A stretch of DNA of 64,000 bases. Source: a phage. The stretch is taken from NCBI GenBank assembly GCA_030980935.1, contig GCA_030980935.1_3059.1; one strand, given 5' to 3'. The notes under the pieces were generated by a model that saw nothing but the letters and a program-made list of their open reading frames with translations, had not been told where the DNA came from and did not search any database. Positions 1 through 64,000 of the stretch are shown here, in pieces. Every line of letters begins with the position of its first letter. Within the stretch, counting starts at the first letter, position 1. Made by a program: the position numbers and the translations under genes.

Positions 1-2380
1 CACCACATTCTCTTTTGCTGATGATATTATCATCACTCCTAAAAAGCTGAATGAAAGAACTGCTACAGAAACTCGCAGAGGTGTTGCAGAAATTGCTACT
101 CAGCAAGAAACAAACGCAGGAACAGATGATACAACCATCATTACTCCTAAAAAGCTTCAAGCTCGTCAAGGTTCTGAATCATTATCTGGTATTGTAACTT
201 TTGTATCTACTGCAGGTGCTACTCCAGCTTCTAGCCGTGAATTAAATGGTACGAATGTTTATAATAAAAACACTAATAATTTAGTTGTTTCGCCAAAAGC
301 TTTGGATCAGTATAAAGCTACTCCAACACAGCAAGGTGCAGTAATTTTAGCAGTTGAAAGTGAAGTAATTGCTGGTCAAAGTCAGGAAGGATGGACAAAT
401 GCTGTTGTAACGCCAGAAACGTTACATAAAAAGACATCAACTGATGGAAGAATTGGTTTAATTGAAATTGCTACGCAAAGTGAAGTTAATACAGGAACTG
501 ATTATACTCGTGCAGTCACTCCTAAAACTTTAAATGACCGTAGAGCAACTGAAAGTTTAAGTGGTATAGCTGAAATTGCTACACAAGTTGAATTCGACGC
601 AGGCGTCGACGATACTCGTATCTCTACACCATTAAAAATTAAAACCAGATTTAATAGTACTGATCGTACTTCTGTTGTTGCTCTATCTGGATTAGTTGAA
701 TCAGGAACTCTCTGGGACCATTATACCCTTAATATTCTTGAAGCAAATGAGACGCAACGTGGTACACTTCGTGTAGCTACACAAGTTGAAGCTGCTGCAG
801 GAACATTAGATAATGTTTTAATAACTCCTAAAAAGCTTTTAGGTACTAAATCTACCGAATCGCAAGAAGGTGTTATTAAAGTTGCAACTCAGTCTGAAAC
901 TGTGACTGGAACGTCAGCGAACACTGCTGTATCTCCAAAAAATTTAAAATGGATTGTGCAGAGTGAACCTACTTGGGCAGCTACTACTGCAATAAGAGGT
1001 TTTGTTAAAACTTCATCTGGTTCAATTACATTCGTTGGTAATGATACAGTCGGTTCTACCCAAGATTTAGAACTGTATGAGAAAAATAGCTATGCGGTAT
1101 CACCATATGAATTAAACCGTGTATTAGCAAATTATTTGCCATTAAAAGCAAAAGCTGCTGATACAAATTTATTGGATGGTCTAGATTCATCTCAGTTCAT
1201 TCGTAGGGATATCGCACAGACGGTTAATGGTTCACTAACCTTAACCCAACAAACGAATCTGAGTGCCCCTCTTGTATCATCTAGTACTGCTACGTTTGGT
1301 GGATCAGTTTCGGCAAATAGTACATTAACTATTTCTAATACTGGAACGGCAACTCGTCTGATTTTTGAGAAAGGACCTCAAACTGGAACTAACCCAGCAC
1401 AGACGATGACTATCAGAGTTTGGGGAAATCAGTTTGGTGGCGGATCAGATACAACGCGTTCTACTGTATTTGAAGTTGGTGATGAAACATCTAATCACTT
1501 TTATTCTCAACGTAATAAAGATGGGAATATAACGTTTAGCATTAATGGTACTGTGATGCCAATAAATGTTAACGCTTCAGGCACGTTAAATGCGAATGGC
1601 GTTGCAACATTCGGTCGTTCAGTTACAGCCAACGGTGAATTCATTAGCAAGTCTGCAAATGCTTTCAGAGCAATTAGTGGTGATTACGGATTCTTTATTC
1701 GCAATGATGCTGCTAATACCTATTTTATGCTCACTGCATCCGGTGATCAGACTGGCGGATTTAATGGATTACGTCCTTTGTCTATTAATAATGCATCTGG
1801 CCAAGTAACGATTGGTGAAAGCTTAATCATTGCCAAAGGTGCTACTATAAATTCTGATGGTTTAACTGTTAACTCGAGAATTCGTTCTCAAGGTACTAAA
1901 ACATCTGACTTATATACCCGTGCGCCAACATCTGATACTGTAGGATTCTGGTCAATTGATATTAACGATTCAGCCACTTATAACCAGTTCCCGGGTTATT
2001 TTAAAATGGTTGAAAAAACTAATGAAGTGACTGGACTTCCGTACTTAGAACGTGGCGAAGAAGTTAAATCTCCTGGTACACTGACACAGTTTGGTAACAC
2101 ACTTGATTCGCTTTACCAAGATTGGATTACTTATCCAACGACACCAGAAGCGCGTACCACTCGCTGGACACGTACATGGCAGAAAACCAAAAACTCTTGG
2201 TCAAGTTTTGTTCAGGTATTTGACGGAGGTAACCCTCCTCAACCATCTGATATCGGTGCTTTACCATCTGATAATGCTACAATGGGGAATCTTACTATTC
2301 GTGATTTCTTACGAATTGGTAATGTTCGCATTATTCCTGACCCAGTGAATAAAACTGTTAAATTTGAATGGGTTGAATAA
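1..2380 (+). CDS. 34: Long tail fibre proximal subunit gp34, C-terminal part only (5-prime end lies upstream of window)
   Basis: Reading frame open from window start (track ORF 302-2380 is an internal Met); repeated ..TPKKL..AEIATQ.. motifs; followed by 35-36-37-38-t as in T4. Confidence 0.85.
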   Translation, partial: TTFSFADDIIITPKKLNERTATETRRGVAEIATQQETNAGTDDTTIITPKKLQARQGSESLSGIVTFVSTAGATPASSRELNGTNVYNKNTNNLVVSPKALDQYKATPTQQGAVILAVESEVIAGQSQEGWTNAVVTPETLHKKTSTDGRIGLIEIATQSEVNTGTDYTRAVTPKTLNDRRATESLSGIAEIATQVEFDAGVDDTRISTPLKIKTRFNSTDRTSVVALSGLVESGTLWDHYTLNILEANETQRGTLRVATQVEAAAGTLDNVLITPKKLLGTKSTESQEGVIKVATQSETVTGTSANTAVSPKNLKWIVQSEPTWAATTAIRGFVKTSSGSITFVGNDTVGSTQDLELYEKNSYAVSPYELNRVLANYLPLKAKAADTNLLDGLDSSQFIRRDIAQTVNGSLTLTQQTNLSAPLVSSSTATFGGSVSANSTLTISNTGTATRLIFEKGPQTGTNPAQTMTIRVWGNQFGGGSDTTRSTVFEVGDETSNHFYSQRNKDGNITFSINGTVMPINVNASGTLNANGVATFGRSVTANGEFISKSANAFRAISGDYGFFIRNDAANTYFMLTASGDQTGGFNGLRPLSINNASGQVTIGESLIIAKGATINSDGLTVNSRIRSQGTKTSDLYTRAPTSDTVGFWSIDINDSATYNQFPGYFKMVEKTNEVTGLPYLERGEEVKSPGTLTQFGNTLDSLYQDWITYPTTPEARTTRWTRTWQKTKNSWSSFVQVFDGGNPPQPSDIGALPSDNATMGNLTIRDFLRIGNVRIIPDPVNKTVKFEWVE

Positions 2381-2388
2381 GAGGTATT

Positions 2389-3504
2389 ATGGAAAAATTT
2401 ATGGCAGAGTTTGGACAAGGATATGTCCAAACGCCATTTTTATCGGAAAGCAATTCAGTAAGATATAAAATAAGCATAGCGGGTTCTTGCCCGCTTTCTA
2501 CAGCAGGACCATACGTTAAATTTCAGGATAATCCTGTAGGAAGTCAAACATTTAGCGCAGGCCTTCATTTAAGAGTTTTTGACCCTTCCACCGGAGCGTT
2601 AGTTGATAGTAAATCATATGCTTTTTCGACTTCAAATGATACTACATCAGCTGCTTTTGCTAGCTTCATGAATTCTTTGACAAATAACAGAATTGTTGCT
2701 ATATTAACTAACGGAAAGGTTAATTTTCCTCCTGAAGTAGTATCTTGGTTAAGAACAGCAGGAACGTCTGCTTTTCCATCTGACTCTGTATTGTCAAGAT
2801 TCGACGTATCATATGCTGCTTTTTATACTTCTTCTAAAAGAGCTATTGCATTAGAGCATGTTAAACTGAGTAATAGAAAAAGCACAGATGATTATCAAAC
2901 TATTTTAGATGTTGTATTTGACAGTTTAGAAGACGTCGGAGCTACCGGGTTTCCAAGAAGAACGTATGAAAGCGTTGAGCAATTTATGTCAGCGGTTGGT
3001 GGAACTAATAACGAAATTGCAAGATTACCAACTTCAGCTGCTATAAGTAAACTCTCTGATTATAATTTAATTCCTGGTGACGTTCTTTATCTTAAAGCCC
3101 AGTTATATGCCGATGCTGATTTACTTGCGCTTGGAACTACAAATATATCTATCCGTTTTTATAATGCATCTAATGGATATATTTCCTCGACACAAGCTGA
3201 GTTTACTGGACAGGCTGGGTCTTGGGAATTAAAGGAAGACTATGTAGTTGTTCCAGAAAATGCAGTTGGATTTACGATATATGCACAGAGAACTGCTCAA
3301 GCGGGACAAGGCGGTATGCGAAATTTAAGCTTTTCTGAAGTATCAAGAAATGGCGGCATTTCAAAACCTGCTGAATTTGGCGTCAATGGTATTCGTGTTA
3401 ATTATATCTGTGAATCTGCTTCACCTCCGGATATAATGGTACTTCCTACGCAAGCATCGTCTAAAACTGGTAAAGTGTTTGGGCAAGAATTTAGAGAAGT
3501 ATAA
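2389..3504 (+). CDS. 35: Long tail fibre hinge connector gp35
   Basis: 371 aa (T4 gp35 about 372 aa); position between 34 and 36. Confidence 0.85.
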   Translation: MEKFMAEFGQGYVQTPFLSESNSVRYKISIAGSCPLSTAGPYVKFQDNPVGSQTFSAGLHLRVFDPSTGALVDSKSYAFSTSNDTTSAAFASFMNSLTNNRIVAILTNGKVNFPPEVVSWLRTAGTSAFPSDSVLSRFDVSYAAFYTSSKRAIALEHVKLSNRKSTDDYQTILDVVFDSLEDVGATGFPRRTYESVEQFMSAVGGTNNEIARLPTSAAISKLSDYNLIPGDVLYLKAQLYADADLLALGTTNISIRFYNASNGYISSTQAEFTGQAGSWELKEDYVVVPENAVGFTIYAQRTAQAGQGGMRNLSFSEVSRNGGISKPAEFGVNGIRVNYICESASPPDIMVLPTQASSKTGKVFGQEFREV

Positions 3505-3509
3505 ATTGA

Positions 3510-3534
3510 GGGAGCCTTCGGGTTCCCTTTTTCT
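3510..3534 (+). terminator. UUCG-tetraloop hairpin plus U-run after gene 35
   Basis: GGGAGCC-TTCG-GGTTCCC followed by TTTTT. Confidence 0.6.
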
Positions 3535-3535
3535 T

Positions 3536-3543
3536 TATAAATA
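3536..3543 (+). promoter_or_regulatory. Late promoter core TATAAATA upstream of gene 36
   Basis: Exact TATAAATA about 24 nt before gene 36 ATG. Confidence 0.7.
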
Positions 3544-3566
3544 CTATTAAAATAAAGGGGCATACA

Positions 3567-4232
3567 ATGGCTGATTTAAAAGTAGGTTCAACAACCGGAG
3601 GCTCTGTCATTTGGCATCAAGGAAATTTTCCATTGAATCCAGCCGGTGACGATGTACTCTATAAATCATTTAAAATATATTCAGAATATAATAAACCACA
3701 GGCAGCTGATAACGATTTCGTTTCTAAAGCTAATGGTGGTACTTATGCATCAAAGGTAACATTTAACGGCGGCGTCCAAGTCCCGTATGCTGTAAACAAC
3801 ACAAACCCATGCGGTATTTATCCAGGTAACGGTGATAATGCTACTTTTGCTGTAGCAAATATTGATATTGTTTCGTGGAATGGTATTGGTTTTAAATCAT
3901 CGCAAGGTTCAGCAGCCCGAACTGTTGTAATTAATGCACGTAATGGTGATATTAATACAAAAGGTGTTGTGTCTGCGGCAGGTCAAGTAAGAAGTGATGC
4001 AGCTGCTCCTATAGCAGCGAATGACCTTACTAGAAAGGACTATGTTGATGGAGCAATAAATACTGTTACAGCAAATGCAAACTCTAGAGTGTTACGATCT
4101 GGTGACACTATGACGGGAAACTTAACCGCACCAAACTTTTTCTCGCAGAATCCTGCATCTCAACCTTCACATGTTCCACGATTTGACCAAATCGTAATTA
4201 AGGATTCTGTTCAAGATTTCGGCTATTATTAA
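3567..4232 (+). CDS. 36: Long tail fibre distal connector gp36
   Basis: 221 aa as in T4; TATAAATA late promoter about 25 nt upstream. Confidence 0.85.
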
Positions 4233-4240
4233 GAGGACTT

Positions 4241-7200
4241 ATGGCTACTTTAAAACAAATACAATTTAAAAGAAGCAAAACCGCAGGTGCACGTCCTGCT
4301 GCTTCAGTATTAGCCGAAGGTGAATTGGCTATAAATTTAAAAGATAGAACAATTTTTACTAAAGACGATTCAGGAAATATCATTGACTTAAGCATTTCCG
4401 CTGGCGGTAATATTAGTGGAAATATCACTCAAACTGGCGATTATACACAGACTGGAAAATTTAATTTAATTGGTCCGCAAATTGTAGCAAGCGGTGGATA
4501 TATTGAGTTTAATTATCGTACTACTGGAAGTGGGGCTTGGTCCGGTCAACACACTGCAAAGGCTCCAATTTTTGTAGATTTAAGCTCAGCTACTTCCACA
4601 TCTGAATATAATCCTATAATTAAACAGCGCTTTAAAGATGGAACTTTTTCATTAGGTACTTTAGTTTCTGAAGGTTCGTTGAAGATTCATTATATCAATG
4701 AATCTGGCGATTCGAAATATTGGACGTTTCGACGTGACGGCGGATTTGTTGTTGACGGTGGAGGTTTAGCAGTATCAGGAGGTAGTATAACTACATCTGG
4801 AAATATTGCAGCTCTCGGAAATATTACTTCGCCTCAGATTAATACTAAAAATATTATTTTAGATACAAAAGCATTTGGACAATATGATTCACAGTCATTA
4901 GTTCAATATGTTTATCCTGGAACAGGTGAAGAAAATGGCATAAACTATCTTCGTAAAGTTCGAGCTAAATCAGGCGGAACTATTTACCATGAAATCGCTT
5001 CAGCTCAAACTGGTAAGAATGATGAAATTTCTTGGTGGACCGGAAATACACTTACTACTAAATTAATGGGTCTTCGTAATGATGGCGCAATGGTATTACG
5101 TCGTTCACTTGCTATTGGCACAATTACCACTGACGAAAATACTAACAACTATGGTTCTCCTACTCCAATGGGAGAAAGATATATTGCTTTGGGCGATGCT
5201 GCCACTGGTTTAAAATACATTAAGCAGGGCGTTTATGATTTAGTAGGTAATTGGAATTCTGTTGCGTCTATTACTCCTGATAGTTTCCGTAGTACTCGTA
5301 AAGCGATATTTGGACGTTCAGAAGACCAAGGTGGAACATGGATTATGCCTGGAACTAACGCTGCGCTTTTATCAGTTCAAACTCAAGCTGATGGAAACTC
5401 CGCTGGTGATGGTCAAACACACATTGGATATAATTCTGGCGGTAAAATGAACCACTATTTTCGTGGTACAGGTCAGATGAATATCAATACCCAACAGGGT
5501 ATGGAAATTAATCCAGGAGTGTTAAAATTAACCACTGGGGCAAATAATGTAATGTTATACGCGGACGGCGGTATTACATCTGTTAAGCAGCTTTCAATAT
5601 ACAATGGGGTGTATTTAGCAGCTAATAATTCTACTGCTGGGCTAACATTCGCTCCAACTACTACAATTGATGGCACTAAGCAAATTTTGTGGGAAGGCGG
5701 TACTCGTGCTGGTCAGAATAAAAGCTATGTAACTGTTAAAGCATGGGGTAATTCATTTAACGCATCTGGCGATCGTAATCGTGAAACGGTTTTTGAAGTA
5801 GCTGATGGACAAGGATATTATTTTTATTCACAGCGTGTGGCTCCAAGTGGCTCTGAAACTACTGGGCCTGTTGTAACCCAGTTCAATGGACAAGTTAATG
5901 CTAGAGGAAGTATTATTACTGACGGAAGTTTTAAAGTTAATGGATTAAGCACTTTAGTCGGTAATGTTACTATGTCTAATGGTTTGTTTGTCCAAGGTGG
6001 TTCTTCTATTACTGGACAGGTAAAAATTGGTGGAACGGCTGATGCATTAAGAATTTGGAATGCTGAATACGGTGCTATTTTCCGTCGTTCTGAAGATAAG
6101 TTTTATATTATTCCAACCCCACAGAATGCGGGTGAATCAGGCGGCATTTCTAATTTACGTCCGTTCTATATTACATTAAGTAATGGTAAAGTTTCCATGG
6201 ATCATGATGTAGATATCGGCGGCGGTAGATTTAAAGTAGAAGTGGCTGGAACTACTGCTAATCAACGCATAACAGTAAATATGGCATCAGATGCTATTAG
6301 AATAAATGCTCCAACACAAGAGTCTTCTAACTTCATTCAAGGACGTAAGGCTGATGTGCCTAAATGGTATTTGGGTATTGGCGATGGCGGCAACGTCGTT
6401 CGTATGCACAGCTACACATATTCACATGGTATTGCATTAAATTCTGATTCTGTCGATATTACTAAGCCTTTTAAAGTCGGAAATGCACAATTAGGAACTG
6501 ACGGTAATATTACCGGTGGTTCAGGAAACTTTGCTAATTTAAACAGTACAATTGAATCATTAAAAACCGATATTGTTTCAAGTTATCCTATTGGAGCTCC
6601 TATTCCATGGCCAACGGATACTCCTCCTGACGGTTACGCTATTATGGAAGGCCAGACTTTTGATAAGTCTGCATACCCAAAATTGGCTATGGCTTACCCA
6701 TCTGGCGTAATTCCAGATATGCGCGGGCAAACTATTAAAGGTAAACCAAGTGGTCGAGCTGTATTAAGCGCAGAAGCCGATGGTGTTAAGGCTCATAGCC
6801 ATAGTGCATCGGCTTCAAGTACTGACTTGGGTACTAAAACTACATCAAGCTTTGATTATGGTACTAAAACATCTTCAAGCTTTGATTATGGTACTAAGAC
6901 TAGTAACACCACAGGAAACCATAACCATACAGTGAGTGGTAATACTAGTTCCGCCGGTGCGCACCAACACAACGAAGGGACGTATTTTTCATCGTACGGA
7001 TACTTTATGAACGGATACAATACTCGCCAGTCATCGGGAGCTGCCATCGAAACATCCAATAGACAAGGCATAGCGTTTTATGGTAAAACCTCTAGTGCTG
7101 GTGCCCACACTCATAGTTGGTCAGGAACCACGAGTACTACAGGTAACCATGCTCATACTGTAGGTATAGGTGCTCATACCCATACTGTAGGTATAGGTGC

Positions 7201-7318
7201 TCATACCCACACGGTAGCAATTGGCTCACATGGTCATACTATCACTGTAAATAGTACAGGTAATACAGAAAACACGGTTAAAAACATTGCTTTTAACTAT
7301 ATCGTTCGTTTAGCATAA
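4241..7318 (+). CDS. 37: Long tail fibre distal subunit gp37 (receptor-binding)
   Basis: 1025 aa (T4 about 1026); C-terminal His-box repeats [16 protein letters not shown] and tandem GTKT.SSFDY repeats. Confidence 0.9.
6830..6889 (+). repeat. Tandem 30-bp coding repeat inside gene 37 (GTKT.SSFDY)
   Basis: ggtactaaaac..tcaagctttgattat occurs twice in tandem. Confidence 0.7.
7157..7209 (+). repeat. Tandem 27-bp coding repeat inside gene 37 (His-box HTVGIGAHT)
   Basis: actgtaggtataggtgctcataccca repeated in tandem. Confidence 0.7.
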
Positions 7319-7323
7319 GGAGA

Positions 7324-7337
7324 GGGGCTTCGGCCCC
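7324..7337 (+). other. UUCG hairpin between SD and AUG of gene 38
   Basis: GGGGC-TTCG-GCCCC between AAGGAG and the ATG at 7346. Confidence 0.6.
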
Positions 7338-7345
7338 TTCTAAAT

Positions 7346-7897
7346 ATGAAAATATATCATTATTATTTTGACACTAAAGAATTTTACAAAGAAGAAAATT
7401 ACAAACCGGTTAAAGGCCTCGGTCTTCCTGCTCATTCAACAATTAAAAAACCTTTAGAACCTAAAGAAGGATACGCAGTTGTATTTGATGAACGTACTCA
7501 AGATTGGATTTATGAAGAAGACCATCGCGGCAAACGAGCATGGACTTTTAATAAAGAAGAAATTTTTATAAGTGACATTGGAAGCCCGGTTGGTATAACC
7601 TTTGATGAGCCCGGCGAATTTGATATATGGACTGATGACGGTTGGAAAGAAGACGAAACATATAAACGCGTTTTAATTCGCAATAGAAAAATTGAAGAAT
7701 TATACAAAGAATTCCAAGTTTTAAATAATATGATTGAAGCTTCTGTCGCGAATAAAAAGGAAAAATTCTATTATAAAAACCTTAAGCGGTTCTTTGCTCT
7801 TTTAGAAAAGCATGAGCATTTAGGTGGTGAATTTCCTAAATGGCCTGAAAAAGAACAGAAGCCTTGGTATAAGCGTTTATTCAAGCATTACGTATAA
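7346..7897 (+). CDS. 38: Tail fibre assembly protein gp38 (T4-type, 183 aa)
   Basis: 183 aa, position after gene 37; SD separated from AUG by a UUCG hairpin. Confidence 0.8.
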   Translation: MKIYHYYFDTKEFYKEENYKPVKGLGLPAHSTIKKPLEPKEGYAVVFDERTQDWIYEEDHRGKRAWTFNKEEIFISDIGSPVGITFDEPGEFDIWTDDGWKEDETYKRVLIRNRKIEELYKEFQVLNNMIEASVANKKEKFYYKNLKRFFALLEKHEHLGGEFPKWPEKEQKPWYKRLFKHYV

Positions 7898-7900
7898 ATA
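7893..7900 (+). promoter_or_regulatory. Late promoter core TATAAATA upstream of holin t
   Basis: Exact TATAAATA about 18 nt before t ATG. Confidence 0.7.
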
Positions 7901-7917
7901 TCTTAAAAGGAGGGTCT

Positions 7918-8574
7918 ATGGCAGCACCTAGAATATCATTTTCGCCCTCTGATATTCTATTTGGTGTTCTAGATCGCTTGTTCAAAGATAACGCTACCGG
8001 GAAAGTTCTTGCTTCCCGGGTAGCTGTCGTAATTCTTTTATTTATGATGGCGATTGTTTGGTATAGGGGAGATAGTTTCTTTGAGTACTATAAGCAATCA
8101 AAGTATGAAACATACAGTGAAATTATTGAAAAGGAAAGAAATGCACGCTTTGAATCTGTCGCCCTGGAACAACTCCAGATAGTTCATATATCATCTGAGG
8201 CAGACTTTAGTGCGGTGTATTCTTTCCGCCCTAAAAACTTAAACTATTTTGTTGATATTATAGCATACGAAGGAAAATTACCTTCAACAATAAGTGAAAA
8301 ATCACTTGGAGGATATCCTGTTGATAAAACTATGGATGAATATGCAGTCCATTTAAATGGACGTCATTATTATTCCAACTCAAAATTTGCTTTTTTACCA
8401 ACTAAAAAGCCTACTCCCGAAATAAACTACATGTACAGTTGTCCATATTTTAATTTGGACAATATCTATGCTGGAACGATAACCATGTACTGGTATAGAA
8501 ATGATCATATAAGTAATGACCGCCTTGAATCAATATGTGCTCAGGCGGCCAGAATATTAGGAAGGGCTAAATAA
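7918..8574 (+). CDS. t: Holin T
   Basis: 218 aa, N-terminal TM segment, TATAAATA late promoter at 7893-7900, strong SD AAGGAGGG. Confidence 0.85.
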   Translation: MAAPRISFSPSDILFGVLDRLFKDNATGKVLASRVAVVILLFMMAIVWYRGDSFFEYYKQSKYETYSEIIEKERNARFESVALEQLQIVHISSEADFSAVYSFRPKNLNYFVDIIAYEGKLPSTISEKSLGGYPVDKTMDEYAVHLNGRHYYSNSKFAFLPTKKPTPEINYMYSCPYFNLDNIYAGTITMYWYRNDHISNDRLESICAQAARILGRAK

Positions 8575-8847
8575 TTATTTGTTCGTATACATCTCTAGAT
8601 ATCGATATACACCCTCAAAACCCTCGTTGAATTCGTCGATGAGGGTTTTCTTATCTTCTTGAGTTAATTCAGAAACAATTTTACGGAATGAATTCTGATT
8701 TAACTTTCTACCTTCATGCGTTACTCCAATCTCATTCAGAAATGCAATAAAATTAGCACGATTCTCAACAATATCTTCTCTGGAAAATTTAATCAAAATA
8801 GACGCAACAGTAATAATTTCACGAACTGTATCAATGTTTTTATTCAT
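8575..8847 (-). CDS. asiA: Anti-sigma70 protein AsiA
   Basis: 90 aa; sequence recognised as T4 AsiA (MNKNIDTVREIITVASILIKFSRED...). Confidence 0.95.
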   Translation of the reverse strand: MNKNIDTVREIITVASILIKFSREDIVENRANFIAFLNEIGVTHEGRKLNQNSFRKIVSELTQEDKKTLIDEFNEGFEGVYRYLEMYTNK

Positions 8848-8859
8848 TAACTATACCAC

Positions 8860-9012
8860 TCAATTAGTTGACTTTGTTATAATATCATCAGACGCTTGAT
8901 TTGTAAACTGGTCTGTGGTATTTTCTTCAAAAATTTTTTCTACGAATTCCTTGAACGACTTACGTTCCTGAGCTACATTATGCTCGATTACCTTTTCAAG
9001 ATTATGACTCAT
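8860..9012 (-). CDS. Small hypothetical protein (50 aa) between asiA and arn
   Basis: ORF below track length cutoff; ATG overlaps arn stop by 1 nt (translational coupling). Confidence 0.4.
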   Translation of the reverse strand: MSHNLEKVIEHNVAQERKSFKEFVEKIFEENTTDQFTNQASDDIITKSTN

Positions 9013-9287
9013 TCGAAATAATCTTCAATTTCGTAATCATGGACGTAAATCATTATAGTTTTTAATACATCATCAATACTTTTTCCTGGAGCTGGAATTA
9101 CGTAAAAATATCCTGCTTTTGAGAGGTCTTTATAAGTTCCAACCAAGAAATCATTATTCTCGAGATGTAGTTCTTCAACTAATTCATTAACAATTGAGTG
9201 GTATAAATTTGGTAGAAACTTATATAGCTTTTCTAGAATATCAATTTTGATTGTGTATTGAACCACGGACTGAGAATCAATAATCAT
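9009..9287 (-). CDS. arn: Anti-restriction nuclease Arn (McrBC inhibitor)
   Basis: 92 aa, acidic, position asiA-arn-motA as in T4. Confidence 0.75.
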   Translation of the reverse strand: MIIDSQSVVQYTIKIDILEKLYKFLPNLYHSIVNELVEELHLENNDFLVGTYKDLSKAGYFYVIPAPGKSIDDVLKTIMIYVHDYEIEDYFE

Positions 9288-9370
9288 AGACCTTCCCCTT
9301 ATGTTTCTGTTTGCGATTAGATTCTTTAAACGCTTTCTTCTTATCTTTATGAAGAGAAGCTTTATTAAAA

Positions 9371-9589
9371 TTATGTTTTGCGACTAAATTGTTCATAGTG
9401 CTGAATTACCTCTCTTAAACATTTGCATGTGAATGAAAACTTTTTAGCTACACCACATTCAAATATATGTTCTCTTAAATCGCGTGTATCGGTATATCCC
9501 ATCTCAACAATAAAATGCCGTATTAGATTTTTATCTTTATCATTGAGAGAATTAAAATAATCAGATTTTGAATTAATTTCCCTGGCCAA
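9371..9589 (-). CDS. Hypothetical early protein (arn.x-like)
   Basis: 72 aa ORF in arn-motA cluster, same strand as neighbours. Confidence 0.5.
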   Translation of the reverse strand: MAREINSKSDYFNSLNDKDKNLIRHFIVEMGYTDTRDLREHIFECGVAKKFSFTCKCLREVIQHYEQFSRKT

Positions 9590-9869
9590 ATTGAATCACC
9601 TTCAGTTGACGTTTTAATTCTTTTATCATTTCTTCGTTCATCGCAATATAAAGATCGCGTAAAGCAGGTTTTAGCATTCCATTTACTGGAGAACTAAATG
9701 GACATACATAATCTTTTCCTACAAGCTTTTTGGTGAATTCCATATCGCAGAACTTAAATCCCGGCTCATTGGTATAAATTCCCCAATTAGTTGACATCAT
9801 TTTATTAGCATATTCCAGTGCCTGGATTTGATTCATAATTCCATCAATTTGAAACTTTTTAATATTCAT
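9573..9869 (-). CDS. Hypothetical early protein
   Basis: 98 aa ORF, tightly packed in arn-motA cluster. Confidence 0.5.
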   Translation of the reverse strand: MNIKKFQIDGIMNQIQALEYANKMMSTNWGIYTNEPGFKFCDMEFTKKLVGKDYVCPFSSPVNGMLKPALRDLYIAMNEEMIKELKRQLKVIQFGQGN

Positions 9870-10330
9870 TAGTAAAGGTCCTCAGAGTAAAGTTCTTTTT
9901 CACTACCACCACGTTCAATACGTACTTGTCCAGCGTAAGTTGCAATAATCATTGCTTCTTCACGTGTCCAATAATTACTGTATTGGTCAATAAACCCTTG
10001 GTCATCATCACAAACTTGTTGAGTAACTAATTGAGGTTTAACTACATCTAAAACTTCTGCCATATCTTTAGAATAATGACGAGCACCTGGAATAACAAGA
10101 GTTCGTCCATCTTTTAATTTAAAACGGTTGGCTGCGCAAACAATTCGTCGTTGATACTTTTGATTTTCGTCCCAATATGCAGTCTGCCAACAGAGTTCAG
10201 GAACTTCTTTCAGAATATCTTCTTCTGTGCATTTATAACCATGTGCTTTAAATTTTTCAACAAGACTTTCTGGAGTTTCACGAGATAAAGGAACATTCAG
10301 CATTTTTAAACGATTAATAAATGGGTTCAT
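9869..10330 (-). CDS. Hypothetical early protein
   Basis: 153 aa ORF; stop/start overlap with neighbours. Confidence 0.55.
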
Positions 10331-10656
10331 TTAAACCATCCTTTAATACGCTGCCACAAAGTTTTCTGTTGAGCTTTGTTAACACCAATTGAGCGAATAA
10401 CTGGTTGAGATTCCTGGAATTCTTTATAATCAGCAAGGTAAATTTCGTAAGCTGCATCCGTAAATGAACTTATCGCCGCCATAAAATTATTGCGAATACC
10501 TGCTGGAGCATCTTTACTTTCACGAATAATCATGTATTTACCAGTCTTAATCTTTACGATAGTTCCAAGATAAGCTCCATGGTACCAGATGTCCCACCCC
10601 TCTTGAGTGGGTTCTGCACAACGACGAAGTTCATTAACAATTTCTAACTTGTTCAT
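10327..10656 (-). CDS. Hypothetical early protein (motA.1-like)
   Basis: 109 aa ORF immediately downstream of motA. Confidence 0.55.
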
Positions 10657-10666
10657 TATTTATTCC

Positions 10667-11302
10667 TCACAGTTCAGATGCTACGGTGATTACTGCTTCA
10701 ATGTTTTCTTCCGAGCGTTTAATGTCAAGATACACATTACCGTTTTTAGCGATTTTACATGACATTCCGATATCAGTAAATTTCTGAATATGATGTTCCA
10801 TCATTTTGTATCCAAAAATTCGCATATTTCCATTGTTGTTAATTTCAAAATTGCGAATTCCGTGAGTGCGTTTTTCTAAAATAGCGAGATAGTTACTGCG
10901 ATAAGTTTCAACCTTTTTAAGAACAAATCCATTTTCATCTAAAAGTTTTAACATGAGGTCTTTATCTTCTTCCATATCAGAAGTAATTTCGCGAGCTTTA
11001 CGAGTTGCTCGTTTTTTCAGCAGTTCAGGAGCGTTTTCCTGTGCGTATAAAGTTGCTGCATTTGAAATAATATCCTGGGCTTCACCTGTAATGATTAATC
11101 CATCACCAGATTTCTCCACCAGGCCTTTTTTAATCAATACCCCAATATTACTATTAACTACTGCGTTACCTAAATCTGGATGCACCTCACGAACTTCTGC
11201 AGCTGTAATGAAATCTTTCTTAGCAATAGTAATTAAAATCGCAGCAGTTTTTTCATTCAGAACATCGTTAGAAGCTTTGATGATGTAAGTTACTTTAGAC
11301 AT
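10667..11302 (-). CDS. motA: Middle-promoter transcription activator MotA
   Basis: 211 aa as T4 MotA; position between arn cluster and gene 52. Confidence 0.9.
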   Translation of the reverse strand: MSKVTYIIKASNDVLNEKTAAILITIAKKDFITAAEVREVHPDLGNAVVNSNIGVLIKKGLVEKSGDGLIITGEAQDIISNAATLYAQENAPELLKKRATRKAREITSDMEEDKDLMLKLLDENGFVLKKVETYRSNYLAILEKRTHGIRNFEINNNGNMRIFGYKMMEHHIQKFTDIGMSCKIAKNGNVYLDIKRSEENIEAVITVASEL

Positions 11303-11400
11303 TTTCTAATCTCCGTAATTCTGTATCAGTAGTTGATAGTTGTATAGTACCACAGTATGCTTTGGTTGTAAACCGTTTTGTGAAAAAATTTTAAAATAAA
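11303..11400 (-). promoter_or_regulatory. Early promoter cassette upstream of motA
   Basis: Conserved block gtagttgatagttgtatagtacca plus GTTTAC -35-like element. Confidence 0.5.
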
Positions 11401-11422
11401 AAGGGAGAGCCGAGGCTCTCCC
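11385..11422 (-). terminator. Intrinsic terminator
   Basis: GGGAGAGC-CUCG-GCUCUCCC stem-loop followed by U-rich tract on minus strand. Confidence 0.6.
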
Positions 11423-11427
11423 TAAAA

Positions 11428-11577
11428 TTACTGCATGACTGTGATAACTGTCATGATAACACGTTGAATTCCGAACGCAAGAAGACCTCCTGCTACGGCT
11501 GGAACGACACCTAAACCCGCCAGTAAAATGCTACCAGATACTAATGCAGCGCTTGTAATACCAATGAATGGACTCAT
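11428..11577 (-). CDS. Small hydrophobic protein (49 aa)
   Basis: MSPFIGITSAALVSGSILLAGLGVV...; ATG overlaps gp52 stop; followed by hairpin plus U-run terminator. Confidence 0.45.
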   Translation of the reverse strand: MSPFIGITSAALVSGSILLAGLGVVPAVAGGLLAFGIQRVIMTVITVMQ

Positions 11578-12902
11578 TTGATTTCCTCTAAATCTTTAGT
11601 GTATTCAGTAACTACATCAGTAGTTTTCCAATATTCGTTTTCTTCTTTTTTGGCTTTAGCTTCTTCAGCAAGTTTCTTCGCTTCATCGGAAGTCATATGA
11701 AAAATATTCATTCCAACTAATTTATCAACATAAGAAGAATACATATCGATTTTCGAAAGTTCTTCGGTCAGTTCTTTACGAGTTTTACCCTGTACAACAA
11801 TTACACCTGAAATTACTTTCTTAATGAAATGTGCCTTGGCAAAGGCTAAACGAAAAGCTGATTCAGTTTCTTTAATTTTGTTATCAATTCGTTTTTGAAC
11901 ATAAGTTTTACGAACTTCAACAAAGTCTTTAATTAAATCAACTACGTTATCGTAAACTTGTAGTTTTCCTTTCTCATTAATAACCGTAATATTCTGAGAA
12001 CGACGCTCAATCAACCCGAAGTCTTTCATAATTTTTGCATGGCGTTCTTCTTCGTTATCGCTCAAAGAATATTCTTTACGGAATTTAACTTTAAAGCCGA
12101 AGCCGTGCTCACCACAAGCATCATCCCATGTAATGAAGCCTTTATCTTCAAGTGGGTCTAAGATTTTACTCACATAAGTTTCACGATCATACTTATACGG
12201 AATCTCAGTGATATGCATTTGAGTTCGTGAAGTAAACTTATATGTTCCACGAATTTCATATTGCCCATCAATTTCAACGACTTCACCACGAAATTCTGGG
12301 AATTCTACCTTCGGTTTAGTTACTTTCTTTCCTTGAAGAGCTTGTAATACAGCTTTCTTAACAGAAGAAACGCTATGAGGAAGAATGTAAGTTGCATAAC
12401 CAGTTGCAATACCGGAAACGCCATTAAGAAGAACAGTAGGAATAATAGGCAAATAGAAAGCAGGCGGAATGTGTTCTTTATCTTGATGTACCGGAGCATA
12501 CTCAGTATCTTTATATACGTTATAGAAATTTTTACTTACACGAGCAAAAATATAACGACTTGCCGCTGCTTTTTGAACGGTACGAGAACCGAAGTTTCCT
12601 TGACCATCTAACAGAGGAAAGTTATTATTCCAAGTGTTAGCCATCAAAGCACCTGCGTCTTGTGCAGAGTTTTCACCATGATGATATCCAAGGTCAGCTA
12701 CACCACCTGCAATAGAAGCAAGTTTGTGAAACTTATCTTTATTTCCTCGTGCCAAATCAAGAGCTCGAGCAATAACAAATCGTTGAACTGGCTTAAATCC
12801 ATCAATCATATTTGGAATGGCACGATTTTCAACCGTGTACATAGCATAAGCCAATGCTTCATTATCAATGATACTTTTTAAATCGCGATTATTCAGTTGC
12901 AT
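11574..12902 (-). CDS. 52: DNA topoisomerase II medium subunit gp52
   Basis: 442 aa as T4 gp52; topoisomerase A-subunit-like sequence. Confidence 0.9.
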   Translation of the reverse strand: MQLNNRDLKSIIDNEALAYAMYTVENRAIPNMIDGFKPVQRFVIARALDLARGNKDKFHKLASIAGGVADLGYHHGENSAQDAGALMANTWNNNFPLLDGQGNFGSRTVQKAAASRYIFARVSKNFYNVYKDTEYAPVHQDKEHIPPAFYLPIIPTVLLNGVSGIATGYATYILPHSVSSVKKAVLQALQGKKVTKPKVEFPEFRGEVVEIDGQYEIRGTYKFTSRTQMHITEIPYKYDRETYVSKILDPLEDKGFITWDDACGEHGFGFKVKFRKEYSLSDNEEERHAKIMKDFGLIERRSQNITVINEKGKLQVYDNVVDLIKDFVEVRKTYVQKRIDNKIKETESAFRLAFAKAHFIKKVISGVIVVQGKTRKELTEELSKIDMYSSYVDKLVGMNIFHMTSDEAKKLAEEAKAKKEENEYWKTTDVVTEYTKDLEEIK

Positions 12903-12906
12903 AAAT

Positions 12907-13047
12907 TTACCATACTAGTGAATGTAGTGCCATAATAACATCAGAAATGAAAAGCACGACTTGAATTAATCCGAACATTACTCCATAATATAGTGCTACC
13001 AATAAAGTAGCAAGGGCTAGTGAATAGCCCAAGATTTTCTTAATCAT
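12907..13047 (-). CDS. Small membrane protein (46 aa, 52.1-like)
   Basis: MIKKILGYSLALATLLVALYYGV...; hydrophobic; below track cutoff. Confidence 0.4.
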   Translation of the reverse strand: MIKKILGYSLALATLLVALYYGVMFGLIQVVLFISDVIMALHSLVW

Positions 13048-13198
13048 TAGTAGATAACAACACAAATGTTAAATATGCACACATACCCTGGGCTAAAGCT
13101 TGTGAAAACACACTGCTAGCATCGATACAGATAGTTAAAACACATGCTACTATCCAACAAATAAATGAAATAACTCCTAATAATTTTGCGATATTCAT
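13040..13198 (-). CDS. ac: Small membrane protein, acriflavine-resistance Ac-like (52 aa)
   Basis: MNIAKLLGVISFICWIVACVL...; size and position (52-ac-stp-ndd) match T4 ac. Confidence 0.5.
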   Translation of the reverse strand: MNIAKLLGVISFICWIVACVLTICIDASSVFSQALAQGMCAYLTFVLLSTND

Positions 13199-13205
13199 AT
13201 TTTCC

Positions 13206-13286
13206 TCACTGGCGTCCGAAGACGCCTTTAGTTTTAAGATTATTACGATAGAACTGCATCACGTGTTCGTTGTGGAAATTACTCAT
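13206..13286 (-). CDS. stp: Stp peptide (26 aa), activator of host PrrC anticodon nuclease
   Basis: Translates to [26 protein letters not shown], recognised as T4 Stp; ATG overlaps ndd stop; internal UUCG hairpin. Confidence 0.85.
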
Positions 13287-13744
13287 TAATATGCCTGCAA
13301 AACGAATTTAAAGTTATCAGCCAACATACGGTTCATTTCTTCAAGTGTTTGATACTCAGAATGATGATTACGAGTAAACGCTAAAGCTAACTGTCCTTTT
13401 CCAAATCCCGTCGTCAGAGGTTTCATCTTAGAAGCAGGCAGATAAAATACTGTGTATGGAACATTGTTATTTGCAATAGTACGTGCAAGCTGAGACCGAC
13501 GTTGACGAATATGACTTAGAACTGCGCTGAATCCTTGCTTAGAACGCTGATTACCTACATAAAATCGTGCTGACACACATGGATTACTAAATGGACGACC
13601 ATCTAATTTACTTACTAAAAAGTAAAATCCAGGTTTAGATAAAATATCTTTATGCGGAGTTCCCAAAAACCACTCACCACCCTTGATTGTACCAATAACA
13701 GTAGCGCCTGCGTTGTTCAGATCAGTAACAGTCATGTATTTCAT
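13286..13744 (-). CDS. ndd: Nucleoid disruption protein Ndd
   Basis: Track ORF 13286-13798 trimmed to the Met giving 151 aa ([18 protein letters not shown]...) with SD GAGGA upstream. Confidence 0.85.
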
Positions 13745-13802
13745 ATTAATTTCCTCTAAATTATTTTCTACTCCAAGGCCGCATGAATACGCGGCCATTA
13801 AA

Positions 13803-14018
13803 TTAATCGTCGCAGTCGACGCTCAATTCCCAAAACTCTTCTACTGTATAAGTTTCAGTATCATTTTCAATACAGAAACGTTCATTACTATTATTTGCTA
13901 AAGTAGCATTAACTGTCGGTTTCTCGCTAGTGCTCTTAAGAGGTGAAATACGAATTAACTGATCACCGTTATCTAAACAGAAAATTTCACCAACTTTTAC
14001 ATCTTTAAAACTTTTCAT
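13803..14018 (-). CDS. Hypothetical protein (ndd.1-like)
   Basis: 71 aa ORF in ndd-denB hyperplastic cluster. Confidence 0.5.
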
Positions 14019-14133
14019 AATTCACCTCAAGGAGTATAAAATCCAAATGCAGTTGTTGACCATCCCATCCAATATGGGAAATTTGCACCAATGTAAAACA
14101 TGAGAATATAAAACCAAATGTTTAGTAAATTCA

Positions 14134-14352
14134 TCATTTTACACCATTCCAAATTGTTTCAACTACGGATTTTAAACCATTTTGATGAATATCCATTCCG
14201 ACTACCGCCATCAAATAGATTCCAACTACAACTGAACCTAAGGCAAAAATCAGCATAAAAATGAATAAAGCCGGAAAAATATTATCGAAAAACCATTCAA
14301 TAAATGTAAAAGCACTGCGTTTACGCTTCATATTTTCCTCACATAAATCCAA
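14134..14352 (-). CDS. Small membrane protein
   Basis: 72 aa, hydrophobic core FPALFIFMLIFALGSVVVGIYLMAVV. Confidence 0.5.
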   Translation of the reverse strand: MDLCEENMKRKRSAFTFIEWFFDNIFPALFIFMLIFALGSVVVGIYLMAVVGMDIHQNGLKSVVETIWNGVK

Positions 14353-14452
14353 AGTAAACGTTTAATACATCAATCATTAAAACGATTGGGAATATACTCA
14401 AAACTACTAGTATTATAACTACATTCCATATAGCTTTAACAATCTTTTTCAT
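14339..14452 (-). CDS. Small membrane peptide (about 37 aa)
   Basis: Track ORF 14339-14587 runs through a promoter cassette; likely true start is ATG with SD GGAGG giving MKKIVKAIWNVVIILVV... Confidence 0.4.
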   Translation of the reverse strand: MKKIVKAIWNVVIILVVLSIFPIVLMIDVLNVYFGFM

Positions 14453-14695
14453 TTTCTGTTCCTCCGTAGTTGATAGGGTAATAGTACCACGGAAGAACAG
14501 TCTTGTAAACAACTTTTTTAAAAATATTCGTAATAAATGTGAATACCAACTACTACCGCTGAAACCTGTGCAACCCACCACGCGCAAGCAATAAGTACAG
14601 AATTCAAAATTTTCATAATAACCTCATTACAAAAGTAAATGTTAAACAAATTAATGGAATACTAATTAACCAAACGAAACACCACCATAGTGAAC

Positions 14696-14968
14696 TCATA
14701 ACTCAATCTCAGCGATTTTCATTTCATTACTATTAATAGCCGCTTTAAGACTATCTGAAAGAATTACATCCCAGTGGTCATTCATATGACCATTAATTAA
14801 GCGTGTAATTTCTTCGGGAGTTGAAAAATAAGGCGTATCAGACTCCCAATGCGATAATCCTAAGCGAGTATAAATCATACCTTCATCATCGCTAGAATAT
14901 TCAACTGACACAAACTCATCAGTTATTTTATGTTTAGCGTAATAAAATTTAAATTTCATTTTACTCAA
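14696..14968 (-). CDS. Hypothetical protein
   Basis: 90 aa ORF, coupled to upstream ORF. Confidence 0.5.
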   Translation of the reverse strand: MSKMKFKFYYAKHKITDEFVSVEYSSDDEGMIYTRLGLSHWESDTPYFSTPEEITRLINGHMNDHWDVILSDSLKAAINSNEMKIAEIEL

Positions 14969-15171
14969 TAATCCGCTAAAAGATCGACGATTGCATCACG
15001 AAGACACTTATTCGCAATACGTTTAAGGGCAATTTCAGTTTCTGGAGCATTTTGAATAATCATCGAATTCAACTCAGCCTCAGCAAACTGAAGTTCTTTA
15101 ACTAGTTCAGCTTTATATTTCCCTTGCCCTTTCTTAGCCTTTGTCCGTTTTAATTCAGCTGTAGTAAACAT
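14965..15171 (-). CDS. Hypothetical protein (68 aa)
   Basis: Track N-terminus MENKM is a TTG artefact; true start is the ATG in conserved GGAGAATAAAATG. Confidence 0.5.
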   Translation of the reverse strand: MFTTAELKRTKAKKGQGKYKAELVKELQFAEAELNSMIIQNAPETEIALKRIANKCLRDAIVDLLADY

Positions 15172-15250
15172 TTTATTCTCCAAATCCGTATTAGTTGATA
15201 GTTGTATAGTACCACAGTCCTTGTGGTATGTAAACTGTTTTATGAAATTT
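15172..15250 (-). promoter_or_regulatory. Early promoter cassette (PeSL-like)
   Basis: Near-identical to the 11303, 23146 and 43358 copies; ends in GGAGAATAAAATG. Confidence 0.5.
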
Positions 15251-15252
15251 TT

Positions 15253-15810
15253 TTAAATAGAAAGATACCATCCATTGTAGTTGCTTTTTCTTACAACCTT
15301 ACGAAGGTCTTCTCTGTCACCGATGAACTTCGGAGTGTACTGGATGACACCTGGGTGAATTTCTTTAGTGTTGAATATAATTATACAGTCAGCGACCTGA
15401 TGATTCAGAATGGGCCCTAGATTTATTCCAGAACCATATGGATACTCTCCGCTGCATCCTGTTGTTACCGAAATCCAACGTGAGTCAGTTTGATGTGTCT
15501 TAACTTCTACACGAAGCCCACAGTATTTTGGATGCGCCAATACATCCCATGCGTATGTATACGGGTCATTAACATCCTCTTGGCCTTTATTAACATACCC
15601 GCTTAGCCAATCTGCTACAAAAAACTCTGCGTACACAGCGATACGGCATCTTTCGATAACTTCTGCCTTATCCTGGTTCGGATTTTGTTTTAAAGAGTAT
15701 CTTGCTGTATCAGCAATTTTGACCTTCATTTCACTAGTCAAGTCACTGTTCGATAGAGTAAATGTCGGAATCTGAAATAGTCTCTGTAAACCCGGATTCG
15801 TTTTCTGCAT
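15253..15810 (-). CDS. denB: Endonuclease IV DenB
   Basis: 185 aa as T4 DenB; position upstream of rIIB. Confidence 0.85.
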   Translation of the reverse strand: MQKTNPGLQRLFQIPTFTLSNSDLTSEMKVKIADTARYSLKQNPNQDKAEVIERCRIAVYAEFFVADWLSGYVNKGQEDVNDPYTYAWDVLAHPKYCGLRVEVKTHQTDSRWISVTTGCSGEYPYGSGINLGPILNHQVADCIIIFNTKEIHPGVIQYTPKFIGDREDLRKVVRKSNYNGWYLSI

Positions 15811-15875
15811 TAAACTTTCCTTTTACGTCGGAATCACTGATATTCATATAAATCATAATTTCTCTTAAAACAAAA

Positions 15876-15887
15876 GGGCCGAAGCCC
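15876..15887 (-). other. UUCG-tetraloop hairpin
   Basis: GGGC-CGAA-GCCC on plus strand (UUCG loop on minus-strand RNA). Confidence 0.5.
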
Positions 15888-15893
15888 CTTATT

Positions 15894-16088
15894 TTATTTG
15901 AATTGTGCAATTCTTTTCTCTAAACATTCAGCATAAGATTTCATTGAGATAAACTGCGAAAGTAGCAGTTCTTGCTCAACTGCACTAACTGTTAGAAACT
16001 TTGCGCTTTCTAAAAATTTGCTCAGTGCATTAATTTTGAGCATTAATTGATCGTATTCTTCTTTTACTCGTGCTTGATAACCTAACAT
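15894..16088 (-). CDS. Hypothetical protein (denB.1-like)
   Basis: 64 aa ORF flanked by UUCG hairpins. Confidence 0.5.
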   Translation of the reverse strand: MLGYQARVKEEYDQLMLKINALSKFLESAKFLTVSAVEQELLLSQFISMKSYAECLEKRIAQFK

Positions 16089-16108
16089 AATTTTCCTTAA
16101 TATGATAA

Positions 16109-16120
16109 GGGCCGAAGCCC
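16109..16120 (-). other. UUCG-tetraloop hairpin
   Basis: GGGC-CGAA-GCCC downstream of rIIB. Confidence 0.5.
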
Positions 16121-17059
16121 TTATTTAAATTGTTCAGTAACGTCTTCAACTACTTCGTATTGGCAGGTACGCATTTTAGCATCGTTGTAATCAATCGGAA
16201 TTGATACTACATCACGTGGATGTACTTTAACTTTTACAACTCGGCTGGTTGAACTGCCAAAGTGACGAATATAAGATTTAGAACACACATGCAGACCACG
16301 AGAACAAGTTTGTGTATCATCGTCATTCACACGAGTACGCGGCATTTTAACTACTTTACCAGGACTGTTATCAAAGGTGTTTGAGTGACAGTCAAAGTAG
16401 TTGTCACGAACTACTTTCCAAGCATAGAAGTAACCATCTTCTGTAATTTCAATATCGTTTGCTACCAAGAAATCAAAGAGTCGAGATACCGCTTTCTGGC
16501 TTGGGTTTTCCAGCAGATTTTCCAAGAACGGAAAATAAAATTCAAAGTTTTCACCTTTTTCCATCGAATCGAGAATACGATCAACTAAACCAGACCGTAA
16601 TTCGATATTTTGATAGAACAAGCTTCCGCCTTCAATTCGAACATCGCCGGAAATATATTTTTCAACAGCGCGACGAACATTAATTTTTTGCGCAGCTTCT
16701 TCCAGCTTATCCGCTACAAGCAGATTAAGAATTTCCTGGAAGTTTGAATGAGTATTAGGAGTTGCGTTATAAGTTACACCGTCAACAGTAATTGAAATGA
16801 ATTTTTTAGATGCATTCCAAATAATGTCAGATTTAGCAACTGGAGCAATAACTGCATCGCTATTAACTTTAACTGTAATATCACCGCTAATAGTAACTTT
16901 AGGGCGTTTAGCTTCTTCAGCATTTTTCAAAACACGACGGATTGTGTCAACCGATACATCCTTCCAATAAGCTAATTCCTGCTGAGTGTAATTACCACTT
17001 GAATACAGTTTAACAATTTCAGCTTGTTCGTTTTTGGTCAGGCATTTAATATTGTACAT
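16121..17059 (-). CDS. rIIB: rIIB membrane-associated protein
   Basis: 312 aa as T4 rIIB; adjacent to rIIA. Confidence 0.9.
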   Translation of the reverse strand: MYNIKCLTKNEQAEIVKLYSSGNYTQQELAYWKDVSVDTIRRVLKNAEEAKRPKVTISGDITVKVNSDAVIAPVAKSDIIWNASKKFISITVDGVTYNATPNTHSNFQEILNLLVADKLEEAAQKINVRRAVEKYISGDVRIEGGSLFYQNIELRSGLVDRILDSMEKGENFEFYFPFLENLLENPSQKAVSRLFDFLVANDIEITEDGYFYAWKVVRDNYFDCHSNTFDNSPGKVVKMPRTRVNDDDTQTCSRGLHVCSKSYIRHFGSSTSRVVKVKVHPRDVVSIPIDYNDAKMRTCQYEVVEDVTEQFK

Positions 17060-17070
17060 AATTTTCCTTA

Positions 17071-19248
17071 TTAGGCCGCAAGGGCCTTCATAGTTTTAGC
17101 GATTTGAGAAACTTCATCATCACTTAAAGAGTTGCGATAACCGATGAAGTCGGAAACAATACGGAATTTCTTGGTAAACTCAGCAACCATTTTATCACTA
17201 TTTTTTGAAGCATTATTTGACAATACATCAAAAAGATTAGTTACTGTCCAGATGTCATGACCGATGGTACCTTTTCCACCGTTGAAATATATGCCCTGTA
17301 ATGAACTAACCATATTACCAAGGCGAGTATATTCTTCAGAAACTTCATCTACACTGAAGTACTTCATCATAAAATCTAGTTCAGGATACTTAATAATTTT
17401 ATCAATATATCGTTTAGCTGAACTTGAATAACCTACATACTTATCATAATCTACAGCATCAAAAGCATCTACATATAAATCACGCAGAGTTTCAAAAATA
17501 CATTGGCACTGACCGAGTTCTTTTACCTTTTTCTGTAAAAGCGGACGAATAACATAAAATTCATTAATGCCAATAAGATTAGCCATACGAATCAAAATAT
17601 TCATAGATGGATGACAAAGTGATGTAGTACCATCCATAGAGAAAATATCAGAACGATGCATATACGCTACATAACCAGTAATTTCATCTGCTTCTGACGT
17701 AAGTGTAAATAATTCCTCTTTTTCCCAACGCCCATCTTTAATTTCAAACTTAAATGCTGTAGCAGCTTTAGGACGAGGAGCTTTACTTTTAACTACCTTT
17801 GGAATATAGCTTTTAACTAAAGCTTCAATTTCTGACAAATAATGAATGTTAACTTCATCACTTTCAAACATTGCCATAATATCAGGAAGCAAATCAATCT
17901 GCGATTCTACTTCTGGATTAATAAACAGAAGGCGTTCGTTGTGATGAATATTCAAAGTGTTATTAAATTCACTATCATCTAACGCATGTGCTAATCCACG
18001 GACAATATTAACACGATTTTTAATATTATCAATAACGATATTAATTTTTGTTGTATTAATACCAAACAGACGATAACTTGATGCAACGGCTGAAGTTTCA
18101 TGGCTTTGCTTAATGCGTTTCAGTCGAGGGTCAAGATTTACTTCATACACAACTCCTGCATTGCATAACTTACTGTCAGGTTCAAACATGCTCTGCATTT
18201 TCTTATATGACAGATTTTTAGTCGTGAATTTGACTGAATTACTAATCATATAATCTCGAGCAGAATACCCCATCTTCATCAATTCACGATATGTGTGACG
18301 AGGAGATGTAGATTCTTTAAATCGTTTTACATCTTCATTAAATGCTTTCTCACTAAGCTCTTTAACTCGTTCAATAATATTTTTACGAGTGCGATCATCT
18401 AATGAAAGAGCTTCACGTGATGGAGCAATATCAAGTGAACCCATTGGAAATTTAATGTAATTCACTTCATTGCGAATGCTTAGCCAGTTACGGTCTCTAA
18501 TAACACCATCGATAGGATAAACAATACCGCCATAGATAGCATATAATCCACCACGATCTGGCCAATATCTTTCTGGATTTACGCCATAATAATCATCAAA
18601 ATCCGGAAAATAATCAATTTCGCGGTCAAGACCATTAATGATAGCCAAATCTTTGAATGGTCGCATGATATAAGAAACTTCATAAGCAAAGTTTCTAAAG
18701 TCTTTTTCTTCAACTGGAACTACGATTTCAATACCAGTTTTATCATTTGGACCCATTTCTTTTACGAATGTAGGTTTAATTTGTGGACCATCGCCATCCA
18801 TGTAAGCTACATAACCACGAATTTCACCTTTATGATACGAAGTAATACTAAACGTATCAGTATAACTAAACGGAGATTTAGAACCTAAACCAAATCCGCC
18901 AATAAAGTCATTAGATTCAGCCTTAGATGAACTGAAGTATGAATTATACAAACCAGGAGAATTATCATCACCCTGAATATCAAAATCACTCATACCCGGA
19001 CCAAAATCTCGGCAAACAAATCGTGGATCTAAACGTCCAGGAACTTGAATGATAAATTTTTCAGGATTTCCATTGAGAGCATGGGCATCAATCATGTTGG
19101 TAATCAATTCACGAACAACTGCGCGAATCTTATTTGTATACAAATCAGATGACAGAATTTTAAATACTTTAGGATTTGCTGCGATGCTAAATGCTTTTGA
19201 TTTAGAACCATTGCCAAGAATTGTTTCTTTTTCAGTGGTGATAATCAT
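17071..19248 (-). CDS. rIIA: rIIA protein
   Basis: 725 aa as T4 rIIA; GHKL-ATPase-like N-terminus. Confidence 0.9.
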
Positions 19249-19258
19249 AATTTCCTCA

Positions 19259-19462
19259 TTAATTCATATTACGCTTAATAACTTCAGCAACTTCTAGTAG
19301 TTCATCTTTAGTTGCAGTGTCGGATTGAATTTTATCTCTAATATCTTTAAAGCGGTTTTTAAATTCTTCGGCTTCTCCCATATCGAAAAAGCGTTGAATG
19401 ATTCTATATTCTCGATGAACTGCTTTATCAAAAAGTTCTAAATTTACTCTATATGATTTCAT
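19259..19462 (-). CDS. rIIA.1-like small protein
   Basis: 67 aa ORF directly upstream of rIIA; early promoter upstream. Confidence 0.6.
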
Positions 19463-19516
19463 TTCAATATCCTCATTTGCCCAATTAATTATACCACATC
19501 CTTGTGGTAAAGTAAA
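19463..19516 (-). promoter_or_regulatory. Early promoter upstream of rIIA.1/rIIA
   Basis: Minus strand TTTAC...TATAAT. Confidence 0.45.
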
Positions 19517-21337
19517 TTACTGGCTCATCCATTCTTTACGAAGGTCAGCATTATCTCCCATGAGCATTTCAAAAAGCTCTTTCCAGTTCTCAGGAAGTTT
19601 AACAACATCATATACTGGATTTTGAATCATCTCACGATATTCAGATTTTTCCAAAGAGCCAAGTCCTTTAATATAACGGATGCTATGTTTAGGTAGAGCA
19701 TCTTTGGCACTCTCATATTCAGCGACTGTATAAAACCATTCTTGTTTTTTACCGACCTGAGCGATGATTACAGGAGTTTTGACAAAGCGAATTCGTCCTT
19801 GCTCAAACAGTTCTGGCCAATTACTAAAAAATCCGAGCAGAGAAGGATAAATGCTTCCTAGACCATCATGGTCAGCATCAGTCATAATAGCAATATTATG
19901 ATAATTCAAGTTTTCAGCTTTTTCACCGAGAACTAATCCAGTGATTGCGCAAATATCAAATAGTTCTTTGTTTTTAAGCATATCTGCATAAGACATACCC
20001 CAACTGTTGAGAACTTTACCACGCAATGGATAACCACCATGAAGTTCTTTATCACGAACATCAATAAGATATCCGATAGCAGAATCACCCTCAGTCAAGA
20101 AAAGAGTAGTATCAGCATCTTTACCACAAAGATTCGCTTTAATATGTTTATGAACCTTAGCTTTAGAAGCCTTTTTAGCTGCTTTAGTTTCTGCTGCTTT
20201 TTCTGCCGCTAATTTACGAGCCAAGGCAGCTTCAATAATTGGCATTAAAATTGCTTCATTGTTTAAAATAGCGCGTGAAATCTTTTTAGCATCAAGTTGA
20301 ATATGACTACGAATTTCACCAAATGGAGAAGTCAAACGCTCTTTAGTTTGAGAATCAAATCGCATGTTTTTCATATCACGAACAAACATAACGATAGTCA
20401 AACATTCTTTAACACGTGCTTTAGTTACATCAATTTTGAACTTACGTTTGATTTGTGGAATAAGGTCTTCACAAATATCATCCATAACACAGTCAATGTG
20501 ATGGCCACCATTCTTAGTATGAATATTATTGACGTACGTCAACTGACGAAAACCATCCGGTGAACGACCAACCGCAATAGAACAATTTTCTTGTTCTTGA
20601 ACGATAGCATGTTCATCATACTGTCGTGCGTATTTCTTAAAATTGCCCTGAACCTTTTTACCATTAAAGGTAAATTGAATATCAGGATAAACAACAGCAA
20701 GTGTCTGGAGACGATCTAGTGTAATGTCAAGATAAACTTGGGACAGCTCATTAGTTTCAAATGACATAAAATCTGGAATGAAAGTAACACGAGTTCCTTT
20801 CCATTTTCCAGGAATAGTTTCCCAGGATTTATTTTCCATGCCATTTGAACAACGAACTACAATATTATTTTGACCATCGCCAGTTTCACCGACAAACATC
20901 ACAGAAAAAATGTTAGTTAAACTAGAACCAACACCATTCATACCACCGGTGACACGTTCTTTATCATCACCAAAGTTACCACCCGCTTTTGGAATAGTCC
21001 AAGCAGCAACTGGACCAGGAATTTCTTCACCGGTAGGTGTTTTAACCATCGCTTGTGGAATACCGCGACCGTTATCTTCAACTGTTACCTGATTATTTTT
21101 AATGGTAACATTAATTTTATTCGCGAATTTAAACTTAGTACGAATACCTTCATCGACTGAGTTATCGATAATTTCATCAATAAGCTTAACAAGACCAGGT
21201 ACATACTGAACACTTTCCCATTTACCAAACAGAAAGCGCTCATGCATTTCATTAGCAGAAGAGCCAATGTACATGCCACTACGCTTTTTGATATGTTCAA
21301 TATCGCTCAGAATTTTAATTTCATTCTTAATCATCAC
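19517..21337 (-). CDS. 39: DNA topoisomerase II large subunit gp39, unsplit form (gene 39 plus gene 60 equivalent)
   Basis: 606 aa with GyrB-like ATPase N-terminus and Toprim C-terminus in one ORF; likely start is second Met (21334). Confidence 0.9.
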   Translation of the reverse strand: MMIKNEIKILSDIEHIKKRSGMYIGSSANEMHERFLFGKWESVQYVPGLVKLIDEIIDNSVDEGIRTKFKFANKINVTIKNNQVTVEDNGRGIPQAMVKTPTGEEIPGPVAAWTIPKAGGNFGDDKERVTGGMNGVGSSLTNIFSVMFVGETGDGQNNIVVRCSNGMENKSWETIPGKWKGTRVTFIPDFMSFETNELSQVYLDITLDRLQTLAVVYPDIQFTFNGKKVQGNFKKYARQYDEHAIVQEQENCSIAVGRSPDGFRQLTYVNNIHTKNGGHHIDCVMDDICEDLIPQIKRKFKIDVTKARVKECLTIVMFVRDMKNMRFDSQTKERLTSPFGEIRSHIQLDAKKISRAILNNEAILMPIIEAALARKLAAEKAAETKAAKKASKAKVHKHIKANLCGKDADTTLFLTEGDSAIGYLIDVRDKELHGGYPLRGKVLNSWGMSYADMLKNKELFDICAITGLVLGEKAENLNYHNIAIMTDADHDGLGSIYPSLLGFFSNWPELFEQGRIRFVKTPVIIAQVGKKQEWFYTVAEYESAKDALPKHSIRYIKGLGSLEKSEYREMIQNPVYDVVKLPENWKELFEMLMGDNADLRKEWMSQ

Positions 21338-21387
21338 TTATCCTCGTTTGGTTTCGGGAATATTATACTCCGGTAATCATAAAGCTA

Positions 21388-21403
21388 AAGGCCCGAAGGC
21401 CTT
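21388..21403 (-). other. UUCG-tetraloop hairpin
   Basis: AAGGCC-CGAA-GGCCTT followed by T-run. Confidence 0.5.
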
Positions 21404-21676
21404 TTATTTAAAACGAATAGTTGAATCCTTAAAGAACAGCCCAGAACATACTGTTCCTTCTACTTTCTGCCCGGTAGGTCCAATAGCACGAAATCCAGTA
21501 TGCTGGAAATCATTTTCAGAGCAACCGAACCAATTATATCCAGTGATTTCAATATTAGTAAAACCACTTGAAGACAAAACTTTGGTTGCATTATCAGCAT
21601 CAGTACATCCTACTAAAGATACTGCTAATACTAATGCCGCGATAGAACGATTAACATATTTCATAATTTCACTCAA
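21404..21676 (-). CDS. Putative lipoprotein
   Basis: Signal peptide with lipobox LVGC; about 60-aa mature part with 3 Cys. Confidence 0.5.
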   Translation of the reverse strand: MSEIMKYVNRSIAALVLAVSLVGCTDADNATKVLSSSGFTNIEITGYNWFGCSENDFQHTGFRAIGPTGQKVEGTVCSGLFFKDSTIRFK

Positions 21677-22040
21677 ATTTAATGGCTTGAAGGAGACTAA
21701 TAATTCTCAAGCGACTTCTTTCATCTTTAACTGTAAAAGAAAGAGGGTCACCAGATTTCATAGTGATAGTGCATTCAAAATCAAAATCTTCTGTGACTTC
21801 TTCAAAGAAGTCAAATTCTTCATCATAAATTAGAACATTACTCTGAAAACTGTGAAGAATTTTTCCATCATTTCCGGATGCTGTACTAATCATTGTAACA
21901 TTATGACCTTTCATATCTTCAACGATAAATTCGCTTGTAGATATTACAGCATTAATAGAACCATTCCTATAAATAGCAGACATTAGATATTTCTTTTCTT
22001 CGCCTTTGCGAATACGATACTTCTTACCGATTTTAAACAT
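21669..22040 (-). CDS. Hypothetical protein
   Basis: 123 aa ORF, acidic C-terminal half. Confidence 0.5.
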   Translation of the reverse strand: MFKIGKKYRIRKGEEKKYLMSAIYRNGSINAVISTSEFIVEDMKGHNVTMISTASGNDGKILHSFQSNVLIYDEEFDFFEEVTEDFDFECTITMKSGDPLSFTVKDERSRLRIISLLQAIKFE

Positions 22041-22042
22041 AA

Positions 22043-22219
22043 TTATCCTTTAAGTAAGTCGTAAAATCCGCCATTCACATGCTTAGGAGCAGAAGGCCGA
22101 CGAGTAGACAAACGATGACATTTAGGGCAAACATCATTTTCTCGTTCAGAAATCTTTTTAATTTTTTCATATTCATGCCCGCAGTCTTCAGATTGGCATT
22201 TATAATCATACATTGGCAT
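22043..22219 (-). CDS. FmdB-type zinc-ribbon protein (58 aa)
   Basis: MPMYDYKCQSEDCGHEYEK...CPKCH, CxxC...CxxC signature; below track cutoff. Confidence 0.5.
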   Translation of the reverse strand: MPMYDYKCQSEDCGHEYEKIKKISERENDVCPKCHRLSTRRPSAPKHVNGGFYDLLKG

Positions 22220-22221
22220 AA

Positions 22222-22647
22222 TTATTCCTTAAAATGAGCTTTCAGCATCTGATACAAAGACCATGCCTGTTCATTATTTTCAATAGTAACTTTCATGACC
22301 GGGAATTCTGTGAAATCTTCTATTTGTTCTTGCTCTTTCTCTTCCTGCTCTTGCTCTTCAACTGCCTGATATGGATTTTCCACTTCATCAAAGAACCCAG
22401 CTTCGTTAGTAGAAAGCCAAATAAAGTTTTCGTCAAGGATATCACCATGTGTTGCATATCCAACTGTGCCAGTAGATGTCACAATTTTAGTAGGACGACC
22501 AAGATGGTCAACATCTAAAATTTTAAAAGGATGCATACCTAAACGGCGTGCATAGATTCCGTTATCAGTATGATCTTTAATAAAATTTTCTTGAGCTTGT
22601 TTATTTTTAAATTGATACCATTTATTAACTTCAAATCTAATAGCCAT
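22222..22647 (-). CDS. Hypothetical protein, goF-like by size and position
   Basis: 141 aa (T4 GoF is 141 aa as recalled); acidic [12 protein letters not shown] tract. Confidence 0.5.
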
Positions 22648-22862
22648 TAATAAATTTCCTTCCAGTAAGTTGTACCGTCTTCAGTGATTTCACGGAATAC
22701 ACCATAAATCGGTTGTTTATCACCAACCTTTTCATACACATAAACCGAAGTCAAGTGAGTAAACTTGATGGTGTGTTCCTTTTGAACTACTACCAAATCT
22801 GGATCGAATAATACATCTTCAAATTCGTCATTAGTGCAATTCTGAACAATTTTACGTTTCAT
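22647..22862 (-). CDS. Hypothetical protein, cef-like by size and position
   Basis: 71 aa ORF upstream of the motB cluster. Confidence 0.45.
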
Positions 22863-22875
22863 TACAATTTCCTCA

Positions 22876-23145
22876 TTAATTAAACATTGGAGCGATACGT
22901 TTCAGAAGAGTAGCAGCACCTTTAGCGAATTTTACATCATGAAAAACAGTTTCTTCTTCTGTAACAACTCGAACTTTAATATTTTCACAATCCCAATTTT
23001 TACGAACAATCTTCAAAAGCTGCAGTAAATCTTTACATTCAGCAATATCGATAACACATCCACGAGAATCTTCCATTATCGCACGATAACCGTAAGCCAT
23101 ACCATAATCGTTAAAAGATTGCTCGATGATAATTAAGTTTTCCAT
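22876..23145 (-). CDS. Hypothetical protein (89 aa)
   Basis: Track start MENKM is a TTG artefact; true ATG in GGAGAATAAAATG downstream of promoter cassette. Confidence 0.5.
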   Translation of the reverse strand: MENLIIIEQSFNDYGMAYGYRAIMEDSRGCVIDIAECKDLLQLLKIVRKNWDCENIKVRVVTEEETVFHDVKFAKGAATLLKRIAPMFN

Positions 23146-23240
23146 TTTATTCTCCAAGTTGTTTTCTGTATCAGTAGTTGATATTGATATAGTACCATAA
23201 TCAACTACTGATGTATATAGTTTTATGAAAAAAATTTAAA
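23146..23240 (-). promoter_or_regulatory. Early promoter cassette (PeSL-like)
   Basis: Repeat copy; ends in GGAGAATAAAATG. Confidence 0.5.
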
Positions 23241-23242
23241 CT

Positions 23243-23734
23243 TTATGCATAGCGAGCTTTGCTGTAGTGTTTAATCCAACTTTCAGGAATGACTTTGTAT
23301 GTTCCTAAAAATACCGTGTTGTACAGCTTAACACCGTCTTCTACCCACTGATCGGTAATGTATGCGCACATAGCACGAGTACGGTTAACAACCCCTTCCT
23401 CACCTTCAGTAAATTCAAACTCATAAGGAGCAACGAACTTAATAGCTTGACCGAGTTTCCACTTAAAGTCTACGCCTACATGCGAAGTATCAATCGTTTC
23501 AATTCCTTTAGCAGGAACAGCTTTTAAAAACGCAGACTCAAGAAATTTCGCACGAACATAGCCAAACTGGGGTTTAGACTTTCCATCTTTAGGAATGATA
23601 CGCACTTTTACTTCAGAATCTTCATCTTTAACACCGTGTTTAAGCTGAATGCTTACAACTTCAACCAATTTTCCTGCTGCTTTAGAACGGGATTTATCAG
23701 ATACACGAGCTAATTCACCAATATTAATAATCAT
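23243..23734 (-). CDS. motB: MotB-like protein
   Basis: 163 aa (T4 MotB about 162), position before dexA. Confidence 0.55.
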   Translation of the reverse strand: MIINIGELARVSDKSRSKAAGKLVEVVSIQLKHGVKDEDSEVKVRIIPKDGKSKPQFGYVRAKFLESAFLKAVPAKGIETIDTSHVGVDFKWKLGQAIKFVAPYEFEFTEGEEGVVNRTRAMCAYITDQWVEDGVKLYNTVFLGTYKVIPESWIKHYSKARYA

Positions 23735-23807
23735 AGTTATCTCTCACTTGTTAAAAAGATTTTATACTCCACGGGACCATTATACTCTGGTCCCAAGAGT
23801 TTGTAAA

Positions 23808-24245
23808 CTAGCTTACACGAACATTAATCACTGCGCTGCGAGGAACTACAGAGTACTCTCCAGCATGAACTACGTTCAGAAGTTCAACACCATCTTCAAT
23901 CCACTGATCAGTCACCCATCCACCCACAGGATTCGCGAATGGACGACGAATATAAACTGCCTTACACAGTAGATCAGTTGGATCTTCAGGTTTTTCAATT
24001 TCTGTCAATAGACTAAAATCTTTTTCATAAATAATAAGCGATGACACCATTCCATAATAGTTTCTAATTTCAATATACATCATGCCGATAAGAATTCCGC
24101 TATTAACACTAATAACAGTAAAAGGATATCCGCCAGTTAAAGCAAGAAGTTCACAAAACTTATTATGAGATGTATTAGACAGTACCGGAAAATTCTTAAT
24201 TTCATCAAATTTTTTCAATTGATAAACAGCATTATTTTTAATCAT
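23808..24245 (-). CDS. MotB paralogue (motB.1-like)
   Basis: C-terminus TDQWIEDGVELLNVVHAGEYSVVPRS parallels MotB ITDQWVEDGVKLYNTVFLGTYKVIPES. Confidence 0.5.
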   Translation of the reverse strand: MIKNNAVYQLKKFDEIKNFPVLSNTSHNKFCELLALTGGYPFTVISVNSGILIGMMYIEIRNYYGMVSSLIIYEKDFSLLTEIEKPEDPTDLLCKAVYIRRPFANPVGGWVTDQWIEDGVELLNVVHAGEYSVVPRSAVINVRVS

Positions 24246-24255
24246 AATTTTCTCT

Positions 24256-24768
24256 TTAATCTAAGGTAATAAAGCCTTTTAATTCGGCATGCGATTTGCG
24301 GAACATTACTTGATGTCCGCCAATGATAACTTGGTCATCTGGCACTTCATAAATCGCAATGTACATTCCACGTTCTTTTAAGTCTTCACGCTCTTCTCGA
24401 GTGAACCATCTCATCATATCATATTCACTAGCGAAAGCAAAATGATATAATGCAATAAACCACAATGGAATATAATTTTCAATTCGTGAATAATCTTTAT
24501 TCCATTTAGTTTTAATAACATCATTAGCATTTTCAACTAATAACTTATCATCGTGTGGAATAGGAATACTTTCATGGCTTTCATAATTATCGCTATGATG
24601 ATGAAATGACGATGAATTAATACCGCAAAATTTTAGCCAAGTTCGAGTTTTCATAGAATCAAATCCACGATAAGGAGTTGATTGAACGCATAACTCTTGC
24701 CTAATTTTGACTATACCACTATCATCATTTAATGCGCTAAACGATGATTCAACACGATAAATTTTCAT
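24256..24768 (-). CDS. Hypothetical protein (motB.2-like)
   Basis: Track ORF 24256-24807 trimmed to MKIYRVESS with SD GAGGA; the longer version runs through the promoter -10. Confidence 0.5.
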   Translation of the reverse strand: MKIYRVESSFSALNDDSGIVKIRQELCVQSTPYRGFDSMKTRTWLKFCGINSSSFHHHSDNYESHESIPIPHDDKLLVENANDVIKTKWNKDYSRIENYIPLWFIALYHFAFASEYDMMRWFTREEREDLKERGMYIAIYEVPDDQVIIGGHQVMFRKSHAELKGFITLD

Positions 24769-24831
24769 TTTATTATCCTCAGTAGCTATGGTGTTATAAT
24801 ACCACAACTAACCGAGGAAGTAAACAACTTT

Positions 24832-25515
24832 TTATCGTTTTGTTGGAAGAGACAGAGGATCGCAATCTTCCTCTGACGGAGCATCTTCAAGACCCATAGC
24901 GTATCGCAAAGCATACTTCATCATCAGGATGTCTTTCGCACAGTCATGAATAGAATCATGTGCAACGAATCCATCTAAAGTTCCCTTTGGAAGAGGACAC
25001 GTGGTCATATCACGAACAAGCAGAAGTGCTTCAATTCTGGTACGAATATCACGCTGATTCCAGAATTTACATGGTTCTAACTTAAATGTATCAAGCTCAT
25101 TCTCGGAAACGCCATTAAGACGTTGAATATCGCGAATGAGATCGACTAAAATTGGAAAATCAAACGACATTCCACGGCACCAGCCTTGAGATTTCCAAGG
25201 ATCGATATTATGTGCATTGATGTAATCGTTGAATTTTGCAATACCATCAATGGTGCTTACATCTTCATCGGATGGTGCAATATTTTTTCGAGCTTCAGGA
25301 GACTGATTTTTCCACCATTCGATAGTGCTTTTAGTAAAAAGACGATGTCCTTTTTGGCTTTTTAAATCAAATTTGATTTTAATGCCACGTGAAACTAGTT
25401 CATCGAATGATTCAACTACTTCTGGGTTAGGGTCAAAAGCAATTACAGCCAAATCAATAACAGCTGCTTTTTCACCACTTCCCATTGTTTCAAAATCTAT
25501 AATAAAATCAAACAT
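24832..25515 (-). CDS. dexA: Exonuclease A DexA
   Basis: 227 aa as T4 DexA; DEDDh-type 3-prime to 5-prime exonuclease motifs (DFETMG...H..D). Confidence 0.85.
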   Translation of the reverse strand: MFDFIIDFETMGSGEKAAVIDLAVIAFDPNPEVVESFDELVSRGIKIKFDLKSQKGHRLFTKSTIEWWKNQSPEARKNIAPSDEDVSTIDGIAKFNDYINAHNIDPWKSQGWCRGMSFDFPILVDLIRDIQRLNGVSENELDTFKLEPCKFWNQRDIRTRIEALLLVRDMTTCPLPKGTLDGFVAHDSIHDCAKDILMMKYALRYAMGLEDAPSEEDCDPLSLPTKR

Positions 25516-25790
25516 TAAACTTTCCTCGCTAAATCGCGAATTTGGCCTACAGTATAGTCTTGAATATAAACTTTATTAATAGGCTCATCAATAAATTTTG
25601 CCATAGATTCAATGTCTTTTTGTATCTCTTCAAGACTGTATACTATCTTTGAAGCTTTTTCGCGAATAGTAACATTATCAGGTCCTGGATTTTCTTGAAT
25701 GACAGCTTTAACATTTGTCATAAGAGATTTAAACTGATGCAAACTTAATTCAATCATTAATAACCGCCTTATAAAGATGGCTAATTTCAC
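25515..25790 (-). CDS. Hypothetical protein (dexA.1-like)
   Basis: 91 aa ORF. Confidence 0.45.
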   Translation of the reverse strand: MKLAIFIRRLLMIELSLHQFKSLMTNVKAVIQENPGPDNVTIREKASKIVYSLEEIQKDIESMAKFIDEPINKVYIQDYTVGQIRDLARKV

Positions 25791-26010
25791 CTAAAACATA
25801 ATCACTGATTGTGACAGTTTTCACTTCACCACAAAAGAATTCTAACGCAATCAAATCTCGTTCAATTTCTTCTAATTGAAGCATTAACTTGCCAGATTCA
25901 ATTTTTACATTTCTACGATTTTTACTATAAGCTATTTCATAAATTTCGCTCACTTTATCTTGAAGCAGATAAAACTGGTCTTTAGTTATTTCCACGAATA
26001 GCTTCCTCAA
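25750..26010 (-). CDS. Hypothetical protein (dexA.2-like)
   Basis: 86 aa ORF; start may be internal. Confidence 0.45.
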   Translation of the reverse strand: MRKLFVEITKDQFYLLQDKVSEIYEIAYSKNRRNVKIESGKLMLQLEEIERDLIALEFFCGEVKTVTISDYVLGEISHLYKAVIND

Positions 26011-26242
26011 ATTTAATTAGTAATTTACAGACACTTTCATCTAGTGTAATTACCGTATCTGTATTACTGTGATATGATTGTTTTTCAATTCGTTTAATTG
26101 CTAATATAGTATCACTTATAAGATAAAGCTTATGAAGGAGCTCAGCTCCTGTTACCATAACATCGAGATTATCTTGCTTATTAGTATGCTTCCTTATACC
26201 ATCTATTAGACGATTTAAATATTTTGAATTGATGTTAATCAT
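25982..26242 (-). CDS. Hypothetical protein
   Basis: 86 aa ORF immediately downstream of dda. Confidence 0.45.
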   Translation of the reverse strand: MININSKYLNRLIDGIRKHTNKQDNLDVMVTGAELLHKLYLISDTILAIKRIEKQSYHSNTDTVITLDESVCKLLIKFEEAIRGNN

Positions 26243-26248
26243 ATAGCC

Positions 26249-27568
26249 TCACACATAAAACACATCATAACGACCACGGGTAACACCAACATAAAGAAGT
26301 TGTTGAGCCAATTCAGCATCTGCATAATGAATACAAGGCGTATAAATGAAAGCACGGTCTACAGACATACCCTGAGCTTTATGGAATGTTGATGCAGGAA
26401 GTGCTTTCACTTTACTAAACTGTGATTTAGCATCCCAAAAATCACTCCACGGAGCTTTTCCGCCTTTGTTCCAATTTTTATAAGTTTCTGCAGTTTTACC
26501 TAAAAATAGGTTAAACTTATATAGCTCTTCATCAGATGAAATTATTTTAATCTTTTCACGATAATATTCATCATCGCCGTAAGTTTCTACTGTTAAATCC
26601 CAATGACGAATTAAGTATTCTCCAGGAACACCACGGGCTTTAACAAACGTTGATGTATACTCTGCTTCTATAATACGAACTAATTGTCCGTTATTAAAAA
26701 TAATTTCTGACACAGGCTTTCCATCAATTTTATATGTTTTAATTAATGGTTCCTGCATTACAATAATTTCACCAACAATAAAATCTTTATCAGTTTCAAA
26801 AATCTTTTTACGAATAATGCTATTTAACTTGTCAACAGATTTATTCGTAAATGCCATTACGCGATTTTCAAACAAATCATCTAATGATTTTACGATTGAA
26901 AAATAATTTACCATAAAATCGCGTAAAGCGGTATCACCAGTAAATCCACGTACTCCATGCCCGTCAACAACTTTATCATAAATCCACTTACCGTTGCGAA
27001 CATCAGTAGCTACATCAATAATAGGAGCATTACTACGTTTAACTTCAGTGAGTTCACACTGATAAAAATCTTTGTGTGTAAAGAATGGACTGATATAAGC
27101 AGTATTTTCTCCTGGATCAACAGGTCTAATTTGCTTATTATCACCTATTCCAATTATAGTACACCAAGGTGGAATAGTTGAAAGCAGAATTTTAAATAGC
27201 TTTCTATCATACATTGACACTTCGTCGCAGATTAATACCCTGCATTTAGCTAAATCTGGTACTTCTTTTTGTTCAAAAAGAACGTTTTCTTCATACGTAA
27301 CTGGGTTAATTTTAAGAATACTGTGAATAGTACTCGCTTCTTTCCCCGACAGTTTTGAAAGAATCTTTTTAGCTGCATGTGTAGGAGCTGCCAAAATGAT
27401 ACCAGTTTCGCCTGTTGATATTAAAGCTTCAATGATGAACTTAGTAAGAGTAGTCTTACCAGTACCAGCAGGTCCATTAATAGTTACATGATGTTTCTTT
27501 TCTTTAATAGCCCTCATAACGATGTTAAAGGCATTTTTCTGGCCTTCTGTCAAATCATCAAATGTCAT
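26249..27568 (-). CDS. dda: DNA helicase Dda (SF1)
   Basis: 439 aa as T4 Dda; Walker A GPAGTGKT. Confidence 0.9.
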   Translation of the reverse strand: MTFDDLTEGQKNAFNIVMRAIKEKKHHVTINGPAGTGKTTLTKFIIEALISTGETGIILAAPTHAAKKILSKLSGKEASTIHSILKINPVTYEENVLFEQKEVPDLAKCRVLICDEVSMYDRKLFKILLSTIPPWCTIIGIGDNKQIRPVDPGENTAYISPFFTHKDFYQCELTEVKRSNAPIIDVATDVRNGKWIYDKVVDGHGVRGFTGDTALRDFMVNYFSIVKSLDDLFENRVMAFTNKSVDKLNSIIRKKIFETDKDFIVGEIIVMQEPLIKTYKIDGKPVSEIIFNNGQLVRIIEAEYTSTFVKARGVPGEYLIRHWDLTVETYGDDEYYREKIKIISSDEELYKFNLFLGKTAETYKNWNKGGKAPWSDFWDAKSQFSKVKALPASTFHKAQGMSVDRAFIYTPCIHYADAELAQQLLYVGVTRGRYDVFYV

Positions 27569-27876
27569 CGGAAAGTCCCTGCAATTGGAATACTAACAAT
27601 ACGCCCAGTATCTAGAATTCGTTGATATAATCTTTGTGTATCTACATCAGGCTTAACATGTTTAACTTCTATTTTATTAAACCAAAACTTGCGTGGAGTC
27701 TCAACTAGTCTTGGAATTCCCATACCTAAAGCTAGTTTATATTGGTCTTTGAGAGTAGTAAAAACTCTATCAGCAATCTCTCTTTCAAAAAACACAGCAG
27801 GACGATGTTCATCAAGCGGAACTGGCGCCGTAAATCCGTCTTTGTCTCGGTAAACTATCGCATATACATAAACCAT
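27565..27876 (-). CDS. dda.1-like protein
   Basis: 103 aa ORF coupled to dda. Confidence 0.55.
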   Translation of the reverse strand: MVYVYAIVYRDKDGFTAPVPLDEHRPAVFFEREIADRVFTTLKDQYKLALGMGIPRLVETPRKFWFNKIEVKHVKPDVDTQRLYQRILDTGRIVSIPIAGTFR

Positions 27877-27877
27877 A

Positions 27878-28624
27878 TTATCCTCGGATAAGTTTAAAAA
27901 TTGAACAATTCAGCGGATATCCTCTTTTCAGTTTAAGTTTATCAATAAAAGACAAGTTTTGATACCGCTCTACACCTTGAATAATTTTATCACACATATC
28001 ATATTGCATTTCTGCTTCTGACAACTTTTTCACAGTTTTCCAATCCGAGCCTTTAAGAAGAACGTTCAATTTAACAACTTCAGCGCCTTCTGCTATACGA
28101 GAACCATCAATACGAGCTTTAAGTGCTATAATTCTTAGCTTAATGTCAGAGGTCTGTTTTGATTTAGAAAGCTGAGAAATGTGTTCAATTCGATTTTCAC
28201 GCTTTTTCTGTATAGCTTTAATTTGATTATAAGTCTTTTTGATTTTAGCCCATTTCTTTTCATCTAAATTTAGTTTATGAACTTTTTTCGCAGATGAACG
28301 ACCAATTCGCAAAGCAAACAAATCACGTTTTTCAATTAACTCCTCTAAAGTATAATCAGAACGAAATGTATTATACTTTTTCTTTACTGCAATAACATTC
28401 CCTTTAATGTATCCAACGTTATTATCAAAACGTTCTAATGATAATTTCTCTCCTTCAATACGATTATCAAAAGGTTCTCCCGAGTAAGCGCAAACTTTTT
28501 GGTCTAAAATGTTCTTAATGTAATTGAAGTCTAAGTTAAAATCTTTAGAACGTCTTTTTGCAGATGCCTGAGTATGCTCTAAACGACGTTTAATTTTACG
28601 AATTTGATTATTAGACAGTTTCAT
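27878..28624 (-). CDS. srd: Srd-like protein (sigma-factor decoy)
   Basis: 248 aa, position dda.1-srd-modA. Confidence 0.65.
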   Translation of the reverse strand: MKLSNNQIRKIKRRLEHTQASAKRRSKDFNLDFNYIKNILDQKVCAYSGEPFDNRIEGEKLSLERFDNNVGYIKGNVIAVKKKYNTFRSDYTLEELIEKRDLFALRIGRSSAKKVHKLNLDEKKWAKIKKTYNQIKAIQKKRENRIEHISQLSKSKQTSDIKLRIIALKARIDGSRIAEGAEVVKLNVLLKGSDWKTVKKLSEAEMQYDMCDKIIQGVERYQNLSFIDKLKLKRGYPLNCSIFKLIRG

Positions 28625-28747
28625 ATTTTTCTCACATCTTACGGACGGTTAACTACTTATACTATAACATTTTTACCTTAACTTGTAAACAACTTTATGT
28701 AAAAATGCTTTAAAAATTTCATGGTATAATGAATCTAAGTCCTTCCA

Positions 28748-29350
28748 TTATAGATTAAATCCTTCAAAATCAAGAGTATAGATAGTGTATGTTGAATACT
28801 TTTTATACTCATATCTATCTGCAATTCTAAATACACTTCCAGCTGGTATCATTACTTCTTGTTCATCTGAAACTAATTCCATATTACGATAACGATGGCT
28901 ATCCGGAAACTTAAAGTTTGGATTGTATTCTTTACAGCGTAGAGCTTTTATAGCATACTCCTGGAAATTGAATACCATAGGAGCTTTGAATTCAAAAATA
29001 ACCTGTGTGTTATACTCTAAACCGGAAGCAAAATGTAGAGCTATATTTTTATCATATGAAGCTGATACGACTTTATCAAATGTAATAATATCAATTCCTT
29101 GATTTAACACCTGCTTAGTCTCGACTGGAACACCTCTCCAAAGAGGTTTATCGTTTGGAACCAAACGAGATTTGATTATTTCATTTAACCAAGTATGGTC
29201 ATCTGGCTTATTGGTAATACAATGAATTAAAAGTTCAATTTCAGATAAATTAAACCCTTCAGAAAGCAATTCTTCACGAATAGAAGCACGCACCGATGCA
29301 TCCATTGATTTTATTTTAAAATCTTTTAGTTGCATTATTGAGTATTTCAT
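28748..29350 (-). CDS. modA: ADP-ribosyltransferase ModA
   Basis: 200 aa as T4 ModA; paralogue of adjacent modB. Confidence 0.75.
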   Translation of the reverse strand: MKYSIMQLKDFKIKSMDASVRASIREELLSEGFNLSEIELLIHCITNKPDDHTWLNEIIKSRLVPNDKPLWRGVPVETKQVLNQGIDIITFDKVVSASYDKNIALHFASGLEYNTQVIFEFKAPMVFNFQEYAIKALRCKEYNPNFKFPDSHRYRNMELVSDEQEVMIPAGSVFRIADRYEYKKYSTYTIYTLDFEGFNL

Positions 29351-29970
29351 TCAACTACCTCAATATCATAAACTTTAAATGTTCCAAATGAATCGTGTAA
29401 TTTTTCTTTTGAAATAGAAGTTATTTTATACTTTCCAATTGGAATCATCCATTCTTGTTCATGCACAATCATCATTAAGTTATCAGTACGCTCTGAATCT
29501 AATCCATCAGTATCTTCATATGTATACTTAAACTCAGTATTAGGAGAAGAAAGTATAATATCGCTGATATGGTCAGAATAATTAAAAGCTTTATCAGTTT
29601 TTAAACGAAGTATTGTTTCAGTGAAATATTCAGCATAAGAAAAAGAACACGCTGTGTGTAAACTAGTAGTAAATGAATCTACCCTGTTCGTTGAAAACAC
29701 TTCTCCAACCTGTAAATCTTTAATAAGTTCTTTTGTCGATTTTGATATACCACGATATAATTGATAAGGCGATTTAGTTAAATGCTTTTTAATGATTTTA
29801 TTCAACTGTCTGTGAAGAGCTTCATTCTTTTTGGCTTCCATACATTGCCAAAGAACAGACTGCTCGAAGTCAGTAAATTTTTCACAGACTTTTTTATACA
29901 TATCATATTGAAAATCAACGCTTTCAGCTTTTATAGATAACTGTTCAACATCTGCAGGATTAATAATCAT
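29347..29970 (-). CDS. modB: ADP-ribosyltransferase ModB
   Basis: 207 aa as T4 ModB. Confidence 0.75.
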   Translation of the reverse strand: MIINPADVEQLSIKAESVDFQYDMYKKVCEKFTDFEQSVLWQCMEAKKNEALHRQLNKIIKKHLTKSPYQLYRGISKSTKELIKDLQVGEVFSTNRVDSFTTSLHTACSFSYAEYFTETILRLKTDKAFNYSDHISDIILSSPNTEFKYTYEDTDGLDSERTDNLMMIVHEQEWMIPIGKYKITSISKEKLHDSFGTFKVYDIEVVE

Positions 29971-30037
29971 GATAGCCTCCGTATACTTCAGAAGCTATCA
30001 TATCATCGTTAGAAAGGAAAGTAAACAACTTTTTGAA

Positions 30038-30220
30038 TTATTTTGCCCAGGGAGCCCAAGGCGGAGGGTCAAGATGGTATGAAGCTAGTTCTTCTAGAAG
30101 AGCATCTGGGGCTTCAATTCCATAATTCTGTAATACTATACGGTACTCTTTCTTATAATCACTAGAATCATTCTGGATATTCGTAGAATGATTATCTTCT
30201 AACATCTCAAATAAATCCAT
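30038..30220 (-). CDS. Hypothetical protein (modA.2-like)
   Basis: 60 aa ORF. Confidence 0.45.
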   Translation of the reverse strand: MDLFEMLEDNHSTNIQNDSSDYKKEYRIVLQNYGIEAPDALLEELASYHLDPPPWAPWAK

Positions 30221-30228
30221 ATTAATTC

Positions 30229-30699
30229 CTAGCGATAAAAACCAAATTGACGATTAGCTTCAATAATCTTTCTTTCTTCTTCGGACATTCTCCAGCGTAG
30301 TCCAACATCAAAATGAGCCCAGACCATCCTAACAAATGCATTTATATCTTTAATATCTTCAATAATGAATGTTTTACTTTTAGAAGGTTGACTCGCTAAT
30401 TTAACTTTATCGTCTTCAAACATGTCAAAAAGACCATATTCATGAGCTCTTTTATAGCCTTTAATAGTTAAAGCTTCAGAAGAAGAAAATGGTGAATCTG
30501 TATTCTGCAAAATATCTTCAGTATGCTTTATAATTAGAATAACATTTTCTGGATATTTTCTTTCTTTTATATCTTTAATTAAAATATCCGGATTTTCTGC
30601 TAAAGGAATAATTAACGAGCATTTTTTATCAAGTGTATTTACTGATTTACCTTCTTTAGACATAAATTCTATTGAATATAATTTTGCTACTTCAATCAT
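30229..30699 (-). CDS. Hypothetical protein
   Basis: 156 aa ORF. Confidence 0.5.
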
Positions 30700-30856
30700 G
30701 TGATTTCCTTTTGCCTACTAATGGACCGTCAGGAATTTTGTTTTCCTGAATGTATTTCTCATTTTCTTCCATCATTTTACTACCGATTTTAAGAAGCAAA
30801 TCCATTGCTTCATTTGCTTTAGCCTTTGCCTCTTCTAACGTCATATCTTTGGTCAT
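30692..30856 (-). CDS. Small hypothetical protein (54 aa)
   Basis: [25 protein letters not shown]...; ATG overlaps upstream stop; below cutoff. Confidence 0.4.
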
Positions 30857-31056
30857 GATTTATCACCATAGATGTCTCTCATCAATTTAAGCGCTGAGCG
30901 TTCTAATTTCTTTTCTTTCTCAGCACTAATCATTGATTTCATCCATTCTTCTGACTCGTTCTGTATTTCTTTATTTGCCTGTTCAACCCAACCATCATCA
31001 ATATACATTGAGTTTGGTCTATTGAACCATTCAAGCATTTTCTTCAGAACTTTCAT
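30853..31056 (-). CDS. Hypothetical protein
   Basis: 67 aa ORF. Confidence 0.45.
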
Positions 31057-31528
31057 TTGTTTTACCTAAAACAATAGTAGGAGCATCGTCAAATTCATGA
31101 ATTTTTAGCAATTTTGGATTTAAATTATTCCATACATAATAAATAAAGTATGATAAAGCATCTTCACTCGCAATTATAAATTTATTTCCTTCATTTATTT
31201 TCCAGTCATATACTGAATCGTACGAATAAAAAGATAAAGGATTACCATTATATTGTTCTGCGCTAACATTAATGTATTCGGATTTAGTAAATGCTTCAAT
31301 TGCTCTAAACGGACTATTTGGCACAGTTTCAATAATTCCGATCTTTTTAAGTTTTATTTCAACATCTTCTGGAACTGGCATTGAAACGAAATTTTCTACG
31401 AGATACATAGGGTTACAATAACCCTTATCAATCACTACGGCTACAGTAATTGGAACATCTTTAGCAAACGACATGCTATTACTGCTAATATACATTTCAA
31501 ACAAAATTGCTTCCATAATTTTCCTCAA
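31031..31528 (-). CDS. Hypothetical protein
   Basis: 165 aa ORF. Confidence 0.5.
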
Positions 31529-31866
31529 TCACAAGATGTAGATGAACAGCTAGAATCACAAGAACTTCCGCATGAATCACCTGCCCATACATGAACAGGG
31601 ACATTTGTATCATATGAATCAGAACTAGACTGTGTATTCTGTGTGTTAGATGATGTAGTAGGTACTGACCAGCGCCAAGGATTTTTATAATATTCTTGGG
31701 CTTCTTCATAAGTCATAGTGACTGCTTCTACTGTTCCATCTCCCATATAAACATACTCAACTACAGTTAAAGGAAGGTAGTCATTTGAAATAGGAACTAC
31801 ACCTTCTCCAGGAGTCGTAGAGAAAAAATCTGTAAAGAAACTTTTAAACCAATTAAAGATAAACAT
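31525..31866 (-). CDS. Hypothetical protein with Ser/Cys-rich C-terminal tail
   Basis: 113 aa; hydrophobic N-terminus, tail [18 protein letters not shown]. Confidence 0.5.
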
Positions 31867-32072
31867 TACAAAAAGCCTCTCTTAAATTCGACTTGCTTCT
31901 CGCCATAATCATATCGAATCTCTGCATTAAATTCGACAGAACCATCTGCGTACATCATAAATGAATGCACAACAACTTCTGTAGACCATGGTTGTAGTTC
32001 ATATTTCTTCATTACATGCCGTGAAATGATAATATCTAAATCTTCATTTGGTTTAATCCAACGATTTAACAT
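31866..32072 (-). CDS. Hypothetical protein
   Basis: 68 aa; early promoter GTTTAC...TATAAT upstream. Confidence 0.5.
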   Translation of the reverse strand: MLNRWIKPNEDLDIIISRHVMKKYELQPWSTEVVVHSFMMYADGSVEFNAEIRYDYGEKQVEFKRGFL

Positions 32073-32140
32073 AGTGCTCTCCTCTATAAGATAATTCTAT
32101 TATACCATACTCATTTTGGAAAGTAAACCATTTAAATGAA
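32073..32140 (-). promoter_or_regulatory. Early promoter
   Basis: Minus strand GTTTAC...TATAAT upstream of ORF 31866-32072. Confidence 0.45.
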
Positions 32141-32144
32141 AAAA

Positions 32145-32162
32145 GGACTCCCGAAGGAGTCC
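32145..32162 (-). other. UUCG-tetraloop hairpin downstream of soc
   Basis: GGACTCC-CGAA-GGAGTCC. Confidence 0.5.
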
Positions 32163-32168
32163 TTGAAT

Positions 32169-32414
32169 TTATTCACCAGTTACTTTCCACAAATCTTCAT
32201 TTGCAGAAATCCATTCAGTACGTTGATTTTCTTCATATACTGTAGAATATGCTGCTTTTTCTGAAGGGAATGTCTGATAATGAGCACCAGAAATTTTGTG
32301 AACGTCAGAATAAAGAGGGAAAGCTACAGAAATTTCCTTTCCTTCAATTTTCTTATTTCCATCTAATTTCTGCTCAAATGTTTTGATATTAACATAACCG
32401 CGAGTACTAGCCAT
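32169..32414 (-). CDS. soc: Small outer capsid protein Soc
   Basis: 81 aa; sequence recognised as T4 Soc; late promoter TATAAATA upstream. Confidence 0.9.
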   Translation of the reverse strand: MASTRGYVNIKTFEQKLDGNKKIEGKEISVAFPLYSDVHKISGAHYQTFPSEKAAYSTVYEENQRTEWISANEDLWKVTGE

Positions 32415-32443
32415 GTAATTCTCCTTTTATTTAAATTACATGA

Positions 32444-32451
32444 TTATTTAT
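32444..32451 (-). promoter_or_regulatory. Late promoter core TATAAATA upstream of soc
   Basis: Reverse complement TATTTATA on plus strand about 30 nt upstream of soc start. Confidence 0.6.
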
Positions 32452-32497
32452 AATAAATTCTCGCGGCTTTTAAGTCGTCGTTTATTTAAACGAGCTA

Positions 32498-33016
32498 TTA
32501 ATAGCCTCGATCTTGACGAGCGAAGTTTTCGGCATTTTTCAGATAATAAAGTTTAAAGATTTCTTCAGCTGACATTCCAAGAGCAATGAATTTATTCATG
32601 AAAAAGTGAAATTGGTCAATTAGTTCAAATTTAATTTCAAGTTGATCTTCAGGAGATAAATCTTGAATTTTCTTGGATTGCATTTCAGAATAACGTTTCT
32701 TCCAAGGTTTCCATACAGCAGAAGCTTCTTTTTCACCATTACTCATACCACCAAGAGAAGTATATAGCTCGCGAGTTTCATCTGCGATATAATCGTCTTG
32801 GTTTCGCAACCAAGCAAGAACTTCTCCTGCAGTTTCAAGTGAATCAGGATGACGATTTGTTTCTGGTTTATCATTAGCCAAACGAATCTGTAAATGCCGC
32901 TGCATGTCAAGCATAACCTGCAATGGGTCAATACTGTGCATAATATACTCAGCATATGCACGATTTGCTTTATCAACACCTTCGATCAAATGAGCACATT
33001 CATTAAAGTGAGCCAT
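32498..33016 (-). CDS. 56: dCTPase/dUTPase gp56
   Basis: Track ORF trimmed to MAHFNECAHL (171 aa as T4 gp56), SD AAGGA upstream. Confidence 0.85.
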   Translation of the reverse strand: MAHFNECAHLIEGVDKANRAYAEYIMHSIDPLQVMLDMQRHLQIRLANDKPETNRHPDSLETAGEVLAWLRNQDDYIADETRELYTSLGGMSNGEKEASAVWKPWKKRYSEMQSKKIQDLSPEDQLEIKFELIDQFHFFMNKFIALGMSAEEIFKLYYLKNAENFARQDRGY

Positions 33017-33076
33017 TATTTTTCCTTTCAATTCATTAATAAGTTAAATAATTATATCATTTGAGTATGTAAGCAA

Positions 33077-34416
<1,340 letters not shown>

Positions 34417-34440
34417 TATATCATCCTCAGCAATTTATTT

Positions 34441-34476
34441 TATAATACCATAACAAGCTGAGAAAGTAAACAAATT
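34441..34476 (-). promoter_or_regulatory. Early-type promoter for the 186-aa nuclease-like gene
   Basis: Minus strand GTTTAC, 18-nt spacer, TATTATA; followed by SD GAGGA. Confidence 0.45.
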
Positions 34477-34506
34477 TATGATAAATATTAATTTAAAGGA
34501 GGACAT

Positions 34507-34707
34507 ATGGTACAAAAATTAATGGCACTTGTTAATGCCATAAAAGGTAATAAAAAACGTATAGCTTTTACTATTTCTGCTATGGTAGGAATTTTACTCT
34601 GGAACTTTATTCTATCACCTATTGCAATTGCACATGGTATTAATATTCCAGTGGTTACTCTTGATACATTTGTAGATTTAGCATTTGCTTTAGTTGGGTT
34701 GATTTAA
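34507..34707 (+). CDS. Small hydrophobic peptide (66 aa), plus strand
   Basis: Strong SD AAAGGAGG 4 nt before ATG; Ala/Gly/Val/Ile/Leu-rich, 1-2 predicted TM segments; only plus-strand ORF candidate in the minus-strand block. Confidence 0.4.
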   Translation: MVQKLMALVNAIKGNKKRIAFTISAMVGILLWNFILSPIAIAHGINIPVVTLDTFVDLAFALVGLI

Positions 34708-35732
34708 ATCTTGGCATATTTAGATAGCCGCATTTTAGCCATCAACCCCTGTGCAATATTATTTTTCATATATTCCATAATTTGTTCAGGGGTTGCACCT
34801 TCCTTTCTAATCATATCATTAACATCTTTTGATTTCCAGGGAGATTTATCCCAAAACATAACCCTTTCTCCTGCATCAACTAATTTAGTCATTCGCTTAA
34901 TAGTGTCAGGATGACGAGGTTCATTATCTAAAACCCACACACGTCTATCTTTAAATGGAACAACTTCTAGGTCTAATTGACCACCCGTAATAGCTATACC
35001 ATTTTCAATAAAAAGTGAATCTATAGGTCCTTCTAGAACATATACATCACCATCTTTAACTCGTTCGACTCCATAGATTTTTGTTGCTTCAGGATAAGCT
35101 TTGATGGTGATATATTTTTGGGGAGCATCTTTCTTTAATGCACGTCCTTGAAAAGACTCAGCTTTTCCATTAGCATTATAAATTGGAATAACAAGACGAG
35201 GCTCAGGTATTTCCTTTTTATATGTTCCTGGTGCTATGCTATTAACTAATTTAGGCCATTCGGTTGTAAACCAAAGATATTTCCATTTATCCTTTGGAAT
35301 ACAGCGAGCTTTTACATATTTTATAATTGGATGGTCTTCCGCCAATTTATCTAATCTAATGCATGACGGAAGAGATTTAATTATTTTCTTCTCAGGTTGT
35401 TTAGGAAGTTCTTTAGGTTTTTCTACTGGACGACTTTTACCTTTTTCTTTTCTTATTTCAAAGATATACTCACGATATAAATCGGGTTCAAACTCCTTTA
35501 AATATATTCCGATTGGTGCATGATAGTTACAGTTATAACAATGAATATTTCCTTCATTATTATCACCATAATACCATCCACGAGCTTTATTCTGGTCGGT
35601 TTTTGAATCTCCACAAACTGGACATCTAAACCGCAATTTAAAAGTTGAACTATTATTTACTTGTGTGAATTTAGGTAGATGAGCTAATGCACGGTATGCA
35701 AACTCATTATCAATCCAAGGTATTGATGACAT
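34704..35732 (-). CDS. 61: DNA primase gp61
   Basis: 342 aa as T4 gp61; N-terminal zinc ribbon CPVCGDS...CYNCNYH. Confidence 0.9.
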   Translation of the reverse strand: MSSIPWIDNEFAYRALAHLPKFTQVNNSSTFKLRFRCPVCGDSKTDQNKARGWYYGDNNEGNIHCYNCNYHAPIGIYLKEFEPDLYREYIFEIRKEKGKSRPVEKPKELPKQPEKKIIKSLPSCIRLDKLAEDHPIIKYVKARCIPKDKWKYLWFTTEWPKLVNSIAPGTYKKEIPEPRLVIPIYNANGKAESFQGRALKKDAPQKYITIKAYPEATKIYGVERVKDGDVYVLEGPIDSLFIENGIAITGGQLDLEVVPFKDRRVWVLDNEPRHPDTIKRMTKLVDAGERVMFWDKSPWKSKDVNDMIRKEGATPEQIMEYMKNNIAQGLMAKMRLSKYAKI

Positions 35733-35734
35733 TT

Positions 35735-35899
35735 TTACTCTTCTTTTTCTTTAGATTCCTCTTTCTTCTTTTTAGGAATCTGTTCAGGACCTTTATTTAC
35801 TACAGCACCTGACGTTGTTCCAGTAGAGATATTTTCAGGATTACCACCTGAATCTCCAGCGACCATATCTTCTTTAATAAATTCTTTATATGTTTTCAT
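35735..35899 (-). CDS. Small hypothetical protein (54 aa, 61.1-like)
   Basis: MKTYKEFIKEDMVAGDSGG...KKKKEESKEKEE; below cutoff; start lies inside a 47-bp direct repeat. Confidence 0.45.
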   Translation of the reverse strand: MKTYKEFIKEDMVAGDSGGNPENISTGTTSGAVVNKGPEQIPKKKKEESKEKEE

Positions 35900-35943
35900 A
35901 TTAACCTCTATTCATAAAAGCATTAAAAATTTGGTCATCAATA
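35897..35943. repeat. 47-bp direct repeat, copy A
   Basis: catattaacctctattcataaaagcattaaaaatttggtcatcaatag; 3 mismatches to copy B. Confidence 0.8.
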
Positions 35944-36257
35944 GATGGCGCAGTAATATTTTCTGCATCATTTAGCAAATCATTAATTTCATCAGATAGC
36001 ATAACACATGTACCTTTATTTCCTGTAATTGTTACTGCACAATTACGAACGTTTTCTTTATCAAATTTTAGGTTAATATTTTCGTAGTGAAAATCCTTTA
36101 ATGCCGAATATATCTTTAAAATGAAATTGTCTTTTACTACAATAAACCCAACCTCACTATTAAAACGCGGTTCATGGAAACTGTAATAAACCTTTTCATC
36201 TATAAAATCGTATGAAATTTTTTCCATTTTTAAATATGAAAATTCAGAACTATACAT
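35901..36257 (-). CDS. Hypothetical protein, truncated paralogue of the next gene
   Basis: 118 aa; shares VKDN core and C-terminus SIDDQIFNAFMNRG with downstream 196-aa ORF; flanked by 47-bp direct repeats. Confidence 0.55.
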   Translation of the reverse strand: MYSSEFSYLKMEKISYDFIDEKVYYSFHEPRFNSEVGFIVVKDNFILKIYSALKDFHYENINLKFDKENVRNCAVTITGNKGTCVMLSDEINDLLNDAENITAPSIDDQIFNAFMNRG

Positions 36258-36301
36258 ATTAACCTTTATTCATAAAAGCATTAAAAATTTGATCGTCAAT
36301 A
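36255..36301. repeat. 47-bp direct repeat, copy B
   Basis: catattaacctttattcataaaagcattaaaaatttgatcgtcaatag; 358 bp from copy A. Confidence 0.8.
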
Positions 36302-36849
36302 GAAACTTTTACAATTTTGTGATCGATACCAAAATACACAGAAGCAATATTATTAATATTATTTTCAGTGAAATCTAAATCAACATCAATATCTTTTTGA
36401 CTAACGCTCAAAGGATAATTAATACGAATAATTCGATTATCTTTAACAAAGATTCCACCGACATACTCTGTGCTGCGTTTAAAGTTTACACGTTTCCTAA
36501 ATGAAAAATATTCAGGTTCTTTATGGGCTCGACTCATAGGGCTTAAAGTATATTCCGAATATGAAATATCAAATCCTACACCTTCAATATGAGCCAAAGT
36601 GTCATGATTAAACCAATTATAATCGTATGCCAAATCCATTAAATTGTAATATGTGAAAGGCACCGGATTAACATCATATGTTGTACCTTTAAAATCTGCC
36701 CAGGCAACGATTTCGTTATCTTTAACAATTACAAAAATTGTGCCAATAAGATATCCACGGTTATTTTCATCAGGCGTTATATTATAACATTGTGCATCAG
36801 GAAATTTACCGTATTTAAACGGTGGATTTTTGTGCATATAATAAATCAT
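36259..36849 (-). CDS. Hypothetical protein (61.2-like) with internal repeat
   Basis: 196 aa; motif I(F/V)V(I)VKDN occurs twice; C-terminus SIDDQIFNAFMNKG. Confidence 0.55.
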   Translation of the reverse strand: MIYYMHKNPPFKYGKFPDAQCYNITPDENNRGYLIGTIFVIVKDNEIVAWADFKGTTYDVNPVPFTYYNLMDLAYDYNWFNHDTLAHIEGVGFDISYSEYTLSPMSRAHKEPEYFSFRKRVNFKRSTEYVGGIFVKDNRIIRINYPLSVSQKDIDVDLDFTENNINNIASVYFGIDHKIVKVSIDDQIFNAFMNKG

Positions 36850-36850
36850 A

Positions 36851-37144
36851 TTATTCGCCTGTGATTTCGGTTACGATATTTTTGTTATTAAAGTTTTTAT
36901 CGCAGTACAGAACATAATTATACTGCATTACACCACCAGACTTAAGTTGTTTTTGCACTTCAGCTTTCATTTCAGGACGATCGCGCTCAACGATATTCAT
37001 AATATCCGCTTCAATTTGAGTTTCAACTTCAGTCTGATCTGCAGTCATAGACCATTCACACAAATCTTTATCATATCCTGCCATAGCAGGCTGAGCAGCA
37101 CAAGAAGCCAAAGTAAAAATTGTAGCAAAAATAAATTTTTTCAT
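36851..37144 (-). CDS. Secreted small protein (61.3-like)
   Basis: 97 aa; signal peptide MKKFIFATIFTLASCAAQPAMA. Confidence 0.55.
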   Translation of the reverse strand: MKKFIFATIFTLASCAAQPAMAGYDKDLCEWSMTADQTEVETQIEADIMNIVERDRPEMKAEVQKQLKSGGVMQYNYVLYCDKNFNNKNIVTEITGE

Positions 37145-37204
37145 GATAATCTCCTCAGTAGTTTATGTTTATATAGTATCTCAATTTCCAACAAAAGTAA
37201 ACAG

Positions 37205-37462
37205 CTATTTTAAAACTTCTGCGTAATCACATGTTACAAACTGTTTCTCTAGCTTAACGATTTTACGAAAATACCTTTTATACTGACGAATCTGCCTCTT
37301 CGTAGGACGTACAGCAAACTTAATAAATTCCACTCGACCAAATGGAGGACTTTCTTCTGCTGGAATATCTAACACCAATTCCCACGTATCTGCAATAAGT
37401 GCTTTGAATTGAGTATTTTTCCTGACGTTATACGGAGTAGGTTTAAATAAAACAATATGCAT
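37205..37462 (-). CDS. Hypothetical protein at gene 61.4 position (possibly TifA-like)
   Basis: Track ORF trimmed to MHIVLFKPTPY (85 aa) with SD GAGGA; directly downstream of dmd. Confidence 0.5.
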   Translation of the reverse strand: MHIVLFKPTPYNVRKNTQFKALIADTWELVLDIPAEESPPFGRVEFIKFAVRPTKRQIRQYKRYFRKIVKLEKQFVTCDYAEVLK

Positions 37463-37463
37463 A

Positions 37464-37646
37464 TTATCCTCGGCAATCCACTTCGCACACTTTCTTGTCA
37501 TCAATGAAAGCTTCAACTAATGCTTTATTAACTTCAGCATATTGAGTAGTAGCCCATTGAACGTCATCTTTCATCATTGTGATTTCTTTAGTAAACATGC
37601 TTTCATTCTTAAACCACCCCATAAAAACTACCTTTACCAATTCCAT
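37464..37646 (-). CDS. dmd: Dmd antitoxin (inhibitor of RnlA/LsoA)
   Basis: 60 aa; sequence recognised as T4 Dmd (MELVKVVFMGWFKNESMFTKEI...). Confidence 0.9.
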   Translation of the reverse strand: MELVKVVFMGWFKNESMFTKEITMMKDDVQWATTQYAEVNKALVEAFIDDKKVCEVDCRG

Positions 37647-37649
37647 AAC

Positions 37650-37704
37650 AATCTCCTCATTTAACCAACAAGACTACTATACCATAGTCTTGTCAGCTTG
37701 TAAA
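37650..37704 (-). promoter_or_regulatory. Early promoter upstream of dmd
   Basis: Minus strand GTTTAC...TATAGT. Confidence 0.45.
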
Positions 37705-39132
37705 CTAAAATTTTAATTCATTTGCCAAAGCATCTAACTGTGCTCGAGTGGATTCATTTCTTTGATAGCGATTCTGTTCAGCCTGAATCTGTTGTGAACC
37801 TGCTACTTCACTCACTTCAGTTGGAGTAGAATCTTGTTCAATTTCTACCCATTTCTGATTTCCCTTTTGAACACCCATCAAAAACTTATTCCACTTATTC
37901 TTATCGCCATATCGTGATTTGATTTGCTTAATGAGTTGTTGTTCAGCAGCTGCTAGCTCCTCGGTTTCAATGACCGCAAGCATAAAATCAGCTGTTGCTG
38001 GAAGACCAGCAGATTCTGCGATATCACTCATGTTAACATCGGAAGAGTCCCAAGCTTGTTTACCAACCTGTGCTGCAGTCCAAAGAACAGTTTCGGTTTC
38101 AACAGCAAGAGCACGCAATTCCTCTGCAATAGCTTTAACAGTTGTGTAACTATTTTCTGAGTAAACTCTGATGCGGCAAGATTTACAAATACCTAGATAG
38201 TCGACAATAATGATTGTTGGAACAAAATTCTTTTTGAGCTTCAATTCATTCAAGAGAGACCTGAATGTGTTAGCATCTGCCCCACCAGTAGGGTACTGTT
38301 TAACAATTAAACGACCGAGAGTAGATTTCTCACGCCATTTTTCCATTTTTCCTTTATACTCAGCGTAAGAAATATGCCCATCATCAATGTCATCAAGAGA
38401 AACATCGAGCATATTAGCGTCAATACGTTTAGCACAGACTTCTTCTGCCATTTCCATGGAGATATAAAGAACGTTATGTCCAAGCTGTAAATAATCTGCT
38501 GCTAATGAACACAATCCTAATGATTTACCAACGTTAACGCCAGCCATTAAAACGTTCAGTGTTCCAGTTTCAGCTCCGCCTTTAGTAATTTTGTTTAGAA
38601 TTCTGAGTTTAAATGGAACCTTACGAGCTTTATTCATATAAGATAGCCAACGTGCTTCGTAGTCATCCATCCAATCATGACCAACGTAACTATCAAATGA
38701 AATTGATAATGCTTGGCGCATGATGTCAGGAATAGCACCAACATCCGGCATTTTCTTATTTCGTTTTTCCGGAGGAAGCTCAGCATTAGTTTGAATTTCG
38801 ATTATTTTAGACGTAGCATTAAACATCGCCCTTTGCTGAACATATTTTTCTGTTTCTTTTATTAACCAACTGTGGTCTTCCGGAGAATCAGCTAGTTTTG
38901 AAATAAGTGTTTTTACACCAGAATATTCTGTTTCCGTAAATGAACTATTTTCTAATGCAACATTTAACGCATTAATAGATGGAACGCTATGATACTCATT
39001 GACATGAGATTTAATTAATTTGAATGTATTTTTAGCTGGACCACTTTCAAAATATTCTGAATCCATATATGGCCAAACTTTTGAAAAATAAGCTTGATCA
39101 AATATGAGATGAGAAAGAATAATTTCTACCAC
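37705..39132 (-). CDS. 41: Replicative DNA helicase gp41 (DnaB-like)
   Basis: 475 aa as T4 gp41; Walker A GVNVGKS. Confidence 0.9.
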   Translation of the reverse strand: MVEIILSHLIFDQAYFSKVWPYMDSEYFESGPAKNTFKLIKSHVNEYHSVPSINALNVALENSSFTETEYSGVKTLISKLADSPEDHSWLIKETEKYVQQRAMFNATSKIIEIQTNAELPPEKRNKKMPDVGAIPDIMRQALSISFDSYVGHDWMDDYEARWLSYMNKARKVPFKLRILNKITKGGAETGTLNVLMAGVNVGKSLGLCSLAADYLQLGHNVLYISMEMAEEVCAKRIDANMLDVSLDDIDDGHISYAEYKGKMEKWREKSTLGRLIVKQYPTGGADANTFRSLLNELKLKKNFVPTIIIVDYLGICKSCRIRVYSENSYTTVKAIAEELRALAVETETVLWTAAQVGKQAWDSSDVNMSDIAESAGLPATADFMLAVIETEELAAAEQQLIKQIKSRYGDKNKWNKFLMGVQKGNQKWVEIEQDSTPTEVSEVAGSQQIQAEQNRYQRNESTRAQLDALANELKF

Positions 39133-39141
39133 ACTTACTCC

Positions 39142-39504
39142 TTAAAAGAATTTAAACTTTTTCTTTGACCTTTTATTAAATGCATCTTGTAGTTGCATTG
39201 TAATACATTTTTCTACATGAGGAGCTAACTCAGCTTTTCTTTCTTGGTCAAGAACAGCAAAGTCCATTACGACTTTTCCATTAACCCAATCTAATTTTGT
39301 CACATACACAATGTGTGTAGAACCATCTTCTAGTTTAATGACAATCTCCTGGATAACATTTTCCATGGCAGATTTAATTATCTTAAGAGACTCATTAAAA
39401 AGACGTTCTTTTCTTTCTTCTTCCCCCTCCGAAGAGGGGGATTCATCGATAATTTCTAGATCTAAATCTAAATCATCTTTATTCATTAAATTCTTCCATA
39501 TCAC
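39142..39504 (-). CDS. 40: gp40-like head assembly protein
   Basis: 120 aa, position between 41 and uvsX; internal CCCCUC-UUCG-GAGGGG hairpin. Confidence 0.55.
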   Translation of the reverse strand: MIWKNLMNKDDLDLDLEIIDESPSSEGEEERKERLFNESLKIIKSAMENVIQEIVIKLEDGSTHIVYVTKLDWVNGKVVMDFAVLDQERKAELAPHVEKCITMQLQDAFNKRSKKKFKFF

Positions 39505-40660
39505 TTAACTGCTCGAGGTCAGTTTCTAAATCAGCAGCTGATTTACTTTTACTTTCTGGAGATTTAAATTTTTCAACCTTTGAGTTAATCAATTCATCAA
39601 CTTCAGCTTCAACAATTTCATTACTATCAATAGCACCTAACTGATAAGCACGTTTAATAGCATCTCGGAATGGTTGATGCTTAAATAAAGGACCCCAGAA
39701 TGTAGTGCAGTTGGTATCTTTTGCACGCCAAGATTTTTCTTCGCGAATCATCTCGCCGGTTTCTTCATCAAGAAATTCACGAGCATACCAACCATTTTTA
39801 GGTTTTACCACGAATCCTAATTCTAGAGCCATATCTAACAATCCAGAATAAGGATCGATACCGCCGTCAAATTTAACATCAATAAAGAATTTACTTTTTT
39901 CTTTAACGGTACGAGATTTTTCTACATTTAGAACAAATTGATACCCTTGAAGATCAGAACCATCTTTAATTTGACGTTTACCGATAATGAATACAGTATC
40001 AGCCGAATACATTACGCCTGTACCACCTGTCATCACGGTTTTACTAAACATTTCAATTGTTTCAATTGTATGGTTAACCGCAACACATGGAATATTTTTA
40101 ATGCTAAAATAAGGAGTAACAATACGGAATAATGACTTCAGTGATTTAGCACGAGTCATATCTGCCACAGATTTTTCATTCAAGGCGTCTTCCGTTTCTT
40201 TCTTAGAAGCCATATTACCGATTGAGTCGATGAATACAATAACTTTTTCACCGCGCTCAATAGCTTCAAGCTGATTCACCATATCAATTTTCAGCTGTTC
40301 AACTGACTGGATTGGCGTATGAATTACTCGTTCCGGGTCAACTCCCATGGATCGCAAATAAGCTGGAGTAATACCAAATTCGCTATCATAGAATAGACAA
40401 ACCGCGTCAGGATATTTGTTCAAATATGCCGCAACCATAGTCAAAGACATATTTGATTTAAAGTGTTTAGAAGGCCCTGCGAAAATAGTTAAACCAGACT
40501 GCATGCCGCCATCAATCGCACCAGAAATAGCAATATTAAGCATTGGGATTTTTGTACGGATTACATCCTTTTCATTAAAGAATTTAGATGTAGTCAGTTC
40601 AGCAGTCATTTTAGAAGTGGAAGCTTTAATCAAACGGGATTTTAAATCTGCAATAGACAT
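39479..40660 (-). CDS. uvsX: Recombinase UvsX (RecA-like)
   Basis: 393 aa; RecA fold motifs, Walker A GPSKHFKS. Confidence 0.9.
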   Translation of the reverse strand: MSIADLKSRLIKASTSKMTAELTTSKFFNEKDVIRTKIPMLNIAISGAIDGGMQSGLTIFAGPSKHFKSNMSLTMVAAYLNKYPDAVCLFYDSEFGITPAYLRSMGVDPERVIHTPIQSVEQLKIDMVNQLEAIERGEKVIVFIDSIGNMASKKETEDALNEKSVADMTRAKSLKSLFRIVTPYFSIKNIPCVAVNHTIETIEMFSKTVMTGGTGVMYSADTVFIIGKRQIKDGSDLQGYQFVLNVEKSRTVKEKSKFFIDVKFDGGIDPYSGLLDMALELGFVVKPKNGWYAREFLDEETGEMIREEKSWRAKDTNCTTFWGPLFKHQPFRDAIKRAYQLGAIDSNEIVEAEVDELINSKVEKFKSPESKSKSAADLETDLEQLSDMEEFNE

Positions 40661-40737
40661 TCATTTTTTCCATAGGCATCATTATATTTTCCTCACTGGT
40701 TAAAGATAGAGTAATTATAACACAATAAATTTAGGCA

Positions 40738-41586
40738 TTAATCAACTGCTATTGGATGAATAGCATTAAACTTATGAAATGCTTCTGATTTTTCTTTACG
40801 CGAAACACACATGCGAAGAACCTTTAATGGCTCGTCTTCTTCACCCAACGATTTTCGTTTTTCAATATTCGATGTTTTCCAACGAGCTTGCTCTGGAAAC
40901 TCTCTATTGATCTGCTCAAGCGCTCTATTATGTTTAGAATTACTACGAATTGAACTGCACCCGCCAGGAGCTTGTGCTTTTCCAGATACAACCAGATATT
41001 TGAACAAGGCCAAATGCGGATAACCTTGATTAATTAAATTGAGAAATGCATACATATCTTCGCACAAATCAATTTTTCCATACCCAATTTGTTCTGTCGT
41101 AAGTTTTCCAAGGTCATACCATGTATTCGTGAATCCATATGAATTTTCACGATAATTACCCCAAGATGAAGTAATTTTAAAAATTGGTAGGCGAGCATGA
41201 CCATGATAATACCCGCAATCCATGGCATCTTCGACGTATTGAATCAATTCATAGAACTGTTCATGAGTCAATTGATTGACTTTATCTACACATCGGCGAT
41301 CATCTCTTTTTCGCATTGAACTCATACGAATAGTAGTATCATCGTCAATCATCCAGATTCGTTGACCTGCATACATATCAGTAATTGCTTTACGAGTACC
41401 GGCAATTCCGTTTACATCATCAGGAATAGTTATAATTTTAGCTCTAGACCCATAAGCATCATAATAAGCTTTTTCTTCGTGTTCACGCACTACAATATGG
41501 GGTTCATAATCAGTCGGAAACATATCAAGGGCAGAAACTGCCCCAACACGCTGATAGCTTGGAATTACGAATTGAATCATTTCCAC
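40738..41586 (-). CDS. GT-A-type glycosyltransferase at the beta-gt locus (not T4 beta-gt; possibly T2/T6-type beta-alpha-gt)
   Basis: 282 aa; DxD motif IWMIDDDTTIR; occupies the slot between uvsX and gene 42. Confidence 0.55.
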   Translation of the reverse strand: MEMIQFVIPSYQRVGAVSALDMFPTDYEPHIVVREHEEKAYYDAYGSRAKIITIPDDVNGIAGTRKAITDMYAGQRIWMIDDDTTIRMSSMRKRDDRRCVDKVNQLTHEQFYELIQYVEDAMDCGYYHGHARLPIFKITSSWGNYRENSYGFTNTWYDLGKLTTEQIGYGKIDLCEDMYAFLNLINQGYPHLALFKYLVVSGKAQAPGGCSSIRSNSKHNRALEQINREFPEQARWKTSNIEKRKSLGEEDEPLKVLRMCVSRKEKSEAFHKFNAIHPIAVD

Positions 41587-42317
41587 TCACCGTTATAGTC
41601 TTTTTTCACAATATGAGTTTCGCCAGTATTCCACCAATGATCAACCAAGTAAAAATGACGAGAATATACATGAAGACTTCCAACATTCCATATAATAGAA
41701 CCTGCTTTATACTGACGAGTTGAATCGCCTGCATTCAAATCAGATACTAATTTATCTAGTACGTATTTTTGCCATGCGTAATCATTACGGAATCCGAAGA
41801 CCACGTCATTTGAGCGCATGCTTACTACTGCATTGACTTTCTTATCACGAATCAGGTACTGTACTGTATTAGTACACATGAAATCTGACATACCGTCTTT
41901 ATTGTAATCAAATTGCATGGATGGACGAGTATAAATCATGATACCACGTCGAGAATCAGGATTTTGACCAAGTTCAGCTAAACACATATCATACTGGGCA
42001 TAGTTATCTTCTGACCAAATAGCCCAACCATAATTCGAGTTAATTTCGCCTTTAGAAGATGCTACCTGCTGCCAAATCTTTGGTGTTTCACCTGGAATAT
42101 CTTTAACAAACAGACTTTGAGACTTGTACCATTCAAGTTCACGCTGAATGTATTCATCATTAAGAGCACCAAAAATAAAAGGTTCATCTGCTACAAATGA
42201 TGCGCCAATAATTTCAATAGTTTTAACACCGGTTTTATCAACTACGAAATCTTTTTCTTTTAATGCAAGCCCCAAATGAAGACGGATTTCTTCAACTGTC
42301 ATAGAGTCACTAATCAT
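41577..42317 (-). CDS. 42: dCMP hydroxymethylase gp42
   Basis: 246 aa as T4 gp42; thymidylate-synthase-like fold. Confidence 0.9.
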   Translation of the reverse strand: MISDSMTVEEIRLHLGLALKEKDFVVDKTGVKTIEIIGASFVADEPFIFGALNDEYIQRELEWYKSQSLFVKDIPGETPKIWQQVASSKGEINSNYGWAIWSEDNYAQYDMCLAELGQNPDSRRGIMIYTRPSMQFDYNKDGMSDFMCTNTVQYLIRDKKVNAVVSMRSNDVVFGFRNDYAWQKYVLDKLVSDLNAGDSTRQYKAGSIIWNVGSLHVYSRHFYLVDHWWNTGETHIVKKDYNGEWK

Positions 42318-42470
42318 TTAAACCTCAATTGATACATTCATATTTAAATTGTAACAGTAATAAACCCCAACCTAAAATAATAGTTGGAATCATAAGAGGA
42401 ACCGTTACACTATAGTATATACTTATTATAATCATCAAGATTAAAAGCAACACTGTTATAATTTTGCTTT

Positions 42471-42722
42471 TCATTCCTTCTCTCTGATGATAATTACCTG
42501 ATTTGGCTGTGCAGACTTTTTAGTTTCACCCGCAATTGACCAAATAAATGTAATAAACCAACCAATAATTGACCAGTTAAACAGTAAAGATGTGAAAAAG
42601 ATTCCTACTGTCGATTTTGACCCACGCATCAAGGCGATAAACCATGGAAGCATGTATATAATAATAGCCAACACACCTGAAACTAAAACCATAAAAATTG
42701 AACCTGCTACTAAAGTTTCCAT
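42471..42722 (-). CDS. imm: Superinfection immunity protein Imm
   Basis: 83 aa, two TM segments, position 42-imm-43. Confidence 0.8.
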   Translation of the reverse strand: METLVAGSIFMVLVSGVLAIIIYMLPWFIALMRGSKSTVGIFFTSLLFNWSIIGWFITFIWSIAGETKKSAQPNQVIIIREKE

Positions 42723-42729
42723 GTTTTCC

Positions 42730-43110
42730 TCACTTAGTCAAATTTTTTACGCATGAATTATAAGAATTCACTACATACTCCATCGGAGCATTTTTACCAG
42801 TACGCCATTGGTAATTATTGGCCCAATTAGCCCAAAGCTCGGCGCAGTAGTTTTCAATTTTTTCTTCGCGTGTAATTACATCCGAATTACGATATGCTTG
42901 AGCAGATTCATCTGGACGAATAGCTTCGTCAAAATTCGCCTGCATTTGTTCGACTGTTTGCTTTGGAGCTTCTTTATAACACTTGACATTAGGATTATAA
43001 AATTTGCTTGAACAGTTTACAATTTTTCCTGCATCAGACTGATTTACTACCGGTCCTTGAGCTACACAACCAGTAAGACCTAATGCAATAACCAAAATAG
43101 CGATTTTCAT
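42730..43110 (-). CDS. Putative lipoprotein (imm.1-like)
   Basis: 126 aa; signal peptide with lipobox LTGC. Confidence 0.55.
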   Translation of the reverse strand: MKIAILVIALGLTGCVAQGPVVNQSDAGKIVNCSSKFYNPNVKCYKEAPKQTVEQMQANFDEAIRPDESAQAYRNSDVITREEKIENYCAELWANWANNYQWRTGKNAPMEYVVNSYNSCVKNLTK

Positions 43111-43120
43111 AATAATTTCC

Positions 43121-43357
43121 TCAAATGCAAGTAGTAATTACTCCAGTAGTGCTTATGCAGGTATTACCCATTTGCACACCTAAAGATCCATTTGTATTCA
43201 CATGAAGATTATCATCAATTTTAACTGATATTTTACCATTAGTGTGAATAACGGTGCTAGATTTAATCACAGGTTGAGTATCATTTTCAACACTAACAAA
43301 TGGAACTGCTACTAATGCAACTAAACAAACTGCTAAGCATCCCATAACAATTTTCAT
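43121..43357 (-). CDS. Small secreted protein (78 aa)
   Basis: True start MKIVMGCLAVCLVALVAVPF after TTG artefact; signal peptide; own promoter cassette. Confidence 0.5.
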   Translation of the reverse strand: MKIVMGCLAVCLVALVAVPFVSVENDTQPVIKSSTVIHTNGKISVKIDDNLHVNTNGSLGVQMGNTCISTTGVITTCI

Positions 43358-43440
43358 TTTATTCTCCAAATCTGTATCAGTAGTTGATAGTTGTATAGTA
43401 CCATGGAAGAACAGTCTTGTAAACAGTTTTGTGAAAATTT
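43358..43440 (-). promoter_or_regulatory. Early promoter cassette (PeSL-like)
   Basis: Repeat copy with GTTTAC -35 and TACTAT -10-like elements; ends in GGAGAATAAAATG. Confidence 0.5.
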
Positions 43441-43511
43441 TTTAGGGAATTCTAAAGATCCAGAATCATCTGTTTTTCATAAGTATAGATTTATATTACT
43501 TGTATGAAAAA

Positions 43512-43527
43512 GGGACCCGGAGGTCCC
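43512..43527 (-). other. Stem-loop downstream of gene 43
   Basis: GGGACC-CGGA-GGTCCC. Confidence 0.5.
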
Positions 43528-43540
43528 TAGATTTATTCTA

Positions 43541-46237
43541 TCAGCCAAACAGGAAGTCTAACGAAGCTTTTTCTTCATAGTCCATACCAGCCGATTCACA
43601 CATGCCCGCAAGCGGTTTAACAAACGATTTTTGGAACAAAGTTGAGTAGTCAATCCAAGACAGTACGTCAGAACGAATTTCTTTTGGAAGTTCTGTACCC
43701 GACGGCCAAGCAATGCACTTGTCACCAAATGGATTTCCTTCACGCAATGGAAGAACCATTACTTTATTTCCATCCAAAATTGGAGCTACACCCAGACCAC
43801 TAACAGCTCGACGATAAGTTAGCACCCCACGAATATGGAACGGGCATTTAAATCCTGGCCAACCTTTATCATCATATTTCGCTATATCGTTCGCAGTTTT
43901 TACTTCAGCAATAACTTTATAGTCAAGTTGACGATATTCTTTCTCGAAGTTTTTGTAATATTCTTGGACAGACTCTTCACCTTCCTGAAGAATACGACGA
44001 ATACTTTCTTCGAGAGCTTCTTGAACCGCTTTAGGCGTTGAACTTTGCTGAGTTTCCATACCCATGATTTTTAGATGCGGTTCAGCAAATCGCTTATCTT
44101 CCATATCATAAACGTTCAGAGCATAACGCTTTTTCGCTTTCCAAAATCCACCGACACCCTTTGAACCAAGCGGAGGGCAAGAAATAGCTTCACGGTCCAT
44201 ATGCATCAGATGCTCGCGGTTATTCATATAATCACATAACTCACGATATGCAACATCAATCATAGGTTCCATCTTTTTCTTACCGAACTGATTCATGAAT
44301 TCAACTAAATCGTTCTGCTCTTTGAATCGGTCAAGACCAACTTTTTCAATAACTTTATCTACACAAACATATACCGAATCAGTATCACCTGCTGCAATGA
44401 AATCTTCGCCATTAGTTCCGCATACTTTATTCAGATATTCATTAATTTTACGAGCAATCCACTGAATACCAACTTGGCCGAAAATTGTGATAGCAGTAGC
44501 ATTTCGCAAATCATAGTAACGGAAATGAATATTACCAAGAGCACCATAAAGACTGTTAATAAGAATTTTACGGTTCAGCTGATTTGTGTTAGCAAGTGTA
44601 GCCGCTTTTTCACATTCTTCAATCAAACTATTGAGAACAGATTCAGTATAATTCGATAGTTCATTTAAGAAATCATCACTGAACTTAACATATCGTTCAA
44701 CTTCAGGTTTAGTTGAACAAGACCCTGCGCCTTTCATAATAATCTTTTTAATAGCTTCGGCATTCATTTCTTCAGCGAACATTTTCTTTTTCCAATCTTT
44801 ACGCTGGAAAAATACTTTAGCGATTTCCTTTGGAATGATACCTTCTTGATGCTTATCGTACATCCATCCATTCGGAGAACAAGAATATTCATCACTCGGT
44901 TTAGGAGCTGTTCCTGCGATATATTCATGAATTGGATGAACTTTAAACTGACCACGAATAGTCTCAGGACTAATGTTAACCTGACGAATAATGCTCGGAT
45001 ACAGAGACGTCAAGTCAAAACTCATAATATATCGACGAGCAATTGGTTTAGGTTCAAACACAAATGCACCCGGAAAACTCTGTTTAACATGCGAACCTTG
45101 TTGAGGAATAACCTTGTGTTCACCTTTCAATGAGTTAAAAATAATAGCATCCCAGGTTTTAATAGGACTCATTACACCAGAAAAAGGCATTTTAGCGTAA
45201 TAAGACATACTTAAAACTAGATCGATAAACCCGCGAATTTTATCAATTGCTTGAACTGATTCTACGTCAATGATGTTATAACTAATGTATCGTTGATGAT
45301 TAGTCTCACGAAGTTTATTAATAGGACCGTCGTATGGTAATTTACCTTTTTTGGTTTCATGCTGAGCAACTGATTCCAAAGAGAATGACGGCAAATTAGT
45401 AAATGCGAATTTCTTATACAAATCTAAATAATCAAGAATAGATACGCCATCAATAGAATAAATTTCTTTGCTACCGTACATATTTTGGATAAGTTTAGAT
45501 TTTACTCGACCGATTGGAGAGAAGCGTTTCATACTACGTTCACCGAGAACCATTTTAACGCGATTCATGATATACGGAACGTCAAATCCCTCAATATTCC
45601 AACCAGTAAAAATAGCAGGTCGTTTCTGTTCCCAGAGATTGATATATTCCATGAGCATATCACGCTCATTATCGAATGGCATATAAATTACTCGGTCAAG
45701 AATTTCTTGAGGAACTTCATCACCACCTTCACAGTCAAGCTTAGCAGCTAACTTTGCATCCCATTTTGATACTGAACCATACATTGAATTCAAAAGGTCG
45801 AAAACATAAAAACGATCATCAATTGAATCATAATGAGTGATAGCATCAATTTCATATTCAGCTTTCATTGGGTCAGGAAATTTATCACCAGTAACCTCAA
45901 TGTCACAGTTAGCTACACGAACAAATTTTCGGTCATAAACAATTTCTGAACCGTATGTATCACTGATATAAGCGAGTTTAAAATCGTTCATACCGAGAGC
46001 TTCGAGACCGATGTCTTCCATTCGTTTCATCCAATCTCGAGCATCTTTCATTGATGGAAATTTTTGAGGAGCGCAGTTTTTACCATAGATGTCTTTGTAT
46101 TTTGACTCTTCCTTACAATGCCTAAACATAGTCGGAAGATATTCTACTTCACGAGTACGTTCCTTTCCGTTTTCATCAATGTAACGTTCAACAATGTTAT
46201 TTCCAACTGTTTCGATAGAGATATAAAATTCTTTCAT
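43541..46237 (-). CDS. 43: DNA polymerase gp43 (family B)
   Basis: 898 aa as T4 gp43; exo motifs and polymerase motifs (YGDTDS). Confidence 0.95.
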   Translation of the reverse strand: MKEFYISIETVGNNIVERYIDENGKERTREVEYLPTMFRHCKEESKYKDIYGKNCAPQKFPSMKDARDWMKRMEDIGLEALGMNDFKLAYISDTYGSEIVYDRKFVRVANCDIEVTGDKFPDPMKAEYEIDAITHYDSIDDRFYVFDLLNSMYGSVSKWDAKLAAKLDCEGGDEVPQEILDRVIYMPFDNERDMLMEYINLWEQKRPAIFTGWNIEGFDVPYIMNRVKMVLGERSMKRFSPIGRVKSKLIQNMYGSKEIYSIDGVSILDYLDLYKKFAFTNLPSFSLESVAQHETKKGKLPYDGPINKLRETNHQRYISYNIIDVESVQAIDKIRGFIDLVLSMSYYAKMPFSGVMSPIKTWDAIIFNSLKGEHKVIPQQGSHVKQSFPGAFVFEPKPIARRYIMSFDLTSLYPSIIRQVNISPETIRGQFKVHPIHEYIAGTAPKPSDEYSCSPNGWMYDKHQEGIIPKEIAKVFFQRKDWKKKMFAEEMNAEAIKKIIMKGAGSCSTKPEVERYVKFSDDFLNELSNYTESVLNSLIEECEKAATLANTNQLNRKILINSLYGALGNIHFRYYDLRNATAITIFGQVGIQWIARKINEYLNKVCGTNGEDFIAAGDTDSVYVCVDKVIEKVGLDRFKEQNDLVEFMNQFGKKKMEPMIDVAYRELCDYMNNREHLMHMDREAISCPPLGSKGVGGFWKAKKRYALNVYDMEDKRFAEPHLKIMGMETQQSSTPKAVQEALEESIRRILQEGEESVQEYYKNFEKEYRQLDYKVIAEVKTANDIAKYDDKGWPGFKCPFHIRGVLTYRRAVSGLGVAPILDGNKVMVLPLREGNPFGDKCIAWPSGTELPKEIRSDVLSWIDYSTLFQKSFVKPLAGMCESAGMDYEEKASLDFLFG

Positions 46238-46297
46238 AGATATTCCTTAGTTTATAGCCCGAGTTATTAGGCTCTTGATATATTATACTCCAAATAA

Positions 46298-46311
46298 GGG
46301 GCCGAAGCCCC
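46298..46311 (-). other. UUCG-tetraloop hairpin downstream of regA
   Basis: GGGGC-CGAA-GCCCC. Confidence 0.5.
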
Positions 46312-46315
46312 TTGC

Positions 46316-46684
46316 TTAATTACCAATCGTATATTTAGGAACGAGTTTCCATTCATGTTTTTGTTTAAAAGAAATAACTCGGAAGTTATTAGTTAAATCT
46401 TTCATAAAAGTTCTTTGACCAGGAACGATTTCAATCAGTCCCCAATCTTCTAACAGCCATGCAATCGAATCACGACGAACTTCATCTTCTTCTGTCATTT
46501 CAACTTGACGGCCATCCATACGAAGCATTTCTTTAAAATGAACAATATAGTATAGTCCTTTTTTCTGAAGAATATGACAGGACTGATACAGAACTTTATC
46601 TTTATTATTAGCAATTCCCATACGAGTCAAAGTTTCTTTTACTTTCAGAAAATCTTCAGGTTTTTTAAGAGTAATTTCAATCAT
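46316..46684 (-). CDS. regA: Translational repressor RegA
   Basis: 122 aa as T4 RegA. Confidence 0.9.
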   Translation of the reverse strand: MIEITLKKPEDFLKVKETLTRMGIANNKDKVLYQSCHILQKKGLYYIVHFKEMLRMDGRQVEMTEEDEVRRDSIAWLLEDWGLIEIVPGQRTFMKDLTNNFRVISFKQKHEWKLVPKYTIGN

Positions 46685-46685
46685 T

Positions 46686-47249
46686 TTACCATTCCAATGC
46701 TAGTTTTTTGAGTTGTTTCTGTTCTTTTACGTTCTTAGTCACTTCTTTCAAAAAATCATCCGTGACTAATCCTTTAAGTTCTTTTAATACTAAAGGCAGT
46801 TTTCCATTTTTAGTAAGAATTGATTTATAGTTAATTGCATCATTTGTATTAACTTGATACCGCTTAGCAAGTAACTTAATAATCAATACTTCGGTGGAAT
46901 CTTCAACTAGTTTTGCCCATTTACCATATCTTTTACCACGAGGAACTGCAGCCATTAGATAATTAAAATGAGCTTCATCGCTTAAACCTGATCCAATTAA
47001 ATTCATAGCATATACAGCTGGCATGCACTCCGGAAATTGTGATAATGCATTTTCAACCATGAATTTTGAATAATCTTTTTGAGCAATAGAGCATTTAGTT
47101 TTATTATTAATAGCTCCAATTATTTCAAAAAACTCATTTTCAGCTTTTTCTTTAAAAGAATCAGCAGCAGATTGGACAGCTGTCCAATCTTTTGAATACC
47201 AAGCAACTTGATGCTCGTTTAATTGAATATCATCTTCAAATAAGCTCAT
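46686..47249 (-). CDS. 62: Clamp loader small subunit gp62
   Basis: Track GTG start trimmed to ATG (MSLFEDDIQ, 187 aa as T4). Confidence 0.85.
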
Positions 47250-47250
47250 A

Positions 47251-48210
47251 TCACTTCCACTGCATTTCACATGCTAACTGAATGAAAAGATAAGCTAGAT
47301 GCAATTCAGTATTAGCTGCAATACCATGATACTGATTATTTTCGCCGACAATTTCGTACATACGAATAATACTTTGTGGAGTTACACGTGAATAGATTTC
47401 TTCGGCAAGTTTACCCACGAACCACGAATAATCGGCTGCGTATTTTGGTGCTAAAGCTCTGAGTTGTTTAACATCTTTATTTTTGAGAGACTCAAGAACA
47501 TCATCAATAGCACCACGATCGTTAGTAACCAGTGATAAAATACCAGCATCCAAAACACCTTTAGATGAATAACTATCGAGCTCGCCAATAGTTTTACGAA
47601 AATCAGGAAAATTCTTTTTAACCAAAGCTGCTACAACTTTCATATCAGCTATAGCAATTCCTTCATGCTTACAGATTTCAGTCAACCGACGAATCATCTG
47701 CTTCATCATTTCAATTTTATCTTCATCGGTCGGTTGACCGAATGTGATAACTCGACAGCGTGACTGAAGCGGTTTAATAATACCATCAATATTGTTAGCA
47801 GTAATAATAATACTACAGTTTGAACTATAAGCTTCCATAAAGGAACGAAGATGTCGCTGAGATTCTGCTAAACCTGAACGGTCAAATTCATCAATAACAA
47901 TTACCTTTTGACGACCATCAAATGAAGCGGCGCTGGCAAAATTAGTCAAAGGACCACGAACGAAATCAATTTTACAATCTGATCCATTCACAAACATCAT
48001 ATCAGCATTTACATCATGACACAATGCTTTTGCTACAGTTGTTTTACCTGTTCCTGGAGAAGGAGAATGAAGAATAATATGTGGAATCTTACCTTTACTT
48101 GTAATAGATTTAAAGGTTTCTTTATCAAAGGCGGGAAGAATACATTCATCGATAGTAGATGGACGATATTTCTGTTCAAGAATGTGTTCTTTTTCATTTA
48201 CGGTAATCAT
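47251..48210 (-). CDS. 44: Clamp loader ATPase gp44
   Basis: Track TTG start trimmed to ATG (MITVNEKE, 319 aa); Walker A SPGTGKTT. Confidence 0.9.
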
Positions 48211-48245
48211 AATTTCCTCATTCAAGTTTTAGTGTAAATTATAAA

Positions 48246-48257
48246 GGGCCGAAGCCC
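48246..48257 (-). other. UUCG-tetraloop hairpin downstream of gene 45
   Basis: GGGC-CGAA-GCCC. Confidence 0.5.
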
Positions 48258-48261
48258 TCTA

Positions 48262-48948
48262 TTAAAAATCGTGGGTAGAATCAGCTTCAAGAGCTACTAC
48301 ATAATTCGCGTGTTCACCTTCAAATTTAGCAGCACCCTGTTTACCTTTTGCCCAAAGCAGAAGTTTGTAATTTCCTGGTTGCATTTTCATATTTGCCATA
48401 TTGATAATGAAATTAAATGTATTTTCACCATCATAATCACCAAGAGTCAAAGAATATTTAACGCGGGTCAAAGCAGAATCTTCTACTTTATTAAAACCGT
48501 TAATTACGATTTTACCTTCTTTTACCGTGATAGCAATTGTATCAATTTGCAGACCACGAGATACACGCAACAGTTGTTGAAGGTCTTCAGCTTTAATTTC
48601 AGTAACAACAGATGCTACCGGGAATGGAATTGGTTTATTAGGAGCAACTACTGTACTCGGATCGGCTGCTGGCCAAAAAATTGTTGAGCGGGCATCAGCA
48701 ATTTTAATATTTCCATCTTCTGACTGGGAAATTTCTGCATCATCATTAACTAGAGACAGAATACCGAGAAAACCGTTCAAATCGTAAATTGCTACATCAA
48801 AATCAATAACGTCAGAAATATTTGCTTCCGCATAAGTTGTACCATTAACCGCACGAGTCATAATAAATTGACCGGATTTAAGCATAATACCGGAGTTAAT
48901 AGTAGCGAAATTTTTAAGCAGAGCAGTAGTATCTTTAGACAGTTTCAT
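48262..48948 (-). CDS. 45: Sliding clamp gp45
   Basis: 228 aa as T4 gp45. Confidence 0.9.
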   Translation of the reverse strand: MKLSKDTTALLKNFATINSGIMLKSGQFIMTRAVNGTTYAEANISDVIDFDVAIYDLNGFLGILSLVNDDAEISQSEDGNIKIADARSTIFWPAADPSTVVAPNKPIPFPVASVVTEIKAEDLQQLLRVSRGLQIDTIAITVKEGKIVINGFNKVEDSALTRVKYSLTLGDYDGENTFNFIINMANMKMQPGNYKLLLWAKGKQGAAKFEGEHANYVVALEADSTHDF

Positions 48949-48974
48949 GTAATTTCCTTCAATTCAAATGAGAT

Positions 48975-49005
48975 TTAATTTTATAACTAATTTAATAAAG
49001 CAATT
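48975..49005 (-). promoter_or_regulatory. Possible MotA-dependent middle promoter upstream of gene 45
   Basis: Minus strand reads ttGCTTTAtt then TATAAAAT; spacing slightly short of canonical. Confidence 0.3.
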
Positions 49006-49393
49006 AACGATTAAAATCAGCTGCGATTGTTTCGGCAACAATTTGAGCAGCAACAATTAGACGTTCATCTGCATTACCACAATAATCATCTTCAAGGCGT
49101 TCACCACATGAAGTCATAATAAATTTAGCACCGGCGTTTAGGGATTCTGCAGTATGTTTGCGCATTAGTTCAATCCATTTATTACTTACTTCACGATCGA
49201 TAGCTTCATAATACGCATGACGAGCAGGTGCAGATTTAATTTTGTTCTGAATAACTTCCATTGCGTTATCAGAAAGAGACAAAACCCATGCGCGACGAAT
49301 TTTATTTTGGTTTTGCGGATTTGAGTCAGAACGCACGTGTTTTGGCTGAATATCTTTTACATCAACAGTATAATTCACAGTAATTTTAGTCAT
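49004..49393 (-). CDS. rpbA: RNA polymerase-binding protein RpbA
   Basis: 129 aa, position 45-rpbA-46. Confidence 0.7.
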
Positions 49394-49402
49394 AATACAC
49401 CT

Positions 49403-49591
49403 TTAGTCATAATAATCAGTAACAGTCCAAGCTTCATTTCTATTGGACATTATTTTTGTATATTCTGCTTTAAATGCATTCCTAAGCATAGATTCAGTAA
49501 CTATATGCTCTTCATTAGAAAAATTATTTCTCAGAATATATCGTTTTATTTCAGGAAAAGTTAATAGATGCTGTCCAGTTGAATATTCCAT
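49403..49591 (-). CDS. 45.2-like small protein
   Basis: 62 aa ORF. Confidence 0.55.
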   Translation of the reverse strand: MEYSTGQHLLTFPEIKRYILRNNFSNEEHIVTESMLRNAFKAEYTKIMSNRNEAWTVTDYYD

Positions 49592-49646
49592 GTTTTTCCT
49601 CCATAGAGATTATACTCTAATAAATTAAAGCATAATCTCTTATAAA

Positions 49647-51329
49647 TTAAACTATTACAGTAAATCGACCAACTTTCTTCATTTGAAGATGCTGACCATA
49701 TGCTTGTGGGTCATGGTCTCTATGCGAAATAACAAAAACATTAGTATTTTTTAAACTATCTAAAATAGTTGAAATAGCTTTTACACCTTCAACGTCGGTC
49801 GCTGAATCAAAAACTTCATCAAGAATTAGTGTGTTTATTTTAACACCTGAAACTTTTTCAGCAATATCACGCCAAGTAAATAAAAGAGCAATATCAATTC
49901 GCGCTTTTTCACCTTGACTGAATGAAGCATAACTAAAATCTTCGCGACCACGGGATTTAATTGTCTCATTAAATTCTTCATCTAATGTAAACACATAATC
50001 CGCTTCCATTATTTTAAGATAATGGTTAATCTGCTTATTAAATAATGGAATGTACTTTTTAATAATAGCACCTTTAATACCAGAATCTTTGAGCATATCA
50101 GTCAAAATTCCTCGGTGGTATTTTTCCATTACTAAATTAGTTTTTGTCTTAACAATTTTATCAAGTTCTTCTTGAAGCAGTGCTATTTCATCAGCATGGT
50201 CAATAAACTCAGAAGATGCTTTTTCTATAGCTGCTTTAACTTTTTTAGCTTTATCTACCGTCGTGATTAGAGATTGCTTTTTATTGCGAATATCATTTGC
50301 CAACGACTGCTGAGTTTTAATATTATCTCGGTATTCATCAACAAGAACCTTTAAATTATCACGGTGTGTTGAAAGCTGTTCAAACGAATGCGTACATTCA
50401 GAAACTTTATCTTTAATTTTAGAAACAACTTTATCACCGGAACTTAATTGCGACAAACAGGTTGGACATAATCCACCTTCGTGATACATATTAATGACTT
50501 TATTGTACGAGTCAATTTTTGATTTAATTAAAACTGCTTCTTGACCGATTTTATTAAATGCATCAGTCGGGTCTTCGTCTAAAACAATATTAACTAATCT
50601 TTCATTAGCTTCTTCTATTTTCGATTTTAGCGTTCTAGCTTCTTTTGCCAAATCATCATACATATTTTGCAGACGAGTAAGATTGTCACCCGTTAATTTT
50701 TTCTGGCGTTCAACGTTATCATTATATATTTTAATTTGTTGGATAATACTATCTTTTTTAACATCAAGCACTTGGTTCTGCGAATTTAATTCGCGTATTA
50801 GTGCTTTATTAAGCTTATCCATTTCAGCTAATGTTCCTACCTCAAGCAGGTCTTCCACAAGCTTTCTTCGCGCAGGGGTCGACAAACCCATGAAAGGGGT
50901 ATACCCTGCTGTACCAAGGACAACAATCTGCTTGAAACTGGCATATGACATTCCGATAAGCTGTTCAAATTCTGCTTGGAAATCTTTACTGCTGGCAGAT
51001 TCATTAAGACGTGTACCGTTAACGGTGATTTCGAAAACGTTTGGTTTTTGTCCTCTTTTGATATAGTACTTTTTCTCATCATATTCCATCCACAGTTCAA
51101 CTAAAAGTTCTTTCTTATTTGTGCTGTTTATTAATTGACCTTTCTTTACATCACGAAATGGCTTGCCAAAAAGCCCAAATGTGATGGCTTCTAACATAGT
51201 AGACTTACCACCGCCATTTCGTCCAGTAATAAGAGTTTTTTGAACCCTATCTAATTGAATGTCAATAGGATTTCCACCTACTGACATTATATTTTGATAC
51301 CTAACTCGGTTTAGTTTAAAATTCTTCAC
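49647..51329 (-). CDS. 46: Recombination nuclease subunit gp46 (Rad50/SbcC-like)
   Basis: 560 aa; Walker A GRNGGGKS, coiled-coil middle, signature and Walker B at C-terminus. Confidence 0.9.
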   Translation of the reverse strand: MKNFKLNRVRYQNIMSVGGNPIDIQLDRVQKTLITGRNGGGKSTMLEAITFGLFGKPFRDVKKGQLINSTNKKELLVELWMEYDEKKYYIKRGQKPNVFEITVNGTRLNESASSKDFQAEFEQLIGMSYASFKQIVVLGTAGYTPFMGLSTPARRKLVEDLLEVGTLAEMDKLNKALIRELNSQNQVLDVKKDSIIQQIKIYNDNVERQKKLTGDNLTRLQNMYDDLAKEARTLKSKIEEANERLVNIVLDEDPTDAFNKIGQEAVLIKSKIDSYNKVINMYHEGGLCPTCLSQLSSGDKVVSKIKDKVSECTHSFEQLSTHRDNLKVLVDEYRDNIKTQQSLANDIRNKKQSLITTVDKAKKVKAAIEKASSEFIDHADEIALLQEELDKIVKTKTNLVMEKYHRGILTDMLKDSGIKGAIIKKYIPLFNKQINHYLKIMEADYVFTLDEEFNETIKSRGREDFSYASFSQGEKARIDIALLFTWRDIAEKVSGVKINTLILDEVFDSATDVEGVKAISTILDSLKNTNVFVISHRDHDPQAYGQHLQMKKVGRFTVIV

Positions 51330-51589
51330 AAAAGATTCCTTTTAATGTATCTTTTAGACCATTCTATCATATCATCATAATCTAAAAAGTATTCATCAAA
51401 TTCAGCCATGCAAACAACGCCTTGTGCTGCTTTTGATGTGATATAAATTATTCCAACATATCTAGAATCTTCTTCGGTATAATCAATGTTTGCTATGAAT
51501 TCATCATTAATGTCAAATGTCGAAAACTTCACAGTATGCATCCTTAATACAAGATACAGCCATATCTCGTAATGATTTAGGTGTGTCAT
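51326..51589 (-). CDS. 46.1-like protein
   Basis: 87 aa ORF. Confidence 0.45.
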   Translation of the reverse strand: MTHLNHYEIWLYLVLRMHTVKFSTFDINDEFIANIDYTEEDSRYVGIIYITSKAAQGVVCMAEFDEYFLDYDDMIEWSKRYIKRNLL

Positions 51590-51776
51590 TATCTAAAATG
51601 TTGAAGTTAAAAGATACAGCCCAGTCAGTGCAGACTGTAACCTTTTTAATACAATTATCTTCAACCTCTAACGGTTCAAACCAATATTCAATAATTTCTT
51701 TATGACCAATATCATCTTTTACTTCGCATTCAAAATGCTGACTCATCATAACATTTTTAAATTCATCAAAAGTCAT
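51513..51776 (-). CDS. 46.2-like protein
   Basis: 87 aa ORF coupled to gp47. Confidence 0.5.
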   Translation of the reverse strand: MTFDEFKNVMMSQHFECEVKDDIGHKEIIEYWFEPLEVEDNCIKKVTVCTDWAVSFNFNILDNDTPKSLRDMAVSCIKDAYCEVFDI

Positions 51777-52792
51777 TGTGTTGCCTCTACATATAGCTGA
51801 TTCGCATATTGAATAAGTGCTTCACGGTCAGAATCAGTGATGTCTGGAATTGCATTAATGTATTCTTCCATTAACGTCTGAAGAGATTGAACTTCAACTT
51901 CTTCACTGTCATCTGACTCGACAGAGTTATCAATTTTTGACACAACTCGTAATGAATGCACAACTTTTTCTAGTTCAGATTCGAACTTCGTCAGATTTTT
52001 GTCTACTTCAGTTACTATAACACGTACTGATAAATTTGTAAAATCTTTATAGTCAATTTTTCCTTTAAATGGATAATGAATTCTACGATGCCAGGTAGTA
52101 TTGTTTGGAATAAATTCCATTCGTTCTGTTTCTGTATCAAACATCCAGAACCCACGAGGGTCATTCTCGTCACCTGCAGTTAGTGTCCATGGTGTCCCAA
52201 TATATCTGACGTTAGCAGCCTCAGAGATAGTATGGAAGTGACCAGACCACACCTCTTTATAAGTCTTAAGGAAATCAGGTTCAAGACCATGAGATTTCAT
52301 TCCTTTATAAAAATAAAATCCATTCAGCTCCCAGTGACCAACACAAAAAGAAGCAGATGAAGTTTTGATGTGTTCAAGAATTTCACCAGTATTTTCTTCA
52401 CACATCCAAGGAATTAAATCAATTAAACATCCGTCAAAATCTACTGTAGTAGGCTTATCATATACTTTAACATTAGGATATTTAGCCAAAAGCTCAGTAG
52501 AGGCATTTGGAGTTAAAGTATTTTTAAAGTGCATATCATGGTTTCCTACAACAGTATGTAGGGTAATACCAGCATCATCAAGCATTTGAACTATTTCACG
52601 AGCAAACTCCATAGTTTTATGCGTGATTGCTTTTCGCACATCAAAAATATCGCCGTATTGAATCCAGGTAGTAATTCCATTTTTCTTAGAATATTCTATT
52701 GCTTGTTTAATTCCATCCAACTGAATGGATTGAACCCACTCATCATCGGCTTTAACGCCTAAATGCCAATCACCTAAATTTAAAATTTTCAT
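51773..52792 (-). CDS. 47: Recombination nuclease subunit gp47 (Mre11/SbcD-like)
   Basis: 339 aa; phosphoesterase motifs (GDWH, GNHD). Confidence 0.9.
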   Translation of the reverse strand: MKILNLGDWHLGVKADDEWVQSIQLDGIKQAIEYSKKNGITTWIQYGDIFDVRKAITHKTMEFAREIVQMLDDAGITLHTVVGNHDMHFKNTLTPNASTELLAKYPNVKVYDKPTTVDFDGCLIDLIPWMCEENTGEILEHIKTSSASFCVGHWELNGFYFYKGMKSHGLEPDFLKTYKEVWSGHFHTISEAANVRYIGTPWTLTAGDENDPRGFWMFDTETERMEFIPNNTTWHRRIHYPFKGKIDYKDFTNLSVRVIVTEVDKNLTKFESELEKVVHSLRVVSKIDNSVESDDSEEVEVQSLQTLMEEYINAIPDITDSDREALIQYANQLYVEATQ

Positions 52793-52929
52793 ATATCAAG
52801 AACCGTCATTGAAATGCAAAATAAAATTATTGAAATAAATCCATCTGGAGTGCTAAAGAACCCAATCCAACATGCTCTAGCGAATAGATAAAATGCGAGA
52901 AAAAGTATCACATATCCAAGAAATATCAT
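52789..52929 (-). CDS. Small membrane protein (46 aa)
   Basis: MIFLGYVILFLAFYLFARACWIGFF...; stop overlaps gp47 ATG; below cutoff. Confidence 0.4.
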   Translation of the reverse strand: MIFLGYVILFLAFYLFARACWIGFFSTPDGFISIILFCISMTVLDI

Positions 52930-52955
52930 TATATCAAACTCCGTATAAAGCTAAA

Positions 52956-52967
52956 GGGCCGAAGCCC
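52956..52967 (-). other. UUCG-tetraloop hairpin downstream of a-gt
   Basis: GGGC-CGAA-GCCC followed by T-run. Confidence 0.5.
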
Positions 52968-52968
52968 T

Positions 52969-54171
52969 TTATTTTGTAATAATGTCAAACTGTTCTTTAA
53001 AGCAGAAGCTTGAATCTTGGTGCTGATACAAAAATTCATATGCTTTTTCTCGCTCACGGTCATAAAGAGCTCGGTCAGATGACAGTTCTTTAATACGTTC
53101 AAATGTTGATTCCATGTCATTTTCATCAAACCAAACGATACCGCTATCATGCGAAATTAGCGGAGTATTATCAACACGGAATTTTAAATTTTCGCCAGTA
53201 GATTTCCAAAATACCGGAATTGTTCCACATGCACCAAGCTCGAGATGAGTATATTCTAAAGAACGTTGTAGATATTTTTTATCCAACTTACTCAACTGAT
53301 AACCAAAACCGGATTTACTCATACGTTCAAGCATTTCGCTATTTACATAACGGTCAAGAATTTGCGTTGGCAAATTAGGAGCAATTTTAATTTGGTCTAC
53401 TTGATGAAGACGATAATACTCGTATGGAATTCCTTTTTCTTTAATAGGAATGAACGCTGGAGAACGTTCCAGACCTTCCATAATAGTACTTAGTCCTGCA
53501 GGTTTAAGATGTTTTTCGTGAAAATCAAACATCTGATAAAAACCTTTCCATGTAGTCGTACGACCAATCCAACGGTTGATATTCATGTTAATTTCAGAAA
53601 CATCTTTCCAGTAGGTTGATCGAACCTTCGCAATATCCATAGGAGGCTGAAAGTTATATACGGTCGGTGCTTCTTCAATATCATCAAACAGAGAAACTGT
53701 TTCTGGATACCATTCTTTCATCAAAACTTTATTAAAATCGCCATTATCAGAATGACTAAAAATAACATCAGCTCGACGAACAGTTTCTTCTAATCCCAAA
53801 TTTCGACGCAAAGAAAGAGAAGAATGGTCATGCTGATAAACTACAACACGAACAGAAGGTTTAATGTTATCAATAATTTTTTTATAGTTATTAATAGTGT
53901 CTTCTTCAACCGAAGTAGCAGGAACTGAATTGATAATTAGAATATCACAATCATTTACCAGCTTAAGTGTTTTATCGTATTCTTTTGCCAATAAAACCGG
54001 AATTGAAAATGATTTATAATCATGCGCGCAATTACGAGTAAATGATTTATCTTTAGCATAAACCAAAGTCACTTCATGACCATTTTTAATAAACCAATCA
54101 CGTTGCTCAAGAGAAAATTTAGTTACACCGCAACCTTCAAGACCTCGAGCCATAAAAATGCATACTTTCAT
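52969..54171 (-). CDS. a-gt: Alpha-glucosyltransferase (hmC DNA glucosylation)
   Basis: 400 aa; recognised as near-identical to T4 alpha-gt. Confidence 0.9.
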   Translation of the reverse strand: MKVCIFMARGLEGCGVTKFSLEQRDWFIKNGHEVTLVYAKDKSFTRNCAHDYKSFSIPVLLAKEYDKTLKLVNDCDILIINSVPATSVEEDTINNYKKIIDNIKPSVRVVVYQHDHSSLSLRRNLGLEETVRRADVIFSHSDNGDFNKVLMKEWYPETVSLFDDIEEAPTVYNFQPPMDIAKVRSTYWKDVSEINMNINRWIGRTTTWKGFYQMFDFHEKHLKPAGLSTIMEGLERSPAFIPIKEKGIPYEYYRLHQVDQIKIAPNLPTQILDRYVNSEMLERMSKSGFGYQLSKLDKKYLQRSLEYTHLELGACGTIPVFWKSTGENLKFRVDNTPLISHDSGIVWFDENDMESTFERIKELSSDRALYDREREKAYEFLYQHQDSSFCFKEQFDIITK

Positions 54172-54237
54172 TTAATATCCTCATTGTTTTGGTTTATTTT
54201 ACCAAAAATTTGTAAAGCAATATAGGAGCCGAAGCTC

Positions 54238-54411
54238 CTATCCGCATAATACACCATACAGAGGCTCATTAGAGCTTCTAAATTTAATACGCTTATATGT
54301 TATAGTTCCTTCTGCTTTAGCTTTATCATGAGATTCTTTAAAGCGTCTCATCATTTCTACTTTAGAGGAACGAATTTTATTATAATCTATTTCACAAGTC
54401 TGGGCGTTCAT
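54238..54411 (-). CDS. Small hypothetical protein (57 aa)
   Basis: Below cutoff ORF followed by GGAGC-CGAA-GCTCC hairpin. Confidence 0.35.
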   Translation of the reverse strand: MNAQTCEIDYNKIRSSKVEMMRRFKESHDKAKAEGTITYKRIKFRSSNEPLYGVLCG

Positions 54412-54414
54412 CTT

Positions 54415-54621
54415 TCATAACTGCCACCATTTTTTGACTTGATAGGAATCAACCCACACTTTCATATTAGGGTCTGCTCTTACAATAGGAGGATTAACTT
54501 CTTTAATTGAACTATCGTGGTATTCTTTTTCAGAAATTTTCACGCAAAGATGACCATTCAAAGATTCAGTAAATCCTGCATTAATTTTAAGACGCTTGAA
54601 TTTTACGCGTGTAAGCATCAA
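54415..54621 (-). CDS. Hypothetical protein
   Basis: 68 aa ORF. Confidence 0.45.
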   Translation of the reverse strand: MMLTRVKFKRLKINAGFTESLNGHLCVKISEKEYHDSSIKEVNPPIVRADPNMKVWVDSYQVKKWWQL

Positions 54622-54904
54622 TCATATCCTCAATCTGCGATCTAGTAGTCTTCCAAAGAATACTAATGAGTTCATCGTTATATGGCTGTTTTAGAATATC
54701 CCGACTTTTCTTGATAGCATATTCGTATTGAGCAAAATTATTGTTTTCAGCTGCAGTCTGAGCGTGTTTATAAAGACGGTTCAGTTCGCGTTTATTTTTA
54801 GACAATAACTTATTTGCTTTTCTTTCTGCTTCAAGACGGTTCTTTTCTTCAATAGAAGAAATAAGCTTTTCCACTTCATCATTAATTTCGGGTTTATCAG
54901 TCAT
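54587..54904 (-). CDS. Hypothetical protein
   Basis: 105 aa ORF, helical/charged. Confidence 0.5.
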   Translation of the reverse strand: MTDKPEINDEVEKLISSIEEKNRLEAERKANKLLSKNKRELNRLYKHAQTAAENNNFAQYEYAIKKSRDILKQPYNDELISILWKTTRSQIEDMIDAYTRKIQAS

Positions 54905-54905
54905 A

Positions 54906-55124
54906 TTATTTCTCTAATATAAAATAAAAATCATCATCTGTTAAATGATACCGATAGTTTAATTCTACACCATTAGATTTAAAAGCGGTATCATACGGAT
55001 TTTCTGGATCAATATCAATGTCAAGAGCTAAAACTTCCCTGAGATACATTTTAAGTAAATAGGGAATAGCTTCAACTTCAGGTATTTCTTCCAAGAATCC
55101 GGAGAGGTTAATCGTTAGCCTCAT
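54906..55124 (-). CDS. Hypothetical protein
   Basis: 72 aa ORF downstream of gene 55. Confidence 0.5.
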
Positions 55125-55665
55125 ATAAAAAATCCAAACTAGGAGAATCGTCTACAACACTTTTCTTTTCAGCCCCCGGTGTTCTATAGGTTGATTCTTC
55201 GTAATGCGTCATTTTATCGTAGATGTCTTGAATAAAAGTTTCATCTACTAACGCAACCATATCGTCGTCACGACTGTCATAGACATTGTGAACGAAGTAA
55301 CTGTATTTCTTTGCAACTTCCTTACGTTCTTTTTTAATACGCTGGACGAATGCATTAAAACAAGCTTGAGTTATATACGCATGTGGGTTTTTATATTTCG
55401 TTTCATCAAAATTATGAAGCCCCTTAATAGAAGCTTCTATACCATCTGCAATCATTTCTTGTTTCCAAGACTGGGTGTATCCTGAAAAGTTGAAACGTTT
55501 AGATAAGCCTTCTGCAATAAGCATAATGGCTAATCCGATAGTATCATTCTGACGAACTACTTTATTTGGGTCTTTATTATTTGCTAATTCTGTTTTCCAA
55601 TCAATAATAGCTTGTAAAAGCTCTTTATTGTTTACGTAATTATATTTAGGCTTAGTTTCTGACAT
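55108..55665 (-). CDS. 55: Late-transcription sigma factor gp55
   Basis: Track GTG start trimmed to ATG ([10 protein letters not shown], 185 aa as T4 gp55) with SD AAGAGGTG. Confidence 0.9.
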
Positions 55666-55743
55666 TTTCACCTCTTAGCTCAATTCATAGATCTATTATA
55701 TCATAATATTTGAAGATCTATCTTAAAGCATAGAGGATATCAG

Positions 55744-56013
55744 TTATCTAAGTAAACAGTATGCTTGGAACACTTTTTCCATCATCTTTTTAAATTCATG
55801 AATATCTATATAATGACTAGTTAAATCAGCATGATATAAAAAGTCTAAAAACTTTTCATGTGTGCTAGCATATTCGCTTTCATTTAATTCAGAAACATGG
55901 CTTTCCCAATATCCAACACCAGTTTTATTTGGGAAAAATGAAATTTTCATGTATTGGTCAACATAGAAAATTCCATAATTTTCAATAGTAATAGAAATAT
56001 TAATAAATTTCAT
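55744..56013 (-). CDS. Hypothetical protein
   Basis: 89 aa ORF. Confidence 0.45.
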   Translation of the reverse strand: MKFINISITIENYGIFYVDQYMKISFFPNKTGVGYWESHVSELNESEYASTHEKFLDFLYHADLTSHYIDIHEFKKMMEKVFQAYCLLR

Positions 56014-56231
56014 ACATTCATCAACTTAGCCGCTTCGAGAGCTGCATCTAGTGAATCAAACTGGTCAACGTATTCAATCAATTCGCCATAATTAGCGTAT
56101 AACCACCATTGGCTAAATTCATACTCAAGGATGAATCCATTTCCTTCAATTTGAGTTAAACCAATGCCATTTGTATTTACTTCATATCCGGCAAGACGTA
56201 AATCGTTAATAAGAGCTTCGTTCATATTCAT
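56010..56231 (-). CDS. Hypothetical protein
   Basis: 73 aa ORF. Confidence 0.45.
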   Translation of the reverse strand: MNMNEALINDLRLAGYEVNTNGIGLTQIEGNGFILEYEFSQWWLYANYGELIEYVDQFDSLDAALEAAKLMNV

Positions 56232-56554
56232 ACCTTAGCAATTTTCAGGTCAGCAAATTTTTTCTTGCGTTGATTTTTCATACGACGAATAGTTTTATCG
56301 GAAATTTCATGTTTTTGATAAGCTTTAGATTCTACACCAAAAGCTTTAACATCAAATTCTGACAAGATATATTGAACCAACAATTCACGGACAGTATTTC
56401 GTCCAATCTTCTGATCATTCTGTTTCATCGTCTGATGAAGCTCTTTTTCCCATTTATCCAAAATTTGAGGAGTTACAATATCGCCTTTTTCTAGCAGAGA
56501 AACTACTTTATCATATGCATAAGAATTGATGGCGTTTTTAATTTGAATAGTCAT
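56228..56554 (-). CDS. Hypothetical protein
   Basis: 108 aa ORF, basic C-terminus. Confidence 0.5.
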   Translation of the reverse strand: MTIQIKNAINSYAYDKVVSLLEKGDIVTPQILDKWEKELHQTMKQNDQKIGRNTVRELLVQYILSEFDVKAFGVESKAYQKHEISDKTIRRMKNQRKKKFADLKIAKV

Positions 56555-56594
56555 ACATTATCCTCAATTGCGTTAAAATTTTATTATCCAAAAA

Positions 56595-56606
56595 GGGCCG
56601 AAGCCC
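56595..56606 (-). other. UUCG-tetraloop hairpin
   Basis: GGGC-CGAA-GCCC. Confidence 0.5.
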
Positions 56607-56807
56607 TTAGCTAAACTGTTTGGCACCCTTCCAGCCTTCGTACATCATTGCGGCTGATATTAATATTGCTCCTGAGCAACTTGAATATTTGTGATTCCAA
56701 AACCAGTTTAGAAAAACTTCGTCATCAATACCTTGGGCTATCATATTTTCAAAGAACTGACGACGAGCTTCGGCAATTCGCTGCGATAATTTAGATTCAG
56801 GATTCAT
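56607..56807 (-). CDS. Hypothetical protein
   Basis: 66 aa ORF with UUCG hairpin downstream. Confidence 0.45.
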   Translation of the reverse strand: MNPESKLSQRIAEARRQFFENMIAQGIDDEVFLNWFWNHKYSSCSGAILISAAMMYEGWKGAKQFS

Positions 56808-56939
56808 TTAAATTTCCCAATTACCATTTTCATCAATGAATTTAATCCAGTCATTTACTGACCACTTAGTTGTATCGCCTTTTGGAGTAACATTTAAAGT
56901 ATATAGCCCTTGCTTAAAAAGCATTCGTTTGATATTCAT
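56808..56939 (-). CDS. Small hypothetical protein
   Basis: Track ORF 56808-57023 overlaps upstream gene; probable internal start MNIKRMLFKQG. Confidence 0.35.
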   Translation of the reverse strand: MNIKRMLFKQGLYTLNVTPKGDTTKWSVNDWIKFIDENGNWEI

Positions 56940-56946
56940 AATTTCC

Positions 56947-57285
56947 TCAGCTGTAACGATAACACTCGTTTGATTTACGTTTAGCAACTCGTTGAGAAGT
57001 ATTATAATCAAAATCATCGTCAATGTAAACTGATTTTTTCAACTTTCTTACTTCACCACGTAATTGGCGATTTAGCTCATCTTTAACTTCTGAATCAATA
57101 CCTTTCATTCTACGCCATTTATCTGAGCGAAAAATGTTTTCAACCATATCTTTATGACTTACCCCATCAGGAGCTTTACGCTTTCCGAAATAGTCATAAT
57201 CACGAACTTTCAAGTCTTTACGACGATACGTTTTACCCATGGAGTTTAATTTCCTTAGCAACTGAACTAAATACAGCACGATCAC
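56947..57285 (-). CDS. Hypothetical protein
   Basis: 112 aa ORF, basic. Confidence 0.5.
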   Translation of the reverse strand: MIVLYLVQLLRKLNSMGKTYRRKDLKVRDYDYFGKRKAPDGVSHKDMVENIFRSDKWRRMKGIDSEVKDELNRQLRGEVRKLKKSVYIDDDFDYNTSQRVAKRKSNECYRYS

Positions 57286-57415
57286 AAATCATGTGTTTAT
57301 GTAACTTGAGTATAATATAGCAAACTTCAAAACTATTTACATGAGTAACACGAACAGCATTACCATTAATGAGATAATACTGTCCCTTTTTAATTTCTTT
57401 ATCAACCACAACCAT
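57233..57415 (-). CDS. Hypothetical protein
   Basis: 60 aa ORF downstream of an early promoter cassette. Confidence 0.45.
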   Translation of the reverse strand: MVVVDKEIKKGQYYLINGNAVRVTHVNSFEVCYIILKLHKHMICDRAVFSSVAKEIKLHG

Positions 57416-57573
57416 ATCAATTCCTCAAAGGTAATTCATGTGTTAATAATACCACAGTTTGAGCTCGTTGTAAACAACTTTGTGAAAATTATTTTAGGGA
57501 ATGATAAGAAGGGAACGATAGCTTAGAATGGTAATATACAGAATGTAAGAAAGAAAGGCCCAGAGGGCCCGTC

Positions 57574-57882
57574 TCAGTCTTCTATGATATCTCTATCATA
57601 TCCAAGTGAAATGAGAGTTTCTTTGAAGTGTTTAATGTTCTTTTGTCTAGAATCATTAATGAAAATGACTGGATAACGAATGTTAAGAGATGTGAATCCA
57701 GCGCGTTTAGCAAGAGATACAATCAGCGGACGATCATACTCAATCTTACCATTATTTGTAAGAACTTTATAGAAAGTAAAAGGAGCATTGAGCTCCTTTA
57801 GAAGTTTTGTAACTGATTGACATCCAGGACAACGACCTACTTCATCTGGAATTCCATAGACTTCAATCTTGTTTTGTTTCAC
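57574..57882 (-). CDS. nrdH: Glutaredoxin-like protein NrdH
   Basis: 102 aa; CPGC redox motif. Confidence 0.8.
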   Translation of the reverse strand: MKQNKIEVYGIPDEVGRCPGCQSVTKLLKELNAPFTFYKVLTNNGKIEYDRPLIVSLAKRAGFTSLNIRYPVIFINDSRQKNIKHFKETLISLGYDRDIIED

Positions 57883-57884
57883 AA

Positions 57885-58097
57885 CTATTCCTTACTAAGA
57901 GCAGCATTCAGCTTGTTAGTAATTTTATCTAGACGCTTATTGAACTCGCTAGAAGATAAGCCCTTTTCTGGAGAAATCAAACTAATCACGAAAAATATAG
58001 CAATAAAAGGAATAAGGAAAATAGCTCCAACTGCCATAAACAGAAAGAATGTTACAGTTGTAAGAAAATCAGCTAAACCTTTACGAAATTTATACAT
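57885..58097 (-). CDS. Small membrane protein
   Basis: 70 aa, two hydrophobic segments. Confidence 0.5.
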   Translation of the reverse strand: MYKFRKGLADFLTTVTFFLFMAVGAIFLIPFIAIFFVISLISPEKGLSSSEFNKRLDKITNKLNAALSKE

Positions 58098-58212
58098 ATT
58101 TTACCCTTAATTGATTAACCAAGCATTGATAAGCACTAAACTATATTGCGAATAAAATTCTGGACCAAAATGAAAAATCATATCATTTATAGTATCCATA
58201 ATGTAATTCAAT

Positions 58213-58683
58213 TTAATCATGTGTCCACACCCCATCGGTATTTGACCAAAGTCGCTGATTATCTGATCCTCGCCACAGCTTTTTGGTCGGAAGATTTTTC
58301 TCATACTTCCCATCAATAATAACATCAACATATTTAAGCATTTCTAGTTGTTTAATATCTTCAAACTTATATCCTGTCCACAACCAAATGCTTTTACTGG
58401 GATAAAGATTTTTTACTGTTTGAACGATGCAATGAATAACATCTCGGTTATCAGGATAGAGAGGGTCTCCTCCAGTTATAGTTAATCCTTCTATATAATC
58501 ATTATTCAAACATTCAATTAATTGTTCTAGTGTTTCACCAGTGAATGGAATACCATTTCTAGCATTCCATGTTGATTTATTATAACACCCTTCACATTTA
58601 TGCAAACAACCTGTAACGAAAAGAACGACCCTGCAACCAGGGCCATTCACAAAATCGCAAGGATAAAATCTATCATAATTCAT
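58213..58683 (-). CDS. nrdG: Anaerobic ribonucleotide reductase activating protein NrdG
   Basis: 156 aa; radical-SAM cysteine cluster CLHKCEGCYN. Confidence 0.9.
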   Translation of the reverse strand: MNYDRFYPCDFVNGPGCRVVLFVTGCLHKCEGCYNKSTWNARNGIPFTGETLEQLIECLNNDYIEGLTITGGDPLYPDNRDVIHCIVQTVKNLYPSKSIWLWTGYKFEDIKQLEMLKYVDVIIDGKYEKNLPTKKLWRGSDNQRLWSNTDGVWTHD

Positions 58684-60497
58684 TGGTGTTTAACCCTATG
58701 CATGATTTCTTTATTTTTACCGAGATTAAATCCGCGTTCGTTCGGATTTCCCAAATAACCACAAGTTCTTCTTATTGTGTTCATCTTTTTAGGATCAGTT
58801 TCTCCACAAATAGAACAAACAAACCCGTTTTCAGTAGGAGTCATTTCATGGGTACTTCCACACGTAAAACATTTATCTACTGGCATGTTAACACCAAAAT
58901 AATCTAAATGTTGTGCAGCATAATCCCATACAGCCTCAAGACCTTTTAGGTTATTTTTCATATCAGGAAGTTCAACATAAGAAATGTGACCGCCTGTCGC
59001 AATGAAATGATATGGGGCTTCGCGAGAAATCTTTTCAAACGGAGTAATATTTTCTTCTACTGAAACGTGGAAACTGTTAGTGTACCAGCCTTTATCAGTA
59101 ACATCCTTTACACTTCCATATTTCTCAGTATCAAGTTTACAGAAGCGATAACAAAGGTTTTCAGCAGGTGTAGAATACAAGCTAAAAGCAAAACCAGTTC
59201 TTTCAGTCCACTGCTTAAGACGAGCATTCATTTTAGTTAAAATTTCCTGTCCAATATCACGACCGACAAGAATATTCAATTCGTGAATACCAATGTATCC
59301 TAGGGACACTGAACTTCTACCGTTTTTAAATAACTCAATTATGTCATCATCAGGTTTAAGACGAACCCCGAATGCACCTTCTTGGTAAAGAATAGGAGCA
59401 ACAGTAGCTTTAACTCCTTTTAAGGAACTAATTCTACACATCAATGCTTCAAAACATAAATCCATTCGCTCATTGAACAATTCAGTAAATTTCTGTTCAT
59501 TGAACTGTGTTCCAATATAAGAATCTAACGCAATACGAGGAAGATTCAGTGTTACAACACCGAGATTATTACGTCCATCAAGAATTTCATTGCCAGTCGA
59601 ATCTTTCCATATGCTCAAGAAACTACGACAACCCATTGGAGAAACAGGAACAGATGAACCAGTGATAACTTTATTGTTCTTAGCTGAAATAATATCAGGA
59701 TACATTCTTTTGCTTGCGCACTCTAGAGCAAGCTGTTTAATATCATAGTTCGGATCGTCTTTATAAAGATTAACACCTTCTTCAACGAACATAACAAGCT
59801 TAGGGAAAATAGGAGTTATCCCATCACGACCGAGACCTTTAATACGATTTTTCAGAATTGCTTTCTGAATCATTCGTTCAGTCCAGTCAGTTCCTGTACC
59901 AAATGTAATTGTTACAAAAGGTGTTTGTCCGTTTGAACTAAAGAGAGTATTTACTTCATATTCATAAGCTTGGAATGCATCGTATACATCTTTTTCTGTT
60001 TTAGATTGAGCATAATTCAACGCATCAGCGATTTGCCATTTTTCTGCATCCTCAATATGTTTTGCATAGGTGCGTTTAACATAAGGAGAAAGTACTTTAT
60101 CTACATTAGCAAAAGTCGTTCCGCCGTATTGATGGGAAGCAACCTGTGCAGTAATTTGTGCCATAATTGCAGTAGCAACACCGATTGATTTAGGAGTTTC
60201 AATCTGTGCATTACCGAGCTTAAATCCGTTCTCAAGCATTCCTTTTAAATCTACTAAACAGCAATTAGTAAATGGAAGAGCAGGGGAATAATCAATATCA
60301 TGGAAATGAATAATTCCGCTTTCATGCGCTTTCATAATAAAAGACGGGACCATATTTTTGGCAATGTGTTTAGACACAATACCAGCCATAAGGTCCCGTT
60401 GAGTTGGAAAAACACGAGAATCTTTATTAGCATTCTCGTTCAAAAGGTCTTTATTAGTTTTATGAATCAATCCTTCAATTTCTTTTTCAATTGTCAT
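58680..60497 (-). CDS. nrdD: Anaerobic ribonucleoside-triphosphate reductase NrdD (uninterrupted)
   Basis: 605 aa continuous ORF; C-terminal glycyl-radical region; no intron. Confidence 0.9.
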   Translation of the reverse strand: MTIEKEIEGLIHKTNKDLLNENANKDSRVFPTQRDLMAGIVSKHIAKNMVPSFIMKAHESGIIHFHDIDYSPALPFTNCCLVDLKGMLENGFKLGNAQIETPKSIGVATAIMAQITAQVASHQYGGTTFANVDKVLSPYVKRTYAKHIEDAEKWQIADALNYAQSKTEKDVYDAFQAYEYEVNTLFSSNGQTPFVTITFGTGTDWTERMIQKAILKNRIKGLGRDGITPIFPKLVMFVEEGVNLYKDDPNYDIKQLALECASKRMYPDIISAKNNKVITGSSVPVSPMGCRSFLSIWKDSTGNEILDGRNNLGVVTLNLPRIALDSYIGTQFNEQKFTELFNERMDLCFEALMCRISSLKGVKATVAPILYQEGAFGVRLKPDDDIIELFKNGRSSVSLGYIGIHELNILVGRDIGQEILTKMNARLKQWTERTGFAFSLYSTPAENLCYRFCKLDTEKYGSVKDVTDKGWYTNSFHVSVEENITPFEKISREAPYHFIATGGHISYVELPDMKNNLKGLEAVWDYAAQHLDYFGVNMPVDKCFTCGSTHEMTPTENGFVCSICGETDPKKMNTIRRTCGYLGNPNERGFNLGKNKEIMHRVKHQ

Positions 60498-60967
60498 TTT
60501 AAACTCTTTCTAAGCTGCTTCTTAAATGAAGCTATTAATTGTGTTTTAGTGTCAGATTCATTATATTCAAATCCTCTTTGAAGCATCTCAGCCATCATTT
60601 CCTCTTTTCCTAAACGAGAAAATTCCTTTGATTTATCTCCAACGAAGTTAGGGTGAATATTATTTTGGGTGTAATCGGATTTTAAATAAGTAAGTAAATT
60701 TTCTAACCATTCAAGATAATCAACACCTTGTCCCTTTAAGCCAGAACGATTAAATTTATGCTTCATTTGACCTTCCGCAGCATTGCAGAGATTACAGAGC
60801 AATCCACGTACCTTTCCTGCTTTTGGTCCATTTAATTCATGGTCATGGTCAAGGTGATTAGCTTGAACATCAGGATTTAGTTCTCGTTGGCAAATTAAGC
60901 ATTTACCGTTTTGTGCATCATAAAATTTCTGTTTTTCTTCTTTGTATAATTTGCCAGTCAATAACAT
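60494..60967 (-). CDS. 49: Endonuclease VII gp49 (Holliday junction resolvase)
   Basis: 157 aa as T4 endo VII; zinc-binding cysteines and H-N-H-like core. Confidence 0.9.
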   Translation of the reverse strand: MLLTGKLYKEEKQKFYDAQNGKCLICQRELNPDVQANHLDHDHELNGPKAGKVRGLLCNLCNAAEGQMKHKFNRSGLKGQGVDYLEWLENLLTYLKSDYTQNNIHPNFVGDKSKEFSRLGKEEMMAEMLQRGFEYNESDTKTQLIASFKKQLRKSLK

Positions 60968-61009
60968 AATAAAACCCTTACCTTAAATAGATAAGGGTAT
61001 TTATTATTT

Positions 61010-61186
61010 TCAAGTATTGTAAAACATTTGATTCAATCGCTTATATTGTCGAATCATCTTTTTAGTAGGACGAGAATAAGTTCCTATACAAGTGGTCATA
61101 TTAGGGTCAGTAGGACTTCCTTTAATAAAAAGTTTCCAAACCTTACCACCATTTAACTTTTCAGTATAAATTAATTCGGTTTTCAT
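61010..61186 (-). CDS. Small hypothetical protein (58 aa)
   Basis: Below cutoff; ATG overlaps upstream stop. Confidence 0.35.
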   Translation of the reverse strand: MKTELIYTEKLNGGKVWKLFIKGSPTDPNMTTCIGTYSRPTKKMIRQYKRLNQMFYNT

Positions 61187-61650
61187 TAAAACGCTCGGTC
61201 AGAAAAAGAAATTTGAGTTTCAAGCCATTCAATATATTCTGCCGCGGCTTGCATTAAATTTCCTTCGTAATCATCAATATCTTTTTTCAACGCCGATTTA
61301 GATAATGCATATGAAATGCGTTCACCCTGAAATCCAGCTTTAGGTTTATGAAGAACTTGATCAATTCGTTCTACAACTTCTTCAATTTCGCCATTTTCTG
61401 CGGATTCAGTATTCCACAAGCACCAATACGTAATTGGCTTATCGTAGATGTTAATAATCTTTCCATCAGAAAGTTCAATTTCAATAATTCCAGTATCAGG
61501 TTCTATATCATCTTCGCATTCTTTTGCAAGTTCACGAACTTTAAAGACAGTACCTGCACTAAGTTCCGGCCAGTAATTACACAGCCCTTTATCAGCACGA
61601 TTAATTCTAAACCACTTATCTACTGCAATCATACCCCATCTCCATATCAA
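61186..61650 (-). CDS. Hypothetical protein
   Basis: 154 aa ORF in the 49-nrdC cluster. Confidence 0.5.
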   Translation of the reverse strand: MIWRWGMIAVDKWFRINRADKGLCNYWPELSAGTVFKVRELAKECEDDIEPDTGIIEIELSDGKIINIYDKPITYWCLWNTESAENGEIEEVVERIDQVLHKPKAGFQGERISYALSKSALKKDIDDYEGNLMQAAAEYIEWLETQISFSDRAF

Positions 61651-61755
61651 TTAAGTCATTTATCGTCGGTTCATTATATACTGTTTCTTCATCAGTGTAA
61701 ACCGGTTCTTCCGGCTCTGGCTCTACTGTTTCCCATCTAGCCGCCCACCAAGGTT

Positions 61756-62076
61756 TTATAGCGTAATCCATTCTCGTACTGTCTGAGTTACTACACGTTC
61801 ACGGGGCTCGACTAGTTCAACAGTCGGAACTGCATAATACCAGTCAGAATGGTAAGAACCTGAGCGAGATTCATTTACAGACACATGAACGTTATGTTTT
61901 TGACTAAAATAAACACACTGACGATATTGGCATTTACCATCTTGCACCCAGTCTTCTATTTCGATAGGTTTAAGATAATCGGAAAAATCGAAATCATAGT
62001 TTTCCGAAAATGCATCATGGTCTTCAATGATTTCGCTCAGAACTGCATCAACATCTAATTTATTTTCAATAGTCAT
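61756..62076 (-). CDS. Hypothetical protein
   Basis: 106 aa ORF, acidic. Confidence 0.5.
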   Translation of the reverse strand: MTIENKLDVDAVLSEIIEDHDAFSENYDFDFSDYLKPIEIEDWVQDGKCQYRQCVYFSQKHNVHVSVNESRSGSYHSDWYYAVPTVELVEPRERVVTQTVREWITL

Positions 62077-62086
62077 TTTTCACCAA

Positions 62087-62257
62087 TTAATTTCGCAATT
62101 TATTAAGTTCTTCATCATCAATCCAGGATTCTAGTCCTGATGGCAGGTCACATTCAATTTCCCAAAGAAGTTCTTCAATTTTCTGAAGACGATCTAGTTC
62201 TTCGGCTGGAATAGTAACCATTGACGGAGTTCTTGATACACTAATATCGTAAATCAT
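62087..62257 (-). CDS. Small hypothetical protein
   Basis: Track ORF 62087-62296 trimmed to internal Met to avoid overlap with upstream gene. Confidence 0.4.
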   Translation of the reverse strand: MIYDISVSRTPSMVTIPAEELDRLQKIEELLWEIECDLPSGLESWIDDEELNKLRN

Positions 62258-62259
62258 AT

Positions 62260-62475
62260 TTACCCCAGTTTGACCATGCAATCGCCATATTTCCATTTAG
62301 AAATAGACTTTTCACCGTTAGAATAATAAACTTCGAGTTTAGCACGATTATTTTTAATTTGAATAACCTTTGCTGTCATCAAAGTTCCATACCCGTAATA
62401 AACTGTAACCTCATCACCTACATATACCGCGCTTCCGCGGTAGTCATGGATATAATCAGTTCCTTCGAGCATCAT
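62260..62475 (-). CDS. Hypothetical protein
   Basis: 71 aa ORF coupled to nrdC. Confidence 0.5.
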   Translation of the reverse strand: MMLEGTDYIHDYRGSAVYVGDEVTVYYGYGTLMTAKVIQIKNNRAKLEVYYSNGEKSISKWKYGDCMVKLG

Positions 62476-62735
62476 TTAAAGTATTCCCGCAATTGGTCAA
62501 ATCCACCAATATGACTTCCATCAGGAGCAAATACTTGTGGCATTGTCAAACCAATTTGAGTATCACGACCTAGTTTCGTCAGAAGCTCAGCGATTTTCTC
62601 ATCATCAAAAACACCTTTTTCCGGCATAATGTTGATAAATTCAAATGGCTGTTTATTCACAGTCAAGAGACGTTTTGCATTATCGCAATACACACATTTA
62701 TGGATGTTGCTATCATAACCATATACTTTAAACAT
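62472..62735 (-). CDS. nrdC: Thioredoxin/glutaredoxin NrdC
   Basis: 87 aa; CVYC redox motif. Confidence 0.85.
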   Translation of the reverse strand: MFKVYGYDSNIHKCVYCDNAKRLLTVNKQPFEFINIMPEKGVFDDEKIAELLTKLGRDTQIGLTMPQVFAPDGSHIGGFDQLREYFK

Positions 62736-62736
62736 A

Positions 62737-62979
62737 TTATTCCTTAATTCCTAGTACTTGTTTAAAAGTCTCGTCGTAATCAAGACTTTGACCTGTTTGT
62801 TCTTTATGTTTGTATATAATATCACTTACTTCTGATAGCATATTTTTATATGAACGAGTTAAAGCAGATTTAAGCACGCTATATCTATCAGGAAATTTAC
62901 CGTGTTCATTATAATACGCTATTGCTAATTCACGGACTGCCTTTTCAGCAGTCTCCATATATTCTTTACGCTTTGTCAT
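62737..62979 (-). CDS. Hypothetical protein (about 80 aa)
   Basis: Track ORF 62737-63114 trimmed to [13 protein letters not shown], which abuts the stop of the upstream gene. Confidence 0.45.
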
Positions 62980-62980
62980 T

Positions 62981-63370
62981 TTAATCCAAAATATTATTAG
63001 GCATTGGTTGAACACTCGCAAGTTCTTTAAAGAACTCAGTAGAGTCAGGTAATTTAACCATTTCCGGAGCATGCTTACTAAATTTATGTTTGCAATGACG
63101 GCATTTATATTCAAGTTCCGGTTTACGCCAGTTAATCAATTGAACTTGTTCAGTACCGCATTCAGGACAATTAGGAACGTTTTTAGAAGCCCTTTCGCGA
63201 CGTTCAACCATAACCATAATAGCATCCCAGGCTGGAGGTTTAAAATCTAAATCATCACAACCATGAATCTTTCCGCGCATTTCCAGATCGTCTTCTTCAC
63301 CAGCCATAATAATTTTAATTAGACTGGAATTACTTGAAGCTGCAATATCTTCTAATAGACGCTTTTTCAT
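62981..63370 (-). CDS. Zinc-ribbon protein
   Basis: 129 aa; CPECG...CRHCKH motif. Confidence 0.5.
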
Positions 63371-63963
63371 TTCAATACCTCAATAGCATTACGTAAACCA
63401 TTTGCTTTTGCATTAAGAGCTTTTAACAATTTAGTGTGTTCGGCAATCTGAGCTTCAACTTCAACTAGTCGAGATTTGAGGTATTCACGTTCTTCGCTCA
63501 AGTTATCAATCTTTTCTACTTTAGGCTCTTTTACAACTGTCTTATATGTATTAGGGTTCTTCAGTTTAATTAAAATGCGTGAACTGTATAACATTGAACC
63601 ATTATCTTCGGTTTCGTCATACATTTCTACTACGTCCATGATTTTTAACATCATGCGGAGTTTATAAGATAACGAACGAATAGTTTTGTTGTGCTTATTA
63701 ATTTCTCTAGAGTTCATGGTGCCGAGATTACGTGAGTAATAATAAGGAACCTGGATATTAATTAATACTGATGAACCACCTGGCTTGTGTGTTACTTCAT
63801 CAGCAATAACCCAATCCTTAACATGAACTGTATTTGTACGGTCATCGCCCGCGGTAAATAGTTTGCGAGCATGCTTAAAAAGCATATTCACTTGGTCATT
63901 GAATTGACAAGCAAATTTATCAGCAAATTTAGTTTCAGGAATGGTAGATAACCAATCAGCCAA
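63367..63963 (-). CDS. Hypothetical protein with C-terminal coiled coil
   Basis: 198 aa ORF. Confidence 0.5.
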   Translation of the reverse strand: MADWLSTIPETKFADKFACQFNDQVNMLFKHARKLFTAGDDRTNTVHVKDWVIADEVTHKPGGSSVLINIQVPYYYSRNLGTMNSREINKHNKTIRSLSYKLRMMLKIMDVVEMYDETEDNGSMLYSSRILIKLKNPNTYKTVVKEPKVEKIDNLSEEREYLKSRLVEVEAQIAEHTKLLKALNAKANGLRNAIEVLK

Positions 63964-64000
63964 ATGGGTCTTTTTAACATCGTTAACAATAGTAAATTCA

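What the first reader, a model, noticed from the sequence alone, without database searches (positions are those of the whole stretch)
34494..34707. Plus-strand small membrane-peptide ORF with strong RBS, convergent with primase gene 61
Every gene from 8575 to the window end is on the minus strand except this ORF. It has a near-consensus SD (AAAGGAGG) 4 nt before the ATG and encodes 66 aa rich in Ala/Gly/Val/Ile/Leu with one or two likely TM helices (AFTISAMVGILLWNFILSPIAIAHGINIPVV). That composition is not the Asn/Lys/Ile/Phe bias expected from random AT-rich reading. Its stop overlaps the gene 61 stop on the other strand, and its 5-prime region sits back-to-back with the promoter of the nuclease-like gene. 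It could be a small membrane toxin, a holin-like or immunity peptide, or form a divergent pair with the nuclease candidate. Plus-strand transcription would be antisense to readthrough from gene 61.
Basis: seen in the sequence. Interest (0 to 1): 0.6.

Follow-up and report, generated by a model that had tools for sequence, protein, structure and literature searches.

The report
Conserved late T-even small membrane gene
The small plus-strand ORF is a genuine, strongly conserved gene of T4-type phages (called dam.1 in one T4 record but missing from the T4 reference annotation); it appears to be switched on late in infection and to make a tiny membrane protein whose job has never been tested.

Summary
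Window 34507-34707 (+) is a 66-codon ORF with the SD AAAGGAGG 4 nt upstream, and its stop overlaps the primase (gene 61) stop by 4 nt. It is a real gene. Homologues (PHROG phrog_2024, function unknown) lie at the same place in roughly 900 T-even-type phage records from at least 9 genera. Only this frame stays open, and dN/dS is 0.09-0.36 with synonymous sites saturated. T4 carries it at 97% identity: record T4T names it dam.1, but reference NC_000866.4 leaves the 310-bp dam-61 gap unannotated. A T4 late-promoter octamer (GATAAATA here; perfect TATAAATA in three lineages) lies 13-21 nt before the start codon in almost every lineage. The gene is also on the strand that only late transcripts use. 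AlphaFold, hydrophobicity and charge indicate one membrane helix, N-terminus inside, with an almost invariant W-N...P-x-A...G...P-x-V core. It is not tied to the neighbouring nuclease-like gene, which is absent from T4 and lies on the other side of dam.1 in one lineage. It matches no holin family. A few distant homologues lie among late genes of unrelated phages, once in an operon ending in a lysozyme. Function is untested; a late membrane modulator, possibly of lysis, is my best guess. Already annotated as a hypothetical ORF, so modest interest.

The parts
34480..34487 (+). T4 late-promoter-like octamer GATAAATA (consensus TATAAATA, positions -13 to -6). It differs from consensus only at -13, the least conserved position.
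   Evidence: The same motif class lies 13-21 nt before the ATG in every genus examined except two metagenomic loci, L023/L024, which have ACTAAATA. In the window, NATAAATA followed by SD-ATG within 40 nt occurs only three times, and the other two are the known late genes t and soc. The promoter definition and the tolerance at -13 come from PMC2988020 and PMC1524935.
34493..34493 (+). Predicted late transcription start, 6 nt after the octamer, giving a 5' UTR of about 14 nt. This is inferred, not measured.
   Evidence: Inference from the -13..-6 position of the octamer (PMC1524935) applied to the sequence.
34495..34502 (+). Shine-Dalgarno sequence AAAGGAGG, 4 nt before the ATG.
   Evidence: A GGAG(G)-type SD is conserved before the start codon in all lineages.
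34507..34707 (+). Coding sequence of the 66-aa protein: homologue of T4T dam.1, RB69ORF029w and RB32ORF030w, and a member of phrog_2024.
   Evidence: dN/dS is 0.09-0.36. Only this frame is open in 11 lineages, and variable sites by codon position are 7/2/14.
34561..34632 (+). Codons 19-42: the single predicted transmembrane helix. It follows the basic N-terminal segment (residues 1-18, net charge +5).
   Evidence: The AF2 model has a helix at 15-42 with mean pLDDT 83. The summed Hessa scale gives +0.4 kcal/mol for residues 19-37 against +6.5 for the C-terminal segment, and one search also gives the charge asymmetry.
34600..34656 (+). Codons 32-50: the most conserved core, W32-N33-x4-P38-x-A40-x-[A/T/S]-[H/Q]-G44-x3-P48-x-V50, at the outer end of the TM helix and in the following loop.
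   Evidence: In 110 cluster representatives the counts are W 109, N 109, P 108, A 107, G 107 and P 106.
34704..34707 (.). Four-base overlap of the convergent stop codons of this gene (+) and primase gene 61 (-).
   Evidence: The same 4-nt overlap is seen in Mosigvirus, Gaprivervirus, Dhakavirus and Marfavirus loci.
34512..34541 (-). Context only: a minus-strand terminator-like hairpin (ATGGCATTAACAAGTGCCAT followed by a T-run) lying inside the ORF. It is probably the 3' end signal of gene 61 transcripts.
   Evidence: It is present in the window and in T4 but not in other genera, so it does not explain the conservation of the ORF.

Best explanation
This is a bona fide phage gene, the T2-type allele of the ORF that record T4T calls dam.1 (PHROG family phrog_2024). 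It is transcribed only late in infection, by gp55-directed RNA polymerase, from the octamer GATAAATA at 34480-34487. It is translated from a strong SD into a protein of about 7 kDa that inserts in the inner membrane as a single-pass protein. The basic amphipathic N-terminus faces the cytoplasm, and a C-terminal tail of about 24 residues sits on the periplasmic side. The near-invariant polar and kinked core (W-N...P-x-A...G...P-x-V) lies at the outer end of the helix, which is the kind of surface small membrane proteins use to self-associate or to dock on a larger membrane partner. My best guess at the mechanism is therefore that it is a small accessory subunit that tunes a late envelope event, most plausibly the timing or execution of lysis. 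It is unlikely to be a pore-former in its own right, and it is not a partner of the neighbouring nuclease-like gene. Shown: the gene is real, it is under purifying selection, its position is conserved, and it has late-promoter and SD signals. Predicted in silico: the single TM helix and the N-in topology. Inferred only: late expression in vivo, the identity of the partner, and the link to lysis (my estimate for the lysis link is about 0.3).
For: Gene reality. The protein matches phrog_2024 over its full length (E 1.4e-31). tblastn finds 693 records for subfamily A, 117 for B and 169 for C. dN/dS is 0.09-0.36, with dS saturated between genera. Only the proposed frame is open in 11 lineages, and variable sites split 7/2/14 by codon position. 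Synteny with the primase gene holds in Tequatro-, Mosig-, Gapriver-, Dhaka-, Marfa-, Mosuguk-, Gelderland-, Kanagawa- and Jiaodavirus.

Late expression. A NATAAATA octamer plus SD is conserved while the surrounding intergenic DNA has diverged. In the window the same signature marks only the late genes t and soc and this ORF. The reviews state that all early and middle T4 transcripts have one polarity and that only late transcripts use either strand, that 18 of 50 listed T4 late promoters deviate from consensus, and that -13 is poorly conserved. In tandem-paralogue operons the promoter precedes only the first gene.

Membrane topology. AF2 gives helices at 2-11, 15-42 and 52-63 with pLDDT 83.

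Core motif.

Link to late or lysis genes. Distant phrog_2024 members lie among late genes of non-T4 phages, once as the first gene of an operon ending in a T4-lysozyme-type gene. There is a functional precedent for a 64-aa single-TMD holin modulator encoded away from the lysis cassette (PMC11657625).
Against: There is no direct transcript, ribosome-footprint or protein evidence. The published T4 multi-omics study counted only features annotated in NC_000866.4, which omits this gene. The octamer in the window and in T4 has G at -13, which is neither the consensus T nor the common A variant. The lysozyme adjacency is seen in one non-T4 lineage (L037/L038) but not in L040 or L042. The antiholin RI occurs in many phages where no family member was detected (1116 records), so lysis inhibition does not require this protein. 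No Pfam, NCBIfam, PADLOC, PDB or BFVD match gives a functional hint. The topology rests on crude scales and AF2 only, because no TMHMM or SignalP was available.
Confidence: 0.6

Rival explanations
1. It is itself a holin or pinholin-like, membrane-permeabilising small toxin that contributes directly to lysis or membrane depolarisation. This is the first reader's 'holin-like/toxin' idea, and it is also how a few database entries label homologues.
For: The protein is small, hydrophobic and late-expressed. Homologues are labelled 'Holin' in UniProt (P0025) and 'putative holin' for Klebsiella phage KP1079. One distant homologue is the first gene of an operon ending in a lysozyme gene. Polar Asn (and Asp in subfamily B) within the TM helix could line an oligomeric pore.
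Against: Only one credible TM segment is present. The C-terminus is hydrophobic with net charge 0 to -2, whereas a holin usually has a charged, basic C-terminal tail. A second Met near the start (M1...M6) exists only in Tequatrovirus. No Pfam or NCBIfam holin model matches any of 14-26 members. T-even phages already have the holin T, encoded in this window at 7918-8574. The database labels look automated, and no experiment was found in the literature.
Confidence: 0.12
2. The N-terminal 41-42 residues act as a long Sec signal peptide. Signal peptidase I cuts after the conserved P-x-A-x-[A/T/S] and releases a hydrophobic periplasmic peptide of about 24 residues, which is the active species.
For: There is a positively charged n-region, a hydrophobic core, Pro at -5, a nearly invariant Ala at -3 (107/110), and a small residue at -1 (A 56, T 42, S 9 of 110), followed by conserved [H/Q]-G. 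The C-terminal part is conserved (G44, P48, V50).
Against: The hydrophobic stretch is about 18-24 residues, which is signal-anchor length rather than the 7-15 typical of cleaved signals (established knowledge, not tested here). Thr at -1 is a poor signal-peptidase substrate. W32-N33 inside the would-be signal peptide are invariant, and the N-terminal helix is conserved within subfamilies despite saturated dS, which a disposable leader would not need. No SignalP-type predictor was available.
Confidence: 0.12
3. It is a late membrane factor for virion assembly or tail function rather than for lysis.
For: In the non-T4 lineages the family member is translationally coupled to a gene of about 180 aa with weak similarity to a 'minor tail protein' PHROG (phrog_1924, E 6.8e-8 and 5.9e-4), and it lies next to the lambda-J-type tail-tip gene. 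The predicted late timing fits morphogenesis.
Against: The tail-protein similarity is weak and has no Pfam support. In T-even phages the gene lies in the replication-gene region, not among structural genes. No structural or virion-proteome evidence was found.
Confidence: 0.1
4. The important product is the late plus-strand RNA, which acts as an antisense RNA against primase (gene 61) mRNA. On this view the ORF is incidental.
For: The stop codons of the convergent genes overlap, and no plus-strand terminator-like site occurs within 500 nt downstream in the window or in T4, so a late transcript should read antisense into gene 61. [quoted passage not shown]
Against: Protein-level purifying selection (dN/dS 0.09-0.36), a reading frame kept open across genera that share only 18-55% amino-acid identity, a conserved strong SD, and tandem protein paralogues cannot be explained by an antisense role alone. 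In some lineages another gene separates the ORF from the primase gene, or dam is the convergent partner. An antisense effect could still exist in addition.
Confidence: 0.03
5. It forms a functional pair (immunity, antitoxin or co-regulated divergent unit) with the adjacent 186-aa nuclease-like gene.
For: In this window the two are divergently arranged, with back-to-back promoters about 10 bp apart. The 186-aa protein has weak Type II restriction-enzyme similarity.
Against: The small ORF is present in essentially all Tequatrovirus records: 503 records at >=80% identity against 502 with >=95% primase identity. The 186-aa gene is in only about 146 of 504 records and is absent from T4 and from all other genera examined. 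In L036 the 187-aa gene and dam lie together on the other side of the small ORF. The predicted timing also differs: an early-type promoter against a late one.
Confidence: 0.02

Closest known systems
T4T gene dam.1 / RB69ORF029w / RB32ORF030w (PHROG phrog_2024, 'unknown function')
   Same: It is the same gene. It is 97% identical to the T4 copy, in the same position between dam (or gene 56) and gene 61, on the same strand and of the same length. It matches phrog_2024 over its full length.
   Different: Nothing differs in kind. The window carries the T2-type allele, with an extra 186-aa gene inserted upstream. The family has no assigned function, and the gene is missing from the T4 reference annotation NC_000866.4 and from MT984581.
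Salmonella phage BSPM4 ORF52 (64-aa single-TMD membrane protein that binds the holin and tunes lysis timing; PMC11657625)
   Same: It is similar in size, has a single TM segment, and is encoded away from the canonical lysis genes. It shows that such a protein can modulate a holin.
   Different: No sequence similarity was detected: none of the family tblastn searches over the whole phage collection returned Chi-like phages. The TM segment is at the extreme N-terminus in ORF52, whereas here it follows an 18-residue basic segment. It is a functional analogy only, with no experimental data for dam.1.
T4 antiholin RI (SAR-anchored periplasmic lysis-inhibition regulator)
   Same: It is a small T-even envelope protein with an N-terminal membrane segment and a periplasmic C-terminal part, and it is involved in late envelope events.
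   Different: It is not homologous: the family profile finds nothing else in the window or in 1.84 billion representative proteins. RI has a periplasmic domain of about 70 residues, against about 24 here. RI is found in more phage groups than dam.1.
Canonical holins (lambda S class I, S21 pinholin class II, T4 T class III)
   Same: They are small or single-pass late membrane proteins of phages, and some database entries call homologues 'holin'.
   Different: See the membership test. The number of TM segments, the C-terminal charge, the dual start and endolysin adjacency are not met or are inconclusive, and no holin model matches.
T4 superinfection-exclusion membrane proteins Imm and Sp
   Same: They are small T-even envelope proteins, and Sp is encoded a few genes away in the same region.
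   Different: There is no sequence similarity. Both are encoded on the early/middle strand, whereas this gene is on the strand available only to late transcription.

Membership tests
PHROG phrog_2024 (= dam.1 / RB69ORF029w family) | Significant full-length match to the family HMM | tested here: met
   E 1.4e-31, residues 2-66 against profile positions 1-65 of 65. All 14 diverse members match, and the distant non-T4 members also match at E 1e-9 to 6e-11.
PHROG phrog_2024 (= dam.1 / RB69ORF029w family) | Conserved core W-N-x4-P-x-A-x3-G-x3-P-x-V and a length of about 52-82 aa | tested here: met
   W32, N33, P38, A40, G44, P48 and V50 are all present in the window protein.
T4 late genes (gp55/gp33/gp45-dependent) | TATAAATA octamer at -13..-6 upstream of the gene | tested here: inconclusive
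   GATAAATA at 34480-34487 matches 7 of 8 positions and deviates only at -13. Orthologues have AATAAATA, CATAAATA or a perfect TATAAATA. In T4, 18 of 50 listed late promoters deviate from consensus, and -13 is the least conserved position. G at -13 is not among the variants explicitly documented in the texts I could read.
T4 late genes (gp55/gp33/gp45-dependent) | Strand polarity compatible only with late transcription (early and middle transcripts all share one polarity) | tested here: met
   The gene is on the plus strand, together with tail-fibre genes and t, and opposite to all the early and middle genes of the window. The rule is from PMC2988020.
T4 late genes (gp55/gp33/gp45-dependent) | Transcript appears after DNA replication starts and depends on genes 55, 33 and 45 | not testable with these tools
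   No expression data cover this ORF. The T4 omics study used the NC_000866.4 annotation, which lacks it.
Holins (classes I-III, pinholins) | Characteristic TMD count: three (class I), two (class II/pinholin), or one plus a large periplasmic domain (class III, T4 T) | tested here: not met
   There is one credible TM segment (Hessa sum +0.4 against +6.5 kcal/mol for the C-terminal stretch; across the family -0.9..+3.6 against +5..+11) and only about 24 residues beyond it. The scale used is crude, and no TMHMM was available.
Holins (classes I-III, pinholins) | Hydrophilic, highly charged (usually basic) C-terminal domain | tested here: not met
   The C-terminus is ...FVDLAFALVGLI, with net charge -2; the family range is 0 to -2.
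Holins (classes I-III, pinholins) | Gene adjacent to or co-transcribed with the endolysin | tested here: inconclusive
   This does not hold in T-even phages, whose lysis genes are scattered anyway. It holds in one non-T4 lineage (L037/L038, same-strand block ending in Phage_lysozyme) but not in L040 or L042.
Holins (classes I-III, pinholins) | Match to a curated holin family model | tested here: not met
   No Pfam or NCBIfam holin model matches any of 14-26 members, even at E <= 10 (Pfam) or E <= 1 (NCBIfam).
Holins (classes I-III, pinholins) | Lethal, saltatory permeabilisation of the cytoplasmic membrane | not testable with these tools
   This needs an expression experiment.
Sec signal peptide cleaved by signal peptidase I | Basic n-region, h-region of about 7-15 residues, c-region with small residues at -3/-1 and a helix breaker at -4..-6 | tested here: inconclusive
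   The n-region has net charge +5. Pro is at -5, Ala at -3 (107/110) and A/T/S at -1. But the hydrophobic stretch is about 18-24 residues and contains the invariant W-N. No SignalP was available.
Toxin-antitoxin or restriction-modification-linked small partner of the 186-aa nuclease-like gene | Consistent co-occurrence and adjacency of the two genes | tested here: not met
   The 186-aa gene is in about 146 of 504 Tequatrovirus records and is absent from T4 and other genera, while the small ORF is present throughout. In L036 the 187-aa gene plus dam lie on the other side. Neither small-ORF subfamily matches a PADLOC model.

The most novel reading that the evidence does not exclude
The dam.1/phrog_2024 proteins may be an unrecognised, widely conserved component of the late envelope programme of T-even phages. 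One possibility is a modulator that acts on holin T, or on another lysis protein, at the transmembrane level, adding a further layer to lysis-timing control. Another is a new minimal type of single-pass holin or antiholin shared between T-even phages and some siphovirus-like phages. On either reading it has been overlooked because the T4 reference annotation lacks the gene.
Probability: 0.25. Interest if true: 0.6.

Novelty: already known. Interest (0 to 1): 0.3.

Why it matters
T4 is the reference model for lytic phage biology, yet NC_000866.4 leaves this gene unannotated. Annotation-based transcriptomics, proteomics and knock-down screens therefore cannot see it. The gene is kept under purifying selection in roughly 900 sequenced T-even-type phages, including many therapeutic candidates against E. 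coli, Shigella, Klebsiella, Salmonella and Enterobacter. Carrying one or two copies of a late small membrane protein with a near-invariant core suggests a real fitness role at the cell envelope. If that role concerns lysis timing, it would add a player to one of the oldest studied phage phenotypes. In any case the practical outcome is simple: add dam.1 (17738-17938, +) to the T4 reference annotation and test a knockout.

Tried and rejected
1. Spurious ORF: rejected on conservation, dN/dS and the frame test.

2. Conservation caused by the minus-strand terminator-like hairpin inside the ORF: rejected, because the hairpin exists only in Tequatrovirus.

3. A known RNA family at the locus: none found.

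4. Pairing with the nuclease-like gene: rejected on the phyletic pattern.

5. A paralogue of another T4 membrane protein in the window (Imm, T and others): the profile finds nothing. The best sub-threshold match is an out-of-frame stretch inside gene 46.

6. Functional hints from Pfam, NCBIfam, PADLOC, PDB sequence search, and BFVD and PDB fold searches: none, only family members. The afdb50 library was unavailable.

7. Literature: nothing for RB69ORF029w or RB32ORF030w or for dam.1 in a phage context, no T4 Ribo-seq or small-ORF study, and nothing in the T4T genome paper. The Miller 2003 T4 genome review is not held, so I could not check whether the octamer at T4 17709 is in its late-promoter list.

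8. Co-distribution with the antiholin RI as a test of a role in lysis inhibition: RI is more widely distributed, so the test is uninformative or mildly negative. The RI query was recalled from memory and validated by 100% hits annotated as rI.

9. Annotated isolates carrying the distant non-T4 members: none found. Pfam on their neighbours was uninformative.

10. Structure of the 186-aa neighbour: the single-sequence AF2 model has pLDDT 43 and is unusable. The PDB sequence search was empty.

Full report
**Observation.** The window is a T2-like Tequatrovirus: region 33700-34900 is 98-99% identical to T2 and its relatives. It has an ATG start, encodes 66 aa and ends in TAA. AAAGGAGG lies at 34495-34502, 4 nt before the ATG. 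The product is very hydrophobic, with GRAVY 1.25. Its stop codon overlaps the stop codon of the convergent primase gene 61 (34704-35732, minus) by 4 nt. A minus-strand early-type promoter match at 34471-34442 sits back-to-back with its upstream region. The statement that this is the only plus-strand gene beyond 8575 holds in practice: the other long plus-strand ORFs lie antisense to real minus-strand genes or have no family support.

**Is it a gene?** Yes.
- The protein matches PHROG phrog_2024 ('unknown function') over its full length, with E 1.4e-31.
- tblastn finds it in 693 phage records, 687 of them at 80% coverage or more. Identity is 89-100% within Tequatrovirus and 42-57% in Mosigvirus and Gaprivervirus.
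- A second subfamily, B, was first seen as a tandem second copy in phage VR26. It occurs in 117 records of Gaprivervirus, Dhakavirus, Marfavirus, Mosugukvirus, Gelderlandvirus and Kanagawavirus.
- A third subfamily, C, occurs in 169 records, mostly Klebsiella Jiaodavirus.
- All 14 diverse members tested fall in phrog_2024.
- Pairwise dN/dS is 0.09-0.16 within Tequatrovirus and Mosigvirus and 0.10-0.36 between genera of one subfamily, with synonymous sites at or near saturation. One close Gaprivervirus pair gives 0.56, from only 18 substitutions.
- In 11 lineages the proposed frame has no internal stop, while each of the other five frames has 1-12 stops. Within Tequatrovirus, variable sites split 7/2/14 by codon position.
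- No known RNA family occupies the locus.
- A minus-strand terminator-like hairpin inside the ORF (34541-34522) is restricted to Tequatrovirus, so it cannot account for the conservation.

The number of records with at least 95% primase identity (502) matches the number with at least 80% identity to this protein (503), so essentially every Tequatrovirus has the gene.

**Annotation status.** Many records annotate the ORF as a hypothetical protein. T2 record MH751506 notes 'similar to RB69ORF029w; RB32030w', JB75 calls it a 'putative membrane protein', and the T4T record HM137666 names it dam.1. The T4 reference NC_000866.4, and MT984581, leave the 310-bp dam-61 gap empty. In reference coordinates the ORF is 17738-17938 (+), with the octamer at 17709-17716. 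The T4 multi-omics study quantified only NC_000866.4 features, so this gene was invisible to it. I found no paper that mentions the gene under any of its names.

**When is it expressed?**
- In every T-even-type lineage I examined, the start codon is preceded by a strong SD. In all but two metagenomic loci (L023/L024, which have ACTAAATA) an octamer of the T4 late-promoter type lies 13-21 nt upstream of the start codon.
- The octamer is GATAAATA in the window, T4 and PM2. It is AATAAATA in Mosigvirus, JS98 and L036, and CATAAATA in Gaprivervirus, ESCO47 and KP1. It is a perfect TATAAATA in Klebsiella phage EI, Enterobacter phage IME523 and L026. CGG4-1 deviates further (ATTAAATA).
- The surrounding intergenic DNA is otherwise not alignable between genera. 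The homology between the window and T4 begins right at the octamer.
- In the 64-kb window, NATAAATA occurs only 12 times on both strands. The combination with SD-ATG within 40 nt occurs three times: holin t (7893), soc (32452, minus) and this ORF. The signature therefore picks out two textbook late genes and nothing spurious.
- The T4 late-transcription review states that 32 of 50 listed late promoters match the consensus perfectly, that 9 have A at -13 and that others carry single deviations. It also states that all early and middle transcripts share one polarity, whereas late transcripts use either strand.
- A comparative study notes that -13 is poorly conserved among T4-like phages.

The ORF lies on the strand opposite to all early and middle genes of the region. 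Late, gp55-dependent transcription starting near 34493 is therefore the best-supported reading. It remains an in-silico inference, and G at -13 is not one of the explicitly documented variants.

**Gene organisation.**
- The usual arrangement is 56 (or dam) - [small ORF, plus strand] - primase, with the stops of the ORF and the primase gene overlapping by 4 nt. The overlap is 21-24 nt in PM2 and IME523, and there is no overlap in CGG4-1.
- Some genomes carry two tandem paralogues: A then B in VR26, and B then A in ESCO47 and L026. The promoter motif precedes only the first gene, and the second is 8-9 nt away or overlapping. This is a small late operon.
- Where A is intact, the B copy can decay. 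In DK-13 it has an early stop, a deletion and a frameshift, with a homing-endonuclease gene inserted beside it. Several Gapriverviruses retain only residues 25-66 of B. This suggests the paralogues are redundant.
- The synteny has exceptions. In L035 a 124-aa gene separates the ORF from the primase gene. In L036 the order is 61 - 187-aa gene - dam - [small ORF] - ... - 56.

**Relation to the nuclease-like neighbour.** The 186-aa gene (33856-34416, minus; phrog_8706) has weak but consistent Type II restriction-enzyme similarity: Pfam DpnII E 0.0099, and PADLOC REase_II E 1.3e-4. It is present in only about 146 of 504 Tequatrovirus records. It is absent from T4 and from all other genera examined. 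In L036 its 59%-identical homologue travels with dam on the other side of the small ORF. The small ORF is thus independent of it, so the 'divergent pair' idea is not supported.

**The protein.**
- With a 26-sequence alignment, AlphaFold2 gives mean pLDDT 83 and helices at 2-11, 15-42 and 52-63.
- A summed Hessa scale gives -0.9 to +3.6 kcal/mol for the first hydrophobic segment across subfamilies, and +5 to +11 for the C-terminal segment. The N-terminal segment has net charge +1 to +5 and the C-terminal tail 0 to -2.
- The most economical model is therefore a single-pass protein with the N-terminus in the cytoplasm and a tail of about 24 residues outside. These are crude predictors, and no TMHMM or SignalP was available.
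- Conservation peaks at residues 31-51. In 110 near-full-length cluster representatives the counts are W 109, N 109, P 108, A 107, G 107 and P 106. The motif is W-N-x4-P-x-A-x-[A/T/S]-[H/Q]-G-x3-P-x-V.
- The P-x-A-x-[A/T/S] element also resembles a signal-peptidase c-region, so processing to a periplasmic peptide of about 24 residues is a live alternative. Against it, the hydrophobic stretch is anchor-length, Thr is frequent at -1, and the invariant W-N and the subfamily-conserved N-terminal helix would be unnecessary in a disposable leader.

**How far does the family reach?**
- Indexed profile searches return only proteins on T-even-type contigs of about 160-175 kb.
- An exhaustive HMMER search of 1.84 billion representative proteins finds just 17 proteins at E <= 1e-3, all of 33-82 aa. 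They keep the [W/Y]-[N/D]...P.A...G...P core.
- The gene is absent downstream of the primase gene in a Serratia phage, Krischvirus, a Klebsiella phage with about 50% primase identity (possibly Slopekvirus-like), and Aeromonas Biquartavirus.
- A few distant members lie in non-T4, siphovirus-like or temperate contigs, and all of them hit phrog_2024 (E 1e-9 to 6e-11).
- In L037/L038 the family member is the first gene of a tight same-strand block [82 aa][180 aa][109 aa][161-aa T4-lysozyme-type protein]. That block lies next to a 91-aa TM-plus-coiled-coil protein and a lambda-J-type tail-tip gene.
- L040 has [J][94-aa TM-coiled-coil][Endonuclease VII][41 aa][family member][179 aa][105 aa].
- L042 has [94-aa TM-coiled-coil][Endonuclease VII][family member].

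So outside T-even phages the gene again sits among late genes, and once in an operon with an endolysin-like gene. That adjacency is not conserved, no annotated isolates exist, and Pfam adds nothing for the neighbours.

**Function.**
- No database gives a function.
- The 'Holin' and 'putative holin' labels on a few homologues appear to be automated.
- The holin criteria I could test are not met: TM count, charged C-terminus, a conserved dual start and a match to a holin model.
- The antiholin RI is found in 1116 records, including phage groups without a detectable dam.1 homologue. Lysis inhibition as such does not depend on this protein.
- There is a functional precedent in BSPM4 ORF52, a 64-aa single-TMD protein encoded away from the lysis cassette that binds and restrains the holin (PMC11657625). 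It is only an analogy.

I therefore commit to the following. It is a late-expressed, single-pass inner-membrane microprotein that works through its conserved outer-leaflet/juxtamembrane core by binding itself or a membrane partner. Modulation of lysis or another late envelope event is the most plausible role, at about 0.3. The alternatives are a pore-former (about 0.12), a processed periplasmic peptide (about 0.12), an assembly-related factor (about 0.1), an antisense-only function (about 0.03) and a partner of the nuclease-like gene (about 0.02).

**Novelty and interest.** The ORF is already annotated as a hypothetical protein in hundreds of records, is named dam.1 in T4T and has its own PHROG family, so as a feature it is already known. 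This analysis adds five things:
- a conserved late promoter;
- three subfamilies, with tandem, apparently redundant paralogues;
- a topology model and a core motif;
- independence from the nuclease-like gene;
- rare relatives in unrelated phages.

It also makes the practical point that the T4 reference annotation omits the gene. This would not greatly surprise a specialist, but the gene is cheap to test and could reveal a new envelope factor in the best-studied lytic phage. Interest is 0.3.

Noticed in passing
window 33856..34416 (-) with dam at 33077..33856 (-); L036:760-2105: The 186-aa gene directly upstream of dam (its stop overlaps the dam start) has weak but consistent Type II restriction-endonuclease similarity: Pfam DpnII E 0.0099, RE_BanI 0.011, and PADLOC REase_II E 1.3e-4. 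It contains a candidate D...E-x-K motif (FDIV...EIK). DpnII cuts GATC, which is the Dam site. The gene is in about 146 of 504 Tequatrovirus records and is absent from T4. In L036 a 59%-identical homologue is again directly upstream of dam, but the pair lies on the other side of dam.1. The two genes therefore seem to move as a cassette, possibly a phage-borne GATC restriction-modification-like module.
   Followed up: partly
T4 reference NC_000866.4 17626-17934 (locus L022); T4T HM137666 17724-17924 (locus L027): The T4 reference annotation, and MT984581, leave this conserved gene unannotated, while T4T names it dam.1. Omics studies that count only NC_000866.4 features (for example PMC9697503) cannot report it.
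   Followed up: yes
L005:1495-1901 (VR26); L025:3001-3394; L026:3001-3414; L033:1295-1700 (DK-13): Some genomes carry two tandem paralogues of the small gene, in either order (A-B or B-A), behind a single late-promoter motif. In DK-13 the second copy is a pseudogene with a homing-endonuclease gene inserted next to the primase gene. [quoted passage not shown]
   Followed up: partly
window 34512..34541 (-): A terminator-like hairpin with a T-run lies on the minus strand inside the dam.1 coding region, about 165 nt downstream of the gene 61 stop. It is probably the gene 61 transcript terminator. It is present in T4 and in the window but not in other genera.
   Followed up: partly
L037:5643-5918 (-), L040:3260-3544, L042:2772-3056 and the neighbouring Endonuclease_7 genes: In three non-T4 lineages the family member lies within 0.5-1.4 kb of a 91-94-aa protein with an N-terminal TM segment and a coiled coil, and of an Endonuclease VII gene. 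This is a recurring trio of unknown meaning. The TM-coiled-coil protein could itself be a lysis protein.
   Followed up: no
window 57341..57523 (+): The C-terminal 27 residues of this 61-codon plus-strand ORF match a 28-residue PHROG profile (phrog_13445, E 5.5e-21). It lies in what looks like an intergenic promoter region of the otherwise minus-strand block. It could be a real micro-ORF or a recurrently mis-called one.
   Followed up: no
window 21968 (+): A perfect TATAAATA lies on the plus strand within the early-gene region downstream of gene 39, antisense to minus-strand genes. It may be a late antisense promoter or a chance match.
   Followed up: no
L018:1501-1701 (Klebsiella phage EI), L020:1501-1725 (Salmonella phage CGG4-1), P0051, P0066: Homologues of this 66-aa membrane protein are mis-annotated in public records as 'DNA packaging ATPase' or 'dCTP pyrophosphatase'. 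These look like shifted or propagated labels.
   Followed up: no

Follow-up and report, generated by a model that had tools for sequence, protein, structure and literature searches.

The window, a 64,000-nucleotide stretch of phage DNA (NCBI GenBank assembly GCA_030980935.1, contig GCA_030980935.1_3059.1), includes a Tequatrovirus (T4-like) region that shares 98.9% identity with phage teqdroes over gene 61 to gene 41. The genes and smaller features of this region are listed in Table 1. Six ORFs lie between genes 61 and 41, where the initial annotation gave five for T4, and the T4 record agrees with that count: it has 61.1, 61.2, sp, 61.4 and dmd at this place, and no 118-aa ORF. Three of the genes specify inhibitors of toxins, with dmd being anti-RnlA, tifA anti-ToxN and adfA anti-DarT, and the locus has been described as an "anti-TA island", the remaining genes of which are candidate inhibitors (PMC9391042).

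Table 1. Genes, repeats, promoter motifs and deletion junction in the gene 61 to gene 41 region of the window.
Feature	Position	Strand	Description
Gene 61, primase	34704-35732	minus	
61.1, 54 aa	35735-35899	minus	First gene of the conserved 61.1-61 block, which adjoins the variable slot on its right
Downstream repeat copy	35897-35945	minus	p118 C-terminal tail SIDDQIFNAFMNRG, stop, T, ATG of 61.1
P61 middle promoter	35898-35922	minus	MotA box TAATGCTTTT, 12-nt spacer, -10 TAATAT; start at about 35891 by T4 homology
p118, 118 aa	35901-36257	minus	RB32ORF033c family, single-domain short AdfA paralogue
Upstream repeat copy	36255-36303	minus	AdfA C-terminal tail SIDDQIFNAFMNKG, stop, T, ATG of p118
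Second P61-type motif, putative promoter	36256-36280	minus	TGCTTTT, 12 nt, TAATAT; pattern match
adfA (T4 gene 61.2 homologue), 196 aa	36259-36849	minus	Anti-DarT factor A
Junction of 42-nt in-frame adfA deletion	36308-36313	minus	ICGYELPFEEQPKV removed; GTAA microhomology flanks
sp (spackle)	36851-37144	minus	Left border of the variable slot; Pfam T4_Spackle, E 6e-45
tifA (61.4)	37205-37462	minus	Neighbouring anti-toxin gene; Pfam DUF7279
dmd	37464-37646	minus	Neighbouring anti-toxin gene; Pfam Dmd
Gene 41	37705-39132	minus	

The 196-aa ORF matches the Pfam family AdfA (PF23813) over its full length (404 bits, E 1.3e-121; cut-off 27 bits) and belongs to phrog_3781, and the name used for AdfA by NCBI is "DUF7184 family protein". 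In T4, gene 61.2 is adfA (PMC11257639, PMC9391042), and AdfA, the anti-DarT factor A, binds the ADP-ribosyltransferase toxin DarT1 (PMC11257639, PMC11825919, PMC9391042). There are two AdfA allele classes, T4-like and Mosigvirus-like, and the window carries a Mosigvirus-like allele, which is 77% identical to the RB69 type and 67% identical to that of T4. Alleles that neutralise DarT1 have a histidine at position 164 in RB69 numbering (PMC11257639). This specificity position (RB69 R164/H164) is found on a helix, within the motif NIN[R/H]IAS, and is occupied by His in T4, Arg in RB69 and Asn in the window AdfA, with an aligned Asn in the 118-aa protein. The His164 feature is absent from both proteins of the window, and it marks DarT1-active alleles rather than family membership. 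Relative to all close relatives (alignment with teqdroes and others), the window adfA has also lost 42 nt in frame, corresponding to 14 aa of the linker that precedes the C-terminal tail. No other phage record was found with this deletion, and the shortened protein has one exact protein match, EKZ2119349.1. The AdfA model (pLDDT 70) displays two beta5-alpha modules plus a floppy tail helix. The VKDN motif had been reported to occur twice in the 196-aa protein, and it does, with the second BLASTP segment giving an E value of 0.11, while an hhalign comparison of one half with the other gave a probability of 6.5%. An internal duplication in AdfA thus has little backing from the sequence, and the similar secondary-structure order seen in the models is no more than suggestive.

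The 118-aa protein (hereafter p118) was described in the initial annotation as resembling the C-terminal half of its 196-aa neighbor, and BLASTP bears this out, aligning it to AdfA residues 111-196 at 35% identity (E 1e-9). It scores 31.9 bits against PF23813 (cut-off 27), at profile positions 113-211 only; the clusters to which it belongs are also placed under PF23813 in the precomputed Pfam annotation, and it matches phrog_4122 (E 2e-72). The paralogy of p118 and AdfA is not new, since the 2006 GenBank record of RB32 labels RB32ORF033c as "similar to gp61.2", and the protein itself is uncharacterised. Orthologues of p118 occur at the same position in Gaprivervirus (VR25, L009; 46–49% identity), where the preceding gene is not adfA but that for p146, a protein of about 146 aa representing a third tail-bearing family. 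The three families AdfA, p118 and p146 can be aligned along a shared core and the tail, and an hhalign comparison of p146 with p118 gave a probability of 98% (E 2e-13). Between the window p118 and that of VR25, synonymous sites are saturated (dS about 3.5). The dN/dS ratios of p118 were 0.04–0.37 in all pairs tested, indicating a selected gene and not a remnant, and its length is 116–125 aa across genera. By these comparisons p118 is best described as an old, single-domain paralogue of AdfA that is under purifying selection. An exhaustive profile search of 1.84 billion representatives retrieved only 7–8 clusters of the family, together with spurious matches to BACON repeats, and the family members with a named source, as well as the loci that were read, were all from T-even-like phages or from assemblies with such contigs.

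AlphaFold predicts a confident and compact fold for p118 (pLDDT 83.9, pTM 0.73), with five antiparallel strands followed by a helix, a short strand, a second helix, a low-confidence linker and a C-terminal helix, which is the tail (pLDDT about 50). In place of the two-module architecture of AdfA (~200–219 aa), p118 has a single module. The two proteins have in common a beta-sheet-plus-helix core, the helix carrying position 164, an identical tail and a place in the slot after sp, whereas p118 lacks the N-terminal domain (118 aa compared to 196–219 aa) and has a linker of its own. Sequence searches of the PDB gave no matches, and no informative structural relatives were found.

A repeat search shows that the ends of the two genes form a pair of direct repeats of 49 nt, which are identical at 46 of the 49 positions and have a start-to-start spacing of 358 nt. 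The near-identical direct repeats of the initial annotation are confirmed by this result and are slightly longer than the 47 bp given there. Allowing up to three mismatches, the 49-mer is found at exactly two sites (0.00 expected, 100 shuffles). Read on the minus strand, the copies are TCT ATT GA(T/C) GA(C/T) CAA ATT TTT AAT GCT TTT ATG AAT A(G/A)A GGT TAA T ATG, and, as had been proposed, each of them encodes the C-terminal tail SIDDQIFNAFMN(R/K)G and the stop, with a single base separating the stop from the ATG of the following gene. The downstream copy matches the end of T4 gene 61.2 base for base. The repeats were also said to bracket the 118-aa ORF; this holds in that they are real and delimit a 358-bp unit, but the arrangement is asymmetric, with one copy being the 3' end of the upstream adfA and the other the 3' end of p118 itself. 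Nucleotide identity between adfA and p118 ends at the Ser codon of the tail.

Of the 12 tail codons that can be compared, 10 are identical, where 6.4 would be expected from the peptide and the codon usage of the phage (P = 0.027), so that the identity of the repeats is mostly a by-product of constraint and not evidence of recency. The similarity can be attributed to layered selection on a multi-purpose element. Nucleotide identity was also considered as proof of gene conversion, but given the P value of the codon-usage test it was downgraded to suggestive. Tails within one genome differ at 1–5 of 42 nt, and orthologous tails of different genera at 6–11 of 42 nt; at so few sites, these distances are suggestive of some concerted evolution or of a lineage-specific nucleotide constraint. 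The tail copy that adjoins 61.1 is identical whichever gene ends in it.

The tail is a near-invariant peptide of 14 residues, S(I/V)DDQIFNAFM(N/K)(R/K)G, after which come the stop codon, a Shine-Dalgarno sequence and the ATG of whichever gene follows. Like AdfA and p118 of the window, which both carry it and are both specified in the slot downstream of sp, every gene seen in the slot after sp ends in this tail, across four genera and three subfamilies. It was found on AdfA, p118 and p146 in Tequatrovirus, Mosigvirus, Gaprivervirus and Dhakavirus-like phages (JS10, Bp7, WG01 and dhabil), and in the slot genes of these phages it is followed by (G/A)(A/G)GGTTAATATG-like signals. Differences between genera are mostly at third codon positions (GAT/GAC, CAA/CAG, GCT/GCC/GCA, TTT/TTC and AGA/CGA), and such mostly synonymous change indicates that the tail peptide itself is under strong selection and rules out a nucleotide-level function alone as the cause of its conservation. 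The TGCTT core of the tail DNA is kept only in Tequatrovirus. In the loci that were read, AdfA mostly ends in NKG where p118 follows and in NRG where 61.1 follows. A universal rule to this effect was rejected because of two exceptions, APTC-EC-2A and ESh36, which have NRG in both copies.

The tail DNA also contains a promoter. The T4 middle promoter P61, which depends on MotA and AsiA and has an experimentally mapped start site at 19122, is listed in Table 1 of Hinton 2010 (PMC2988021). The same review gives the middle-promoter consensus as a -10 element preceded, at a distance of 12 ± 1 bp, by the MotA box (a/t)(a/t)(a/t)TGCTTtA. In the T4 record, position 19122 lies 8 nt beyond the A with which the ATG of 61.1 begins. 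The MotA box TAATGCTTTT of P61 covers the tail codons F-N-A-F, the spacer is 12 nt long, and the -10 element, TAATAT, consists of the gp61.2 stop codon, the T after it and the first two bases of the 61.1 start codon. The downstream copy of the window has the same sequence as T4 P61, including the MotA box, 12-bp spacer and -10 element, but the window differs from T4 in having two copies, 358 bp apart, of which the upstream motif has a single change relative to the mapped one, a G-to-A substitution within the spacer. In both copies, TAATGCTTTT matches the MotA box (a/t)(a/t)(a/t)TGCTT(t/c)A at 9 of 10 positions and a sigma-70 -10 element, TAnnnT, is found at the 12 ± 1 bp distance (12 nt, TAATAT). 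Both also fit the pattern TGCTTYW-N11-13-TANNNT, which has 23 matches in the window compared to 5.2 expected, and the annotation of phage Lutter has 27-nt promoters at both of the equivalent sites. The upstream copy is thus a putative second promoter, and transcripts from it would start inside p118. The P61-type element of the window lies wholly inside coding sequence and doubles as a conserved peptide.

Among phage records, p118 is found at at least 80% identity in about 295, and AdfA in 487. The junctions fall into three types, with adfA followed by p118 in ~157 records, sp followed by p118 (T2 type) in ~141, and adfA followed by 61.1 (T4 type) in ~170, the last being the 327 records in which the 3' end of adfA continues to 61.1, minus the 157; these counts are approximate, as BLAST joins pieces across the 358-bp unit and duplicate RefSeq and GenBank records are included. 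Both AdfA allele classes are found with and without p118. T4 and APTC-EC-2A share 97% identity over 1751 nt from sp into gene 61 and have a single indel of exactly 358 nt, with a perfect repeat of 46 nt at its site. The corresponding indel in ESh36 measures 357 nt, owing to a frameshift in the p118 of that phage. The similar frequencies of the three states, their occurrence with both allele classes and the precise 358-nt indel support the earlier suggestion of a cassette exchanged by recombination between the repeats, in which the unit may be either added or removed. The left boundary of allele replacement, however, is inside sp and not at the repeat, and the 3' end of sp co-varies with the AdfA allele. 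The T2-type junction consists of sp, TTAGAGGTTAGT and p118. A simple event at the tail, or at a TAATATG microhomology, was considered as its origin and rejected, as the junction sequence cannot be derived in this way. It is not a simple tail-tail product, and other events must also have occurred.

We consider it likely that the interval is a variable slot in the anti-toxin island of T-even phages, occupied in the window by AdfA and an old paralogue, p118, and that the repeats are a multi-purpose element which also acts as a recombination joint for a whole gene. The repeats would be two copies of a unit comprising the peptide tail, promoter and translation start, and in T4-like phages P61, within the tail DNA, drives transcription toward the primase gene. 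Since the same 46–49 nt are present at the end of each gene, homologous recombination could add or remove the 358-bp gene in frame. Exchange may take place within one genome or between co-infecting phages, and the tail, promoter and start would be regenerated every time; recombination at the repeats with such intact regeneration would account for the presence and absence of the gene across the phage population. The layout of the locus, the homologies, the distribution among phages, the 358-nt indel and the agreement with the published P61 start site were observed directly, and from the whole we infer that the gene comes and goes through recombination at the repeats.

A less probable explanation, which nevertheless carries some weight, is that the repeats are a mere by-product of constraint, with no role in rearrangements, and that the observed pattern was produced by exchange of larger blocks between co-infecting phages or by microhomology elsewhere. 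This would agree with the codon test, in which identity was only modestly above expectation, with an allele-replacement boundary that lies within sp and away from the repeat, and with a T2-type junction that is not a tail-tail product; moreover, T4 recombines at microhomologies of 6–10 bp anyway (PMC9391042). It does not readily explain why the indel between T4 and APTC-EC-2A is exactly one repeat unit, with breakpoints in the repeat, in sequences that are otherwise collinear and 97% identical, nor why the tail copy next to 61.1 is the same regardless of the gene. The distribution of tail endings, mostly NKG before p118 and NRG before 61.1, is also what crossovers within the tail would give.

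It is very unlikely that p118 is a functionless, decaying remnant of adfA, retained for the promoter and translation signals of 61.1 and 61. The protein covers only half of AdfA, is frameshifted in ESh36, and is dispensed with by T4, but against decay are the low dN/dS values in every pair tested, a length conserved across genera, the confident and compact model, and the ~141 T2-type records in which p118 is alone in the slot. Least credible of all is that the 3' half of adfA was recently duplicated in tandem in the lineage of this phage, leaving the repeats as fresh junctions, as first proposed from the near-identity of the repeats and the homology of p118 to the C-terminal half of AdfA: outside the tail identity is only 35%, same-position orthologues exist in another genus with dS saturated (about 3.5), ~295 records have p118 at ≥80% identity, the invariant peptide and codon bias cover most of the repeat identity, and a third family, p146, bears the same tail. 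The bodies of the two genes do not show the high nucleotide identity of duplicates, as only the tail is near-identical, and the comparison with relatives revealed an ancient, diverged pair, the outcome that the initial annotation had named as refuting a recent event, so that this reading is rejected.

The preferred reading, with the repeat as a recombination joint, has parallels in two described systems. PeSL (PMC2839356) are also short, repeated regulatory sequences flanking non-essential genes in hyperplastic regions, and both they and the window repeat give homology for the insertion, deletion or replacement of whole genes. They differ in that a PeSL is intergenic, with a sigma-70-type early promoter and a terminator hairpin (PMC2839356), whereas the window repeat has a middle promoter located in the last 14 codons of the family, is at a single locus and has no hairpin. 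No terminator-like hairpins were detected in positions 35600-37250, and sigma-70-like matches were not above those of shuffled sequences (13 compared to 9.3 ± 2.7). The second parallel is within the same anti-TA island, where T4 amplifies and deletes in the dmd-tifA part through homologies of 6–10 bp (Srikant et al. 2022, PMC9391042), and where, as at the p118 locus, short direct repeats alter the copy number of anti-toxin genes. The dmd-tifA events involved chance microhomologies of 6–10 bp and arose in the laboratory (PMC9391042), in contrast to the window repeat, which is 46–49 bp long, is conserved for its functions and lies behind a polymorphism that occurs in nature. The 42-nt deletion in the window adfA, flanked by GTAA, is of the microhomology type, as in dmd-tifA.

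As to function, the leading candidate role for p118, which we put forward tentatively, is that of a second toxin inhibitor with its own specificity. A published survey counted T2 as naturally without an adfA homologue, and in T2 p118 is the sole occupant of the slot. A more speculative proposal, which we regard as possible but rather doubtful in its entirety, is that the tail is a shared functional peptide of an anti-toxin family (such as a tethered helix docking onto the toxin or onto a partner common to the family), that its coding DNA serves as both a MotA-dependent promoter and a portable recombination joint of 46–49 bp, and that p118 by itself inhibits a toxin, DarT-like or other. If this is true, the slot after sp would be a plug-and-play site at which T-even phages swap or stack inhibitors in frame, and the ~140 T2-type phage records taken as "adfA-less" would not be free of the AdfA family. 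The 14-residue tail is the most conserved part of the family and hence the most testable.

These findings refine the annotation of the region and do not overturn current understanding: adfA and the P61 promoter were known, P61 is present twice, and p118 belongs to the Pfam family of AdfA as an uncharacterised protein. Few phage inhibitors of DarT toxins have been characterised, AdfA being one of them, and the presence of the AdfA-family protein p118 in T2-type phages that have been scored as adfA-less bears on the interpretation of DarTG and other toxin phenotypes in T2, T6-like and BASEL phages. The locus also provides a natural example of one short sequence acting as peptide, promoter, translation start and recombination joint, and with these combined roles anti-defence genes may be stacked or dropped while the essential primase gene downstream continues to be expressed as before.

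The window's adfA (T4 61.2), which encodes the 196-aa anti-DarT factor A (AdfA), is, together with the 3' end of the spackle gene sp, a Mosigvirus-like (RB69-like) allele within a surrounding backbone that is otherwise 98–99% T4-like. Its product shares 77% identity with AdfA of the RB69 type and 67% with that of T4, and the boundaries of the mosaic segment lie inside sp on the left and, on the right, at the tail, the 14-residue C-terminal peptide shared with p118 (the 118-aa, single-domain AdfA paralogue encoded between adfA and 61.1). Coordinates are collected in the table.

Compared with all close relatives, adfA carries a 42-nt in-frame deletion, flanked by a 4-nt GTAA microhomology, through which 14 aa (ICGYELPFEEQPKV) have been lost from the linker preceding the tail. 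The deletion was present in none of 487 AdfA-bearing phage records (best identity 93.3%), and a search of about 15 billion proteins gave one exact match to the 196-aa protein, EKZ2119349.1, from an E. coli assembly in which the contig encoding it is 166,089 bp long.

In RB69 AdfA, residue 164 decides DarT1 neutralisation, H164 being active and R164 inactive (PMC11257639). The equivalent residue of the window protein, 167, is Asn, as it is in AdfA of teqdroes, PhiZZ6 and another relative (L007), and Asn is a third state at the specificity position, beside Arg and His.

Features of the window and of relatives' loci, with their positions
Feature	Record	Position	Strand
186-aa ORF between dam and gene 61 (phrog_8706)	window	33856-34416	minus
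66-aa ORF, convergent with the 3' end of gene 61	window	34507-34707	plus
adfA	window	36259-36849	minus
Mosigvirus-like segment	window	36259-36900	
Deletion junction	window	36308-36313	
Codon of AdfA residue 167	window	36349-36351	
Frameshifted AdfA with divergent p118	Elenatom (L003, PP925844)	1868-2490	
Frameshifted p118	ESh36 (L035, ON528746)	935-1291	
Two added genes	VR25 (L004)	2859-3246	

Two further ORFs were noted near gene 61. The 186-aa ORF, which T4 lacks, had no match in a PDB sequence search and gave weak, sub-threshold Pfam matches to nuclease families (DpnII, E 0.0099; BanI; HSDR_N). Its position adjoining the GATC methyltransferase gene is suggestive. Counterparts of the 66-aa ORF are annotated as 'similar to RB69ORF029w' in T2 and as a predicted membrane protein in KRT47. 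Across the whole window, the MotA-type middle-promoter pattern TGCTTYW-N(11-13)-TANNNT has 23 matches, mostly on the minus strand, vs 5.2 expected from shuffles, so that numerous middle-promoter candidates could be picked out from sequence alone.

Natural knock-outs, of adfA in one case and of p118 in another, occur among the relatives. In Elenatom, AdfA is frameshifted upstream of a divergent (76%) p118, and in ESh36 a 1-nt frameshift close to the end of p118 destroys the tail. Gaprivervirus and Dhakavirus-like phages (VR25 and L013-L020) have two added genes, specifying a 73-aa 61.4/TifA-like protein and a 63-aa protein, between 61.1 and the variable gene position directly after sp, and the content of this T-even anti-toxin island thus varies between genera.

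Follow-up and report, generated by a model that had tools for sequence, protein, structure and literature searches.

The interval at positions 37205-37646 of the window (the whole 64,000-nt stretch of phage DNA that was analyzed) lies in a segment of a T4-like (Tequatrovirus) genome, in which the neighboring genes all run on the minus strand and follow the T4 order. The genes and features discussed below are the following:

39479-40660, minus strand: uvsX
39142-39504, minus strand: gene 40, as given in the open reading frame (ORF) listing, with a GTG start
37705-39132, minus strand: gene 41
37676-37704, minus strand: early (sigma-70) promoter of T4 type for dmd and tifA, from a consensus scan (10 of 12 matches, plus TG)
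37663-37698, minus strand: stem-loop in the spacer between gene 41 and dmd, overlapping the -10 element, from RNA folding
37653-37658, minus strand: Shine-Dalgarno sequence of dmd, GAGGAG, 6 nt before the ATG, read from the sequence
37464-37646, minus strand: dmd (gene 61.5), 60 aa, ATG start, from Pfam, PHROG and PDB matches and alignment
37467-37471, minus strand: Shine-Dalgarno sequence of tifA, GAGGA, 5 nt before the ATG and within the last dmd codons, read from the sequence
37205-37462, minus strand: tifA (gene 61.4), 85 aa, ATG start, from Pfam and PHROG matches and alignment
37145-37204, minus strand: spacer between tifA and sp, identical to T4
36851-37144, minus strand: sp (spackle), 97 aa (Pfam T4_Spackle, E 5.8e-45)
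36259-36849, minus strand: adfA (gene 61.2), 196 aa (Pfam PF23813 AdfA, E 1.3e-121, 404 bits)
35901-36257, minus strand: 118-aa ORF resembling gene 61.2 (PF23813, E 1.1e-7; PHROG 4122)
35735-35899, minus strand: gene 61.1
34704-35732, minus strand: gene 61

Going by the 345-nt gene 40 of T4, RB51 and ESh18, gene 40 would end at 39486 instead. The interval, as delimited in a preliminary description of this DNA, runs exactly from the stop codon of gene 61.4 to the start codon of dmd, and its flanking genes, 41 and sp, are the same as in T4. In the same line, dmd is found directly upstream of tifA in all five relatives retrieved from IMG/VR. A 951-bp query spanning the dmd-tifA region returned DNA matches in 601 phage records, led by Shigella phage ESh18 (99.9%), Escherichia phage teqdroes (99.6%) and RB51 (99.1%), and 661 bp of the region, both intergenic spacers included, showed 98% DNA identity to T4. 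Together with the T4 identity of the two proteins and their Pfam scores above cut-off, these 601 matches exclude that either ORF is a chance ORF. Plus-strand ORFs of 40-45 aa within the interval were rejected, being without support and antisense to conserved genes. NCBIfam returned no model for the four proteins searched, Dmd and TifA included.

The upstream gene encodes an acidic protein of 60 aa, which the preliminary description had recognized as Dmd. Profile and structure searches bore this out, with matches to Pfam PF17587 (E 9.3e-46; full length, residues 1-60 of 60; 154.4 bits, cut-off 27), to PHROG 2102 (E 1e-38) and to 'Antitoxin Dmd' in the LsoA-Dmd crystal structure (PDB 5hy3_B, E 6.8e-37, 59 of 60 residues identical). 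Alignment with T4 Dmd (NP_049653) and the RB51 protein gave 59/60 identities to T4, with K45E as the only change. Length, site after gene 41, promoter, ribosome-binding site and protein family are therefore all those of T4 Dmd, and the single substitution is the one difference. Relatives of Dmd were detected in 801 phage records. T4 Dmd (gp61.5) was reportedly established as the phage antitoxin of RnlA/LsoA by Otsuka and Yonesaki in 2012, and its structure in complex with LsoA is said to have been solved by Wan et al. in 2016. Direct binding of Dmd to RnlA/LsoA has been described (PMC8266594).

The K45E substitution (codon at 37512-37514, minus strand) reverses the charge at a lysine that the Dmd proteins of T4 and RB69 have in common. 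It represents a minority allele, the exact E45 form being present in 13 of the 478 phage records with at least 90% identity, among them ESh18, teqskov, slur07, PhiZZ6, G4507, AV122 and JLBYU24. For two of these carriers, teqskov and JLBYU24, the isolation host was E. coli K-12 MG1655. This strain carries rnlAB and restricts T4 lacking dmd, so the E45 protein probably still neutralizes RnlA.

The downstream gene starts 1 nt after dmd and encodes a basic protein (pI 9.9) of 85 aa. The preliminary description had placed it at the T4 61.4 position and given 61.4 as TifA, an inhibitor of ToxIN; both statements were correct, since the protein is identical to T4 gp61.4 at 83 of 85 positions (98%; changes C61Y and I83V) and 61.4 has been renamed tifA, for 'ToxN inhibitory factor A' (Srikant, Guegler and Laub, eLife 2022; PMC9391042). 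Identity to RB51 gp61.4 is complete (85/85). RB69 TifA is 57% identical, with the core FAVRPTKRQIRQ invariant among the window, T4 and RB69, and matches to Pfam PF23945/DUF7279 (E 3.7e-20, 72 bits, cut-off 24.5) and PHROG 2375 (E 2.4e-37) complement the alignments.

The ORF listing extends this frame to 103 aa, reaching an internal TTG at 37516, and a longer product overlapping the end of dmd by 53 nt could in principle be the real one. We consider this hardly credible: the TTG has no Shine-Dalgarno sequence, GAGGA lies 5 nt before the ATG at 37462, and the start is annotated at this ATG in T4, RB51 and ESh18. Moreover, the alignment of the RB69 homolog begins at the ATG, and deleting the start ATG in T4 abolished function (PMC9391042). 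Trimming the frame to the methionine with a good Shine-Dalgarno sequence, as the preliminary description had done, was thus justified.

Both genes carry more nucleotide than residue changes relative to T4: the 14 nt that differ in tifA amount to two replacements and 10 synonymous sense codons, and the 3 nt that differ in dmd to one replacement. As nucleotide changes outnumber residue changes in each case, the comparison indicates purifying selection on both Dmd and TifA.

Published work has mapped the functional anatomy of TifA. The protein contacts RNA with a basic helix near its C terminus, for which P53-T54 forms the cap, and it also binds ToxN, holding the toxin in a ribonucleoprotein that contains chiefly 16S rRNA; the variants K55A/R56A/R59A and P53A/T54A lose both RNA binding and ToxN neutralization, whereas inhibition becomes stronger with F41S or F41H (Guegler et al., NAR 2023; PMC10853763). 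In our alignment, the window protein and those of T4 and RB69 all carry P53, T54, K55, R56 and R59. The window protein thereby shares with T4 TifA its 85-aa length, the P53-T54 cap, the basic residues K55/R56/R59, the C-terminal extension and the co-operonic location 1 nt downstream of dmd, as well as F41, the weaker residue of the T4 type at the ToxN interface. It differs from T4 TifA by C61Y and I83V, which together constitute the RB51 allele. With RB69 TifA, in turn, it has in common the core FAVRPTKRQIRQ.KR.FRK and a gene located downstream of dmd, but the RB69 protein, a stronger ToxN inhibitor, carries His41 and lacks the 15-residue C-terminal extension. The window protein is thus one of the T4 type, with weaker inhibition predicted. 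Because it carries Phe41, we predict the window TifA to be a moderate ToxN inhibitor of T4-like potency. A survey of residue 41 across populations was ruled out, as the IMG/VR scan, with patterns drawn from the N terminus, yielded only five loci.

Neither of the two TifA substitutions falls on a mapped residue. C61Y falls in the segment of the proposed basic helix, where Cys, Tyr and Glu all occur at this position among active homologs, Glu being the residue of the active RB69 TifA. I83V destroys a GAAAU ToxN cleavage motif at the 3' end of T4 tifA. V83 without GAAAU is the state of all four full-length IMG/VR loci, and T4 was unaffected when the site was ablated (PMC9391042); we therefore rejected the loss of the motif as an adaptive trait. 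A single-sequence AlphaFold2 model of TifA reached a mean pLDDT of 42, with values of only 56-66 for a helix placed at 55-71, directly after P53-T54, and so gives at most a weak hint of that helix. We found no solved structure of TifA and none of a ToxN-TifA-RNA complex.

The signals around the two genes are those of the T4 operon. The early promoter, located just past the stop codon of gene 41, consists of a -35 element TTTACA, a 17-nt spacer and a TG-extended -10 element TATAGT. It is identical to T4, and the whole spacer between gene 41 and dmd differs from T4 at one base. The 1-nt gap between the genes and both Shine-Dalgarno sites are likewise conserved. A terminator scan of 36800-37800 detected none between or after dmd and tifA, and no separate strong promoter was found between the two genes. 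The promoter, the minimal gap, the embedded Shine-Dalgarno sequence and the terminator result fit a single early bicistronic dmd-tifA transcript, as published for T4, in which an early promoter upstream of dmd drives both genes (PMC9391042). The spacer between tifA and sp holds a second early-promoter-like element (GTTTAC at 37197-37202) and the sp ribosome-binding site, but no terminator-like site; a promoter downstream of tifA has been mentioned for T4 as well (PMC9391042).

An exact 10-bp repeat, TGAGGAGATT, occurs at 37650-37659 and 37148-37157 (minus strand), 502 bp apart. The two copies coincide with the ribosome-binding sites of dmd and sp and bracket the dmd-tifA unit. T4 escapes toxIN through segmental amplification of the two-gene locus of dmd and 61.4, and microhomologies of about 10 bp flank these amplifications (PMC9391042); by analogy, we infer that the repeat may serve amplification in the window phage. 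According to a 2026 paper, T4 requires the homing endonuclease SegB to amplify tifA.

The stem-loop in the spacer between gene 41 and dmd is conserved in T4 and folds with -21.2 kcal/mol over 81 nt (z -4.8; 0 of 200 shuffled sequences were as stable). Lacking a trailing U-run, it is no canonical terminator. Only RNA reading through from gene 41 could adopt the structure, which may act as a 3' stabilizer of gene 41 transcripts.

Taken together, we read the interval as the early operon of dmd and tifA in a T4-like phage, whose products would counter RnlA/LsoA and ToxN, with a probability of roughly 0.93. In this reading, gene identity, operon anatomy and retention of the mapped functional residues were observed directly, and the activities are extrapolated from experiments with T4 and RB69. 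In published experiments, tifA proved both necessary and sufficient, its protein and not its RNA was the active agent, and the T2, T6 and RB69 homologs worked as well (PMC9391042).

We envisage the operon to work as follows. The sigma-70 promoter just downstream of gene 41 would yield one transcript, and from it two small proteins, within minutes of infection. Phage shutoff of host transcription would let the labile host antitoxins (the RnlB/LsoB protein and toxI RNA) decay, and the host endoribonucleases so freed would otherwise destroy phage mRNA. On RnlA/LsoA, Dmd would settle in the groove that separates the HEPN domain from TBP2/NRD (the second N-terminal domain), adjacent to the catalytic Arg/Glu residues, and so stand in for the lost antitoxin (PMC8266594). 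TifA, in turn, would sequester ToxN on abundant RNA, for the most part 16S rRNA, and in this ribonucleoprotein complex ToxN would no longer act as a multiple-turnover RNase; according to the authors, how RNase activity is blocked inside the TifA-ToxN complex is still unexplained (PMC10853763). Against toxIN at chromosomal level, the TifA of the window would be expected to suffice; toxIN on a plasmid would be too much for it unless the locus were amplified.

One alternative holds that the 85-aa protein has a different main role in infection, as a general early protein that binds RNA or associates with ribosomes, and that ToxN inhibition is a side effect. TifA does bind RNA, ssDNA and dsDNA independently of ToxN and co-purifies with 16S rRNA, distant DUF7279 homologs neutralize no tested ToxN (PMC10853763), and the wild-type TifA of T4 lacks the strength to defeat toxIN carried on a plasmid (PMC9391042). 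Disrupting tifA in T4, however, reduced the efficiency of plating about 100-fold on a host with chromosomal toxIN, but left it at wild-type level on the catalytic-mutant control toxIN(K55A) (PMC9391042). Inhibition is, moreover, limited to related ToxN proteins, with ToxN escape mutations mapping to the predicted interface (PMC10853763), and tifA neighbors two other anti-TA genes. We therefore regard a mere side effect as very unlikely.

A further alternative accepts both genes as orthologs of dmd and tifA but supposes that the alleles at hand, Dmd K45E and TifA Y61/V83, have shifted or lost their toxin specificity. TifA homologs do differ in specificity, some neutralizing no tested ToxN (PMC10853763), and single substitutions such as F41S in TifA or R164H in AdfA can alter potency or target; Dmd K45E, in addition, is a charge reversal and a minority allele. 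Against this, T2 and T6 TifA, which are more than 96% identical to T4 TifA, behave like it (PMC10853763), all mapped functional residues of TifA are unchanged, position 61 is tolerant and V83 is the common state, and phages with the K45E allele were isolated on MG1655. A shift or loss of specificity in these two proteins thus appears quite improbable, and we retain the reading of a dmd-tifA operon of the T4 kind.

The preliminary description had suggested that the interval may be a two-gene anti-toxin island. This proved correct and is published knowledge, without new inference: the region of dmd, tifA and adfA/61.2 has been proposed as a possible 'anti-TA island' (PMC9391042). The interval, a copy of the T4 operon with minor allelic differences, is accordingly an already known, routine Tequatrovirus locus. 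As the operon, its mechanism and the island idea were all published in 2022-2023, the locus carries little weight as a discovery, and anti-defense annotation tools already call dmd and tifA in new Tequatrovirus genomes. A 2026 genome note, for instance, named TifA and Dmd as anti-TA genes of a new Tequatrovirus by means of an anti-defense finder.

The practical value lies in annotation, since the gene at 37205-37462 can be named tifA with confidence. A tblastn search revealed TifA relatives in 681 phage records, 501 of them at 90% identity or more and 178 below 60%, extending to Mosigvirus, Dhakavirus and Enterobacter and Pectobacterium phages; in 21 phage records, identity was at least 99%. 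Like the Dmd allele with its 13 records, this TifA allele is thus in circulation among viable isolates. When 40 phage records were sampled across the 681 matches, all 40 bore a label of the 'hypothetical protein' type or no annotation, and never a functional name. The Pfam family of TifA is still named DUF7279, despite the naming of tifA in 2022. A name collision should be minded when annotating: an enterococcal phage protein also called TifA (type IV restriction inhibiting factor A; PMC11322646) is likewise a small anti-defense protein but, going by the title of that report, targets type IV restriction enzymes and not ToxN. By analogy with T4, the Phe41 allele would predict restriction of the phage by toxIN at plasmid level, not at chromosomal level, which may be relevant to therapy or host-range engineering.

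Beyond the operon, the order 41 - dmd - tifA - sp - adfA - 61.1 - 61 matches the anti-TA island of T4, with sp, which is no anti-TA gene, sitting between tifA and adfA. The island of the window differs from that of T4 in two respects, namely an altered adfA and an extra AdfA-like paralog of 118 aa, the latter as in RB51 and ESh18. The adfA gene has undergone a 42-bp in-frame deletion (14 aa, VICGYELPFEEQ.K), with a junction near 36312 between GTAA microhomologies. The deleted stretch is present in T4, RB51, RB69 and the otherwise nearly identical ESh18. Among 487 phage records with an AdfA homolog, the highest identity to the window AdfA was 93.3%, and the deletion was absent from the best 15 of the 487, all of which span the full 630 nt. 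In addition, residue 167 of AdfA (36349-36351, minus strand), at the His/Arg specificity position, is Asn in the window but His, the DarT1-neutralizing residue, in T4, RB51 and ESh18; in RB69, the corresponding residue is Arg164. The substitution R164H lets RB69 AdfA bind DarT1 (PMC11257639), and Asn167 represents neither described state at this DarT1-binding residue. Judged from its sequence, the window AdfA could be an inactivated or re-tuned anti-DarT factor.

A broader idea is that Dmd K45E, TifA Y61/V83 and the deletion and Asn in AdfA jointly re-tune which host toxin homologs are neutralized. We consider this unlikely; if true, the island would be a snapshot of ongoing host-range adaptation, going beyond a plain copy of T4.

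The 118-aa ORF is a paralog of the C-terminal half of AdfA. It aligns with positions 113-211 of the PF23813 profile and ends in SIDDQIFNAFMNRG, as AdfA does. The ORF is absent from T4 and occurs in RB51, where it is annotated as 'similar to gp61.2', and in ESh18, marking it as a candidate for an extra anti-toxin gene in a variable slot of the island.

Follow-up and report, generated by a model that had tools for sequence, protein, structure and literature searches.

We find that the single open reading frame (ORF) lying between uvsX and gene 42 in this phage DNA encodes, with high confidence, a T2/T6-type beta-alpha-glucosyltransferase (ba-gt, alias ggt or g-gt; a TET-associated glycosyltransferase, TAGT), and that the pathway to which it would belong leads to the predicted base gentiobiosyl-hmC. 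By the window we mean the whole stretch of phage DNA that was analysed, 64,000 nucleotides long. We stress that published work already covers this gene together with its location, fold class, distribution and phenotype, and that what we describe is a well-annotated, experimentally studied enzyme in its usual place.

The six-frame ORF list contains a minus-strand ORF at 40738..41586, 282 aa when counted from a GTG, between a 393-aa ORF (39479..40660) and a 246-aa ORF (41577..42317); the last two were named as uvsX and gene 42 via the annotated records of AR1, T2, T6 and T4. This bears out the preliminary description, in which a single 282-aa ORF containing the motif IWMIDDDTTIR had been noted in the uvsX/gene 42 slot, except that the true coding sequence is likely to be 40738..41580 on the minus strand, with an ATG start and 280 aa. 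The annotations of T2, AR1 and QOTSP all begin the gene at the ATG corresponding to that at 41580, which overlaps the stop codon of gene 42 as ATGA and has GGTGAG upstream; given these annotations and the overlap, the GTG at 41586 was rejected as the start. The sequence reads ...GGTGAGTGGAAATGATTCAA..., and the motif occupies residues 75-85 of the protein. The features of the locus are as follows.

40738..41580, minus strand: ba-gt (beta-glucosyl-HMC-alpha-glucosyltransferase, TAGT family) coding sequence, 280 aa; from the ORF list, identity to AR1, T2 and T6, PF20691 and PHROG 842.
41338..41346, minus strand: DDD (DxD) motif, residues 79-81; presumed metal and UDP-sugar binding site of the GT-A fold.
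41577..42317, minus strand: gene 42, encoding the dCMP hydroxymethylase that provides hmC; at the nucleotide level the region is 95.5% identical to that of T4 gene 42.
39479..40660, minus strand: uvsX, which borders the cassette on its downstream side; at the nucleotide level 89.8% identical to T4.
40661..40737, minus strand: spacer of 77 bp separating ba-gt from uvsX, where T4 has segA.

The 77-bp spacer is identical in T2, T6 and AR1, and the order uvsX / ba-gt / 42 is common to T2, T6, AR1, QOTSP and the window; in the annotated T4 record the order is uvsX-segA-b-gt (351 aa)-42. Because the start of ba-gt overlaps the stop of gene 42, the two genes are probably co-transcribed and translationally coupled, the argument for co-transcription coming solely from the ATGA overlap. 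Between 40600 and 42500, a promoter scan gave 13 promoter-like sites where 8.3 were expected, and a terminator scan gave one terminator-like site where 0.9 were expected. The surrounding 12-kb region is 98% identical to the Tequatrovirus phages teqdroes, JK38, QOTSP, NR1, Solly, wV7 and AR1. Two further small ORFs lie close by on the minus strand. One, of 49 aa and hydrophobic, is found between gene 42 and imm (42325..42474); AR1 and QOTSP have it annotated, whereas the records of T4, T2 and T6 do not, despite conservation of the DNA at this place. The other, of 82 aa with a hydrophobic, signal-like N-terminus, is found between imm.1 and gene 43 (43121..43369) and is present in AR1 (ar1_049), T2 (T2_046) and QOTSP; T4 and T6 have nothing corresponding to this stretch, their homology being interrupted at 43110-43344.

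The protein is orthologous over its full length to the T2 and T6 enzymes. It is identical at 280/280 residues to the AR1 product labelled "b-gt", at 278/280 to that of QOTSP, which has N24 and R106, and at 277/280 to the T2 enzyme (LC348380; locus positions 5295-6137 compared with 40738..41580 of the window), from which it differs by R11H, H106R and P251S (window residue first here and below). From T6 it differs by Y40N and D55G, plus one lesion specific to the stock in each public T6 record. The preliminary description had proposed a T2/T6-like beta-alpha (gentiobiosyl) glucosyltransferase and asked for a comparison with the T2 and T6 ba-gt proteins; that comparison, now run, gives 99% identity to both, and the two to three substitutions, together with the family assignments, support the proposal. 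Residues 3-207 cover positions 2-205 of the 205 in the profile of PF20691 (TAGT, TET-associated glycosyltransferase), scoring 39.1 bits where the gathering threshold is 27.5, and the protein matches PHROG 842, 'beta-glucosyl-HMC-alpha-glucosyltransferase', with an E-value of 6e-89. In addition to this full-length identity and family membership, the window places the gene between gene 42 and uvsX and contains both a-gt and gene 42.

The lesions in the two T6 records differ from each other. In MH550421 (locus positions 5138-5980), CAG has become a TAG amber at codon 10 and the coding sequence is annotated from Met20, while in AP018814 (locus positions 5135-5974) one Asp of the invariant DDD is lost in frame. 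Both have the look of drift in laboratory stocks or of sequencing errors, given that T6 is the phage noted for about 72% gentiobiosyl-hmC.

In a database search we obtained 11 homologs of 98% down to 28% identity, nearly all with PF20691, and nine of them were aligned with the window protein (ten sequences, down to 32% identity). The DDD triplet and an N-terminal IPSYxR motif are invariant in this alignment, as are R11 and D175, the latter in an ED pair (174-175); E174 is kept in at least 90% of the aligned sequences, and P251 is likewise at least 90% conserved. A search of the PDB with the protein sequence gave no match at E-values up to 1; with no solved structure found by sequence, the fold class was therefore taken from a predicted model. 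The AlphaFold2 model built from the alignment has a mean pLDDT of 70 and a pTM of 0.72, a moderate confidence overall, with a confident N-terminal half and a poor region (residues 126-151) below pLDDT 50. Searched against the PDB with Foldseek, it matched solely GT-A glycosyltransferases and the related nucleotidyltransferase/nucleotide-diphospho-sugar transferase fold, among them WrtF, K4CP, PcManGT, TarP, TarS, DPMS and ABO transferases, with probabilities of 0.99-1.0 but E-values of about 1e-3. On this model, the predicted fold of ba-gt is GT-A, a single Rossmann-like nucleotide-sugar domain with the DxD after a central beta strand (E74-77). The T6 TAGT has likewise been modelled as GT-A (PMC13216743).

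The possibility that the ORF is a true, though strongly diverged, T4-type beta-glucosyltransferase (GT-B, PF09198) had been named beforehand as the case that speaks against the gentiobiosyl reading. The ORF shares the genomic position of the T4 gene and several GenBank records label it 'b-gt', but a BLASTP comparison of the 280-aa protein with T4 beta-gt yields chance fragments, the best with an E-value of 0.28 over 10 residues; the Pfam family is PF20691, with no match to PF09198; the protein has 280 rather than 351 aa; the fold predicted for it is GT-A, and Foldseek gave no GT-B matches; and nucleotide homology to T4 is lost exactly over the cassette, ending at 40648, just inside the start of uvsX, and restarting where gene 42 ends, at 41595. 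BLASTP, Pfam and Foldseek thus rule out a diverged T4 b-gt, and we give this reading practically no probability. That the ORF does not resemble T4 beta-gt, and that segA is missing from the locus, had both been recognized in the preliminary description, and both observations stand: tblastn of T4 SegA and T4 beta-gt against the whole 64-kb window finds nothing better than an E-value of 1.6. As judged by these sequence searches, neither gene has moved elsewhere within the window.

Since homology to T4 is lost across 40648-41595, the whole cassette has been replaced. Its two flanks differ in their nucleotide identity to T4, 89.8% on the uvsX/gene 40 side (39002-40648) and 95.5% on the gene 42/imm side (41595-43110), and each shares about 97% identity with T2 and T6; the unequal T4 identity fits a history of mosaic recombination around a plastic locus. 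The window also lacks the T4 homing endonuclease genes mobB (beside a-gt, 54162-54187) and mobC (between nrdG and nrdD, 58683). In nrdD (58680..60497) a single ORF of 605 aa runs through without a break, so that the I-TevII intron, too, appears to be missing.

The acceptor for ba-gt would come from a second glucosyltransferase encoded elsewhere in the window.

52969..54171, minus strand: a-gt, alpha-glucosyltransferase, 400-aa ORF; makes the alpha-glucosyl-hmC acceptor for ba-gt.

This gene was initially taken to be near-identical to that of T4; the orthology holds, while the near-identity does not, as the protein is 91% identical to T4 (36 differences), 92% identical to T6 and 398/400 identical to QOTSP. 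Of the 36 differences from T4, eleven cluster at residues 254-269, a patch that sets the window apart from T6 too, and not from QOTSP, which suggests a swapped or fast-evolving surface segment.

The divergence of this a-gt allele, 8-9% from those of T4 and T6, bears on whether ba-gt might add another sugar or use another acceptor, for instance arabinose as in RB69-like Mosigvirus phages or bare hmC directly, and so give a modification other than that of T2 and T6; TAGT homologs also occur with a-GT, with b-GT or alone, and their specificity may vary (PMC13216743). Only two to three substitutions separate the window protein from the characterised T2 and T6 enzymes, however, and near-identical phages have measured gentiobiosyl-hmC (PMC13390438). 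In RB69, uvsX and gene 43 enclose an arabinose-related module. The 17-32 kb region of RB69 contains no homolog of the window ba-gt, and a comparison of nine proteins of the RB69 module (ORF003c left out) with the window gave the gene 42 homolog p048 as the sole match. With the arabinose module absent from the window and a ba-gt homolog absent from the RB69 region, RB69-type arabinosylation was rejected, and we regard a different sugar or acceptor in general as highly improbable. Of the two outcomes first entertained, the gentiobiosyl one is thus upheld, and the alternative of some other non-T4 secondary sugar is not needed.

For the gentiobiosyl reading we propose the following pathway, in which the chemistry is inferred from published work on orthologs, as are the degree of modification and the consequences for defence discussed below. 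The gene 42 product would make hydroxymethyl-dCMP, to be incorporated in the phage DNA as hmC; a-gt (GT-B) would then add glucose to hmC in alpha linkage; and ba-gt (GT-A), acting via its DxD and from the gene 42-uvsX slot that b-gt and segA hold in T4, would attach another glucose, donated by UDP-glucose, to the first through a beta-1,6 linkage to give gentiobiosyl-hmC. The DNA would then hold hmC, alpha-glucosyl-hmC and gentiobiosyl-hmC, with no beta-glucosyl-hmC. In T2 and T6, which lack b-gt, the enzyme glucosylates hmC that is already alpha-glucosylated, yielding gentiobiosyl-hmC (PMC13216743; PMC6024577). The second glucose may hide alpha-glucosyl-hmC from the defences by which it is recognized, the glycosylase Brig1 among them: a T6 ba-gt deletion mutant has alpha-glucosyl-hmC only, is more susceptible to Brig1 and has its DNA degraded by Brig1 (PMC11078745). 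BapA, for its part, frees glucose from the DNA of a T6 g-gt deletion mutant and not from T6 DNA (bioRxiv 10.64898/2026.02.25.707755), whereas GmrSD-family enzymes still cut gentiobiosylated DNA (PMC13216743; PMC13390438).

The expected extent of modification can be judged from close relatives. In the Durham Collection study, HPLC/MS of DNA from QOTSP, NR1, Solly and TB37 found about one-third hmC and two-thirds gentiobiosyl-hmC, with little alpha-glucosyl-hmC and no beta-glucosyl-hmC, a pattern credited to a-GT plus a TAGT at the position syntenic with T4 b-GT (PMC13390438). In the Durham phages EL, BGP and Geo the profile is 1:2:2, compared with 1:0:2 in QOTSP, NR1 and Solly. QOTSP, NR1, Solly and TB37 are among the closest relatives of the window, whose a-gt and ba-gt are 99.3-99.5% identical to those of QOTSP, and the gentiobiosyl-hmC measured in QOTSP further backs the reading given here. 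Gentiobiosyl-hmC is put at about 5% in T2 and about 72% in T6 in the literature quoted in PMC13390438 and bioRxiv 10.64898/2026.02.25.707755. As the T2 enzyme is 99% identical and yet associated with only about 5%, the presence of the gene alone does not set the level. It follows that the ortholog in the window might act at the low level of T2, leaving mostly alpha-monoglucosylated DNA with a few percent gentiobiosyl-hmC. We consider this unlikely, because the window does not have the two T2-specific changes R11H, at an invariant position, and P251S, at a conserved one; the third difference, H106R, is common to the highly gentiobiosylated QOTSP; and a-gt and ba-gt are nearly those of QOTSP. 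With near-identical enzymes and a measured profile, QOTSP offers, alongside T6, the best prediction, and the window phage is therefore most likely to have a T6/QOTSP-like profile with about two-thirds gentiobiosyl-hmC. We hypothesize that R11H and/or P251S could explain the low level in T2. A related and broader proposal, that the divergent a-gt (the 254-269 patch) and the consensus ba-gt together give a pattern or extent of mono- and di-glucosylation unlike both T2 and T6, and hence a distinct sensitivity to defences, seems to us decidedly doubtful, as does the possibility that positions R11 and P251 account for T2 (5%) versus T6 (72%).

The phage is thus predicted to be T6-like, not T4-like, in its DNA hypermodification, with gentiobiosyl-hmC and no beta-glucosyl-hmC. 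We would expect partial escape from enzymes of the Brig1 and BapA type, whose target is alpha-glucosyl-hmC, together with retained sensitivity to GmrSD/BrxU-type nucleases. Such predictions are of use for annotation and for the choice of therapeutic phages; they add nothing new. The preliminary description had implied that a non-T4 enzyme at this locus is rare, which proved wrong. A megablast search with the coding sequence matched about 475 phage records, all with at least 80% query coverage and with 90-99% nucleotide identity, many of them annotated beta-glucosyl-HMC-alpha-glucosyltransferase or beta-alpha-glucosyltransferase, whereas T4-type b-gt DNA was found in only 29 phage records, nearly all T4 or T4 derivatives. 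In a published survey (PMC13216743, NAR 2026), a TAGT accompanies either a-GT or b-GT in most genomes, a-GT plus TAGT being the common pairing, while a-GT and b-GT occur together in only 6 of 753 genomes, T4 and its close kin. Within Tequatrovirus the ba-gt arrangement is that of the majority, with T4 as the outlier.

Comparison with known systems places the window enzyme as follows. The arabinosyl-hmC of RB69 and Mosigvirus, made by a GT-B transferase (ORF003c) and an arabinose-nucleotide module, is an alternative cytosine sugar in T-even relatives and is encoded in the same plastic region; the RB69 region has no homolog of the window protein, and of the nine RB69 module proteins compared, the window has only the gene 42 homolog. 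The T4 b-gt (GT-B, PF09198, accompanied by SegA) occupies the same gene 42-uvsX slot, and like ba-gt it uses UDP-glucose and makes a beta linkage, so that it is also an inverting enzyme. It is nevertheless unrelated to ba-gt in sequence and fold, it acts on bare hmC whereas ba-gt would act on alpha-glucosyl-hmC, and its adjoining segA is missing from the window. The ba-gt of T2 and T6, by contrast, is like that of the window in its 280-aa length, gene 42-uvsX slot, ATGA overlap, downstream spacer, DDD and a-gt partner. Where the window has R11, H106 and P251, T2 has H, R and S, and where it has Y40 and D55, T6 has N and G; no functional difference can be argued for, beyond the fact that residues 11 and 251 of the window protein match the family consensus. 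Closest of all are the Tequatrovirus phages AR1, whose ba-gt protein is identical, and QOTSP, which matches the window at 278/280 residues in ba-gt and at 398/400 in a-gt.
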